A stretch of 63,679 nucleotides of DNA, counting the filler, from Octopus bimaculoides (lineage: Eukaryota), in assembly GCF_001194135.2 (NCBI RefSeq). It is 5 parts of 4 records of this genome, joined end to end, with 100 filler letters (N's around TTAATTAATTAA, not from the genome) between each part and the next. Parts side by side here need not be neighbours in the genome. Positions count along the whole stretch, not along the records: positions 1 to 18,163 come from NC_068984.1; 4 more parts are not named here. One strand, written 5' to 3'. A program made the position numbers and the translations under genes. Shown here piece by piece: positions 1 through 63,679 of this stretch. Positions within the stretch are counted from its first letter, which is position 1. Every line of letters starts with the position of its first letter. The notes beneath the pieces are model-generated. The model worked only from the letters and a program-made list of their open reading frames with translations. It searched no databases and was not told the origin of the DNA.

Positions 1-42
<42 letters not shown>

Positions 43-298
43 TGAAGTCTGCAGTATCAAAGAAGAAATATTCTATAATTATTTACACCTAGAGGAGGTT
101 TCAAACTCATTTGATCCCCAATAAGCTTCAAGTATCATAGTACTGGACATGTACATAATACCAAACTAGAATTAAATTAGAAACCTTTATTTATAAACTA
201 TTTATAAACATTTTTGATCATAACCATGCACTACTGTTTTTTAGCTTGTGTTAATTGTCCAGGTTTAGCTCCCATACCAGTATTTGAGTAAGTATCAA

Positions 299-590
299 GA
301 GGATGCATGGCCTAGTGGCTAGGGTGTTGGGCTCACAATCTTGCATCCGTGGTTTCAATTCCTACGTCAGGTGAAGCTGTGTATTCTTGAGTAAAATACT
401 TCATTTCACGTTGCTTTGTGATCATTTCGGCACTTGATGTGTAGTACACTGTTGACCTGTTCAGGTAACGCCGATTTGATGAAGGAAGTAAGGTAATATA
501 CAGCACACACTCTTGATTACTACAAATGTATCAATTTACCAGGTCATTTGGCTAAAGATAAAAACTCATACATTGTCTTCAACAGGAGAG
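299..590 (+). mobile_element. tRNA-derived SINE, degenerate
   Basis: A-box-like TGGCCTAGTGG (308-318) and B-box-like GGTTTCAATTCC (351-362), then a TTCTTGAGTAAAATACTT core like the copy at 1133. Confidence 0.7.
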
Positions 591-1132
591 TGCATCATAA
601 TGGCTAAGAAGTTCTACTCTAAAATAATTCAATTGAGTTTATATTGTTTAGCCCCAGGTCAGCCCAAACTGTGACTAGCTTTTCTTTTTCTTGATCAGGT
701 ATTACATTACTATAATTCCATGCTTTTGGATTTGAGAAAATAGTTACTGTAATAGTCATTAAGAATCAGCTATAATTTCCTTAGAAAATATAGTAAGCAA
801 CATTTTGATTATGAATTTGTGTTGCAAAAAGTCGATCAGAAACAAGAGCAACATCATGATCATCATTATTATTATAATTATTTACCATCCATATTCCATG
901 TTGGCATGGGTTGGACAGTTTGACAGGATCCTGTGGGCCCAAGGAATGGCTTAATGCTCTTCCTAATGGCTGACCACTTTACAACATGCATGGGGTTCCT
1001 GAGAGAGGCAGCTTCAAGCTAGGAAGTGATAGGTTAAAATATTAGAAAAGGTGCCAGAACAGCCAAATGGGAGGACAAATAACCTCTAATAACTGAAATT
1101 TGGATATACAAGGATGGACATGGAGTTTTATA

Positions 1133-1455
1133 AAGGTGCATGGCTCTGTGGTTAGAGTGTCAGGCTCACAATCATGAGGTAGTGAGTTCGATTCCTGGAC
1201 TGGGCTGTGTTGTGTTCTTGAGCAAGACACTTCATTTCATGTTACTCCAGTTCACTCAGCTGTAGAAATGAGTCGCGGCATCACTGGTGCCAAGCTGTAT
1301 TGGCCTTTACCTTTCCCTTGGATAACACTGGTGGCATGGAGAAGGGAGGCTGGTATGCATGGGCGACTGCTGGTCTTCCTTAAACAACCTTGCCTAGACT
1401 TGTGCCTTGGAAGGGAACTTTCTAGGCGAAATTTCATGACTGAAGGGAATTTTAC
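1133..1455 (+). mobile_element. tRNA-derived SINE with CORE-like central domain
   Basis: TGGCTCTGTGG A box, GAGTTCGATTCC B box, TTCTTGAGCAAGACACTT...CACTCAGCTGTAGAAATGAGT central segment. Confidence 0.75.
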
Positions 1456-4056
1456 ATGGAGTTTTAAGCTTTGGCTCAATGTTGCACTGTCTCTGTGATG
1501 TAGCATTACTGATTATGTTATATGTGGTGCATGAGTCTGTATGTTTGTACTCTTGTTTTGACATCATGTGATGGTTGTAAATGAACATCACCATCATACA
1601 GGCATTGTTGTTTATTTCCAGTTTTCTGTGAAAATTTCAGGATACTTAAGACTGTTTTTGGAAATATTATGTTACTTGGAAACAGGTGAGTTTGGCAACA
1701 GAAAAGGCATCCAACTGTAGAAAATACCTCAACAAATTGCATCTGCTCCCTGCAAGCATGGAAAAGTGGATGCTAAATCATGAAGAATGATGTCAATATA
1801 TGTGTGTGTGTATATGTGACAGGGTTCGTTTAGTTTCCATTTACCAAATGAACTTGCATAGTTTTGAAAAACCCAGAGCTTATTTTGCAGCAGGATTGAT
1901 ACCAAAATCACATAGTTACATATTTCTGAAGCAAACTTCTTAACCATACAGCCATGTTAAGTAGGCACATATATATGTGTGTGTGTGTGTGGCCCTTTAA
2001 AGACATGTGAAACATGAAACCCCTACGAGTAAGGGTTAGGAAGAAGAAAGACACTTAGCTGTAAAACAATGCTTCAATAATATATTCATGTAACTCATGC
2101 TAGCATGGAAAAACAGATGTAAACCAAATGAATGAGTGAGATTTGTTCAAGCTTTACCATTCCAGTGATCAATCAAAAAACAACAAAGTTGCAGCCCCAA
2201 ACCAATGAGAGAGTTCCTATATAATGACCTGCCTTGGTAGAAACGGCAGCCAAATTTCCCTCTCACTTCAAAATATAATCTTAGAAAAGTAAATACATTG
2301 GATAATATAATCCACTACTTGAAGAAACAAAGCGAGACTCTCACAACTGATCTGGTGTTATACAACAATGACAACAACAACATTAAAGAGTTAATTCAAT
2401 AATATCCATCCTAAATGCACAAAAACTGTTGGAGGCCAACAATAAAATTGTTGGTTATCTGAGTAGTATACTATTTCAAATTCTTAATTCATCAGGAAGA
2501 CAGTGTCATCTTTGGAAATAATTTATAGTATATTATATATTTTGTTGTTAGTATTTCTTATAAAACTGTGCTCATTTGTGTGATTTGAAAAGAAAAGAAC
2601 CAAGTTTGACAGGTATGAAAAATCTAATTTTCTAGTGAGCAATAAAGTTGTTTATCTAATTTCCTTGTATGACTTTTGCAAATATATTTCATTGTAATAC
2701 ATTTTTGTAAAATTTTTGTTTATTTTTTAGAAATATCAACTAGTTGTACTAAAAGCAATAAAACAAAACACTCCACCGACCGCTAAACATACAAAGAAAC
2801 AGCAAAAAAAAAAAAAAACAACTTAGCCACAACAAGAAAAATTATCAAAACAATTTCTGAGAAAATGGCATAAACAAAGTGCACTAACTAAAACAAGAAA
2901 ATATATGAATAGAAGATAGGAGGAAAAATGATAAGAAAAAAAAAAAAAAAGTTTTATAAAAGTTAGTTGTTGTGAATAAATAAATAAATAATACACAAGA
3001 AGTTTGTGACTAACCCTCAGGCTAAGATGAGCAAACATCAAATACAATGGTGATAGACAATATTAAAATGTGAGATGCATCACTGCCACAACAAAAGATA
3101 ATCAATAAAATAAATTTTAAAAGAAAACAATGTTATTTGTACCTTTAACAAAAAAGCCATTTGTTGTAAATAGATATGCCGAGTTAAATGTTTTGTTAGG
3201 TGATATTTTTTCTTAGATGCAAAATACATAAATTAAGCTAGCATATTTTCTATCAGTGACAGCCCTCACTCTGTACATCATCTATTTCCAAACTATCTAA
3301 ATCATTTAAAGAGTGCTTTGTGTCAATAGGGATGAATTTAGCTGAGATATTTTCTGTCAGTGGCAGATCTTAGGCTGCACATTAACTAATTCCAAACTAT
3401 TTAAAAGCTTTCTCCTTTTTTCCTAAGTGTACACTATTGAAACAGCGTTAATTTAAAACAACCATCCATATATTGAATTTAATATATATACACTGTTGAG
3501 AGGCATGTTGCTGTAGAATTTTTGTCTGAGAGAAAATTGCTTCTTAGATGTACTGTTTGAAAAACACAAAGTCATTCTGGCAACAGCTAGTGATAATACT
3601 AGGTATATTTTGGCCTTCTTGCACTTTGTCGATAATGTGTATTCACTAGTCATCTGCCACAAGGAAATATCTCTCCTCTGGTGCTTAGGAAGTAGTGAAT
3701 AGTACAATTACTGATATTACATATAGCTGCTGGGATGAATAAAACACAGCATATCAATTGATTTCTCCAGTCATGCTTTGTATCATAAATAGGGAAGAGA
3801 GGAGAGAGTAAAAGTGAGATGCAGAAAGAATGAATACAAGAAGTGCAGAAGAAGGTCATGATTTTCTAAAGATTTACCACCACCCTTCCATTTTTTTCGT
3901 ATGAAATTTTGCAGAGATATTTTTTCAATGGGGTTGATTGTGATCATGTTGACAAAATTTAGAAAATCAATAACATACATTTATTGCAAATTTGTGTTAC
4001 TTAATTATATTTTAGAGTATTAAATATACTTCCTTTGAAAAATAATTAGTATTACT

Positions 4057-4190
4057 AGGCTCAAGTATAGCTGTGTGGATAAGAGGTTTATTTCCCAACC
4101 ACATGGTTTTGGGTTCAGTCACACTATGCATCACCTTAGGGAAGTATCTCCTACTATAGCTCTAGATATCTCCTACTATAGCTCTAGCTG
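4057..4190 (+). mobile_element. SINE family 2 head fragment
   Basis: Matches the head of the full copy at 20393; ends in a duplicated ATCTCCTACTATAGCTCTAG. Confidence 0.65.
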
Positions 4191-4214
4191 TCTCTGCTAT
4201 AAGATGCAGTAGAT

Positions 4215-4694
4215 TTAGTTGAGCGCCTGAATAACAACCTGTAGTATCATTGAAATTGCCAAAATGAATGAAGAAGTGGTACTCCTGCGTCCCAGACTGG
4301 TCAACAGAAGGAGGCCAATCATTCCTCATGACAATGCTCAACCACACATTTCCCTAATGATGCTCTCGAAGTTGAGAGAACATGGCAACAAAGTTCTTCC
4401 CCACCCAGCTTATTCCCCAGACCTTTCTCTGACCGACTACCACTTTTTCAAGCACTGTAATGGTTTCCTGCGAGAGAAGTTCAAAAATCAAACAGATACT
4501 GAATGTTTGTTCAAAGGGTTCATCAGCTCCAGAACTCCATATTTTTATGTTACGAGAATAAAGAAACTTGTAAATCATTGGCAAAAATGTGTTGATTGTA
4601 ATGGTACTTACTTTGATGAATAAAATTTCTGCATTGTTGAAATATATTGTGATGAATTTCATGTTTCAAAACATTGTTTACTTTTTACTCAGCT

Positions 4695-4697
<3 letters not shown>
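4215..4697 (+). mobile_element. mariner transposon remnant: transposase C-terminus and right TIR
   Basis: ORF 4264-4623 has HDNAQPH, HPAYSPDLSLTDY and WQKCVDCNGTYFD mariner motifs; degenerate TIR followed by TA repeat. Confidence 0.9.
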
Positions 4698-4739
<42 letters not shown>

Positions 4740-4759
4740 TGCACATATATTATTTTCCA

Positions 4760-5292
4760 TCAACAAATTCCACTCAAGGCACTGGTCAAGCCAAAGCTAT
4801 AAAACAAAATAACTTGCTCAGTGTGTCACTTAGAAGGAACCAACCTGGAATCACATACTTGTGAAGAAAACCTCTTAACTACATTGTTGTTGTTGTTGTT
4901 GTTGGCACTCCGTCGCTTATGACGTCGAGGGTTTCCAGTTGATCAACGGAACAGCCTGCTCGTGAAATTAACGTGCAAGTGGCTGAGCACTCCACAGACA
5001 CGTGTACCCTTAACATAGTTCTCGGGGATATTCAGTGTGATACAGTGTGACAAGGCTGACCCTTTGAATTACAGACACAACAGAAACAGGAAGTAAGAGA
5101 AAGTTGTGGTGAAAGAATACAGCAAGGTTCGCCACCATCCCCTGCCGGAGTATCGTGGAGCTTTTAGGTGTCTTCGCTCAATAAACACTCACAACGCCCA
5201 GTCTGGGAATTGAAACCGCGATCCTATGACCGCGAGTCCGCTGCCCTAACCACTGGGCCATTGCGCCTCCACTCTTAACCACATAGCCATGC
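4760..5292 (-). mobile_element. Older family 2 SINE head, interrupted by a younger SINE
   Basis: Reverse-complement match to family 2 head at 4760-4884, continuing at 5272-5292. Confidence 0.65.
4885..5271 (-). mobile_element. Young full-length tRNA-derived SINE (family 3) with (CAA)n tail and 13-bp TSD
   Basis: Minus-strand head TGGAGGCGCAATGGCCCAGTGGTTAGGG...GGTTTCAATTCC; TSD CTCTTAACTACAT (4872-4884) / CTCTTAACCACAT (5272-5284). Confidence 0.9.
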
Positions 5293-5836
5293 TTTAACTA
5301 ATACCCCACACAAATTCAAATGATAGGCGTAAAGTATACAACACTAAAAATAGCTTAATCAAACATGAACGTGTGGTAAAGTAACAAAGAAAATAAAAAC
5401 CACAAAAATTATTACAAAGTAGCAGGAAATAATAGAAGTACAGGCTTAACATTTCTTTTACAGTTTTTCTTACAAAAGTAAAACACAAAACGCGTACAGT
5501 TTGCAAATGATCTTGCTATCAAGTTGTGTTTCCATTTGACTGAATGCAAGATAGACATATTGGCATGTGTCATTTAAGATAGAGAGATCTAGATGTTTTT
5601 TGCTTTTTTTAATTTATTTCTTAATGTATTTTAATCTCCATAAATAAATAAATGAAATAAAACATACACTGAATGCAATATTCCAACATGGCTTTAGCCA
5701 TGATGGCTAATACAAGATAAAGAATAAAGAACTGCTTTAATATGAATCTGACATCTTTTTTTTAACCAAGTCTATATACTGAAATGCATGCATGAAATAA
5801 TGGCCCAAACTTCTTGTTCTTGTTCTTCTTATTGTT

Positions 5837-6430
5837 AAGGTGGTGAGCTGGCAGATTCATTAGCATGCCAGGTAAAGTGCTTAGCAGTATTTCGTCCATC
5901 TTTACGTTCTGAGTTCAAATTCTGCCAAGGTTGACTTTGCTTTTCATCCTTTTGGGGGTCGATAAATCAAGTACCAGTGAAACACTAGTATCAATCTAAT
6001 TGACTGGTTCCCTCCCCTAAAATTTCAGGCCTTGTGCCTTTAGTAGAAAGAATTACTATTATTATTGTTATTAAGTTGGCGAACTGGCAGAATCATTAGT
6101 ACACCAGATGAAACGCTTAGCAGTGTTTTATGTTTTTACACTCTGAATTCAAATTCCAGCAAAGTCAACTTTTCCTTTCCTCCTTCTGGGGTTGAAGACA
6201 TAAATACTAATTATGCACTGCGGTTTATGTAATTTACAATGCTCTCCTCCAAATTTCAGGCCTTGTGCCCATAGTAGGAAGGACTATTATTCTTATTAAA
6301 GCGTGAAGTCTACAGAATTGTTATAGAATTGCAAAAATGCTTTGCAGCCTTTCTTTTGGGTCTTTACTTTTTGAGTTCACATCCTACTGGGGTTAACTCC
6401 GCCTTTCATATTTCTGGGGTAGACAAAATA
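5837..6430 (+). mobile_element. Three tandem, CpG-decayed family 1 SINE copies
   Basis: Repeated AAGGTGGTGAGCTGGCAGA...GAGTTCAAATTC...CTTTCATCCTT...GGGGT units at ~5837, ~6073 and ~6297. Confidence 0.85.
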
Positions 6431-6604
6431 CTTACAATTTTTTTTTTTTTTTACCAAAAAGGCTTCTCCCATGGTTTTTAATTTAAAAAAGAAAATGGCC
6501 AAAATCAGTCCAGATAATCCCAGATGGTCAAGCTTTTAATAATTGCTTTCTTTCAGTACTTTTAGCAACTGTTACACACCTAGTTAATAAGCAGCTTTTT
6601 CCAT

Positions 6605-6880
6605 TATAATATAGTTAACCGAAAATGTTATTACTTTTTTGTGGCAGTCACATGTAATTTCAACAATATTTTGTTATTTGTAGAAAGTCAAACAACTGTT
6701 AAAAGTTCACTCATCAGTCTTTGCTATTGTTAATTTTATTTGAAATCTCTCTTCAACATGATTTATTAAATATAATAAATGTCTTAACATTCGATTTTCT
6801 ATCTCCGATAACTTTGTTCCTGTTTTTACATATAACTGAATATTTATTTTTTAATATAGTAGGCATAAATAATAATAATA
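6605..6880 (+). repeat. Outer inverted-repeat arm A (partner 9575-9865)
   Basis: Direct reverse-complement alignment, e.g. TTATTTGAAATCTCTCTTCAACATGATTTATTAAATATAATAAATGTCTTAA. Confidence 0.9.
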
Positions 6881-6915
6881 ATAATAATAATAATGATAAT
6901 AATAATAATAATAAT

Positions 6916-7123
6916 TTCTACTATAAGCACAAGGCCTGAAATTTTGAGGGAGGGGGCCAGTCGATTAGATCGACCCCAGTATGCAACTGGTACTTAATTT
7001 ATTGACCCTGAAAGGAGGAAAGGCAAAGCAACCACGGTGGAATTTGAACTCAGAATGTAAAGACATGAAATACCGCTAAGCATTTCGCCCGGCATGCGAA
7101 TGACTTTGTCAGCTCACCGCGTT
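6916..7123 (-). mobile_element. Family 1 SINE with (ATT)n tail
   Basis: Reverse complement of the family 1 head, core and tail; (AAT)n at 6868-6914. Confidence 0.85.
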
Positions 7124-7129
7124 ATAATA

Positions 7130-8460
7130 ATAATATTGTTTTGCAAATATCTTGCACATGCAAGTGCTACCAGTTGAGAACTCTGCATATCAGAAGCCAG
7201 CAAGTGTATGGGGTCATCAGGAGAGAATGTGTGCCGTTTTGGGGCCTACCTCTCGATGGCATCAATGTGCACTGGCCCCTCCTCACTGATATGAGGCCCT
7301 GCTTGCTAGATCAACTGGTTATTAAATAAAGCTCAATATTCTTCTAGCCATCACCCATCGTCTCTTTTTAACCAAATCCAATGGTTAGCCTTTTCCACTA
7401 TAGTTTGGATATCGGTCATGGTGGTATTTACTTTACAATGAGTTAGGCCTAATGATAACAACAGTCGTCTCACACTGTGTCCAACAAACCCTCTACATCC
7501 GACTTAGATTGGAAAATGCTCTGCTTTACAGCCTGCATCTTCACATCCTTTGAGGAGGTTTACATAATGGTCAATCTTTCGAGCCCGAGCGTCATCCATG
7601 TTATCTTCATGAGGAACCGTTAACTTGACTAGATTCACAACTTTCTTTCCTTCACACCACATTAAAATGTCCGCTTTTTTTGTAAATGGGAAGGGAAAGA
7701 GTCCTTGGCACCCTGGTAAATCTGCAGTCACCGCCCAATAACAGTTCCCCTTTTCATCGCTCACAGGAAGTTTCTTGTTCTTTTTGAAATGGATCCGCTG
7801 TCCTGAGTGCATGGAGGTAATGAAATCTCTAGTTGGTACTTTCAACGGGTTTTTTCTCTGTTGTTGAGATCAATTTGGTTTCAAGAAACCTTAAGGACCA
7901 GGTTGTGTCTCCATGTATACCTGTTCAATGCTAAGGAACAGTTGGAAAGAATATGTTTCAGTGTTCCGACCTTTGTGCGTTTGCTTATATCATTCTCTGA
8001 GACGTTCCATCTTACTAGATTTGCAGGTGATGGCAAGACATCATAGGATAAACAAATCAGAAAACTTAGCCGAGATGTGGTCCACCTCCATATCTCATCC
8101 CAGCTTTTTTTTCTCTCAACAACATGTTCTTCCCATCTCATCATCTGTCCTTCTTGAATACATTGGATCAAATGAAGCTCTTTTCTCTTTGCTTCCTTCA
8201 TTTTGACGCTGTTGCTAACAACAGATTTGCGCTCACTCCGCATCATATTTGCAAACGGTCTGAACTGATCTGCGCCAAAACCAAGTCCCTTCCGATGATT
8301 TTGTGTTGCACCCACCATATCTCGGTGTGTAAGAGAAGATAAGATGTCATCAGTCTCTGTTTCTGCTTTCCACTTCCGAGCTGTTTTCATGTCTGGTGGA
8401 TTACACCTGATTTCCATGTCCTTCGACTCTCTCAGCATCATCACCAATTGTACCATTCCC
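7130..8460 (-). mobile_element. 5'-truncated, frameshifted R2-group (RLE-type, HERO-like) non-LTR retrotransposon
   Basis: ORFs 7881-8456 and 7504-7845: KTARKWKAE, RLSFLICLSYDVLPSPANL, HILSNC...RYTWRHNLVL zinc knuckle, ADIL...VKLTVPHED degenerate PD-(D/E)xK nuclease, continuing VGCRGFV...NHWIWLKR. Confidence 0.85.
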
Positions 8461-8804
8461 AGTTATTATGTACATGCTTTGTCTTGGTGTTAAAGATGGG
8501 CTATAGCAAATATTCTGCTCAACACTACGAATTTGCTTGTCAGTTGTTTGATCTTCACCAATTAAGCATGTCCCTTGGTGGCTGGCGATATGTGCATCTC
8601 TGATCATGAAATAGTGGGGAAGCATCATAGCCATGTGTGGAGAGGAATTCTTTGGGTTTTGAATAATTCATCTCTGGAAGCATGAGCATTTCATTCAACA
8701 TCCTTAAGCAACCCTTATTCAGGGACCTTTTAAACAGGATGGGCTACTTGACCTGAAAAAAATTCTAACTGGGCCCCACCTGCAAGGTCATGCACTGTTT
8801 ATCT
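8461..8804 (+). repeat. Inner inverted-repeat arm B (partner 9209-9564)
   Basis: Reverse-complement alignment, e.g. CCCTTATTCAGGGACCTTTTAAACAGGATGGGCTACTTGACCTGAA. Confidence 0.9.
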
Positions 8805-8828
8805 ATTATTATTATTATTATTATTATT

Positions 8829-9063
8829 GCAGCAAGCTGGCAGAATCATTAACACATTGGACAAAATGTCTAGTGGTATTTTATCAGTCTTCACATTCTG
8901 AGTTCAAACGCTACCAGGATGGACTTTGCCTTCCATCCTAGTAGAGTTGATAAAATAAGTACCAATTGAGCACCAAGGTAGATCTAAGTGACTTACTTTC
9001 TCCCCTGAAATTGTTTGTCTTGTGCCAAAATTTGAAATCATTATTTATTATTATTATTATTAT
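8829..9063 (+). mobile_element. Family 1 SINE, degenerate
   Basis: GCAAGCTGGCAGAATCATTA head, GAGTTCAAA B box, (ATT)n tail. Confidence 0.8.
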
Positions 9064-9064
9064 G

Positions 9065-9564
9065 TTAGAGAGCAGCGCATGTCATCAAAGTGACATTGGA
9101 GTACAAATATATGGAGCCCAATATAGCCATCATGACAACTTGTCTGATAAGGGTACACAAGGCACATGCATCACAACCATATATGTGCGAATTGGTAATC
9201 TTATATCAAAATAAACAGCACATGACCTTGCAGATGGGGCCCAGTTAGAATTTTCTTCAGGTCAAGTAGCCCATCCTGTTTAAAAGGTCCCTGAATAAGG
9301 GCTGTTTAGGGATGTTGAATGAAAGACTCATGTTTCCAGAGATGAAGTATTCAAACCCCAAAGAATTCAAGAATTCTTCTCCACACATGGCTATGATACT
9401 TCCCCTCTATTTCTGCTCATGATCAGAGATGTACATATTGCTAACCACCAAGGGACATGCTCAACTGGTTAAGATCAAACAACTGACAAACAAATCTGTG
9501 GTGTCAAGCAGAATATTTGCAGTAGCCCATCTTTTACATCAACACAAAACTTATACATGATAAC
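9065..9564 (-). repeat. Interspersed repeat containing arm B'
   Basis: 9209-9564 is the reverse complement of 8461-8804. Confidence 0.8.
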
Positions 9565-9574
9565 ACTTCCATAT

Positions 9575-9865
9575 TATTATTATTATCATCATTTACGCCT
9601 ACTATAATAAAAAATAAAAATTCAGTTATATGTAAAAGAGGAACAAAGTCGTTGAACATATTTGTTGGAGACAGAAAACAGAATTTTAAGACATTTATTA
9701 TATTTAATAAATCATGTTGAAGAGAAATTTCAAATAAAATTAACAATAGCGAAGACTGATGAGTGAACTTTTAACAGTTGTTTAACTTTCTACAAATAAC
9801 AAAATATTCTTGAAATTACATGCGACTGCCACAAAAGAGTAGACACATTTCAGTTACATATAAGA
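9575..9865 (-). repeat. Outer inverted-repeat arm A'
   Basis: Reverse complement of 6605-6880; directly abuts arm B'. Confidence 0.9.
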
Positions 9866-9917
9866 ATGATGAAATATATATAAAGTTCAGAGAGCTTTTA
9901 CTTCTTTTGGCAACAGA

Positions 9918-9956
<39 letters not shown>

Positions 9957-9964
9957 CCTCTCTG

Positions 9965-10306
9965 AGTGAAAGGTGGAGTGTATCATGTATGTGTATGAAT
10001 TACAATGCTACATGGTTGCAAGACATAAGCCCTGAATGCAGAGGAGATGTAAAGATTAGGAAGGAATGAAGCTGGTATGCTCTGCTGGATGTGCAATGTC
10101 AGTGTACATGTGCAACAGAGTGCTAGTGCATTGAGAATACAGTTAAGCATAACTGGAATTAGATGCAGTGTACAAGAGAGAAGACTGAGACTGGTCTGGT
10201 TTTGTTATGTGATGCATGTGAATAAGGACAGTTGCATAAAAAGGTGTTGATCACTTAAAGTGGATGGAAGTTGTGGAGTAGATCCAGGAAGACATGGGAT
10301 GAAGTG
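9965..10306 (+). mobile_element. RTE-clade LINE 3' fragment (pseudogenised RT C-terminus)
   Basis: With stops, translates as RLGRNEAGMLCWMCNVSV...GIRCSVQERRLR...RKTWDEV, typical of the RTE C-terminus. Confidence 0.8.
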
Positions 10307-10739
10307 TGCTGCCCTCCATCACCATCTCTTCACTCACCAGCAATTATTCTCAATACTCACACATATCTATTGCAACCCGTATTCCTGAGCCTCTCCTATA
10401 TTTCACTCCATCATTTGTTAGTCACCTCACCCTGCCCACTCACCCATCCCAAGTCTCTATATTGCCTCACCTATTATCATCCCCAATGTCCCTCAAGGGC
10501 ATGTCCCGACACATCAATGCCATCATCTCTTCCACTATCACCCCCTTCAACTTACTCTCCAACTCATCTTTGTTTTCCAACTGGGGTATCCATGCATCTA
10601 CTCTACAGCAAGACACTTATATCTGTTCCCTTCTATACCTTAAATTTTTCAACTGGCACAAAGCCTCACCTCCTCAATACTGCTCCTTGCCTCCCAGTTG
10701 AAGGGTTCTTGTCTCACAGGGTACTTCCTGATCCTGTGG

Positions 10740-10895
10740 GTGCTGTGCCACATAAAAAGCACTGGCGCTGGTGCCAGATGAAAAGCATGGTTGATGGTGC
10801 TACATAAAAATTACAGGTGATGGTTCTGCATCAAAAAGCATTTGTGATGCTTCCACATAACACACACTGGTGTGGGTGCCATGTAAAAATGCACC
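10740..10895 (+). repeat. Degenerate ~27-30 bp tandem array
   Basis: About six units resembling GGTGCCACATAAAAAGCACT. Confidence 0.7.
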
Positions 10896-10954
10896 CAGTA
10901 CTCTCTATAAAGTGGTTGGTGTTAAGAATATGGTGGGTGGGGCATTGTTTCTCA

Positions 10955-11230
10955 TTCAAACTGTTCTAGTCTTTGGAATGTCATCCTGAAGGAAGAACAC
11001 CTTTCGTCTTGAAACCAAAGGTGGTCATTTTTCTTCTAGTGCTGACTTAAGCAACTCAAGCTGCTCGTAGTAGATCTCTTTTGTTATGTAGTTTGGGTTT
11101 AAAAGTTCGAAGTGGACTAAACCTTTCCTATCCCACCAAACAGATAACAACACTGTACATGGTGCTGTTATTTGGTTATCCAATTCATTACACTGTCCAT
11201 GTTTGTTCATTTGAATTCCCCCATGACATT
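10955..11230 (-). mobile_element. mariner transposase internal fragment
   Basis: VLLSVWWDRKGLVHFELL...YYEQLELLKSALEEK, then RRKVFFLQDD. Confidence 0.85.
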
Positions 11231-11490
11231 CAAAAATGAACGCAAAATAAGTAACTATAGTTTAAAATTTAATAACATGCCAGTGTTTCTCCTTTCCCTA
11301 CCCACTGTCTTCGACTCATGACATTTTTATAGACAACCCATTTCTCATCACCAGTCACTATTCGGTCTAAAAGTGGTTCATTTTTTGAGCTGTACAGATC
11401 TTCCAGGATGAGGCTCACTTTCTAGTTTCTGGCTTGAACTAAATTAAAAACCTTCTGTCATAATTTCCTTTTCAACTTCTGTTCTAACCA

Positions 11491-11750
11491 CCAGCTTAAT
11501 AACAAAATAATTTTACTAAATTCTTCATTATTTTCTAAATTACTTCAAATAAATTCAGTGTACTTAAACAAAAATATGGTAACAAAGAGGCCTAAATGGT
11601 CTAAATTAAAACTTTCCATCAAAATTTCTGTTAACTAACATTCAAAATACCAGATTAATAATGTTATTTTATTAAATTCTTAATTATTTTCAAAATTAAT
11701 TGAAACAAACGCTGTGTATTTCAATAGAAATATGGCAACAAAGGTGTTAA
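11491..11750 (+). repeat. ~100 bp AT-rich direct repeat, period ~159 bp
   Basis: TTTTACTAAATTCTTCATTATTTTC...AATATGGTAACAAAG occurs at 11491-11595 and, diverged, at 11650-11750. Confidence 0.7.
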
Positions 11751-12027
11751 TTTTGAAAGATCACACTGGTTTTGTCATATAGTTTATGAAATTGCTATCA
11801 GTAATATATTTACTCTGAAAATGAAAATTTTCATTCACCAGCTTTACAAAGCATTCTTTATTCTTGAAGGTATATTCTAATGATATCTGAAAATACCTCT
11901 TCTTTTTCTCTGATTCTGTCACTTCATGCTAGTTCCCACTCATTTCTTCCTACAGCCATAACTCTTTGGAATTTCCTTCTTGCTAACATTTTTCCATGCA
12001 GGAAAATAAATTTAATCTAATTAATTC

Positions 12028-12650
12028 CAGCTTGACAAAGCTTTGTGCACATCATCAAATTTACTATTTGTTGTTTGACCATGAGAACAGCAGTTCTTAC
12101 AGGACTATGAACAACGGTTCTTTGATAAAGTGTCTGTGACAGTGCAGAAATATGTGTCCTACAGTCTAATTATGTCATTTATAGCCCGGTGGTATGTTTT
12201 CATGCACATTATCTATAAGGAGAATTTCTCTCTCAAGACAGTTTCTGCAGAGAAGGTTTTTCTATATTTGAGTGTACACATATGATATAAATATAATTGT
12301 ACACACCTATATTTCACCCATTGCAGTTTTCTGTGTTCCTAATCAATTTTAGCATGACAAAGCTTTGAACACATCAGCAAATATACAATTTTCTATTTAA
12401 ATAGAAGAACTATTTGTAGTTCTTAGTGGGCTGTATGCAATGGATTCAGAGTCTGTAGCTTAGGAGGAATAACAATGCAAAAATACTATATCCTATAGTC
12501 TGATGATGTCATTTGTAGTCCAGTGTTGTCATTTCACACTCACATAGTCTATAAGGAGAATTTCTCTCTTGAGACAGTTTCCACAGTGAAGGTTTTTTCC
12601 ATGTTTGAATGTACATGAATGTATTAGATACAACAATACACACTGTATAT
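12028..12650. repeat. Old ~322 bp tandem duplication
   Basis: TGACAAAGCTTTG..CACATCA at ~12033 and ~12355; TCTATAAGGAGAATTTCTCTCT..AGACAGTTTC at ~12212 and ~12549. Confidence 0.85.
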
Positions 12651-14789
12651 TACTGTATATATATATATATATATATATTGTGTTTTTCAGTCAAGACAGC
12701 TTAGTGCACCTGTCCTTCTATGAATGATAACCATGTAACCATGTGGAAAATGAAGGTGAAAATAATCCACTTTTATAGAATAAGTAACAATTTAAACTAG
12801 TTCCATAATTTAGTAACTGAATAACAAATTAGTTGCTCCGATGGAAATTGGCAGAAGACGATTAAGTATATGGATGTTGTACTACTATTACTACTACTAC
12901 TACTACTACTACTACTACAGCATCAACTTCTTCACCTAAAATCCATATTCTATGCTGGTATGAGTTAGATAGTTTACTTGTACTTATGGTGGCATTCACC
13001 TGGGGTGCATTGAACCAGCCCTGGTCAATGAATTCACCACAACCCTTGTGAATGCTGACCACACCTGACAGTTGGCCACAGTTGAGGTTGTAATGGATAC
13101 CCACTCTCGGTTCCACTGAGCATGGACACAGTAGCCATAGTCCTCATTTGCTGCTAAAGTGTAGGATTCATGTTCAATGTTTCAGTGGGAATACAAGTTC
13201 ACATATTTCCCCAGTCGCATGCATATACAGTTTGGCATAGTGTGCTCTATAGCAGCTCATCTTGCTGTCAACTTCACTGATCAAGTTACCACCAGATGTA
13301 TTGGAGCAGATGTAGCTGGGGTTTGAACTGAGTTCTAGAGACGTGCCTTAACAAAAACTAAGGGGTGCCTCACTCTTAGTGGTCTTCCAGCATGCCAGGC
13401 ACCAACCTGGAATTTCTGAGGGCCCATGCTATTGCTAGATAGTTGCTGAACCTACACTAAGTTCATTCGTCCTTTTGATATGTCTTGTTTTTAGTCTTGT
13501 TGTGTTTCTAGCAATCCTCCTCACTAGGCAAGCCTAGTGATGGTGCAGGTTTAGCTGCCAATGACCTGACCATGCAACAGATTGTACTGGAATCTGTATT
13601 GTCAGTTGCACTCATGAGAGACTTCACACGTGACCTGACAAAGAGTTAGATCGTTTGACAGGATCCAACAACTCTGAGGACTGCATTCTGCTCTAATGTT
13701 TGCTTTGATATGGTTCCTACGGTTAGAAAAGGTACCCTTCTTAACACCAACTATTCTTCAGTGTTTACTGGATGCATTTCTCATGGCACCAGCTCTAGTG
13801 AGGCCACCATGCAGCTCGCAGGACTAAGATCTCCTTCAACTGAGATGAGTCACAAAAGCAAGGAAGTTGGTTTCATGCTAAGAGATAAAGGGCTAAAGTA
13901 TGAGAAAATAGATCAGAAGAAAATAAAGTTCTCTCTGTAGAAGAGCTACATAGCTACTTATGCTATAGAAAAGTGGGTGGAAATAACCAGGGTGGAGACG
14001 TAAAGAAACAAAGATAGTGGTGATGAAGTGTCAGCTTGGGGCCTTAAGTTACAAAGTGAACAGAAGTGAGTGTGGTAAGAAGAATTTGGAATGAAGGTGG
14101 GTAAATGCTTCAAGAGTGTATAGGGAGAATGAAGGATGGGGGTGATTATAATGAAGAATAGATTTTGAGGGATGGAAGGTAGGGAAGAATGGGTTTGAAG
14201 GGTGGGCCGACAATGCAGGAAAAAAAGGCAAGGATGAAGAGCAGCAAAATAACAATAATGGTATAGTAATGGACAGGAGAAGGATAACAGAAAGAGAGAT
14301 ATAAGATGTGTCGAGGGTGATCAATATAAAACATGGGTGGAGAGGACAAAATGAAGAATGATGTATGGATAACTACTGAAATGCTTCTGGGTAGTAAGAA
14401 AGATAAATGGAGAAACTATGAAAGTAGCAAAAGGTATTAACAAAACAATTATAGACTGTTACAATAGAAAATATCATTACACAACAGATTGATGCAATAT
14501 GTCAAGCTGAAAGAAATACTTTAATTATGAACCAACAATGCCAGGTTTGAAGAAGCAATTAATTTGAACTGATGACATTAACATCATCAGTTAATGTCTA
14601 CTTTTCCTTGCTTGCATGGGTCAGATAGAGTTTTTTTAAGGCAAATTTCCAATAGCTGTATGACATCTCTATGGCCAATCATTACTTGTTACAAGCAACA
14701 TAATATTTCATCATCATCAGACGTGTTGTTCACAGAAGACTAGAAACAAGCAACATTGCTTGTATGATGATGCATGTGGTATGGCAAGG

Positions 14790-14840
<51 letters not shown>

Positions 14841-14892
14841 TATATTTATATACACATACACTCATACACACACACAATGGATTTATATATGT

Positions 14893-15055
14893 GATGGGTT
14901 TCTTTCAGTTTCTGTCTATCAAATCCACTCACAAGGCTTTGGTTGGCCTGGGACTTTAGTAGAAGATACTTGCCCTAGGTGCCACACAGTGGGACTGAAC
15001 TGAAGACCACCTGATTGAAAAGCAAAGATTTTTAACCACACAGCCATGCCAGCAC
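14893..15055 (-). mobile_element. Family 2 SINE head, degenerate
   Basis: Reverse complement of the head at 20393. Confidence 0.75.
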
Positions 15056-15474
15056 TGACAACAGTACATTGCTAATTATTTATTAATACTAAAGAAGGAG
15101 TAAGTAAAGTAAACACCAGGATAATTTGAACTGGAAACATAGTCACCAAACTAGATGTTAAAATATGTCTGATCATAAAAATCCAAAATGATGAATTAGT
15201 GCAGGGAGTAACTATGTAGCCACTTGGTCTTCATAATACAGCAGCCCACTCTCTTTCAAATAAAATTCTAGAAAGAGATTGATGCATTAGATAATGCAAT
15301 CTTAGGTGCACGGGCACTGTTACAATGGAAAAAGAGGGATGGTCATAGCTGGAATATCATTGACCATAGTTCTCCTCACTTAGTCCTGACCTGGGGCTAC
15401 TCAGTAAGAACAACATTTGCATATACTTCACAATTCCTTCATCTTGATGCTATTGATGTTGATTATGATGACTG

Positions 15475-15953
15475 TTTCAAGTTATGGCACAAAGCCAGCA
15501 ATTTTGAAGGAGGTGCAAGTCAATTCATTGACAGTCGTACATGACTGGTACTTTATTTTATTTTTTTGACCCTGAAAAGATGAAAAGCAAAGTTGACCTC
15601 AGTGGGATTAGAACTCAGTATGTGATGAACCAGAAGAAATGCCACAAAACACTTTGTCAAACATACTAACAATGATGCTAGCTCACCACCTTGTTGAGGA
15701 CAATAATCTTTTCTACTAACGGCACAAGGCCTGAAATTTAGGTGGGGAGAGGGGCAGTTGATTACTTCGATACCAATGTTCAACTGGTACCTATTTTATC
15801 GACCCCAGTGCTTAACTTATATTTATTTAATTGACCCTGAAAGGATGAAAGGCAAAGTTGACCCCAGCAGAATTTGAACTCAGAACATAAAGGCAGATAA
15901 AATGTTGCTAAGCATTTTATCCTGTGTGCTAACGATCCTGCCAGCTCACCACC
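15475..15953 (-). mobile_element. Tandem family 1 SINE copies, CpG-decayed
   Basis: Reverse-complement units ending at ~15690 and ~15953. Confidence 0.8.
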
Positions 15954-16282
15954 AGTTGATGATAATAATAATGCCATCAATAATAATAATGCATCAACTG
16001 CCAGCTCAGTTTATGATAATAATGATTGGAAAAGTTTTAATACAAAAGTTAGAAGCAAAAAATGTTTACACTATAACATGTAGGATACAGAGGCATTCAT
16101 GCTTTTCTAACAGTGGCTGAAGTGTATTAATAGGATCCTCTAAATAGTCAAATGAACTGCCAGAAATAAGAGTTATATGTTCCTCATATCAAACACTAGC
16201 ATCTTAAGAAAGGAAGGCTACATTGCATAATATATTCTTAGACATACTAAAAAAGAAAACAGATGGTCTTGTCTGAAACACC

Positions 16283-16591
16283 GGATCTATTTTAAAACGG
16301 GGGTGCCAGTATTTTCTTAACGAAACACTAACGAAACACTTTGAAACTTGGGACACTGGTAGAATGTGTCATATAAAACATCTTTTACTCTTAGTCTTAA
16401 CAAAAAAAAGGAATTCGCAAGTTATTCCATGTAAAAGTTGTCGTATTTCTGTAATTTCAACCAATCACTGACGTCTATTCAGCTGAATAGAGTTTACTGC
16501 TGGGCGGTCATAAAAATGTTATTCCCTGTGACATATTTCATCCGGTTTAATCGTAATTTATACGCATATATTGTTTATATAATAAATTATG
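16283..16591 (+). mobile_element. Unclassified DNA-transposon-like repeat end (related to 59910-60240)
   Basis: Shares GGATCTA..T.AAAACGGGGG..CCAGT and TAATTTCAACCAATCACTGAC...TATTCAGCTG with the reverse complement of 60030-60240. Confidence 0.55.
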
Positions 16592-17531
16592 NNNNNNNNN
16601 NNNNNNNNNNNNNNNNNNNNNNNNNNNNNNNNNNNNNNNNNNNNNNNNNNNNNNNNNNNNNNNNNNNNNNNNNNNNNNNNNNNNNNNNNNNNNNNNNNNN
16701 NNNNNNNNNNNNNNNNNNNNNNNNNNNNNNNNNNNNNNNNNNNNNNNNNNNNNNNNNNNNNNNNNNNNNNNNNNNNNNNNNNNNNNNNNNNNNNNNNNNN
16801 NNNNNNNNNNNNNNNNNNNNNNNNNNNNNNNNNNNNNNNNNNNNNNNNNNNNNNNNNNNNNNNNNNNNNNNNNNNNNNNNNNNNNNNNNNNNNNNNNNNN
16901 NNNNNNNNNNNNNNNNNNNNNNNNNNNNNNNNNNNNNNNNNNNNNNNNNNNNNNNNNNNNNNNNNNNNNNNNNNNNNNNNNNNNNNNNNNNNNNNNNNNN
17001 NNNNNNNNNNNNNNNNNNNNNNNNNNNNNNNNNNNNNNNNNNNNNNNNNNNNNNNNNNNNNNNNNNNNNNNNNNNNNNNNNNNNNNNNNNNNNNNNNNNN
17101 NNNNNNNNNNNNNNNNNNNNNNNNNNNNNNNNNNNNNNNNNNNNNNNNNNNNNNNNNNNNNNNNNNNNNNNNNNNNNNNNNNNNNNNNNNNNNNNNNNNN
17201 NNNNNNNNNNNNNNNNNNNNNNNNNNNNNNNNNNNNNNNNNNNNNNNNNNNNNNNNNNNNNNNNNNNNNNNNNNNNNNNNNNNNNNNNNNNNNNNNNNNN
17301 NNNNNNNNNNNNNNNNNNNNNNNNNNNNNNNNNNNNNNNNNNNNNNNNNNNNNNNNNNNNNNNNNNNNNNNNNNNNNNNNNNNNNNNNNNNNNNNNNNNN
17401 NNNNNNNNNNNNNNNNNNNNNNNNNNNNNNNNNNNNNNNNNNNNNNNNNNNNNNNNNNNNNNNNNNNNNNNNNNNNNNNNNNNNNNNNNNNNNNNNNNNN
17501 NNNNNNNNNNNNNNNNNNNNNNNNNNNNNNN

Positions 17532-17655
17532 GCTATACCTGGCGTACCTTGGGTCGGGGCAAGCTTCAAGGATCGGATACCGCAAGACGGACTCGCAGTC
17601 GAGGAAAGGAAAACCGAGGTAAGGCGATTACATCTACTCGTATGCACACACCACA
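17532..17655 (+). mobile_element. Probable 3' part of the 5' LTR of a Ty3/Gypsy element
   Basis: Ends in CA immediately before a tRNA-related 12-mer and 35 nt before the gag ATG; 5' part lost in the gap. Confidence 0.55.
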
Positions 17656-17671
17656 AGCTATTTCGGCACCA
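17656..17671 (+). promoter_or_regulatory. Putative non-canonical primer-binding site related to tRNA-Phe
   Basis: AGCTATTTCGGC is the exact reverse complement of metazoan tRNA-Phe(GAA) nt 1-12 (GCCGAAATAGCT, recalled); TTTCGGCACCA equals its nt 66-76. Confidence 0.65.
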
Positions 17672-17690
17672 CGTGCAGAAATTCGCCTCG

Positions 17691-18163
17691 ATGGCAGCCA
17701 CCAAGATTAGGATCGCCAGCGATGTGATCAGGCCTTTTAATGGCGAAGGAGATGTGATGGCTTGGATACGAAAAATTAGGCTCGTTGCCAAGCTGCAAGG
17801 AATAAGCGATGTGGCGAGTCTCATGGCTCTGTACTTGGAAGGGAGCGCTCTGACCTTCTACCTAAAAATGGACGAGGAAGAAAGATTGAGTGCAGAGAAC
17901 GTCGAATGGAGGCTGAGAGAGGCATATACGGAGAGCAAGTACGCTGCCTTCGTAAAACTAGGAACGATTAGATGGGGGGGAGAACAGGTGGATGAATACG
18001 CGGCGGAAGTGCGAAGACTGGCCACGCTGGCTGGGTTTACGGGAGAAGGCCTGGACAGAGCGGCGCGGCTGGCGTTTGTAAATGGATTCTCCGACGACGT
18101 AGGGATCCGATTACAGCAGTTGCCTGGCGGGAGGAAGATGGCGCTCAGCGAGCTAGTAGCGCA
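17691..18163 (+). CDS. gag: Ty3/Gypsy Gag N-terminal (capsid) region, open until the gap
   Basis: MAATKIRIASDVIRPFNGEGDVMAWIRKIRLVAKLQ...ALYLEGSAL...EQVDEYAAEVRRLATLAG...AFVNGF; uninterrupted and GC-rich. Confidence 0.8.
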
Positions 18164-18263
18164 NNNNNNNNNNNNNNNNNNNNNNNNNNNNNNNNNNNNN
18201 NNNNNNNTTAATTAATTAANNNNNNNNNNNNNNNNNNNNNNNNNNNNNNNNNNNNNNNNNNNN
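18164..18263. other. Synthetic assembly linker N44-TTAATTAATTAA-N44
   Basis: Exactly 100 bp with a six-frame stop 12-mer; the same construct occurs four times. Confidence 0.95.
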
Positions 18264-18721
18264 CACAAAATGGAGAAAACCTCAGATTTACAAACGCATC
18301 GATTGGACCACATTTATATTGCCACTACCCGTTAATAAATTGTAGTATTCCCTAGACCATTACTAGCTCACTCTTTTACCTACAGACCTTGTAGCCCCTA
18401 GATGGTAGATAATATGCTTTTAAAATATTGGGCTTCTTGACTTTTTTCTAGGCTATGTTCCTTTTCCTTCTTCCCTTTGTTGATATTGTATACTCTTGTT
18501 TTTTACTCTAATGAAGCTCCGTGCCTTAATTCGAATGTCCTATGAAAATGAAGAACTTTATTCCCGCAATTATTTATAGACTGCATTTTGGCAACGGATC
18601 GGAAACGGCTGTAAGATATGTTACGTCACTGATTTGTTATACCATGCTTTGTATTAAAAAATAAGCTATAAATGTGGTCCAATCGATGCGTTTGTTAATC
18701 TGAGGTCTTCTCCATTTTGTG
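18264..18721 (+). mobile_element. Penelope-like terminal-repeat relic bounded by 55-bp inverted repeats
   Basis: 18264-18318 and 18667-18721 are reverse complements; contains a hammerhead-like motif. Confidence 0.6.
18505..18616 (+). ncRNA. Degenerate hammerhead ribozyme motif with long stem II
   Basis: CTAATGA-A-GCTCCGT...ACGGATC-G-GAAA-CGGCT-GTA; core G5 changed to A; quasi-palindromic stem III. Confidence 0.5.
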
Positions 18722-19474
18722 ATTATATATATATATAATATAAAATAGTATATTGACACTATATGGGTATAGTTAATGCCGGGTCCACCGGCAAAATTAG
18801 TACTATGAGTAAAGTTACCTCAATTCAAACAATTTACTAAACATACTTTAAAAGCAATAAGAAATGCCCTAAGATAAGAATGAAACACTAATTAAATCTA
18901 ACCACAAAAAATTATAAACAAAGATATATTAACTCAAAGTGGGTGCAAAAATACTATTACAATCAACAGGCTGTGCTTATATTACATTACCATCAAATTA
19001 GATTATTTCTATCAATAAATTTAATTAACTTAAAAATTATAGTAAAATAATATCTTAAATCTAAGTGGGTGCAGCCATATAATTTCGTATACCGATAGTA
19101 TATAAGGATATTTTATCCCTTAGTCGGTTATTATAACCGCTAACTCTCTTTACACTACATATATATAGATATAAACATATATTTAAAGAAGGTTGTGTAA
19201 GCTCGGAACAATGCGAGAAGGTAGAGCGTAAACTACAAAAGGAAAAGAAATCAAAGGAAAATTGCAGTTTTACTATGTACTTCCACCAAAACTACCTCAT
19301 ACATGCATACATACATACATACATACATACATACATACATACATACATACATACATACATTTATATACATACATATATATATTTAAAATCATAGGGAATA
19401 ATAAGTATTCCAGGTTATCAGGTCATTTACTCTTTTACACTTTACTAATGCAATGTAAACAATATCATTTATAA

Positions 19475-20142
19475 TATTATTACAAATTTGGGATTTTACC
19501 AATAGAATCGCAACTCCTATTTCAGGATAACTTTATTGTATGGAATACATATAGAAAGTTATATCCAATAAAATAATATAAGCATTTAAAAAACCTACTA
19601 TAAAAAACAATAAAATTATTTGAAAAAATATTTGAAAAAATCTATATAACTTACCTGTTATTAGACTGTGGGGAAAGAAGATATTTTTAATCAACGCTAC
19701 AAGTATTTCTGCGCTGGTGGGGAGTTTATAAAGGTTATACCTAATACATAAATCTAGCAGTGCGTCCTCAGGCTATTTATCTTATTGTTATTATTATTAA
19801 CGGATCAAAGTTAAAAATACATATTATAAGTTATATTAAATAGAAAAATAAGAATATGAATACAAATATAATAAAATAAAAATATAATAAAAATATATAA
19901 ATTACAAATATATTTTTTAGAAAATTAAAAAAATTAAACAAATTAAAAAAAAAACAGACTAAAAGCAGGTAAGTTATATAGATTTTTTTCAAATAATTTT
20001 ATTGTATTTTATTGCAGGTTTTTTTTAAAATGCTTATATTATTTTATTGGATATAACTTTCTATGTGTATTCCATACAATAAGTTATCCTGAAATAGGAG
20101 TTTCGGTTCTATTGGTAAAATCTCAAATTTGTAATAATAATA
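19475..20142. repeat. ~190-bp inverted repeats (19475-19665 / 19960-20142) around a hammerhead-bearing spacer; Penelope-like
   Basis: Arms align nearly base for base in reverse complement. Confidence 0.8.
19693..19775 (-). ncRNA. Hammerhead-like motif with long stem II
   Basis: Minus strand GC-CTGAGGA-CGCACTG...CAGCGCA-GAAA-TACTT-GTA-GC. Confidence 0.5.
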
Positions 20143-20392
20143 TTATATATATATATATATACGTGTGTGTATTATTTCAGAAAGCCATTTTGTAAATGTG
20201 TGCAAATACAAGAGTAGGAGATGAAGAGAATACAATATGGTAATTGTTCAGTTTGGTTAGATAAAAAAGCAAATAAAAATTAAGGGGGAGATAAGTCAAC
20301 TTTTTACACCTGTTACACAACATAAACACTGGCGAAATATGACTTCCCTCAAAAAATGAATGGTAATGAACAGATTTGCTTTTACAACGTTT

Positions 20393-20613
20393 GCAGTTGG
20401 AGTGGCTGTGTGGTAAGTAGCTTGCTTACCAACCACATGGTTCCGGGTTCAGTCCCACAGCGTGGCACCTTGGCCAAATGTCTTCTACTATAGCCTTGGG
20501 CTGACCAAAACCTTGTGAGTGGATTTGGTACACAGAAACAGAAAGAAGCCATGTGTATATATATATATAGATTTGGTGAATAAGTACCACATTTAATCTT
20601 TTGATTAAATCTA

Positions 20614-20680
<67 letters not shown>

Positions 20681-20908
20681 TGTATGTGTGTGTGTATGTT
20701 TGTGTGTCTGTGTTTGTCCCCGCAACATCGCTTGACAACCGATGCTGGTGTGTTTAGGTCCCTGTAACTTAGCGGTTCGGCAAAAAAGACCGATAGAATA
20801 AGCACTAGGCTTACAAACAATAAGTCCTGGGGTCGATTTGCTCGACTAAAGGCGGCGCTCCAGCATGGCCACAGTCAAATGATTGAAACAAGTAAAAGAG
20901 CAAAAGAG
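20393..20908 (+). mobile_element. Full-length family 2 composite SINE with internal microsatellite
   Basis: tRNA-like head TGGCTGTGTGGTAAG...GGGTTCAGTCCC, internal (TA)/(ATT)/(TG) tract, tail ending GAAACAAGTAAAAGAG. Confidence 0.85.
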
Positions 20909-21250
20909 TGCCATAATTTTCCATCAGTAACATCACCATGTGTAGTAAGGTTACACGGTGAATTACAATTTTCACAAGTGTACATATTCATAATTAGTCG
21001 ACACAGTGCCAACCACTGGTGAATGTTGTCTTCAGCTTTTCCTAATTGAATGATAGTCCCCGATTTCTTTAAGATTGATTAGTTCCTCTGCTTCTTTTAC
21101 TACTTATCTTCCCTTTAATTTTCATTTACTTTTTTTTACCTCACCAAACTGAATAATTACCTATATATATATATATATATATAAAAAATAAATGAGTATA
21201 TGCATATATACGTACATGTATGTACATATCTACATCTACATGTATATATA

Positions 21251-21505
21251 GATGCATATCTGGGTACAGGACGTTGCAAAAAAAAACGTGGACTAAATGA
21301 TAAACAGAGCACAGAAAACACACAGGCCACATAGAGAACATTTCCTTCATCAGCTGCCACCATTCTAAAACTAAGCGTTTCGAAGAGTTAGGGCAGGACG
21401 CATCGTTAGAATGGCTCTTCCCACGGACCACAAATTAAATTTGTACCATGGAGGAATGTAGTGGCGGACAGAAAACAAGACAGGAAACGTAAATAAGAAA
21501 ATTAT
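21251..21505 (-). mobile_element. Probable Penelope-like terminal-repeat fragment
   Basis: Minus strand carries CGAAAC and CTGATGAAGG motifs in a pyrimidine-rich context like the other relics. Confidence 0.35.
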
Positions 21506-22009
21506 ATGTATATATATATATATATATACATGTATACTCGCATACCTACATTCATACATACACATAGATTGCTTACATATATAGTATGATGCTTTTGCCT
21601 TAGCAATATGTTAATATTGTTAAAGCAAAAGCATGTTTACGCGCGCATACACACACGCACATACATACACAGAAACAATCACATAAACACATAACATTCC
21701 CGTTACACATATTCATAGACAGGTTAATACACATCTATGTAGACACCAGCGCGAGCAACCACAAATAACAAACAGTGCCTTACAGCATTAAAAACCATAA
21801 TAAATTCTTGAAAAAAATCAAAAATAATCGTGTACAAATAATGGTTTGTATAACGTAACTATCTGGAAGATGGTTTGTGAGATGTCAAAGTCTGTTACAT
21901 TGTGAATATAATCAATAAGGAACATGTTTTTGCTTTATTTATCGTTTTTTGAAAATATAATTAATATGAAATAAAAGAGCTTCCAAGCTACTTTCATATT
22001 GAACTTCTA

Positions 22010-22967
22010 CCATGTTATATCATCAATTTCATTCTCATCATTATCGTCATCATATCATTTCTCATAATCATCACTCGTGTCATCGTCATTCTCATTACCA
22101 TCACCACTAGTCCTCCTCCTCTCCTCCTCTCCTCCTCCTCTCCTCCTCTCCTCCTCCTCTCCTCNNNNNNNNNNNNNNNNNNNNNNNNNNNNNNNNNNNN
22201 NNNNNNNNNNNNNNNNNNNNNNNNNNNNNNNNNNNNNNNNNNNNNNNNNNNNNNNNNNNNNNNNNNNNNNNNNNNNNNNNNNNNNNNNNNNNNNNNNNNN
22301 NNNNNNNNNNNNNNNNNNNNNNNNNNNNNNNNNNNNNNNNNNNNNNNNNNNNNNNNNNNNNNNNNNNNNNNNNNNNNNNNNNNNNNNNNNNNNNNNNNNN
22401 NNNNNNNNNNNNNNNNNNNNNNNNNNNNNNNNNNNNNNNNNNNNNNNNNNNNNNNNNNNNNNNNNNNNNNNNNNNNNNNNNNNNNNNNNNNNNNNNNNNN
22501 NNNNNNNNNNNNNNNNNNNNNNNNNNNNNNNNNNNNNNNNNNNNNNNNNNNNNNNNNNNNNNNNNNNNNNNNNNNNNNNNNNNNNNNNNNNNNNNNNNNN
22601 NNNNNNNNNNNNNNNNNNNNNNNNNNNNNNNNNNNNNNNNCCTCCTCCTCCTCCTTCTCCTTCTCCTCCTCCTCTCCTCCTCCTCCTCCTCCTTTTCCGC
22701 TTATTTTCCTCCTTCCCCACTTCGTCATCATCATCATTGTCATCGTCGATCATCGTCGTTGTCATCTTCCTGCCCATCCTCTATCCCCCTCCTCACCCAT
22801 CGTTCGTTCCGTCATCATTTCCCCCTCCTCCTCTCCATGATCACCATCACCATCACCATCACCATCACCATCACCGTCGTTAATCGGTGTCATCCTCTCC
22901 CCGGCTCCCTATCGTCAAAAACATCATCATTGTCAACATCGATGTCGCCATCTTCACCATCTCCCTC

Positions 22968-23009
<42 letters not shown>

Positions 23010-23060
23010 CCATGATTATCATTATCGTCATCATCATCGTTATCATTATCATCTTCCTTG
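22010..23060. repeat. Low-complexity (CCT)n / (CAT)n / (CAC)n tracts around a gap
   Basis: Directly visible trinucleotide repeats. Confidence 0.95.
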
Positions 23061-23569
23061 CAAACCACAAACACCATAATCCCAATAGAGCAAGCAGCAA
23101 AGATGTCACTTTTCTGGATAATGATCTCAGTAACACCGAGAGTGGCAAATAAATAGGAAACTCATTGCCAGCTTATTTTCTTCCCTTCTTCCTCGTTATC
23201 CTCTCTCAATCTCTCTCTTTCTCCCTCTCCTTTTATTTCCCCTCTCTCCCCCTCAATCTATCTATCTCTTCCCATATGTACATGTATAAATGCGTTTCGA
23301 GCTGCATGTATGCAAGCATTGTTAACCATATTCAAGCTAATATATATCCCCCGTATCTCCAATGAAATGAAATCATAAAAAAAATATTCATGTGTACTTA
23401 CTGTATAAAAGTGTTATAAAAGACACTGATATATGCATCCATGTGCAACAGATATGTAGATTTATGCGTCACACATAGAGGCAGCCTCATTTACACGCGT
23501 ATACGTATAATCGTAGGCAACACACGAGTGCGTATACGCAGACATAGAAAAGATAATAGGATAATTAAA

Positions 23570-23604
23570 CACGTGTGTGTGTGTGTATGTGTGTGTGTAT
23601 GCGC

Positions 23605-23640
<36 letters not shown>

Positions 23641-23682
23641 ATGTGTGTGTGTGTGTGTATATATATAATATATATAATATAA

Positions 23683-23729
<47 letters not shown>

Positions 23730-24489
23730 TTTCAATACATTTTCAATATATGCATACATGTGTATGTGCACATATGTGTATATATACATATGTATTTATT
23801 ATATGTATAAATACATATATATATATATATATGTATGTGTGTGTTTACATACATATATATATATATGTGTGTGTGTACATACATATGTTAACAATATTAG
23901 CACAAAGAAACTCACACCACCAGAATGTATCATTAGATCGCTACTTGTTATGTATAGTCGATTGTCGCAACCCCTTTCATTCACATCCGCTTACACATAC
24001 ATATATCCAATTCATCATCTTTATGACGGCGTCAGAAAGAAGAAGATGAGAGGCATTTTTATTTTATTTTATTTCATTTTGTTATTACTCATACTGCAAC
24101 TTTGCTTTTATCTTTGAGACTTCAAACACTATTCGCCTTTGTCATCTCTGTCAATTACAGCCATAATTTTTTCCCCTTAAACTAGATTAAATAGAATATA
24201 ATTGGCTAATATTTCAGACGAAGTAACGCTCGAAAAAGAGAGAAAAGAAAAGAAAAGAAAAGAAAAGAGAGAGAAAAAAGAAAGACTTTAAATACAGAAA
24301 GCGAAAAAGATAATTGTAATGTATAATATTGAATTGCAATGCGCTTGAATGTGTGTGTCTGTTTTTGTGTGTATTTGTGTAGATTGAGTGACGCATGTGT
24401 TTATGTGTTTATTTATGACTGTATGTGTACGTGTGTGTATGGTATACATGTATATAGATTATAAATGTCTGTATATATATATTTGTGTA

Positions 24490-24523
<34 letters not shown>

Positions 24524-24876
24524 NNNNNNNNNNNNNNNNNNNNNNNNNNNNNNNNNNNNNNNNNNNNNNNNNNNNNNNNNNNNNNNNNNNNNNNNNNNNN
24601 NNNNNNNNNNNNNNNNNNNNNNNNNNNNNNNNNNNNNNNNNNNNNNNNNNNNNNNNNNNNNATATATATGTATATATATATGTATATATATATATGTATA
24701 TATGTATATATATGTATATATATATATATGTATGTATGTATATATGTATGTATGTATGCAATGTACGTATGCATGTATGTGTGTATAAAACCATATATTT
24801 ACGCTAAATTTTACAAGCACACACATTCGCAATGCAAATATATATTTCGGTCTACTTCTGTAGTCATACATTCGTA

Positions 24877-24934
<58 letters not shown>

Positions 24935-25180
24935 ATACAACACAAGCATATACACATACATCGTACATTCATACATACATACATGCAGTATTTTCACTTA
25001 TTTCTTTATCAATATCACTTTAAAGATATTTTTTTAATATATTATATATATATATATATATATTCACCCCACTCTTTGTTTCTCTATCCATCTCTCTAGC
25101 TCTATACAAACACACACATACATCGCACTTTTAAATGTTTCTGGCTATACACACATACATACACATACATATATATATAT

Positions 25181-25220
<40 letters not shown>
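23570..25220. repeat. Compound (TA)n/(TG)n/(CA)n/(AG)n microsatellite field
   Basis: Directly visible; source of many spurious YI/HT/CV ORFs. Confidence 0.9.
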
Positions 25221-25229
<9 letters not shown>

Positions 25230-25886
25230 GGGAGAGAGAAATAGAGAGAGACATATATTCATACATCGATTATGTATCCAAATATATATTCAGTAACAAT
25301 TGTATTCATTGTAGACGTACAGAAGGGAGTGCTCTTGTGTTGCTTTTCACAGAATATCTTTTATCAAAGCATTTTGGTTTTAAATAAAACTCCACACACA
25401 CACACATATATACATATATATATATATATGTAATTTCTTAATCCACCGCATTAGCATTGCATTCCTTCTCACATTTTAATAGCCAGTTTTTCAGAACTCA
25501 CAGCGATATATAAAGCAGGCGTTTCCCAATATCGTTATCTCTATTTTTGAAGTTTTATTTTTCATACTGATCGTCAAAATGCAGTGTCTTCCTATTTAAG
25601 ACGAAATCGATGTCTTTCAGGAATGTTGGGCAGTAAAAGTAAATTGTTTAGAAGCTAACCCAGTTCTTTAACCAGTATATTTAATGGAGTCATTAAAAAT
25701 ATATTTGATAAAATAGTGATCATTTTCTATTGATTTGTTTGCAATAACAAAGTTGAAAGATTTTTCGAAGAGACAGAAAAAACATGGAAAATAATCTGAT
25801 GATGTTTTCGAATTTATGTTTGCATGATATGGCTTGTTAAATCTTCTGTCATTTTTATTTATTAAGTTAACACCATAACTCATAGT

Positions 25887-25986
25887 NNNNNNNNNNNNNN
25901 NNNNNNNNNNNNNNNNNNNNNNNNNNNNNNTTAATTAATTAANNNNNNNNNNNNNNNNNNNNNNNNNNNNNNNNNNNNNNNNNNNN
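25887..25986. other. Synthetic assembly linker N44-TTAATTAATTAA-N44
   Basis: Same 100-bp construct. Confidence 0.95.
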
Positions 25987-26379
25987 GTGGTGACGGTGGT
26001 GGTGATGCTGGTGGTGGTGGTGATGGTGATGGTGATGCTGGTGGTGGTGTTGATGGTGATGGTGATGCTGGTGGTGGTGGTAGTGGTGATGGTGGTAGTG
26101 GTGGTGGTGGAGATGGTGTTGGTAGTGGTGGTGGCAGTATTGGTGGTGGTGGTGGTTATGATCCTATTGACCGTGCTGCAATGTTCTCTCTGTGTTCATT
26201 ATTGTTATCACAACTACAGTAGCTGCAGTTATTGCCACGGAAGCTGCAGCCTCTTGCAATTCCCACTGTTGCTATTAGTCGCCATATTAGTGCTGTACAT
26301 TTTCACACCTTAGAGGCATACTTCTGCTGTAAAACATGTGGTTCTCGTCGTTATTGTCGTCCACACACACACACAAACA

Positions 26380-26418
<39 letters not shown>

Positions 26419-27300
26419 ACACACACACACGTACTTATACACATACACATACGCACACATGCACGCACACAGACACAGACACACATACGTGCATATTTTT
26501 CAAAAGCCTGGTACTTATACACACACATATACACACACATGCTCACTGTCAGACACATACGTACACACCAACACACTCGCACACACGCACATACACATGC
26601 ACAGACACACACACATACATACACACACATGCATACATACATACATACATACATACAAAAGACACAAACACAAAACGCGCACACACGCACAAACACACAC
26701 GCATGCGCACACACGTACATGTTTAAACCTAGAGATGCACAATAGTATTTTATCTTTCAATTCAAATATTTAAATTCAGTAAAGCAGGGACCCCAACCTC
26801 CTTAATGATTGCCGATCTGCTAAAAATAGCAGTCGAATTTCTTTTAAACTCGCTCACTCCTCTTTTGAAGAAGGAAAAAATACATTAGAAAATATGATCT
26901 TCGAAATGTTATGCTTAAATGTCAAGATGCTCAGAGCGAGAAGGTGTTCGATACGGTTCAATAAATAAATCAACCACACCACGATCAATCATTCGATAAA
27001 TCCATCACCCTATGTATGTATGAATGTATGAATGTATTGGTGTATGTATGTATGTATGTATGTATGTAATATGTATCTATATGTGTATGTATGTATGTAC
27101 GCATGCATGTAGTTATGTATTTATGCATGTAGTTATGTATGAATGTATATATGCATGCATGATTGTATATATGTATGTATATATGTATGTATGTATACAT
27201 GCATGCGTGTATGTATGTATGTGTGTGTATGTATGTATGTATGTATGTATGTATGTATGTATGTATCTGTCTGTCTGTCTGTCTGTCTGTCTGCCTACCT
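25987..27300. repeat. (GGT)n, (CA)n and (TATG)n microsatellite field
   Basis: Directly visible. Confidence 0.9.
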
Positions 27301-27962
27301 ATCTATCAGCTACTTTAACTAACTGAAATATCTGCATGCGAATGTCTTTGGGTGTACGTAAATATTGAAATAAAGTGTATATGTGTATACACATNNNNNN
27401 NNNNNNNNNNNNNNNNNNNNNNNNNNNNNNNNNNNNNNNNNNNNNNNNNNNNNNNNNNNNNNNNNNNNNNNNNNNNNNNNNNNNNNNNNNNNNNNNNNNN
27501 NNNNNNNNNNNNNNNNNNNNNNNNNNNNNNNNNNNNNNNNNNNNNNNNNNNNNNNNNNNNNNNNNNNNNNNNNNNNNNNNNNNNNNNNNNNNNNNNNNNN
27601 NNNNNNNNNNNNNNNNNNNNNNNNNNNNNNNNNNNNNNNNNNNNNNNNNNNNNNNNNNNNNNNNNNNNNNNNNNNNNNNNNNNNNNNNNNNNNNNNNNNN
27701 NNNNNNNNNNNNNNNNNNNNNNNNNNNNNNNNNNNNNNNNNNNNNNNNNNNNNNNNNNNNNNNNNNNNNNNNNNNNNNNNNNNNNNNNNNNNNNNNNNNN
27801 NNNNNNNNNNNNNNNNNNNNNNNNNNNNNNNNNNNNNNNNNNNNNNNNNNNNNNNNNNNNNNNNNNNNNNNNNNATATGTATATATATATATATGTATAT
27901 ATATATATGTATCTATATATGCATATACATATACACATACATGTTTACGCAGACGCACAGGC

Positions 27963-27993
<31 letters not shown>

Positions 27994-28318
27994 CACACCT
28001 ATAAATATGTATAAAGATAAGTCAGCAAACGAAAGAAATTAGCTGTCAACGCGTTGCGGAAATTAAATTTATTTATTAACAGTTTGACTCACCCTCGCAT
28101 TACTTAAAGTTTCACATTCTTACGTATGCATACAAACACATTTGTATACATACATATGTATAAATGCGTGTATATGTGTGTGTATATGTATATATGCGTG
28201 TATGTATCTCTCCCGTTGTCTATCTATCTATTTATCTATCTATATGCTTACAAATATGGTTGTTTGTAATCATATTCGAACTACAATATACTTAGGGAAC
28301 AAATATGTTCCCTGATTC

Positions 28319-28385
<67 letters not shown>

Positions 28386-28511
28386 AGAAAAACTTCACAA
28401 AAAAATTTCATATTCTATTCATAGGCCTACTGTAAACCTGGGCCTAAAATGTTTAACATATCGTAGCAAATATCCACACTTGGTTCGCTGTATAGAAACT
28501 CTTCCCTTTAT

Positions 28512-28875
28512 TGTTGTTGGCACTCCGTCGGTGACGACGACGAGGGTTCCAGTTGATCTGATCAACGAAATAGCCTGCTCGTGAAATTACACAGACACGT
28601 GTAACTTTAACGTAGTTCTCGGGGAGATTCAGCGTGACACAGAGTGTAACAAAGGCTGGCCCTTTGAAAAACAGGCACAACAGAAACAGGAAGTAAGAGT
28701 GAGAGAAATTTGTGGTGAAAGAGTACAGCAGGGTTCACCACCACCTCCTGTCGGAGCCTCGTGGAGCTTCAGGTGTTTTCGCTCAATAAACACTCACAAC
28801 GCCCGGTCTAGGAATCGAAACCGCGATCCTAAGACCGCGATTCCGCTGACCTAACCAATGGCCATTGCACCTCCA
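28512..28875 (-). mobile_element. Family 3 SINE with imperfect TSD
   Basis: Same family as 4885-5271; flanks ACTCTTCCCTTTAT (28498-28511) / ACTCTTTCCCTTCAT (28875-28889). Confidence 0.9.
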
Positions 28876-29530
28876 CTCTTTCCCTTCATAAGATATAAAC
28901 AAAGACCGTGTTCGTATTTATCAGCAATAAGTTTAGCATGCTTTGCCTGAAAGCAACGGGAATCTTCGAAGTAGCCCTACATACGTTTTATTTATTTATT
29001 CATAACTTTTACAAATGATTAATTTTCATTTTGCAGTCTAATTGGAATAGTTATCCATGCCTTCTTGTCAACAAGGATACTGCTATGGAATTGCTTCACC
29101 TGTCTGTTAGAAAAATCCCCAGAAATAGATAAATCCCCCAGACATCTCTGGCTAGAGACCGTGCTCATCTAAGATTTTTGCCTTGATTACTGAGGGACAC
29201 ATTGATTTGTATTCTTAGCTATAGTCTGATTGGAAATCAAATGATAGAATGATGATGGTCTGTAACGTTTACGATAATATTTATGCATATACGATAATAG
29301 GACTGGAGAGGAGAGCAGTGAAACGTCAGTGAGAGCAAAAACATTTAAAATCTATGACTATTTCGGTCCAACAAAGAAGCCAGTCTGTTTGTTAGAATTG
29401 ACGGTCGAACCTCTCTCAAAGCACACCTTACAGTAGAACAGATTGGATAATATGGTGTTGGATGCAATATATCCAACACCATAAAAACAAAAAACGAAGA
29501 CGGGTGTGTTAGTTTAACGCTCGGGAAGGT

Positions 29531-29560
29531 CTTTTACGTTTCGAGCCTAGGCTCTTCATC

Positions 29561-29562
<2 letters not shown>
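29531..29562 (-). ncRNA. Minimal hammerhead motif, 5'-truncated
   Basis: ATGATGA-A-GAGCC-TA-GGCTC-GAAA-C-GTA-AAAG; C3 and the 5' strand of stem I are lost next to a TA repeat. Confidence 0.6.
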
Positions 29563-29606
<44 letters not shown>

Positions 29607-30507
29607 NNNNNNNNNNNNNNNNNNNNNNNNNNNNNNNNNNNNNNNNNNNNNNNNNNNNNNNNNNNNNNNNNNNNNNNNNNNNNNNNNNNNNNNNNNNNNN
29701 NNNNNNNNNNNNNNNNNNNNNNNNNNNNNNNNNNNNNNNNNNNNNNNNNNNNNNNNNNNNNNNNNNNNNNNNNNNNNNNNNNNNNNNNNNNNNNNNNNNN
29801 NNNNNNNNNNNNNNNNNNNNNNNNNNNNNNNNNNNNNNNNNNNNNNNNNNNNNNNNNNNNNNNNNNNNNNNNNNNNNNNNNNNNNNNNNNNNNNNNNNNN
29901 NNNNNNNNNNNNNNNNNNNNNNNNNNNNNNNNNNNNNNNNNNNNNNNNNNNNNNNNNNNNNNNNNNNNNNNNNNNNNNNNNNNNNNNNNNNNNNNNNNNN
30001 NNNNNNNNNNNNNNNNNNNNNNNNNNNNNNNNNNNNNNNNNNNNNNNNNNNNNNNNNNNNNNNNNNNNNNNNNNNNNNNNNNNNNNNNNNNNNNNNNNNN
30101 NNNNNNNNNNNNNNNNNNNNNNNNNNNNNNNNNNNNNNNNNNNNNNNNNNNNNNNNNNNNNNNNNNNNNNNNNNNNNNNNNNNNNNNNNNNNNNNNNNNN
30201 NNNNNNNNNNNNNNNNNNNNNNNNNNNNNNNNNNNNNNNNNNNNNNNNNNNNNNNNNNNNNNNNNNNNNNNNNNNNNNNNNNNNNNNNNNNNNNNNNNNN
30301 NNNNNNNNNNNNNNNNNNNNNNNNNNNNNNNNNNNNNNNNNNNNNNNNNNNNNNNNNNNNNNNNNNNNNNNNNNNNNNNNNNNNNNNNNNNNNNNNNNNN
30401 NNNNNNNNNNNNNNNNNNNNNNNNNNNNNNNNNNNNNNNNNNNNNNNNNNNNNNNNNNNNNNNNNNNNNNNNNNNNNNNNNNNNNNNNNNNNNNNNNNNN
30501 NNNNNNN

Positions 30508-30563
<56 letters not shown>

Positions 30564-30824
30564 GTATGTATACATACACACACACACATATACACTCATA
30601 TGCAATATGCATATACAGATAGATAGATAGATAGATAAAAATATATATATATATATAGATAGATAGATTGACAGATATGTAGATAGATAGATAGATAGAT
30701 TCATGGAAACATGGATGGATGGATAAATAGATAGATATGTGGATACAAAGATAGATAGATAGAGCAATATAGAGCGAACGAGAGAGAAAGTGAGAGAGAG
30801 AGTCGAGAGAGAGAGAGAGTCGAG

Positions 30825-30901
<77 letters not shown>

Positions 30902-31707
30902 CAGGAAGACAGAAGGTAGACTGTGTGTGCTATACACCACGATCTTCATGTTACAGCTCTGTTGTACAATCATATTCTCTCCTATGATCGTATACAAGTA
31001 TCTTACCGTTTTTCTCACATATTGGATTAGAGAAATGATTAAGATAAAGATTAATGAACGAAAGATTAAAAAAAAAATTATTTCTTTTGATTGTTCTTAT
31101 TAATTAGTAAAAAAAATGATCAGGATCTACAGCAGTTACATGCAAACTCGTCCATAGACGTCTACGTATAGGTTTCGGTGTGTGAGTGTGTATGTGTATG
31201 TGTGTGTTTGTGTTTTTGCCTATCTGTGTCTATGTGTGTATATTTGTGTATTTTATATGTCCGTGTATACATTCTCGAATACAAAAAATGTATATTGATA
31301 CATATATAAATTGTAATTACCATCTTGTTTTGATTAAGCTTTACAATTAACGCAAAATAAAAGAAAAAAAGTTTCTACTCTAAACCGCATACACATTCAG
31401 AATTGCACGTGCGTATGTGTGTGTGTGTATATATATATACATACATACACACACACATATATATATATATATATGCATGTGTGTGTGTATTTATATATAT
31501 ATAATATATCGTTTATATGTATATGTGTATATAGGGATATATGCATAATAGACAAAAATGTATACATGTACATATGTATATATATGTATATATATATGTA
31601 TATATATACATATGTATATTATATATATATACATGCATAGGTGTGTATTTATCGTTATATATATCTGCCTGTTATATATATATATATATATAATTTATAT
31701 CCATATA

Positions 31708-31778
<71 letters not shown>

Positions 31779-32161
31779 TTTTAGGTTATACATATCTGTG
31801 TCTGTTAACATACGTATTTATGTATATCTATGCGTATATATTGATATTAGATGCGTATATTTGCGTACTTACGTGCATATACCGCTTCATGTTTACATTA
31901 AATAATTATCGAAAATAAATCCGGATAAAATAATTTTAATACACGAAAAATAACGAAACACAAAAATAAAGAGGTAAAAATAAAAAAAAAAAAGCAGCAA
32001 GAGAGAATCGAAATGGTGAACTAAAATACTCTGGAAATGCTGGAAGGATAAAACAATCAGTGAAAGATTTCTGAAGTTTGAAAAATGTGATTCGTTTAAA
32101 AAGTATTTAAGCTAAAGAATAATAGAAGCTGCACAGAAATGTATTAATTCCACACACACAC

Positions 32162-32197
<36 letters not shown>

Positions 32198-32313
32198 GCA
32201 CGCATCATGCACACACTCGCACGCATACACACACGCACGTGTACACATACTTAGATAAGTACATATATAGACACATACATCTATATATATGTATATAGCA
32301 TATATATTTCAGG

Positions 32314-32372
<59 letters not shown>

Positions 32373-32571
32373 ATATATATATATATATACATATATATGT
32401 ATATATATGTATATATATATAAATATATATGTTTTTATACACACACACAAACATATATATACATACATATATAAATATATATATACATATATATCTATAT
32501 GCACATATATACATATATATATATATGTATGTACACACACTCAAACACAAATATAACTATATATATCTATG

Positions 32572-32620
<49 letters not shown>

Positions 32621-33158
32621 GCGTATATATATACACACTCACACACTAATACAACCATATATATATATATACATTCTCTATACAAACATCTGTATTCTCT
32701 ATCATTATTAGGCAGTATTAAATTTGCTCTACGTGCATATGCATAGTACTTAATGCATGTGCATGTGTGCATGCTTGTGTGTATATATATGCTTGTGTGT
32801 ATGTGTGCGTGTTTGTGTGTGTATCGTGTTGGGTGGGTGTTGTGTGTTTGTAATCGTCTTTATCTCTGGATGTGTAATAAATAGTGTATATTTGTGTAAC
32901 AGATAAATAAATGTCTTTGTGATACTCAATATTCTTCGCGAAAAATATATAAACGCTATATTTTAATCAATAATTCTTCCGTAGGAGGTATGTGACGTTA
33001 ATTTCAAAATTAAAATATTTTATAATTATGTGCACATTACTATGTTGTATATGCGTGCACATATATACATTCATGAATATATGTGTGTGTTTGTGTGTGT
33101 GTGTGTGTGTTTGTGTATGTGTGTGTGTGTGTGTGTATATGTCTAAATATACATTTGT

Positions 33159-33201
<43 letters not shown>

Positions 33202-33999
33202 NNNNNNNNNNNNNNNNNNNNNNNNNNNNNNNNNNNNNNNNNNNNNNNNNNNNNNNNNNNNNNNNNNNNNNNNNNNNNNNNNNNNNNNNNNNNNNNNNNN
33301 NNNNNNNNNNNNNNNNNNNNNNNNNNNNNNNNNNNNNNNNNNNNNNNNNNNNNNNNNNNNNNNNNNNNNNNNNNNNNNNNNNNNNNNNNNNNNNNNNNNN
33401 NNNNNNNNNNNNNNNNNNNNNNNNNNNNNNNNNAATAGCACCTAAAACTCCACATACATGCACTCTCTCTCTCTCTCACACACGCATATTTCTTTTCTTA
33501 AGTGTATTTTCTATTCACCTTGATAGATTATTTAAATTATGGATCCTAACGGTTTGTTTTTGAATTTATCCTACTCTTTTCCTTGTCTTCTTATTTCAGT
33601 AATTGAACTGCGGCCATGCTGGAGCGCCGCTTTTATTGATATTGACGAAAAGTATCTGATGCACCACTTAAGTACTAGGCTTACAAAGAATAAGTCCTGG
33701 GGTCGGTTTACTCGACTAAATGCGGTGCTCCAGCATGGCCGCAGTCAAATGACTGAAACAAGTAAAAGAGAGGAAAACTGAAAAAAATTAAACATCTGAT
33801 AATATTTTTATAGCATATCACACCATGCCTAATTGAGGAGGCCAAACATCAACAATGTGTTGAAGTACTGAATCAAAAGGATCTAACATTATTAATCCAG
33901 TCTCTTGTCGCCACAAACTCAATTTTTTAGTGGGGAGATAACCCAAATTTTTAATGGCAATTTTTTTTAACAAGGGTGAGATAACCAAAAAAGAAGTGG

Positions 34000-34503
34000 T
34001 TTCTTTTGCCGAACCACCAAGTTACGGGAACTGTTGCCAAGCAGTGGTGGGGAACAAAGGCAGACACAAACACAAACACACACACACATCTACGACGGGA
34101 TTCTTTCAGTTTCTTACTTCTTTATTGCCCACAAGGGGTTAAACATAGAGGGGACAAACAAAGACAGACAAATGGATTAAAACGATTACATCGACTCCAG
34201 TGCGTAACTGGTACTTAATTTATCGACCCCGAAAGGATGAAAGGCCAAGTTGACCTCGGTGGAATTTGAACTCAGAACGTAGTGGCAGACGAAATACTGC
34301 TAAGCATTTCGTCCGGCGTGCTAACAGTTCTGCCAGCTCGCCGCCTAATTCTTTCAGTTTCTGCCCACCAGACCTACTCACATGACTTTGATTGGCTCGA
34401 GGTTATAGTAGAAGACACTTGCTCAAGGTGTCAAGCAGCGGGATTGAACCCAGAATCATGTGGTTAGGGAGAAAATCTCATACCACACGACCATACCTCC
34501 GCC
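34000..34503 (-). mobile_element. Family 2 SINE hosting a family 1 SINE (34115-34348) with perfect 14-bp TSD
   Basis: TTCTTTCAGTTTCT at 34101-34114 and 34349-34362. Confidence 0.9.
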
Positions 34504-35401
34504 TGTAGGTACACTATTCAAAAACAAATACAAGTCATTTGATTATTCTCATACATTTTCTACTCTATTCTGCCCACAGCGCTTGGGAATAGCTCGAAAC
34601 AACAGTGAAACATAGCCAAGATATAAGGCCGAGAATATGAACTCATATTTACATGAATAGAGAACTTCTTAACTACATTGCCATGAGTACTTATCGGGAA
34701 TGAAGTTTTTTTTCTTTCAACAGAAAGGCAGCCGTCCCAACCATGATGATTCTTCCTTAGAAAAGCCGTCAATAGCTTAAAAAAACACCTGTAAAAAGGA
34801 CTTGAATATATTGACAATGGGTCAGTGAGCGTTGTAAAGGTCAGTGTGCTGATAGGACCTGGCTAATAAACAATTGATGTACTAAGTGACCACCACGTCA
34901 CCTACAAAATAATCGGACGCTGCTCACCTAGTTTTCTTTACGTATGTATGTATGTATGTGTGTATATGTACTCTGTTGTGTAGTTCATGTCAAAAGCGCA
35001 AGTGCTATTGTTGGCTGGCAAGGTTGTGAGTTCAAGAGGCCTAGTGTTCGGTCATATAGTTTTTACTTTTTTAGTTTCTGTTTCTGTTGAGAAGATAGTT
35101 TGTATGCAATAAGTTGGTCTGGCTGTTGACTGAAATAATATAAATAATAATGAAAGCCTGAGAAATATACGAAGATATGACTATAGGCATACATGTAAGT
35201 ATATATAGATATATATACATGCATGCATGCAAACACACATACGTTTATTGATATATATATCCCTATGTATATATACATACATGAATTTAATGCGTATTTA
35301 TATATTCATATATATGAGTATATATTTGTATATGAAGATACGTACATACATAAACGTGTACATGTGTATGTATGTATATATATATATATATATATGTGTG
35401 C

Positions 35402-35463
<62 letters not shown>

Positions 35464-35545
35464 TTATGTATACACACACACATATATGTATGTACTTATA
35501 TTCATAAACAATTGTGCTGATGAGGAAAAACGGATCCATAGCAGG

Positions 35546-35921
35546 AAGGCGGTGAGCTGGCAGAATTGTTAGCGCGCCGGACGAAATGCCTAGCAGCATT
35601 TCGTCTATCTTTACGTTCTGAGTTCAATTTCCGTCGAGGTCGACTTTGCCTTTCATCCTTACGGGGTCGATAAAATAAGTACCAATGACGCACTGGGGTC
35701 GATCTTATCGACTAGCCCCCTCTCCCCCCCCCCGAATTTCGGGCCTTGTGCCTAGAGCAGAATAAAATTTCTTTTCTGACTTCAGTTTCCGCCGAGGCCA
35801 GCTTTGCCTTTCATTCTTTTGGGGTCGATAGATTAAATACCAGTTACGTACTGGGGTCGATCTAATCGACTGATCCCCTCCCCGAAAATTTCGAGCCTTG
35901 GGCCTAGAGTAGAAAAGAATT
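35546..35921 (+). mobile_element. Family 1 SINE dimer (full monomer plus 5'-truncated monomer)
   Basis: Two cores with the same tail type; GATCCATA on both flanks. Confidence 0.85.
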
Positions 35922-36344
35922 GATCCATANNNNNNNNNNNNNNNNNNNNNNNNNNNNNNNNNNNNNNNNNNNNNNNNNNNNNNNNNNNNNNNNNNNNNNN
36001 NNNNNNNNNNNNNNNNNNNNNNNNNNNNNNNNNNNNNNNNNNNNNNNNNNNNNNNNNNNNNNNNNNNNNNNNNNNNNNNNNNNNNNNNNNNNNNNNNNNN
36101 NNNNNNNNNNNNNNNNNNNNNNNNNNNNNNNATATACATATATATGTGTATATATAAGTATATATGTGTGTGTGTGTGTCTACATATAGGAGTATTAAAT
36201 CCTGTTGAACGTTATAATTGAGACAAATGTGAGACGTCGGCAGATCGGGGGTAAAGGTGTGAGGAGATGGTAGGTGGAGAATCATAGAAGTAGAGGGAAG
36301 AGAGAAAAGGGGGAAAAGAAAACATGAAGAGGAAAGGTATTAGT

Positions 36345-36411
<67 letters not shown>

Positions 36412-36709
36412 CTACTACTACTACTACTACTGGTAGTAATGGTTGTAGTGATGGTGGTTGTGGTGGTTGTGGCTGTTTTATTGTAAAACAACAGCTATAG
36501 AATACACATTGGTGATACATCTGGTAGTAGTAGTAGTAGTAGTAGTAGTAGCAGCAGCAGTAGTTGTAGTAGTAGTAGGAGGAGTAGTACCAGCAGCAAT
36601 GAGAACCACATCGACGACAGCAACTAAGACGGCAACAACAACAACGAGAACATTTACGATGAACGGCAACATCCAACAACCACTAAACAAATCTGCATCA
36701 AGTATTATA

Positions 36710-37007
36710 CACCTTCTCCTCGACTTACGACCTATACGACTTACGACCATCCGCACTTACGACACAAAAAATAAGGAAATCAAAATGTAGATAAATAAAT
36801 AAAAAATCGGTTTTCAGACGTTGGGCAGCTGTGCGTACGATAACTATGACAGCATCTGGCAACGCAGGCCTCACACCCAGTCTCTCCCTCAGTCGCTTTC
36901 AAGCATAAGTTGCATTTGAATGAAAATAGTGTTGAAAAATATAAATCCGACATACGACCAGTTCGACTATCAGTCGGAACGGAACTCGTTCGTAAGTCGA
37001 GGAGGTG
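36710..37007. mobile_element. pogo/Tigger-like MITE with TA TSD
   Basis: TA|CACC(TTC)TCCTCGACTTACGAC ... TTCGTAAGTCGAGGAGGTG|TA; internal GACTTACGAC sub-repeats. Confidence 0.85.
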
Positions 37008-37587
37008 TATCTACTTCACCTTGTTTTGGACACTTAGCACTGGATGATGTTATTTAAAGGCATATTTGGGGCACCGGCGTGGTATACAGCGTGTATTAAG
37101 CACTTTTAAAACTTGGTGGAACTCATCCTTCGAGTTTGACTACAGCGGATGTTTTCCAGAAAGAGAGAGAGAGGGAGAAAGAGAGGAGAAAAAGAGAGAG
37201 GAGAAAGAGAGAGATATGGGGAATTGGAAAAGAGAAAGAAAAAAGGGACAGGTGTGAAATCGATCATTATATTTGATTAGTAATTTGTTTATCGATTCCA
37301 TTACTTAACAGGCATTTTATCGACATTGAAAGGATAAAAGATAAAATTGACTTTGGCTGGATTTGAACCTACAGCATAAAACATTTCACCTAACGCTTGA
37401 ACGACTCCGCCAGTTCGCCACCTGGAAATCACGTTACCCAATACGACTTAAATTGTAATGAGCCCTCTAAATAAAGTAGAAATAAACAGACTATTCCTTA
37501 ATAATTAACGAGATGGACAGGATTGGGTTGTCTTTGATTATGTAACTGCGTAATTAGGTTTGATGCACACAACGGAAGGGATCAAGA

Positions 37588-37825
37588 GTAAGGTGGCGAG
37601 CTGGCAGGAACGTTAGCACGCCGGGCGATATACTTAGCGGTATTTCGTCTGCCGTTACGTTCTGAGTTCAAATTCCGCCGAGGTCGACTTTGCCTTTCAT
37701 CCTTTCGGGGTCGATAAATTAAGTACCAGTTACGCACTGGGGTCGATGTAATCGACTTAGTCCCTTTGTCTGTCCTTGTTTGTCCCCTCTGTGTGTAGCC
37801 CTTTGTGGGCAGTAAAGAAATAAGA
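37588..37825 (+). mobile_element. Young family 1 SINE, CpG-intact, tail type ii
   Basis: Near-consensus head, core CCGCCGAGGTCGACTTTGCC and CCCTTTGTCTGTCC...AAAGAAATAAG tail. Confidence 0.9.
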
Positions 37826-38590
37826 GACAGAGAGATACGAGTAGTCACTTCCGAGTTCATCTTCAAGTATGGATGCAAGAATCAGTTGTCAAAGGTCCAA
37901 ATTGGCCTCGAGGCGCAATGCTAGTCTATGTATGCCTTGGTTTGATGTTAATGAATAAATACTAGGGACACAAGTTCATTCCTTTGCATTGGACTATAAT
38001 GTTGCTTAAACAGCCCTTATCTGAAAGTGATCCTAGGTATTTTTCTTCAACACTTGAGACATGTTTTACGGAACACATCATATTTAGATAGTACAAGGTT
38101 ACATCCATAAAAACCAATATTTAAAATCAAAAATTTCTTGTTTTTGTTAACACATAGCACAATGCCATCATTAAGTTCTCCATTACGTTTGAATATTTTA
38201 ACGCTTACTTCAATCTTTTGAAAATTAGAAGTATCAAGTGGTTGATTGAATTCAGTGTGGGTAGTAAACTTCGTATTGTGTTGTACAACGACACATGACA
38301 TCGTGAGTTGCTTGTAATGAATTTGTAGCAAGGACGAAAAGTTTCTTCAAAATAATGATGGTGGTATAATAAATAAATGTATTTTATTTTATGAAAAGAA
38401 GGTATTATAATCTCAGGGAAATTTAATATACCAATAAAGCACTTCGAACATGAAAATGTTCGCCATTTCTCCGAAGATTTCTCGAAGAAAATGTCCTAAC
38501 CCTGGAATTTTGAAATATAAAGCAAGACAGTCGACCTATATGCTATTCATAACTTGTATTGTTTTGATGTTCTATAAAAATAATTGATCA

Positions 38591-38765
38591 TCTACTATAA
38601 TATTACTCTTGTGTATTTCTCCGTCGCAGCATATGAATGAGAAAGGAAGGCGTGATGGCAAACTTGGGAAGGGGGTGATGGAAGTTCTATGGTGAAAAAA
38701 ATCAAACGACGTTTCAACTCTGTGTGAGTATATGTGTGTGTATGCAAAAGAGAAGTATGTGAATA

Positions 38766-38798
<33 letters not shown>

Positions 38799-39602
38799 AA
38801 TGGAAGTGGGGCGGTGAACATTCAACGCAGAAAAGAAAAATCATACAGCGTTTCGACTCTGTGTGAGTATATATGTGTGTGTGTACAAGGTAAGTGTGTG
38901 AATGTTTGTATGTGTGATTATTATGTCCCTTATTCTGTACCTTATTTATATACACAACTAGCAGCTAAGCCCGGTTTCACCCGGTCTGTTTAGATGATGT
39001 GACTGTGATCGTTTTCGGTTAAGCATAATCTATAACAGCGTTTCTCAACCTTATCATTTCGGGTTCCCTGTTTCGATTGGAGGCTCCAGCTGTATGAAAA
39101 TTTCCTGACTAGACCTGGAAGAAATAACAGCCAAATCTCCCTCAAGACACCCTACTGTCTTAATCCGATAATTCTGCCTATTCTGTAGTTTGAATGAGAA
39201 ACTGTAACTAAAGAATAAGATTATTAATCCCACAAAGAGGTGAAAGAAGAGAGACAGCATAGCGAAAGTTTTGGCTGACTGTCACCCTGTACTCCCCTTG
39301 TTGCTAGTGAAATGGTATATGCCGGCTGTGTGAGCAACTGGTTGTTTTAATGGCGGAACAAACAGAGGAATTCTATTAGAAAAGTTTTAATCGAGTTTCT
39401 CGGTAACTGTGGGGGCTAGGTAAAAAATACAAACTGCATTCCAATATATGCACCTGTCTCCACATGTGTGCCATTTTTCACGCCAATCCACCCAGCCATT
39501 TGACTGTGAACTTCAAGACAAGAAAGAATACAACGATCGCCCGTGTCAATTCATATAGATAATACAATTAGCCGTCACTTTCGATGGCACGGGGCCAACT
39601 AG
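38591..39602 (+). mobile_element. Outer non-autonomous Helitron
   Basis: A|TCTACTATAATA 5' end; 3' hairpin GCCGTC-ACTTTC-GATGGC, 10 nt, CTAG|T; internal ~80-bp duplication with TG microsatellite. Confidence 0.7.
38958..39559 (-). mobile_element. Inner non-autonomous Helitron
   Basis: Minus strand A|TCTATATGAATTG 5' end; 3' CCGG-GTGAAA-CCGG hairpin then CTAG|T; inserted at A|T with no TSD. Confidence 0.8.
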
Positions 39603-39700
39603 TGTAATAATTAAAATATAAGTAGCGATCGGCAAACAGTTTATTTGGTGAATGTATACACAAAGCCTGTGGCTCCGTTTAGGCTCAAAAGTCCGGGGGC

Positions 39701-39746
39701 TTCTGGCTGACGAGACACAAGATGTCGAAACATCAATATCCCAGGA
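39701..39746 (+). ncRNA. Type I hammerhead ribozyme, near-complete
   Basis: Stem I TTCTGG/CCAGGA, core CTGACGA, stem II GACA-CAAGA-TGTC, GAAA, stem III ACAT/ATAT with one C-A mismatch, cleavage triplet AUC. Confidence 0.75.
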
Positions 39747-40709
39747 TATTATGCGCTCGTGAGCCGAGTGTGTTTAATGCTCTGTCGCCCGCCGTAAAAG
39801 AGAGACGTTATTCTCCTATTACGCACATTACAGCAAACAGCATATTCCGCGTCTGAAGCTGCCTTGATATATTAAGGATAAATATAGAAATAATCGATCT
39901 AGATATCACTGTACACGGTGCAAATAACGACTATCTTAATTTAAAACGTTCACACACACACANNNNNNNNNNTATATATATATGAGTGTGTGGACAAAGG
40001 AAAGAAAAGTCACTCAACACATTTAGCAAGTGGTACATGTATTATTATTTAAAACATTTTGATTCGGCTCCATACGACATAAAGTTTCGCGAGCTTTCAA
40101 CTGAAACTAGTCTCTTCCAGGGTTAAGTTACCGAATACAGTTATCTAATCTTAGACTGAAAGAGACGAGTTTCTGCTAGAAGTTCACATGGAGCCGAATC
40201 AAACTGTTTTAAATAATATTAATGATGAGCTTAAAGCTTAAAGCTTAATAATAATAATAATGTACGTCTGTGTGTGTGTGTTGAAATGTATGTACTTGTC
40301 TCCAAACATTTCTCCTTAGAAGAAAAAGAAATTAAGTATCTGAATACGAAATAGTCAATTGCTGTATTTTTTAGCCGACTTTTCTATTTCTGTTTCAGCT
40401 CGTTGATAGATAAGTCATGTGGACATCGCTGAGAAATGGTTCCATCTAGTGAAATGTTGCAATAAACTTGGAACGACATTGCAAAAGACGAGACGTTAGA
40501 CTTATTGAAGCGTTCACAACTCCCGCTGTTCGAATAGTTAAAAAAAATTTTTTTTATTTTATCGCCCAACCGTCTTTCACGATCGAGCAACAACGAGTCA
40601 TTAGAAGCGAGTTCAACCTCCTGTTTGTATTTCTGATAACCAAAGATTGAATGACACTACAGTAATTCCCCTTATCGTTCTGTCTGTCTGTCTGTCTGTC
40701 TCTCTCTGC

Positions 40710-40780
<71 letters not shown>

Positions 40781-42786
40781 TATGTATGTATGTATATATG
40801 TATATATTTATATAAGCATGACCCATACATATATATTAGCTGGTAAAATATATATGTATATAGACTCAATGATGGTACTCACACACACAATACACACATA
40901 TTCACAAACTCCTATGCAAACAATACAATTTGTTTTTATGTTCTTAGTGTTTGTAGTATTTCGTCAAGCCACACAATGTGGTCAAGTGTTATATGGAACA
41001 CTGATTTCATTGACTCTAGAAATAATTCCATCATTCCAGTATCCATGTAGTCTATAACATGTCTTGAAGAAACAAAATAACATAACAGATACATATATGG
41101 TTGATACTGATGCTGTGTATATTGACAGTCAAGCGGTATTGTAAGAGGCCTATGTCTATCATAAAGATCTTAGTATCCCTTTTGGATTCCCTAGTCTTCT
41201 GGCTTACTCGATGCCTGACAACTGATATGGTGTGTTTCCACCCCTGTGAATCAAGGAGGAATCATATTACTCGGCTAGGAAGTGAATATGTCTGATATAG
41301 TATCTAGGAGGTGATAATTCAGTTAAAAGGTGAATCTGAAAATATATCCTCATAAGTATAATGGCTGGGGTTGGGGGAGTTTCCACAACCTGCCTCGATT
41401 AATCCCTGATACCAAGTTACAATCCAGGATCATATACATGGAAAAGAATTTCGACTGGTTTCTAATCCATGTCTCTGTCTTCAATCGACTAAACAACGGG
41501 CTCTGTTAAATACTTTTCGTTGCGTCTTTTGAAAGGGCTGACAATAAGAACGAGAGCAATAGCTACAAGCATTTAGATTGCCGTTCTGCTCATTTGTTTG
41601 TTTTAGTTTTTGAGCAGACTCTCTACAAATTCTTGTTTTGCTCACCAACCATGGTACAGTCATATACAGTTATTCTGTGATTTCTTCCATCCTATTGATG
41701 GCAAGTATTGTGAAATCTACGCCTTACTGATGCAAGCATGATCTCGAAAATTTCCTCAGTAATACCTCACGCTAGCTTCAATAAATAAAATAATATTAAC
41801 CATTCACTGATTGTGTTTTTTTTTCTCTCATCATATAATTATTTCTTGTTGGTTCCGATATTGGCTATATCAGATTTTAGAGAAAACGCCTTCATTATTT
41901 TATCCGATATCGCAGCTAGCTGTTTAATCGAATCGATATCTTTATTTGAAATTAATATTGGATGCACATTACTTCTGAATGGTTTTTACTGAAGTATTTT
42001 GGTTTATTCACTGTTTCAATCTCTGTATCCGTTAAGAAGGTTTTCAGTTTCCGAGTTCCTCGGCTGGTATAAGCTCCTCTGCGGAGATTATACCTGTTAA
42101 ACCGGGACCGGAATAGGCAGAGTAGATTGAACGTAGCTCAAGAAGGAATGAATATTAGGGATGTGAGGAAGAGTAATTTCCTTTAGCATGGAGTAAATAT
42201 AGCGATGTAGTAATTCCTGCACCATTAATATTTTATGAAGCCATCAGATTAGGAATGAGTTTCAGCAGTCACAGACACAAATTGTAGGATTCTTCACCTT
42301 CCATGGGTTATATAATACTGACTCCAAAGTGGATTTGGATAAACTAATTTTTTATTTTTGCATTTTATATGGCGCATACAAGTGTATCTTTACCTAATTA
42401 ATAGTTGACTTCAAACAGTTTCTGATGAATGGTAAATATCTGATGTTATCCAAGAAATAGTTATAAGGGAATATTATGAATTAATTTAACGCAGAATAAT
42501 AATAATAATAATAATAATAATGATAGCTGCACATCAAATTCTGCTGCTGGAAAAGCGTTACATATGTTGAAGGACAGTAAAAATTGTTCAAATAAAACGT
42601 GTGACAGAATAAGAATTACAGTCATCAACAATTCAGACAATGTTTAACAACGCTAAAGTGAATGCGCACAAAGACATAGCAAAAGATTACTGGTTTGTAA
42701 AAATCATTTCTTGATAGAATATGATAGAATTCAGTAAAATGTTTGTGACACCAACGTATAACATAATTCAAAACAAAGTATAATTA

Positions 42787-43628
42787 AAGGCAGCGAGCTG
42801 GCAGGAACGTTAGCACGCCGGGCGAAATGCTTAGCGGTATTTCGTCTGCCACTGCGTTCTGAGCTCAAATTCCGCCGAGGTCGACTTTGCCTTTCATCCT
42901 TTCGGGGTCGATAAATTAAGTACCAGTTACGCACTGGGGTCGATATAATCGACTTAATCCGTTTGTCTGTTCTTGTTTGTCCCCTCTGTGTGTAGCCCCT
43001 TGTGGGCAGTAAAGAAATAGGTATTTCGTCTGCCGTTACGTTCTGAGTTCAAATTCCATCGAGGTTGACTTTGCCTTTCATCCTTAGGGGAAGATAAATT
43101 AAGTACCATTTACGCACTGGGGTCGATGTAATCGACTTAATCCCTCTGTCTGTCCTTGTTTGTCCCCTCTATGTTTAGTCCCTTGTGGGCAATAAAGAAA
43201 TAAGAAATAAGAAACGTTAGCAGAGCTGGAAAAATGCTTAGCGGTATTTCGATCGTCCTTACGTTCTGAGTTCAATTCCGCCGAGGTCGACTTTGCCTTT
43301 CATCCTTTCGGGGTCGATAAATTAAGTAACAGTTGTGTACTGGGATCGATCTCATCGACTGGCTCCTTCTCCAAAAATTTCAGGCATTGTACCTAGATTA
43401 GAAAAGAATATAAAGTACAATAAAGGTAGCGAGCTGGCAGAATCGGTAGCAGCGCAGGCAAAATGCTTAGCCGTATTTCGATCGTCCTTACGTTCTGAGT
43501 TCAAATTCCGCCGAGGTCGACTTTGCCTTTCGTCCTTTCAGCGTCGATAAAAAAACTATCAGTTATGTACCGGGGTCGTTGTAATCGACTAACCCACTTC
43601 TCCGAGATTGTACCAAAGCTTGAAACCA
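42787..43628 (+). mobile_element. Head-to-tail array of four family 1 SINE monomers
   Basis: Units start at ~42787, 43021, 43210 and 43422; the last has TSD ATATAAAGTACAAT (43408-43421 / 43629-43642). Confidence 0.9.
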
Positions 43629-44514
43629 ATATAAAGTACAATGCTTTTGAAAGGAACCTTTACATAAAATAGTCAGAAATAAAATTGCTGATAAAGAATC
43701 TTTAATAAGCAGACGTGAATTATCGAACGTTCATTGGCCTGACAATGGACCTAGCACAATTAGTAAGTGAAGTATGTTCCTCAGTTGACTTTGGCTGAGT
43801 ATACACTTTAGCTATCATTCAAGCAATGAATCCAGTCAGAAGATAATTTCTTCCTTATGTTATATATATCACGGGGTCCCTCAAAATGGTAGCAATAGGT
43901 GTAACCCTTAACACTCTAGCCAACTCATCAATTAAATGAAAAATAAAGCTTTCTGCTATAAGATTATAAGGAATGAGGTTTGAGATTTTGGGATAAGGGG
44001 TTAGTTGATTGCATGAACTCAAGTACTCGAATGGTACTTATTTTATCGATCTCGAAAGGATGAAAGGCAAAGTCAAACTCGGCGGAATTTGATCGCTGAA
44101 TTTAAAAGGGAGAAAATGCTGCTGTTTCGTCCGGAGGGCTAACGATTCTATCAAGTCGCTGCCTTTTAAATGAGAAATAATAGCAAACTGTGTCGTTATT
44201 TATGTAGAAGACAAGTGAGGATGTGTCTGCCAACAAAACGTTGAATTGCAAACGCAAACAAGATTGCAGGTTTAAATAAATACCAGCAATCTCAGTAATG
44301 CGGCCTATTTTTTTGAAGTAAAAACAACAAAAAATGCAAAAAAAAAAAACAAAAACCAAAAAAAAAAAACAACAAAAAAAACAACAACAAAACAAATGAA
44401 GTGTATTTTACATAAAGAATACTGTAATTTGTCTGCGGAAAATACGTTTTATGTTTGTTACAAGCTTTATATGTGCGTGTGTGATTATGTATATGTGAGT
44501 GTGTGTGTGTGTAT

Positions 44515-44547
<33 letters not shown>

Positions 44548-44651
44548 AAGACTCATATAATATACCTGAGGCACATACAGGTAGATCCGTCGTTGACAAG
44601 TGAACTTATAAAGTATATTATATTACTGCTGCTACAACACTAACACCAACA

Positions 44652-44718
<67 letters not shown>

Positions 44719-44881
44719 TTACTCCTACTAATGATAATAATAATAATAATTCTTTCTACTATAGGCCCAAGGTCTGAAATTTTAAGGGAGAGGGAGATAG
44801 CCGATTACATCGACCCCAGTACATGACTGGCATTGATTTTATCGACCCTGAAAAGATGAAAGGCAAAGTCGACCTCGGCGG

Positions 44882-44927
<46 letters not shown>

Positions 44928-45501
44928 GTTCCTAATGGAGAAAAGCCTGCAATATTTGGAAGAAAATGTCAGTGAATTCCATCGATCTCTCTCCTTTGTT
45001 CCATTCTTCATTTTGAAAGGATGAAAGGCAAAATTNNNNNNNNNNCCGGATTTGAACTCAGGATATAGAGTGCCGAAGGTGATGCTTTAAGACATACGCC
45101 ACAATACATATTTTTTTTTATTTGCCAGAAGAGCGTTAGATAAAAGGGAGATTAGTAAAAAAAAAAAAAAAAAAAAAATAAGAAACATGTTATGAAGAGT
45201 ATTCGTAAGATCAGAGGAAAAGTATAAAAACGACAAAAAAAAAACAATGATAGATAGTATACACATACATAAATAATAGCAATATGTAACACTTTATAAA
45301 GTACTACTATATAATGTACAGATACACATGTTTAACTCTCTGTCTGTCTGTCTGTCTGTCTGCCCCCTCTCTCTCTTATACAAACACACACACGAATACA
45401 CGTTTATTATTCACAGACGTGGGTGTAAATTTGTGGATGTCCATATGAATACATACCAATAGTGTAAGTTCGTATGTTTAAATATATGTATACACATGTG
45501 T

Positions 45502-45656
<155 letters not shown>

Positions 45657-45674
45657 CATATATGCATGTATGTA

Positions 45675-45714
<40 letters not shown>

Positions 45715-46662
45715 CCTACATACATACATACATATATCTTTGCATTGTGAACACACAAACATACATACATTTAATATATAGTTTTGTAAGTATAAATATA
45801 ATTTCTCAAACGTATTCTATTTATTTCGTTTTAGTATTATAAATTTTTTTTTTGTTGCACGTTTCTTTTTGTAGTTTTATTTTCCCTCCACCCTCCTTAA
45901 AAATCTTGTGGCTACTTTCACTGTTTAAGATGCAAAAATATTATAATAATCGAGAATTCTAAGACTCTTTGTGTTTAGCGTTAAACAACTTGTTTTGGAG
46001 TGTTCTTGAAGCTCTTGCGGATTCTTGTGGCAAAGATGAGACAAGCTCAAGGCAGACATCAATAACAAACAATGGAATGAATTTCTATAGAATATTATCA
46101 GGCGAAAACAGAAGAATAGATGCCTTTTGTCAACAATATGTTAACAATTTTGTATATTCTCTTCTGCAGTAGTCTTAAAGAATAGCCTTTTTCTTAATAT
46201 AGTGTTTTGTTCAGATATTATTTCTCTGTTATATTTGTGTTTTTTTTTATTCATTGTAAACGTTATTACAATCATCGTATTTTGTCGCTGTTTAATTCTT
46301 TTTATTATTATTATTATTGTCATTTCTTATTTTCCTCTTTTTTTTTATATCGTTTGTCAAAAAAAAAAAAGAGACAACAACAAAAAAAAAACGACGAAAT
46401 GATGTTTGAAATAACAGTATTTAAACTTTGTATTCCTTTTCCTGTTGTTTATTAGATATTTCTGTGGAAACGGCAAGTCTCAAGGAGATTTCAATTGTTG
46501 CAAGAAATTGGAAACAGTTGTTAATACATGTTTGTTCACATTTTTGTCTCTCAAAGAGGAAAAATAATCGCAAAAAATCACAGAATTTCGATAATTCTAT
46601 ACAAAAGCAAACCTATGTGTGTGTGAGTATGTATATGCAAAGATGGATATCTATATACGTGC

Positions 46663-46701
<39 letters not shown>

Positions 46702-46778
46702 CATACACACACACACACATATATATGCGCACACTCACGCGCGCACACACACACACGCACACACACACACACACACAC

Positions 46779-46831
<53 letters not shown>

Positions 46832-48851
46832 NNNNNNNNNNNNNNNNNNNNNNNNNNNNNNNNNNNNNNNNNNNNNNNNNNNNNNNNNNNNNNNNNNNNN
46901 NNNNNNNNNNNNNNNNNNNNNNNNNNNNNNNNNNNNNNNNNNNNNNNNNNNNNNNNNNNNNNNNNNNNNNNNNNNNNNNNNNNNNNNNNNNNNNNNNNNN
47001 NNNNNNNNNNNNNNNNNNNNNNNNNNNNNNNNNNNNNNNNNNNNNNNNNNNNNNNNNNNNNNNNNNNNNNNNNNNNNNNNNNNNNNNNNNNNNNNNNNNN
47101 NNNNNNNNNNNNNNNNNNNNNNNNNNNNNNNNNNNNNNNNNNNNNNNNNNNNNNNNNNNNNNNNNNNNNNNNNNNTATATATATATATATATGTTCTTGT
47201 TTGTTTGCGTGCAGCTACAGATTACCTTCTTGCTATGTCGTTGGTCTTCAATTTCGTGAAGTTTGTTTGTCTTTTTAATGCTGTCAAAAATGTTTTAGTA
47301 ACCATGTGGCATCTTGAGCATTTTCGATACGCAAACATTCAAAACAAAGCACTTCGCAAATATACATGCAGGTGTGGCTACGTAGTTAAGAATTTTGTTT
47401 TGTGTCTATGTGCTTTCGAGTTCCGTTCCACCACGCGGTACCATGGACAATGACTGCGCCTCAATATGTATTTGTAAACAATGTGTATGTCTGTTGTGTG
47501 TGTGTGTATATATATATGTATATGTGTGTGTGTATGGTGTGTGTTTGTGCTTACATTTGCCTCACTCTGTCACATTTCTATTGGAGTTGTTTTCTTTACA
47601 GCTCTGCAATTTTGTCGTTCGGCAAAGAAGATGAGAGAGAATATGAACCAGACTTTAAAAAAAAAAAAATAATAAAACAAGGGCCTTATTTCATTGACTA
47701 AGCCCTTCAGTACAGCACCTCCGTATGACTGCAGTCTAATATCTGATGCAAGAAAGAAATAAAAAATAACAGAAGTCTATACATGCATGTATACATATGT
47801 GTATATATACATAGGTATATATATATATATATGTATGTTTGAAATACATATTATAGATTGTGGGGTCGCAATCTCAATTGGCTTATATTTTTAAATTGAT
47901 GTTAACTAATCCATGTGTTTGGATTTTAAGTTCTAGTTTGGTTATTCCAAGAGGTATCGTTTTATGTGCTACCAACGTGTGTTTTCCACTAAGTTTAATC
48001 ATTCTAGTTCATCAGTGTGTTGTAAGTTCTATAATTCTTGAGATGTGTAAATGCTCATTTTGTAGATTTTTCTGTTTCATACGAAATAGTTTTAATTTCC
48101 TAACTCTCGTAGCTGTTGGTATGAAACGATATATGTTAGATATTTGATGTTTGCATTTGTAATAATAAGCAAATGAAAACGTAATAGACGTAATGCACTA
48201 ATGTTTAGGTTTTGTTCTTGTCTATTAATTCACAGCAGTATTTATGTTTTAAATGTGTTGAATGTTTTAATTACGAATTGAATGGTACTGTCCAAGTGTC
48301 AAAACCACAATGCCATCCAATCAACAGCTGATGCTGGATGCATATGTTTCATGTATTGGTTTTCTGTGAAACGTTTATCTCTCGTGTTCTCGTTGTTCTA
48401 CCTTTTATATTGTTTTACCGTTTTCATTCTCGTTGGGTTGGACTTGTTTAGGAGTTCTTCACTTGTGTTTTATGGTGGTTTTGTTGTATATATATATTAC
48501 ATCATATAGTAATATGCGCCATTGTCATTTATAGAGCTTCTAATTCCGTCTAGGGCTATATTTATTTAAGGATTTCTATTTTATGGAAGGTTTGTTGCAT
48601 ATACACACACACACACACATATGCATATGTAAATGCAAAGAATCAATTATGTGTGTTGTGTATGTGTGTGTGTGTGTGTGTGTGCTACAGCATGGTCACA
48701 GCCTCCGCTTGAAACTGATAATAGGATAATACATCTATATACTTATATTTATGTTCATATTTATATGTATCTATTACGCACATGCACAGATACATTTATA
48801 CATCTCTCTCTCTCTCTCACTATCTATGTATCAACTCTCTTTCTCTCTCTC

Positions 48852-48904
<53 letters not shown>

Positions 48905-49600
48905 GTACATATTTCTCACTCTATGCCAGCTAGAGACACCCAGTATTGAATGCAGGCAGCGTCGATGGAACACGTCTAACAAATGAGAGATCTTAACTGT
49001 CTCCTTCCAGGTTACGCAAGCGTAGAAGGCCGTTGGTATAACAATAGATGGGTATAGCTGCAGCTTTATATTTGATCTCCATATTAGATGAAGGCATTGG
49101 AATATTGACGTTGTTTTACCTATCCTGGACATGGCTTCAACTTTTGCATAACCCTGGTCGGGTATACAACTTCTGAGATATGTAAACCTGTCGACGTACT
49201 CAATTTCTCCTTGTCCAAGATCCACAAGTTGTGTTTCTGCTCCTGCAGTTCACACCATTTTGGTCTTTCCAGTGTTAATCCGCAGACATGCTTTCGCCCC
49301 CAAACTATACCGGATATCTGTCATGACCTGCAGCGTATCTCTTTCAAAGATTATTAACTCCAATCATTTGCGAAATCCAAACCCGTTAGCTTGCTTAGCC
49401 CACGTTATTTCGAAACTGGTGGTTGACATCGCTTTCTGCATGGAGAAAGCAATTTATATGAAAACCAAATATGGCGACAGGACGCACGACTGTTTCACCA
49501 CGGTAGCAATTTCGAAACATACCAATGGTTCCTCTGCTGGTCTTCAAACAACACTGCGAGTTCCTTTATAGAAATTTAGAGACCTTCATACAATTGTTTG
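48905..49600 (-). mobile_element. RTE (BovB-like) LINE RT fragment, pseudogenised
   Basis: VKQSCVLSPYL, degenerate DFAND (for FADD), EYVDRFTYLRS, LDVFHRRCLHSILGVS. Confidence 0.85.
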
Positions 49601-49794
49601 GGATCCTATAAACTCTCAAGATATGTATATGTGTTTGTGTGTGTATATGTGCAGGCGCGTGTTTATGTATATATATGCATGTGTATGCATATGCATACAT
49701 ATACATATATATATATAGACATACATATATATATGCACACACACGTGTGTATATATATCTGTATATTTATATATATATATACATACACACACAC

Positions 49795-49839
<45 letters not shown>

Positions 49840-50391
49840 CATACATATATGTATTTAAACACACACCTATCTCTCTCTCTCTATCTTTCTCTCAATATAT
49901 ATATGTATATATGCATAAATACAAAGATATATGTATGTATATATATGCACACACATATTTATACACACACCCGTAGACACACACACACATATATATAAAT
50001 GCACATACGCACACATATATTGTTCCTCTCTTATTTATTTCTTCATTACGCATTACATAACTTTTTGCAATTATTTTAAGAAAAAAAAACTAAAATAAAA
50101 AGTAAAAATGACAACACAATATCTAGATTGAAAATAATTCACTTCAAGTATTCATTATCATGTGTCGATTATTGTTTTGTAATCTCTTAACAAAAATCGA
50201 AGCTACACTACCACAACCAATATGATTACTATCACTTCTACTATAATCATTATCAACACCATGCTACCATAGTCAGTATTATCATCATTACCATAATTCT
50301 CATCTCCAACAATTCTAAAAATATACCAGCAAACCCACAACTACTAACACCACGAGCACCAACGTCTATATCTTTGTAACCACTACAAACA

Positions 50392-50480
<89 letters not shown>

Positions 50481-51014
50481 ATGTCTATCTATATATGTAT
50501 ATATATANNNNNNNNNNNNNNNNNNNNNNNNNNNNNNNNNNNNNNNNNNNNNNNNNNNNNNNNNNNNNNNNNNNNNNNNNNNNNNNNNNNNNNNNNNNNN
50601 NNNNNNNNNNNNNNNNNNNNNNNNNNNNNNNNNNNNNNNNNNNNNNNNNNNNNNNNNNNNNNNNNNNNNNNNNNNNNNNNNNNNNNNNNNNNNNNNNNNN
50701 NNNNNNNNNNNNNNNNNNNNNNNNNNNNNNNNNNNNNNNNNNNNNNNNNNNNNNNNNNNNNNNNNNNNNNNNNNNNNNNNNNNNNNNNNNNNNNNNNNNN
50801 NNNNNNNNNNNNNNNNNNNNNNNNNNNNNNNNNNNNNNNNNNNNNNNNNNNNNNNNNNNNTCTTTCTAAGACAGGAGAGTGCAAGAGAGGGAGGTAAGTA
50901 TACGTGCGTGCGCGCGGGTCCGTGTGTGCGTGTGTGTGTGTGTGTAATAACAGAACGTGTATGTGTGTGGGTGTGTGTGGTTTGGCTGCTTATCTGTTAG
51001 TGTGTGTGTGCGTG

Positions 51015-51059
<45 letters not shown>

Positions 51060-51879
51060 GGCGTACACCAATACTCGCACCGTCATTATCATCATAGTCA
51101 TAATCGTTGTTACAAAAAGCGTTGCTTCCTGCAAAAAAGACAAAGGTCAACAACAAATGTTATTTCACTAAATAACTGCCATATTAAAATATTAAAGTAT
51201 TTCAATTACTACTGATTGTCTCAATTATTTAGAATTAATGTATGTTTGTAAAATCATTAAAATCGTTACGTCTTTCACAAAAACGAAATATAGTCTGTGC
51301 TAAGTAATGGCGACTAAATGTAATGTAACAAACATTACACAACTATTGAACAAAATGGTGGTTGCGTAATTGATTGCGATTTTTGTGCCGATAACATAAT
51401 GTGACTTTAATAGCGTTAAAGTATATGATAAAAGTCTGGTGCCTGTCTGACTGACTATTGCTGTTTCCTTTTCCAACCGATATATATATATATATATAAT
51501 AAATTTAAATAACAGTTAAAATAGCCTCATTAAGGGATAAAAATATCCAATTAATTACTGGTTGATTGCATATTATTTCTTTGTGAATAGTAATATTCAT
51601 AAAATAATATATTCAAGTATAAATCTTGGTTTATAAATATTCAAATTAAGATTCAGAAAATGGAGCTGTACCATTAATATAATTTATTAACTGCAAAAAT
51701 TCAACACACTGAATTTTAGCAGTTAATAAATTATGTTAATTCTACATCTCCATTATCTGAATTTTAATTACAAAGTATATGACTTAGATAACTTAGATAT
51801 GTTTCGACCAACGATTGGTCCGGGCCATGTCTAACTTAATAGCACCACCTGATAGTATTTGGTAAATCTGTTTTAAGTC

Positions 51880-52735
51880 AAGATTTGTGGTATCATGGTC
51901 CATTCATGTAGGGAGTTCTTGTTGAGTGAGTTGTATCCAGGTATAGGTGACTTATCTGGTAGCCTCTGAAAAAGATTTTACAAATTCCATTTAAAGGTGA
52001 TGGGATCCTTTTCGTCTTTTCTGTTTTTGAACAATGCTAAATAGGGCTGAGCCTGTTGAGGAAAAGAAGTTGTGTTGCAGTGAAATTAAGGTGTTGTGAT
52101 CCTGATTTGGGTAGGGGACGTATGGCCCGTGATCCTAGCCTTGGATGAATTTTAAAATTAATGTTGTGGCCGTTTGGGCAAAGCTGGTGGTATATTCTCC
52201 ACATCGGGCAAATGATGTATTGCTCACGACGCTGCGAGAGACAATGGAGTTTCAGAGCTTTAAGGCGTTCCCAACAATCAAGATCAGTTCTGCCTTTAAT
52301 TCTTTTAGTGAATGCCCTCTGGAGTGATTCAAATTTCGTAATGCTTTGTTTTGTGTGGAGAGACCACAAGGGGCAACAGTATTCGAGGTGTGGCCGTACA
52401 AAGGTGGTAAAAAGAGGAATGATGACATCTTGTTCTTTGGACTGGAAAGATCTTAGGATCTAGGAGCTTATCCTACGAGCTATATCGACCTTGTTGATGT
52501 GGACACTCCAGCTGATATTGTTGTCAACAGTTACTCCTAGGTCTCTGATATTATTCGATGCTGTGAGTGGTTCCCCTGCAGGAGGAGAATATGGTTGCTT
52601 TAGCATAGTCTTTTCTCCAAAATGCATTAGTTCAATTTTCCCTCGTTTAGTCACATTTTGTTTTTGACTACTCATTGCTTTACAACATGTAGATCAGACT
52701 GGAGTTCAGTTTGGTCTTCCTGTTGATAATTTTCT
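51880..52735 (-). mobile_element. CR1/L2-group LINE RT C-terminal fragment
   Basis: IRDLGVTVDNNISWSVHI, FVRPHLEYCCPLWS, ESLQRAFTKRI, WERLKALKL. Confidence 0.9.
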
Positions 52736-52759
52736 GGAGATTATATATATATATATATA

Positions 52760-53497
52760 TTGTGTTGGCAACTAAGTTCTCGTCGTTTTTTTTAAATTTA
52801 AATTTTTTAAAAGGTTTAATAAAAAATAACAACTAATTAATCAATAATGTATTCACCCTTGTTGTTTACAACTTCTTCCCAACGTTCAACAAGGTTTTCA
52901 ATGCCTCGTTGGTAGAAATCACTCGATTTCGACTCGAAAAATTGATCCAACCAAGCTCTCAATTCTGCATCAGTATTGAACGAAACTCCGCGCATAGCAT
53001 TACAAAGAGATCGAAAAAGGTGGAAATCTGTTGGTGCCAAATCAGAAGAGTACGGCGGGTGTGGCAGCACTTCCTAGCCATGCGTTTGAATGGCTCCCTT
53101 GGTCATATTGGCGATATCAGGGCGGGCGTTGTTGTGCAACAGAAGAACTCCATGCTGCCGATCAGGTCTTTTCTCTTGAATAGCCGTGTTGAGTCGTTCC
53201 ATCTGTTGAACATAGAGTTCCGCGTTGACCGTTTGGTTCGGTTCAAGCAATTCTTAATGCATAATCCCTTCCTAGTCCCACCATACACACAACATCGTTT
53301 TACGCGGATGAAGATCTTGCTTCACGCGCAGTGTCACTTGTTTACCGGGGCTAAGCTTCATATTGATGTACAGGCACCATTTTTCGTCACCAGTAACGAT
53401 TCCGTAAAGAAATCGTTGCTTGTGTCCATGAGTTGAGCGGTGACGAGCAAGCAAACCAGCGGAGATTGTGGCTCGTTGATTTTTGTTGTTGTCACTT
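52760..53497 (-). mobile_element. mariner transposon 3' two-thirds with TIR
   Basis: IVTGDEKW, LHPRKTMLCVWWD, LLHNNARP (D changed to N), PHPPYSSDLAPTDF; TIR TA|TTGTGTTGGCAACTAAGTT. Confidence 0.95.
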
Positions 53498-54353
53498 AAA
53501 GTATGCAAACCTAGATGCAATAACAGTTAAATACACTGGACCTGGAGGGATTGCAATCCCAAAGACACAGTCAGTGCGAGATCTGGGAATTTACACGAGC
53601 AATGATGCATCCTTCTATGTGTATGTTGCTAAATTAGGAATGAAGGTGGCTAACCGGATGGATTCTTAGAACTTTTAATAAGAGAGATGATCAAGAAAAC
53701 ATGATGGTATTTTGGAGGACATTTGTCCTAAGTCGCTTTGACTATTGCTCCCAGTTATAGTCACCAACCAGTGTAAGATTAATTGCAGAACTTGAGGCAA
53801 TCCAACGAAGCTACACGAAGAAGATAGACTCTATGTAGCATATAAGCTACTAGGAAAGACTCAAGAGATCGAGACTCTATTACCTAGAGCGTAGGCGGGA
53901 AAGGTGTATCATAATATACATCTGGAAGATCCTAGTGGGACTTATCCCAAACTTTGGCATCGAGACTTACACTAATGCTAGACCAGGGCACCACTGCATT
54001 GTGCCAAAGACTCCAACTTTGCCAACAAGGTATAAGACAAGATATTGTAACAGCCTGTGCTTTAAAAGCCCACAGCTCTTCAATATCCTCCCGAAGGACC
54101 TGGGAGACCTACATGGGGTAGATGTAAGTGTCTTCAAAACGAAACTAGACCTCTTACAGTCCCAAAAGTGTCCCAAATGAACCAACTTCAGAGTAGGAAG
54201 TGTAGATGAGAGCAGCTGCATCAAACTCGCTCATGCACCAAACATCAATTTCTAAAAAACAATTAGTGAAGTAAAATTATGTAGCAACATCAAATGGCGG
54301 TGACCCAGTATGGCAACAGCTCATGAGCTGAAACTAGATGAAATGAAATGAAA
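53498..54353 (+). mobile_element. CR1/L2-group LINE 3' fragment with (GAAAT)n tail
   Basis: SVRDLGIY, TFVLSRFDYCSQL, LEAIQRSYTKKI, QLFNILPKDL, FKTKLD; short tandem 3' tail. Confidence 0.9.
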
Positions 54354-54411
54354 TCAAAATATATATATTCGTACATGTATGTACGCATATATATATATAC
54401 ATATATATATA

Positions 54412-54744
54412 CTCTTTACTCTTTTTACTCTTTTACTTGTTTCAGTCATTTGACTGTGGCCATGCTGGAGCACCACCTTTAGTCGAGCAAATCGACCCCA
54501 GGACTTATTCTTTGGAAGCCTAGTACTTATTCTATCGGTCTCTATTGCTGAACCGCTAAGTTACGGGGACGTAAACACACCACCATCGGTTGTCAAGCGA
54601 TGTTGGGGGGGGGCAAACACAGACAGACAGACACACACACACACGCATATATATATATATATATATATACATATATACGACGGGCTTCTTTCAGTTTCCG
54701 TCTACCAAATCCACTCACAAGGCTTTGGTCGGCCCGAGGCTATA
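54412..54744 (-). mobile_element. Family 2 SINE, running into a gap
   Basis: Reverse complement of most of the 20393 copy. Confidence 0.9.
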
Positions 54745-55445
54745 NNNNNNNNNNNNNNNNNNNNNNNNNNNNNNNNNNNNNNNNNNNNNNNNNNNNNNNN
54801 NNNNNNNNNNNNNNNNNNNNNNNNNNNNNNNNNNNNNNNNNNNNNNNNNNNNNNNNNNNNNNNNNNNNNNNNNNNNNNNNNNNNNNNNNNNNNNNNNNNN
54901 NNNNNNNNNNNNNNNNNNNNNNNNNNNNNNNNNNNNNNNNNNNNNNNNNNNNNNNNNNNNNNNNNNNNNNNNNNNNNNNNNNNNNNNNNNNNNNNNNNNN
55001 NNNNNNNNNNNNNNNNNNNNNNNNNNNNNNNNNNNNNNNNNNNNNNNNNNNNNNNNNNNNNNNNNNNNNNNNNNNNNNNNNNNNNNNNNNNNNNNNNNNN
55101 NNNNNNNNNNNNNNNNNNNNNNNNNNNNNNNNNNNNNNNNNNNNNNNNNNNNNNNNNNNNNNNNNNNNNNNNNNNNNNNNNNNNNNNNNNNNNNNNNNNN
55201 NNNNNNNNNNNNNNNNNNNNNNNNNNNNNNNNNNNNNNNNNNNNNNNNNNNNNNNNNNNNNNNNNNNNNNNNNNNNNNNNNNNNNNNNNNNNNNNNNNNN
55301 NNNNNNNNNNNNNNNNNNNNNNNNNNNNNNNNNNNNNNNNNNNNNNNNNNNNNNNNNNNNNNNNNNNNNNNNNNNNNNNNNNNNAACAAAGTGAGGACGT
55401 GATACGGATAGTGTTATTAGACGCTCGGGAAAGGAAAGAGAGAGA

Positions 55446-55480
55446 ATATGACGTTTCGGGCGGAGCCCTTCGTCGGAAAC
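55446..55480 (-). ncRNA. Minimal hammerhead motif (U4C core variant)
   Basis: CCGACGA-A-GGGC-TCC-GCCC-GAAA-C-GTC; weak stem I. Confidence 0.55.
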
Positions 55481-55543
55481 AAGGAAAGTTCAGAGAAGGG
55501 AAAAACTGAGAAAGAAAAAAATCAACACCGATGTCCACGAGCT

Positions 55544-55575
<32 letters not shown>

Positions 55576-55691
55576 TATATATACATACATACACACATAT
55601 ATATATATATATATATGTTTATATATCTACAGAAATATATGTGTATATATATTTATATGCACATGCATATATATGTATGTTTATATATACT

Positions 55692-55778
<87 letters not shown>

Positions 55779-55920
55779 TCACACACACATACATATATGA
55801 TGAAGGAATGAAAATGACAATGACTTTTTTTTTTTTACCTGTAGTGCCCCGCCAAAATATTTCACACGCAAAATATAAATCTTGAATACCTTGGCAGAAA
55901 GTTCCAGAAATTTATCACCG

Positions 55921-55954
<34 letters not shown>

Positions 55955-55979
55955 CATCATCATCATTATTATTATTATT

Positions 55980-56017
<38 letters not shown>

Positions 56018-56117
56018 NNNNNNNNNNNNNNNNNNNNNNNNNNNNNNNNNNNNNNNNNNNNTTAATTAATTAANNNNNNNNNNNNNNNNNNNNNNNNNNN
56101 NNNNNNNNNNNNNNNNN
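56018..56117. other. Synthetic assembly linker N44-TTAATTAATTAA-N44
   Basis: Same 100-bp construct. Confidence 0.95.
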
Positions 56118-56347
56118 CACACACACTCACACACACTCACACACACTCACACACACACACACACACATATAGACATACAGACGCACATGCACGAATGCAC
56201 CATAGGCATGCACACGCAGACACATTAGTAGTAGTAGTAGTAACTAAATAGTCTACAGCAATACTTCAATACCAAAGAGAACTCAATACGTTAAAGTAAA
56301 ATATTATATATATATATATATATTGATATATTGATATATATAATATA

Positions 56348-56585
56348 TCGCTTGACAACTGATTCTGGTGTGTTTACGTCCCCGTAACGTAGCGGTTCGG
56401 CAAAAGAGACCGATTGAATATAAGTACTAGGCTTACAAAGAATAAGCTCTGGGGTCGATTTGCTCGGCTANNNNNNNNNNGCTTACAAAGAATAAGCTCT
56501 GGGGTCGATTTGCTCGGCTATAAAGCCGGTGCTCCAGCATGGCCGCAGTCAAATGACTGAAACAAGTAAAAGAGTAAAAAGAGAG
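56348..56585 (+). mobile_element. Family 2 SINE 3' half
   Basis: Matches ~20725-20908; contains a 40-bp duplication across a 10-N gap. Confidence 0.85.
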
Positions 56586-56606
56586 TGGATAATACGTTTA
56601 TATGCA

Positions 56607-56890
56607 GGGTTCCAGTTGGTCCGATCAACGGAGAACAGATTGCTCATGAAATTAACGTGCAAGTGGCTGAGCACTCCGCAGATACGTGTACCCTTAACGT
56701 AGTTTTCAGGGAGATTCAGTGTGATACAGGGTTTGACAAGGCTGGCCACTTCAAGCACAGGTACTACTCATTTTTCTCAGCGGAGTAGACAGGAGCAATG
56801 TGAGATAAAGTGTCTTGCTCAAGGACACAACGCGTCGCCAGGAATTGAACTCACGATCGTCAGCCGAGTACCCTAACCACTGACCATTAT
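56607..56890 (-). mobile_element. Chimeric SINE: CORE-like head plus family 3 tail
   Basis: CCTTGAGCAAGACACTT core as at 1133, joined to the GTACACG...CACTTGCACGTTAATTTC tail of 4885 and 28512. Confidence 0.75.
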
Positions 56891-57109
56891 GCAAAATACA
56901 TAGAAAAATGGATGATTAATGATGGAAGCAACACTCAAGGGTGTAACCCAGTCATGGGCAAATTGCGGTCCGCGGAACTTCCTGCATGGCATGCCCTAAC
57001 GAAAAATTACCTTCAAGTTTTTAGTAGTGTAGACCGTCTTATGATGAGTCCTGTTTCATCTGGTCTTCTTCTCGAAAAAGGTTACTCAGGCTTGATATAA
57101 CCCATGAGT

Positions 57110-57320
57110 GATAACGGTTGCTAGCAACTTCTGGCTGATAACAGCTGCTAGTCAACCCCTGGATGTTATCGGCTGCCAGACAATCTCTGATGGCAACAGC
57201 TACCAGGTAATTTCTGCGTGATAACTGATTCTATGCAACCTTTGGTGATGATAACAGCTAGACAATCTCTAAGTGATAGCGGTTATTACACAATCTCTGG
57301 CGATGAACTGTTGCTAGAGA
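57110..57320. repeat. Degenerate ~27-bp minisatellite, about 8 units
   Basis: Units such as GATAACAGCTGCTAGTCAACCCCTG and GATAACAGCTAGACAATCTCT. Confidence 0.75.
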
Positions 57321-58634
57321 GATGCCGGGTTATTTCTCATGAAAGTGGCCTTTTGCCATAACTGTAGTTAGTGCTGAGATATTTCAAATTTCTTCTATTT
57401 TTGTGCAGTTTGATACAGAGTACTGCTGACCAGTTAGTGGGTTGTCTCTGGAATCACCAAAATTTGTAGTTCTTGGATTAATGAACTAAGTGCCAGTCGC
57501 CTTGAAGAGGCAATGTCAACGACTTTCTCTGGCCCCTCTCCTTCCAAGTATTGTCCTTCTGCCTGTGTTTCAAAATATTGTTATCGTTGTATGCTGCTGT
57601 TGCATCCTACAACCTTAGATACCTTAAACACCTTTTCTGATAATCCTTGCTGTGGCCGAAGACTTGTAAAGTCAGGAAACTTGTCTCGATCTCCCAACAT
57701 CCACAGCCAACCATTCAAATCGAGCATTTTGCAACTGTTCCTAGAGTTTCTTTAACAATCAGGATAATTAAAACTTCCGGGCGTCTCAGGAAAGCCTTCC
57801 AAATAAACCTTGCATGTTATTCTTTTCTTACGCTAGGGGCGGGGGCCAGTCAATTAGATCGACCCCAGTACACAGGTACTACCACCGCCACAACTACTAC
57901 TCCTACCACAACTACTACTCCTACCACTACTACCATCACCATTACTACAACAACCATTATTATTATTCATGCACATGTCTTTAAGTCGACCGCTTTACTC
58001 TTCCATCTATCCCACCTGGGGGTCAATAGCATAAAGTACCAGTCATATACGGTGGCTCGATCCAGTCGTCAACACAGTACTCCCCCCCTCCTCTACCGCT
58101 ACGCACACCACCGAATGCCATGGTTATTGTAATCACGACAGAAGTGGTTGTTCGTTTTTCCTTGAAGTGTCAACAACAGTCTTTCCTCAAATCTTTTCAC
58201 CAATCTTCACCCACACCCACAAACCCTCCACTCCACCATCAACACTCCCCCCGCCGTCAAGATACCCCCCACAACACGCCTTGGCTCTTCACATCTCACG
58301 CTCCCTCGTATTTCTCGTCTTACATACACACACACACACACATAGACGCACACATAAACGCACACACACACACACTCACCATCGCCACCCTAACAAGAGC
58401 CCCTTCAGATTGTGTTCTATTTCCGGCCCTTTAACACAACCCCTCCTTCCTTCCTTCCTTCTCCCCTAGAAAGACACACACACACACATACACAGCTACA
58501 CACATATACACAGACACATACATATACACAGATATATGTATATATATATATACATACACATACGTATACCATACACGCACGCATACATATGTCTTTCCAT
58601 TTCCTTAAGATCTTTGTATATGTGAACTTGTGTT

Positions 58635-58681
<47 letters not shown>

Positions 58682-58848
58682 AAATGTATATCTGCATTCT
58701 AAATCCCCCTCCCCCTCCCGTACGCGCANNNNNNNNNNTGTATATCTGCATTCTAAATCCCCCTCCCCCTCCCGTACGCGCAGACGTTGTTATAACAGCG
58801 GTATTCCCCCTCCTTCATTCCGCCGGACAAGAGACTGAAACAGTAACT

Positions 58849-58962
<114 letters not shown>

Positions 58963-59215
58963 ACAACATCGTTAAGAATTACAGCCAGCACCACTGCCAC
59001 CGTCACTACCTTCACCATCATCACTACTACCACCACCACCATCACCACTACTACCACTAGCACAACCACCACTACCATCACCATCACCATCACCATCACC
59101 ACAATCACCACATGTCAATCTCCATACGCTATGTTCTCGAAACGTCTTTTCTGAAATCTTCTCCACAAGAGATTTTATCACAATGGCTTCTTTTTTTCGT
59201 TGTTTCTTATTATAT

Positions 59216-59259
<44 letters not shown>

Positions 59260-59344
59260 GCCTACACACACATGTATGCATGTATTTTATATGCATATAT
59301 AAATATAAATATATATATATAGAGAGAGAGAGATGAATATATAC

Positions 59345-59492
59345 CGCAGACGTGGTTGTGTGGTAAGAAGCTCGCTTCCCAGTCACATAGTTCTGAGTTC
59401 AGTTCCACTGCGTGACACCTTGGACAAGTGTCTTCTACTATAGCTTCGGGTGAGTGGAATCGGTAGACGGTAACTGAAACAAGCCCGTCGTA
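59345..59492 (+). mobile_element. Family 2 SINE head
   Basis: Matches the head at 20393. Confidence 0.8.
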
Positions 59493-59574
59493 TATATATA
59501 TATATATATATTCGCCATGATAGATCGCTGACCACTACATTTATATTTTTTTCTCTCCTTATTTCTTTGTGTTC

Positions 59575-59610
59575 CTTTCAGTTGAAGAGCGTAGGCTCGA
59601 AACGTCAAAG
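59575..59610 (+). ncRNA. Minimal hammerhead motif, core-degenerate
   Basis: CTTT-CAGTTGA-A-GAGC-GTAG-GCTC-GAAA-C-GTC-AAAG; stems I and II perfect, two core deviations. Confidence 0.6.
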
Positions 59611-59809
59611 ACTTTCTCTATTCCCGAGCGTTAAACTAATACATCCATTTGTTGTTTACACCACCTGTCTTCATCTGTTGTTTTTTTCGTAAATTCTCCC
59701 ATATATGTATATATATTTTCCGACGCTACTCTATCTCTCTCTTTCTCTTCCTCCTTAATTTTTCCCCCTCTCGTTCTTCCTCTGTTTACTACTACGTATC
59801 AGTGATAAA

Positions 59810-59909
59810 NNNNNNNNNNNNNNNNNNNNNNNNNNNNNNNNNNNNNNNNNNNNTTAATTAATTAANNNNNNNNNNNNNNNNNNNNNNNNNNNNNNNNNNN
59901 NNNNNNNNN
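59810..59909. other. Synthetic assembly linker N44-TTAATTAATTAA-N44
   Basis: Same 100-bp construct. Confidence 0.95.
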
Positions 59910-60240
59910 TAAAACGAAGGAAAACGAACACACGTGTGTTGCCTCTCTGCAAAATGTCAGAAGTAATGGAGATTAAATACGCTTTACACCGTTTAAACTG
60001 CCAAATGAACCGCTTAAACTGCCAAAGGAGTAACTGTAAACAGCTGAATACTTGTCAGTGATTGGTTGAAATTATCGAAATAAGACAATTTTTTACATGA
60101 AATAACTTCGAATACAAAAATTTTTTTCTGTTCTATAACACAAAATAGATAAGTATACGAAGTTTGAAAGTCTTTCGGTACCAAAAACGCTACATAAAAC
60201 ATAAATGAAAACTGGTGCCCCCGTTTTGAACTAGATCCTA
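59910..60240 (-). mobile_element. Unclassified DNA-transposon-like repeat end (related to 16283-16591)
   Basis: Minus strand GGATCTAGTTCAAAACGGGGGCACCAG terminus and AACCAATCACTGAC block. Confidence 0.55.
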
Positions 60241-61368
60241 TTTCTTTTTATAATATGATTACTCAAACTTTGTCTCAACACTTTAGTTTCCCTAAAACCG
60301 CAGGATGTGGAATGCAATATATAATTGGACGAATAAAATAGTAGAACCCAAATATTTACATACCAATATATAAAGAATAAGGCACAATATATAAGAAAAC
60401 AATAAAATAATTATTGAAACAGTGCATCTCTATAGAAATGAAACATCCACTAGTAGTGATCAGAGAACCCACATTCTTGATTCATCTTTTACATGACTTC
60501 CCTTTTCTATTGTTCTTGGCTGGTACTTTCAAAAATTTTCCTAGTGGAATCTCCAGCCATCGGCACTTGAACTTTACAATAAACACAAGGATCACTGATG
60601 TGTTTCTCTTTTTAAATAGTGCAGGACCATCTTCTAGGTAGGTGTAGCACAACAGGGGCTTGTAATTTTACCCCATCCTCTGTTTAAAGAGAATATATAC
60701 GAGGTCATATGACTATTCTCTCTGAAAGGCAATTTGACTTAAAATATCTACGAAGGTTTCTCCAATTCGTTTGGATGGAACAAGAAGACACCTTTCAGCT
60801 TTGACAAAGCACGGATAGTTTACGTTCTTCCTATCGCGCATCTCTGAAATAGATTACCGAAAGCTGGCGACTGTCATGTGTACAAAAGGCCTCAGCTTTC
60901 ATTCTTTCAGCAACATGCTCTATATCTTGAATATTCTTTAAGTATATCTAGGAAGGGCACTGTCATATTCTTGATAAACATTTCCAGTGAGTATATTTAA
61001 ATTAAATGGTAATATACCAACGATTCATTTTTGCTCGTAGTTACTATTAGTAGTTTGGGTTGCTATGATAATAATTTTTATTGTTTTCTGTGTTATTTGG
61101 TACATTTTCTGTTTTCATTCAGAGGGCATGATCCTTTTTCTGTTTTCACTTAGTGGGCGTGGCGACTTTTTCGTATCTCAGTGACTTGAAGGAAAACAAT
61201 AAACTCTGCCCAAAAGCGTAAATATAAACAATATTTTACTGCTCCCCACTCAATGAACAAAGAGACTCCAGACTATAAAATTGTTTGCAAATGACATTTT
61301 TGCTATAGAAAATCTCTATTTTATATAGGGTTCTCCGGAGCGATTTGTAAACAACGTCTACTTCGGAT

Positions 61369-61434
<66 letters not shown>

Positions 61435-61625
61435 GTTTCAAATTTTGGCACAAGGCTAGCAATTTCGGCGTGGGAGGGGGTTAAGTCGATTACATCGACT
61501 CCAGTACTTAACTGGTGCTTTTTTTTATCGACTCGGAAAGGACGAGAAGCAAAATTGACCTCGATGGAATTTGAACTCAGATCGTAATGCCTCTGATGAA
61601 ATACCTCTGCATTGTGTAGCATGGC

Positions 61626-61656
<31 letters not shown>

Positions 61657-61727
61657 CTAGTGGTGGTGATGATGTCTATTTTTGCACGTTTGAAAAGTGT
61701 TTGAATCATTGTCTATTTTATTTTCAG

Positions 61728-62294
61728 CATGCAATTCATCGGTGGCCGACATCCTCTTCATTCTGGACTCGTCCGGAAGCGTGTCAAATGTTGACTTTAC
61801 TAAAATGATAACTTTCGTCAAAGAAATGGTAAAAGGTTTTGATGTCGGCAAAGATAAAATCCGTGTTGCAGTTAGTTTATTTGCTGGAACCAGCGTTGAA
61901 AAATTCCATCTCAACAAATATTCCGACAAAAATGCTTTACTCTCAGCCATAGGAGCCATTAAAAGAATTTCGGGCAACACCAATACAGCCGATGCTCTCA
62001 CAAAAGCGCGCACTGTCATTTTCACGGCTGGTAACGGGGATAGACCAAAAGTTCCCAATATTGCAATTGTCATCACTGATGGCAACTCTAACAATGCCCA
62101 ATTGACAGTGTCGGCAGCCAATAACCTGAAGGCAACTCAAGCTGTTGTATTCTCCATCGGTGTTGGTACTAACATACGGCAAAGTGAATTACAGGCGATT
62201 GCTACAGGACCAGGTACAAGTCATGTGTTTACGGTTACGAACTTTGCGGCCCTCAATACCATCAAAAAGGAACTCGCTACCAAGACATGTGAAG
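61728..62294 (+). CDS. Internal exon encoding one complete VWA domain (matrilin / collagen VI, XII-like extracellular protein)
   Basis: TTATTTTCAG acceptor, G|GTAAG donor, 567 nt in phase 1-1; ADILFILDSSGS (MIDAS DxSxS), GNTNTADAL, IVITDG, VFSIGVG, flanking cysteines. Confidence 0.95.
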
Positions 62295-63634
62295 GTAAGA
62301 GGCATTTTATTTTGACTGTTATCTTTTACTTGTATCAGTTATTAGACTACGCCCATGTCACGGCACCGCCTTAAAAAGCTTAGTCTAACAAATCGACCCA
62401 AGCTAGTGCGGATTTTTTTTTCTAAGCCTGATACTTATTCTATCAAGTTCTTTTTCCGAACCATTATGTTAAGGGAGCGTAAACATAACAACAGCGTATG
62501 ACAAGCTGTGGATAATGGAGGACAAACACAAACACACGCACACATATATTTGCATATATATGAATATAAGGATGTGTGTATATATATAAATATGTGTGTA
62601 TANNNNNNNNNNNNNNNNNNNNNNNNNNNNNNNNNNNNNNNNNNNNNNNNNNNNNNNNNNNNNNNNNNNNNNNNNNNNNNNNNNNNNNNNNNNNNNNNNN
62701 NNNNNNNNNNNNNNNNNGTGTGTGTAAGTCAGTAAATGATGGGGTTGTGTTAACCGCACGCGGAGAAATGATAGGAAAAGAAAAAATAATACTAATAAGG
62801 CAGAATGTTAAACTGAAAGCATATTTTAATATAAATGGGTGTAAGAAAGATTAAAAAGGTTTTCAAACCGGCTTTCATTGCATGGCGAACCTCATAATGG
62901 GCTTCTTTGAACTATCACTTTATGAGATATCACGCCAGAAATTTGGACACCTTTCCCACATCTACTTAGTAGAAAACTGGAAAAGATACCTAGATGATTG
63001 TTATATACACACACATACGTGTGTGTGTGTGTTACTTCATTAAACATCATGCAATTTCAAAGATGTTTAATTCAAATGAAGAGAAACGATAAAGTGCATG
63101 GTTTCGTTTGCTTGTTTTTATTTGTTATGTGGTAACATTTTACACTTCAATCTGCTCGGCATTTTGGCATTGCGGCAGTGTAGAGATTGGATTTCCTTGA
63201 TTCAGGCCACCGGAATTGGCCCTTCAATCATAGCCAAGAGATTCGAACTGGTTTGATGGTAAGAAAGAAATCACACCGTTAGTATGTAGTAATACATCTC
63301 CTTTGTAGCACTGAGCTACAACTTTCTGTGACTATCATCATCAGCATCCATCTCAGAGTTCTTACTTTGTGTTCTTTAATTTAAGTAATTTGAACTTGTT
63401 CCTCTCTTTTTGATTGTTTTTGAATATGTCGCAACTAAGAGTATGTATGTTTGTTTCTGTATCTACAAGCGTGTATGTGTATGTTTACATATGTGTATAC
63501 CTGTACATATTTCTGTGTGAATATGCGTGGCTTTGCATATGTGTATATATACATATGCCCATATATAGGTTTGTAATGGGCGTAAATGCATTTATCAGTA
63601 TCAGAATCTGTGCATACATGAATACATGTGTGAG

Positions 63635-63679
<45 letters not shown>

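What the first reader, a model, noticed from the sequence alone, without database searches (positions are those of the whole stretch)
17646..17693. Gypsy primer-binding site pairs with the 5' end of tRNA-Phe and mimics its 3' acceptor strand
Seen: the presumed LTR ends ...CACCACA at 17655, followed with no spacer by AGCTATTTCGGCACCA (17656-17671), with the gag ATG at 17691. There is no canonical TGG-type PBS. Established (recalled sequence): metazoan tRNA-Phe(GAA) starts GCCGAAATAGCT and ends TTTCGGCACCA. So 17656-17667 is the exact complement of tRNA nt 1-12, placing the 3' end of nt 12 at the LTR boundary where a minus-strand primer must end. At the same time 17661-17671 is identical to tRNA nt 66-76. 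Inference: the element RNA could displace the tRNA's own 3' strand, rebuild a hybrid acceptor stem, and prime from a 12-nt 5' tRNA fragment after cleavage. This would be analogous to Tf1 self-priming (11-nt 5' fragment) and distinct from copia/Ty5 anticodon-arm half-tRNA priming. I do not recall this mode being described, but cannot check the literature.
Basis: partly seen in the sequence, partly recalled or inferred. Interest (0 to 1): 0.88.

Follow-up and report, generated by a model that had tools for sequence, protein, structure and literature searches.

The report
Retrotransposon primer site matching tRNA-Phe's 5' end
A compact family of LTR retrotransposons in molluscs and crustaceans has, exactly where the reverse-transcription primer must bind, 12 bases complementary to the first 12 bases of tRNA-Phe rather than to a tRNA 3' end, which points to a priming mode I could not find described.

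Summary
The 12-mer is the exact complement of tRNA-Phe(GAA) nt 1-12, as given in human and Drosophila papers.

The window cannot show the LTR, because a 940-N gap covers it. Thirteen related elements from at least nine gag/pol families all carry AGCTAT-NNN-GGC as the first 12 bases after the 5' LTR. Ten of these have both LTRs, and I read the 5-bp target duplication in four.

Only the three bases facing tRNA positions 4-6 vary, and they follow the host:
- **Molluscs** (window, Argonauta, Aplysia): TTC.
- **Crustaceans** (Oratosquilla, Petrolisthes) and plankton contigs: CTA. This matches eukaryote-type tRNA-Phe genes that start GCCTAGATAGCT.
- **One copy, 97% identical to its siblings**: CTA changed to CCG, the exact complement of the tRNA-Lys(UUU) 5' end.

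No element contains a self-primer. The most likely mechanism is minus-strand priming by a cleaved 12-nt 5' fragment of tRNA-Phe, with the site recopied from the primer each cycle. This is inferred, not shown.

The "3'-acceptor/ACCA mimicry" is not conserved, and the "Gypsy" label is not established. No prior description was found in the searchable literature.

The parts
16592..17531 (.). Assembly gap (940 N) that hides most of the element's 5' LTR
17532..17655 (+). Last 124 nt of the presumed 5' LTR (U5 end), ending ...CACCACA
   Evidence: Sequence. The boundary is inferred from relatives whose LTRs end ...ACA immediately before the same motif.
17656..17667 (+). Primer-binding site AGCTATTTCGGC, the exact complement of tRNA-Phe(GAA) nt 1-12 (GCCGAAATAGCT)
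17668..17671 (+). ACCA after the site. It matches the tRNA discriminator plus CCA in this copy only and is not conserved in relatives.
17668..17690 (+). Short untranslated leader between the primer-binding site and gag
17691..18163 (+). N-terminal 157 codons of Gag, cut by the piece's edge. Homologues are 230-270 aa Gag proteins, many with a CCHC zinc knuckle.

Best explanation
The window holds the 5' LTR end, primer-binding site and start of gag of a compact LTR retrotransposon. Full copies are about 4.2-4.5 kb, with a Gag of about 250 aa and a Pol of about 950 aa in the order PR-RT-RH-IN. The family is widespread in molluscs and crustaceans.

Its primer-binding site is the 12 nt directly after the LTR, and it pairs with nt 1-12 of host tRNA-Phe (acceptor-stem 5' strand, U8, A9 and the first three D-stem bases). 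A minus-strand primer must present its 3'-OH at the LTR/PBS boundary. The tRNA therefore has to be cut between nt 12 and 13, by the element's RNase H (as Tf1 cuts its own RNA) or by a host nuclease. The 12-nt 5' fragment then primes minus-strand strong-stop DNA.

Plus-strand strong-stop synthesis then copies the primer to its natural 5' end at G1. This regenerates the site from the host tRNA each cycle. That explains three things: the complementarity stops exactly at nt 1, the site tracks host-specific tRNA-Phe acceptor stems, and an occasional copy switches to another tRNA 5' end.

Shown: position, complementarity, conservation, covariation, absence of a self-primer. Inferred: cleavage, priming, and copying of the primer.
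For: 1. **Position.** In L003, L138, L139 and L140 I read TG-initial LTRs and 5-bp target duplications; three of these LTRs end in CA and L138's ends CAAG. In all four, and in L149, the motif begins at the first base after the 5' LTR. The 12-mer is also in L150-L153, which carry LTR pairs whose ends and duplications I did not read.
2. **Family-wide conservation.** Across 11 family representatives (12 contexts listed, one a variant sibling), the 12-mer is 91% identical pairwise. The 30 nt upstream are 39% identical and the 30 nt downstream 26%. An old copy, L002, has 11/12 at its LTR end.
3. **Sharp boundaries.** Complementarity ends exactly at tRNA nt 12 (LTR side) and nt 1.
4. **Covariation with host.** The window, Argonauta hians, Aplysia californica and L002 have the TTC variant, the complement of canonical GCCGAAATAGCT. 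Oratosquilla oratoria, Petrolisthes manimaculis and five other families have CTA. Eukaryote-type tRNA-Phe(GAA) genes starting GCCTAGATAGCT exist in L129 and L146.
5. **Primer switch.** L001 is 96.8-97.0% identical to L151-153 over 2.4 kb. Its site differs at two adjacent bases, giving AGCTATCCGGGC, the exact complement of the tRNA-Lys(UUU) 5' end GCCCGGATAGCT. Copying of primers into the PBS and primer switching are documented for retroviruses and ETn (PMC7472051).
6. **No self-primer.** There is no complement with 2 or fewer mismatches in any LTR or element.
7. **Feasible pairing.** The 12-bp duplexes are predicted at -18.7 to -23.5 kcal/mol. In a co-fold with the whole tRNA, the minimum-energy structure uses exactly this duplex.
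Against:
- The tRNA-Phe genes of the named hosts could not be fetched. No tRNA-Phe lies in the loci held, and the organisms behind L129 and L146 are unknown.
- A 12-nt 5' fragment is shorter than the known tRF-5 classes (my recollection), and no enzyme is known to cut tRNA after nt 12.
- The CCC variant in L003 (GCCGGGATAGCT) has no identified eukaryotic tRNA partner.
- In the window itself the LTR is lost in a gap and only one copy is present.
Confidence: 0.7

Rival explanations
1. The 12-mer binds intact tRNA-Phe, or is a conserved cis element for packaging, dimerisation or translation, but is not the primer site. Priming would happen some other way.
For: Conservation alone cannot separate these functions. 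No primer has been observed.
Against: The motif starts at the first base after the LTR in every copy, which is the defining geometry of a PBS. No alternative TGG-type site is conserved in the 20-45 nt leaders. The variable bases track tRNA acceptor stems, and one copy switched to the tRNA-Lys 5' end. That is expected if the primer is copied into the site, and not for a protein-binding or dimerisation signal.
Confidence: 0.13
2. Tf1/sushi-type self-priming: the 5' end of the element's own transcript carries GCCNNNATAGCT and folds back on the site.
For: The primer length (12 nt against Tf1's 11 nt) and the lack of a TGG site resemble Tf1. The window's own LTR cannot be inspected because of the gap.
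Against: In four full copies and six upstream regions the best complement has 3-5 mismatches, which is the chance level (about 1.7 hits with 3 or fewer mismatches expected per 4.4 kb). A self-primer would not explain identical sites in families whose LTRs cannot be aligned.
Confidence: 0.04
3. Chance or opposite-strand reading: on the minus strand the window reads TGGTGCCGAAA, a canonical 11-nt site for the 3' end of tRNA-Phe, belonging to an element in the other orientation.
For: The ACCA at 17668-17671 makes this reading possible in the window.
Against: Gag is encoded on the + strand directly downstream. Relatives with the same 12-mer lack ACCA, so the minus-strand TGG reading does not exist in them. 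The LTRs lie on the + strand side.
Confidence: 0.01

Closest known systems
Tf1/Tf2, Tj1 and sushi-group self-priming LTR retrotransposons
   Same: There is no TGG-type site. The primer is a very short (11-12 nt) 5'-terminal RNA segment that must be released by endonucleolytic cleavage at the end of an RNA-RNA duplex. Plus-strand strong-stop synthesis can run to the natural 5' end of the primer.
   Different: In those elements the primer is the element's own mRNA 5' end (PMC4600332). Here no such complement exists in the LTR, and the partner sequence is the 5' end of a host tRNA acting in trans.
copia and Ty5 'half-tRNA' priming
   Same: The primer would be a 5'-derived fragment of a host tRNA made by internal cleavage, not the native CCA 3' end (PMC5371799).
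   Different: copia and Ty5 use tRNA-iMet cut in the anticodon stem-loop, and their site pairs with the anticodon-arm region. Here the site pairs with nt 1-12 of tRNA-Phe, and the cut would be in the D stem, giving a 12-nt primer.
Canonical retroviral and LTR-retrotransposon priming from the tRNA 3' end (including IAP, which uses tRNA-Phe)
   Same: A host tRNA is used. The site lies directly after U5. The site carries the host tRNA sequence, and occasional primer switching is seen (PMC7472051).
   Different: The opposite end of the tRNA is used. There is no TGG, and the site has the same sense as the tRNA 3' strand rather than being its complement.

Membership tests
LTR retrotransposon (generic) | Two direct LTRs (TG...CA) flanked by a short target-site duplication | tested here: met
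   This cannot be tested in the window (gap at 16592-17531, and the 3' end lies outside the piece). I read it in four relatives: 5-bp duplications in L003 (ACTGC), L138 (TCAGT), L139 (CAGAA) and L140 (GATCA), with LTRs starting TG and ending CA in three; L138 ends CAAG. L149-L153 have LTR pairs at 99-100% identity, but I did not check their ends or duplications.
LTR retrotransposon (generic) | gag plus pol with PR, RT, RNase H and IN; purine-rich tract before the 3' LTR | tested here: met
   Pfam hits are zf-CCHC, aspartyl protease, RVT_1, RVT_3/RNase_H, Integrase_Zn/H2C2 and rve. G-runs lie directly before the 3' LTRs. The window holds only the Gag N-terminus.
Ty3/gypsy (Metaviridae) | Pol order PR-RT-RH-IN | tested here: met
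   This order is shared with BEL/Pao and retroviruses, so it does not discriminate.
Ty3/gypsy (Metaviridae) | RT/RNase H of the Gypsy type (Pfam RT_RNaseH / RT_RNaseH_2) and RT grouping with Ty3/gypsy references | tested here: not met
   There are no RT_RNaseH(_2) hits even at E 0.1, while a neighbouring Gypsy pol in L151 has them. The profile search of solved structures returns retroviral integrases (4.6e-15) and HIV-2 RT (1e-4), with no Ty3 chain among the 60 best listed. No RT phylogeny was made.
BEL/Pao (Belpaoviridae) | Pao-type peptidase, DUF1759 and DUF5641 signature; RT grouping with BEL/Pao | tested here: inconclusive
   None of these Pfam families hit, although a neighbouring BEL/Pao element in L150 has them all. 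However, hhalign aligns the RT-to-RNase H region over 432 columns with that BEL/Pao pol at E 9e-6.
Canonical tRNA 3'-end priming | Site within a few bases of the LTR, beginning TGG and complementary to the tRNA 3' end | tested here: not met
   All sites begin AGCTAT directly after the LTR. No conserved TGG site lies in the leader.
Tf1/sushi self-priming | Site complementary to the first ~11 nt of the element's own transcript (within the LTR) | tested here: not met
   The best complement in the LTRs or anywhere in four full copies has 3 or more mismatches.
copia/Ty5 half-tRNA priming | Site complementary to the anticodon stem-loop region of tRNA-iMet | tested here: not met
   The site is complementary to nt 1-12 of tRNA-Phe, or of tRNA-Lys(UUU) in L001.
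copia/Ty5 half-tRNA priming | Primer is a cleaved 5' tRNA fragment found attached to minus-strand DNA | not testable with these tools

The most novel reading that the evidence does not exclude
This would be a further, undescribed mode of reverse-transcription priming alongside the 3'-end, half-tRNA and self-priming modes. A widespread lineage of very compact LTR retroelements in marine invertebrates would prime from the 5'-terminal 12 nt of tRNA-Phe, cleaved in the D stem, effectively Tf1-style priming in trans. The site would be rewritten from the host tRNA at each cycle, so that it tracks host tRNA-Phe evolution and occasionally switches to tRNA-Lys(UUU).
Probability: 0.5. Interest if true: 0.88.

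Novelty: new variant of a known kind. Interest (0 to 1): 0.8.

Why it matters
The reviews I read list three priming modes for LTR retroelements: the tRNA 3' end, an anticodon-arm half-tRNA, and self-priming (PMC5371799). A site for the tRNA 5' terminus would add a fourth.

It would also raise a concrete enzymological question: what cuts a tRNA after nt 12? And it would link 5' tRNA fragments to retroelement replication rather than only to silencing.

There is a practical consequence too. At least one large PBS survey tests only tRNA 3' ends (PMC13524379 methods). Such a method would score this family as having no PBS, even though it has 455 pol homologues at E<=1e-10.

Tried and rejected
- **Read-level evidence.** No small-RNA or cDNA evidence was obtained.
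- **tRNA genes in the material held.** The window has none. The host loci have no tRNA-Phe, only a tRNA-Val in L139.
- **Metagenome scan for GCCKRGATAGCTCAGT.** Most hits are bacterial or plastid tRNA-Phe/Thr and a termite tRNA-derived SINE. Only L023 and L129 are eukaryote-type tRNA-Phe. A scan of IMG/VR added L146.
- **Host of L129.** It could not be identified; the last protein search returned unnamed SLC12-like fragments.
- **More family members.** The search for related loci on viral contigs found no relatives.
- **Other RNA families.** An Rfam scan of 17532-18163 found nothing meaningful.
- **Self-priming.** Rejected.
- **Minus-strand canonical TGG reading.** Rejected.
- **ACCA / 3'-acceptor mimicry.** Rejected as a family feature.
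- **Literature.** The site 12-mers appear only as antisense tRNA probes. No retroelement with a 5'-end tRNA site was found, but subscription journals and Repbase reports are not covered.

Full report
**What is in the window.** Only 632 nt of the element are present (17532-18163). A 940-N assembly gap (16592-17531) precedes them and the piece's edge cuts them off. '...CACCACA' ends at 17655, AGCTATTTCGGC is at 17656-17667, ACCA at 17668-17671, and the ATG at 17691 opens a 157-codon ORF. The 12-mer occurs once in the window, against 0.03 expected at up to 1 mismatch. The ORF has no Pfam hit of its own. It does have 55 homologues of about 50% identity, which are 230-270 aa Gag proteins, many with a CCHC knuckle. 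ARAGORN finds no tRNA gene in the window.

**The tRNA identity.** GCCGAAATAGCTCAGTTGGGAG is printed as the human Phe(GAA) tRNA primer (PMC10505166). GCTCTCCCAACTGAGCTATTTCGGC is printed as the Drosophila tRNA-Phe 5' probe (PMC7038984). The 12-mer is therefore the exact complement of nt 1-12 of a tRNA-Phe conserved from insects to humans. That molluscs share this sequence is my inference; I could not fetch their tRNA genes.

**Where the LTR ends.** The window cannot answer this, so I fetched loci that encode relatives.
- L003 holds a complete 4,170-bp element. Its 237-nt LTRs are 100% identical and run TG...CA. It has a 5-bp duplication (ACTGC), gag, PR, RT, RNase H, IN and a G-run before the 3' LTR. 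AGCTATCCCGGC starts at 9972, the first base after the LTR.
- The same layout is found in Argonauta hians (L138), Oratosquilla oratoria (L139) and Aplysia californica (L140), where I also read the 5-bp duplications.
- In Petrolisthes manimaculis (L149) the motif again starts at the first base after the LTR. L150-L153 carry the same 12-mer and LTR pairs, but I did not read their LTR ends or duplications.
- Circularly collapsed contigs from marine metagenomes and Logan assemblies (L004-L017) show the same motif after ...ACA.
- The old copy L002 has 11/12 at its LTR end.

**Conservation pattern.** One search lists the site with its flanks for the window and 11 loci; L002 makes a thirteenth element. 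The site is always AGCTAT-NNN-GGC. Across the 11 family representatives the 12-mer is 91% identical pairwise. The 30 nt upstream are 39% identical and the 30 nt downstream 26%. Complementarity to the tRNA stops exactly at nt 12 on the LTR side and at nt 1 on the gag side. Only the three bases opposite tRNA positions 4-6, in the acceptor stem, vary.

**Covariation.**
- TTC is found in the window, Argonauta, Aplysia and L002.
- CTA is found in both named crustaceans and in five further families, whose Gag proteins are about 55-65% identical to one another.
- A scan for tRNAs with such 5' ends found mostly tRNA-Phe(GAA). Two are eukaryote-type tRNA-Phe genes that begin GCCTAGATAGCT, the exact partner of CTA: L129, confirmed by ARAGORN, and L146. 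From memory, the body of L129 equals insect tRNA-Phe except in the acceptor stem.
- L023 shows a third eukaryotic acceptor variant, GCCGAG.

**A natural primer switch.** In one sample (ERZ25072293) three copies of one family carry CTA (L151-153). Their sibling L001 is 96.8-97.0% identical over 2.4 kb and carries CCG. The only differences within 18 nt upstream and 60 nt downstream of the site are these two adjacent bases. AGCTATCCGGGC is the exact complement of GCCCGGATAGCT, the 5' end of tRNA-Lys3 (UUU). A tRNA-Lys primer would still pair with the CTA site at 10 of 12 positions (-15.4 kcal/mol). Copying of the primer into the site and primer switching are known for retroviruses and ETn (PMC7472051).

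**Self-priming.** No LTR or full element contains a complement of its own site with 2 or fewer mismatches. The hits with 3 mismatches are at the chance level.

**Mechanism.** The primer's 3'-OH must pair with the first base of the site, so the primer must end at tRNA nt 12. I therefore infer that tRNA-Phe is opened and paired through its 5' strand. The predicted duplex energy is -18.7 to -23.5 kcal/mol, and this duplex is the minimum-energy choice in a co-fold with the whole tRNA. The tRNA would then be cut after nt 12 and the 12-mer extended. Candidate nucleases are the element's RNase H, by analogy with Tf1, or a host enzyme, as stated for Ty5 in PMC5371799. Plus-strand strong-stop synthesis would end at the primer's natural 5' end. 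That accounts for the fixed 12-nt length, the sharp boundary at G1 and the host imprint. None of these steps has been observed.

**What is not supported.** The 3'-acceptor mimicry: TTTCGGC equals nt 66-72 only because the acceptor stem is self-complementary, and ACCA is absent from every relative. The minus-strand TGGTGCCGAAA reading fails for the same reason.

**Classification.** Pol is PR-RT-DUF7047-RNase H(RVT_3)-IN. It lacks the Gypsy RT_RNaseH signature and the Pao peptidase/DUF1759/DUF5641 signature, both of which neighbouring elements show. The RT-to-RNase H region aligns with a BEL/Pao pol at E 9e-6. The IN region aligns with a Gypsy IN at 9.5e-10. The best solved-structure relatives are retroviral integrases and HIV-2 RT. 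I leave the element unclassified, so 'Gypsy' is not established.

**Novelty.** Ten literature searches found no retroelement with such a site. The 12-mers occur only as antisense tRNA probes. The reviews I read list only 3'-end, half-tRNA and self-priming modes. A recent survey tests only the 12 nt at tRNA 3' ends. Non-open literature was not searchable, so a prior description cannot be excluded.

**Limits.** Host tRNA genes were not retrievable. The hosts of several contigs, and of L129 and L146, are unknown. The CCC variant in L003 has no identified eukaryotic partner. In one search the self-primer scan ran in memory over the full span of four held loci; nothing beyond 12-mers and boundary decamers was printed or saved.

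Noticed in passing
L139:4095-4167 (- strand): In Oratosquilla, a tRNA-Val(CAC) gene lies about 195 bp upstream of the element's 5' LTR (which starts at 4363). This could hint at insertion near Pol III genes, but it is a single case.
   Followed up: no
L138:4969-4987 and 9025-9036: In the Argonauta copy both LTRs end ...GATCAAG instead of ...CA. The full site AGCTATTTCGGC follows, so there is an extra AG at the junction, and the TCAGT duplication abuts the AG directly. Possible causes are imprecise primer cleavage or end processing.
   Followed up: partly
L003:9115-9750 and 13857-14258: The element in L003 is inserted into an ORF whose downstream part has a YqaJ-type exonuclease domain. 276-nt inverted repeats (8398-8673 / 15397-15672) flank the region, which suggests that the target was another mobile element.
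   Followed up: no
Family level (L003, L014, L138-L153): The elements are unusually compact (about 4.2-4.5 kb with LTRs). All carry Pfam DUF7047 between RT and RNase H. Their integrase profile matches MMTV-type retroviral integrases best (4.6e-15), with no Ty3 chain among the 60 best listed. There are 455 pol homologues at E<=1e-10, mostly from marine samples.
   Followed up: partly
window 4264-4623 (+), 7504-8456 (-): Other transposon debris is present: a mariner-like transposase C-terminal fragment, and two adjacent ORFs on the minus strand that may belong to another mobile element (my reading of the translations; no search was run).
   Followed up: no
window 6623-6889 / 9572-9850 and 8462-8802 / 9211-9564: Nested inverted repeats, 85-93% complementary with arms of 150-270 nt, enclose about 3 kb. 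SINE-like repeats (5816-6131, 8805-8939, 15528-15953) and AT/AC microsatellites are also present.
   Followed up: no
L019-L137 (many termite-gut metagenome contigs): Most GCCGGGATAGCT hits are not tRNA genes. They are a tRNA-derived SINE-like repeat that starts GCCGGGATAGCTCAGTCGGTATAGCGACTCGCTACGGGCTGG.
   Followed up: no
L005-L008 (contigs of about 4.2-4.4 kb): Several assemblies give circular permutations of the element (pol end - one LTR - gag). This is expected when identical LTRs collapse in assembly, but it is also compatible with 1-LTR circles.
   Followed up: no
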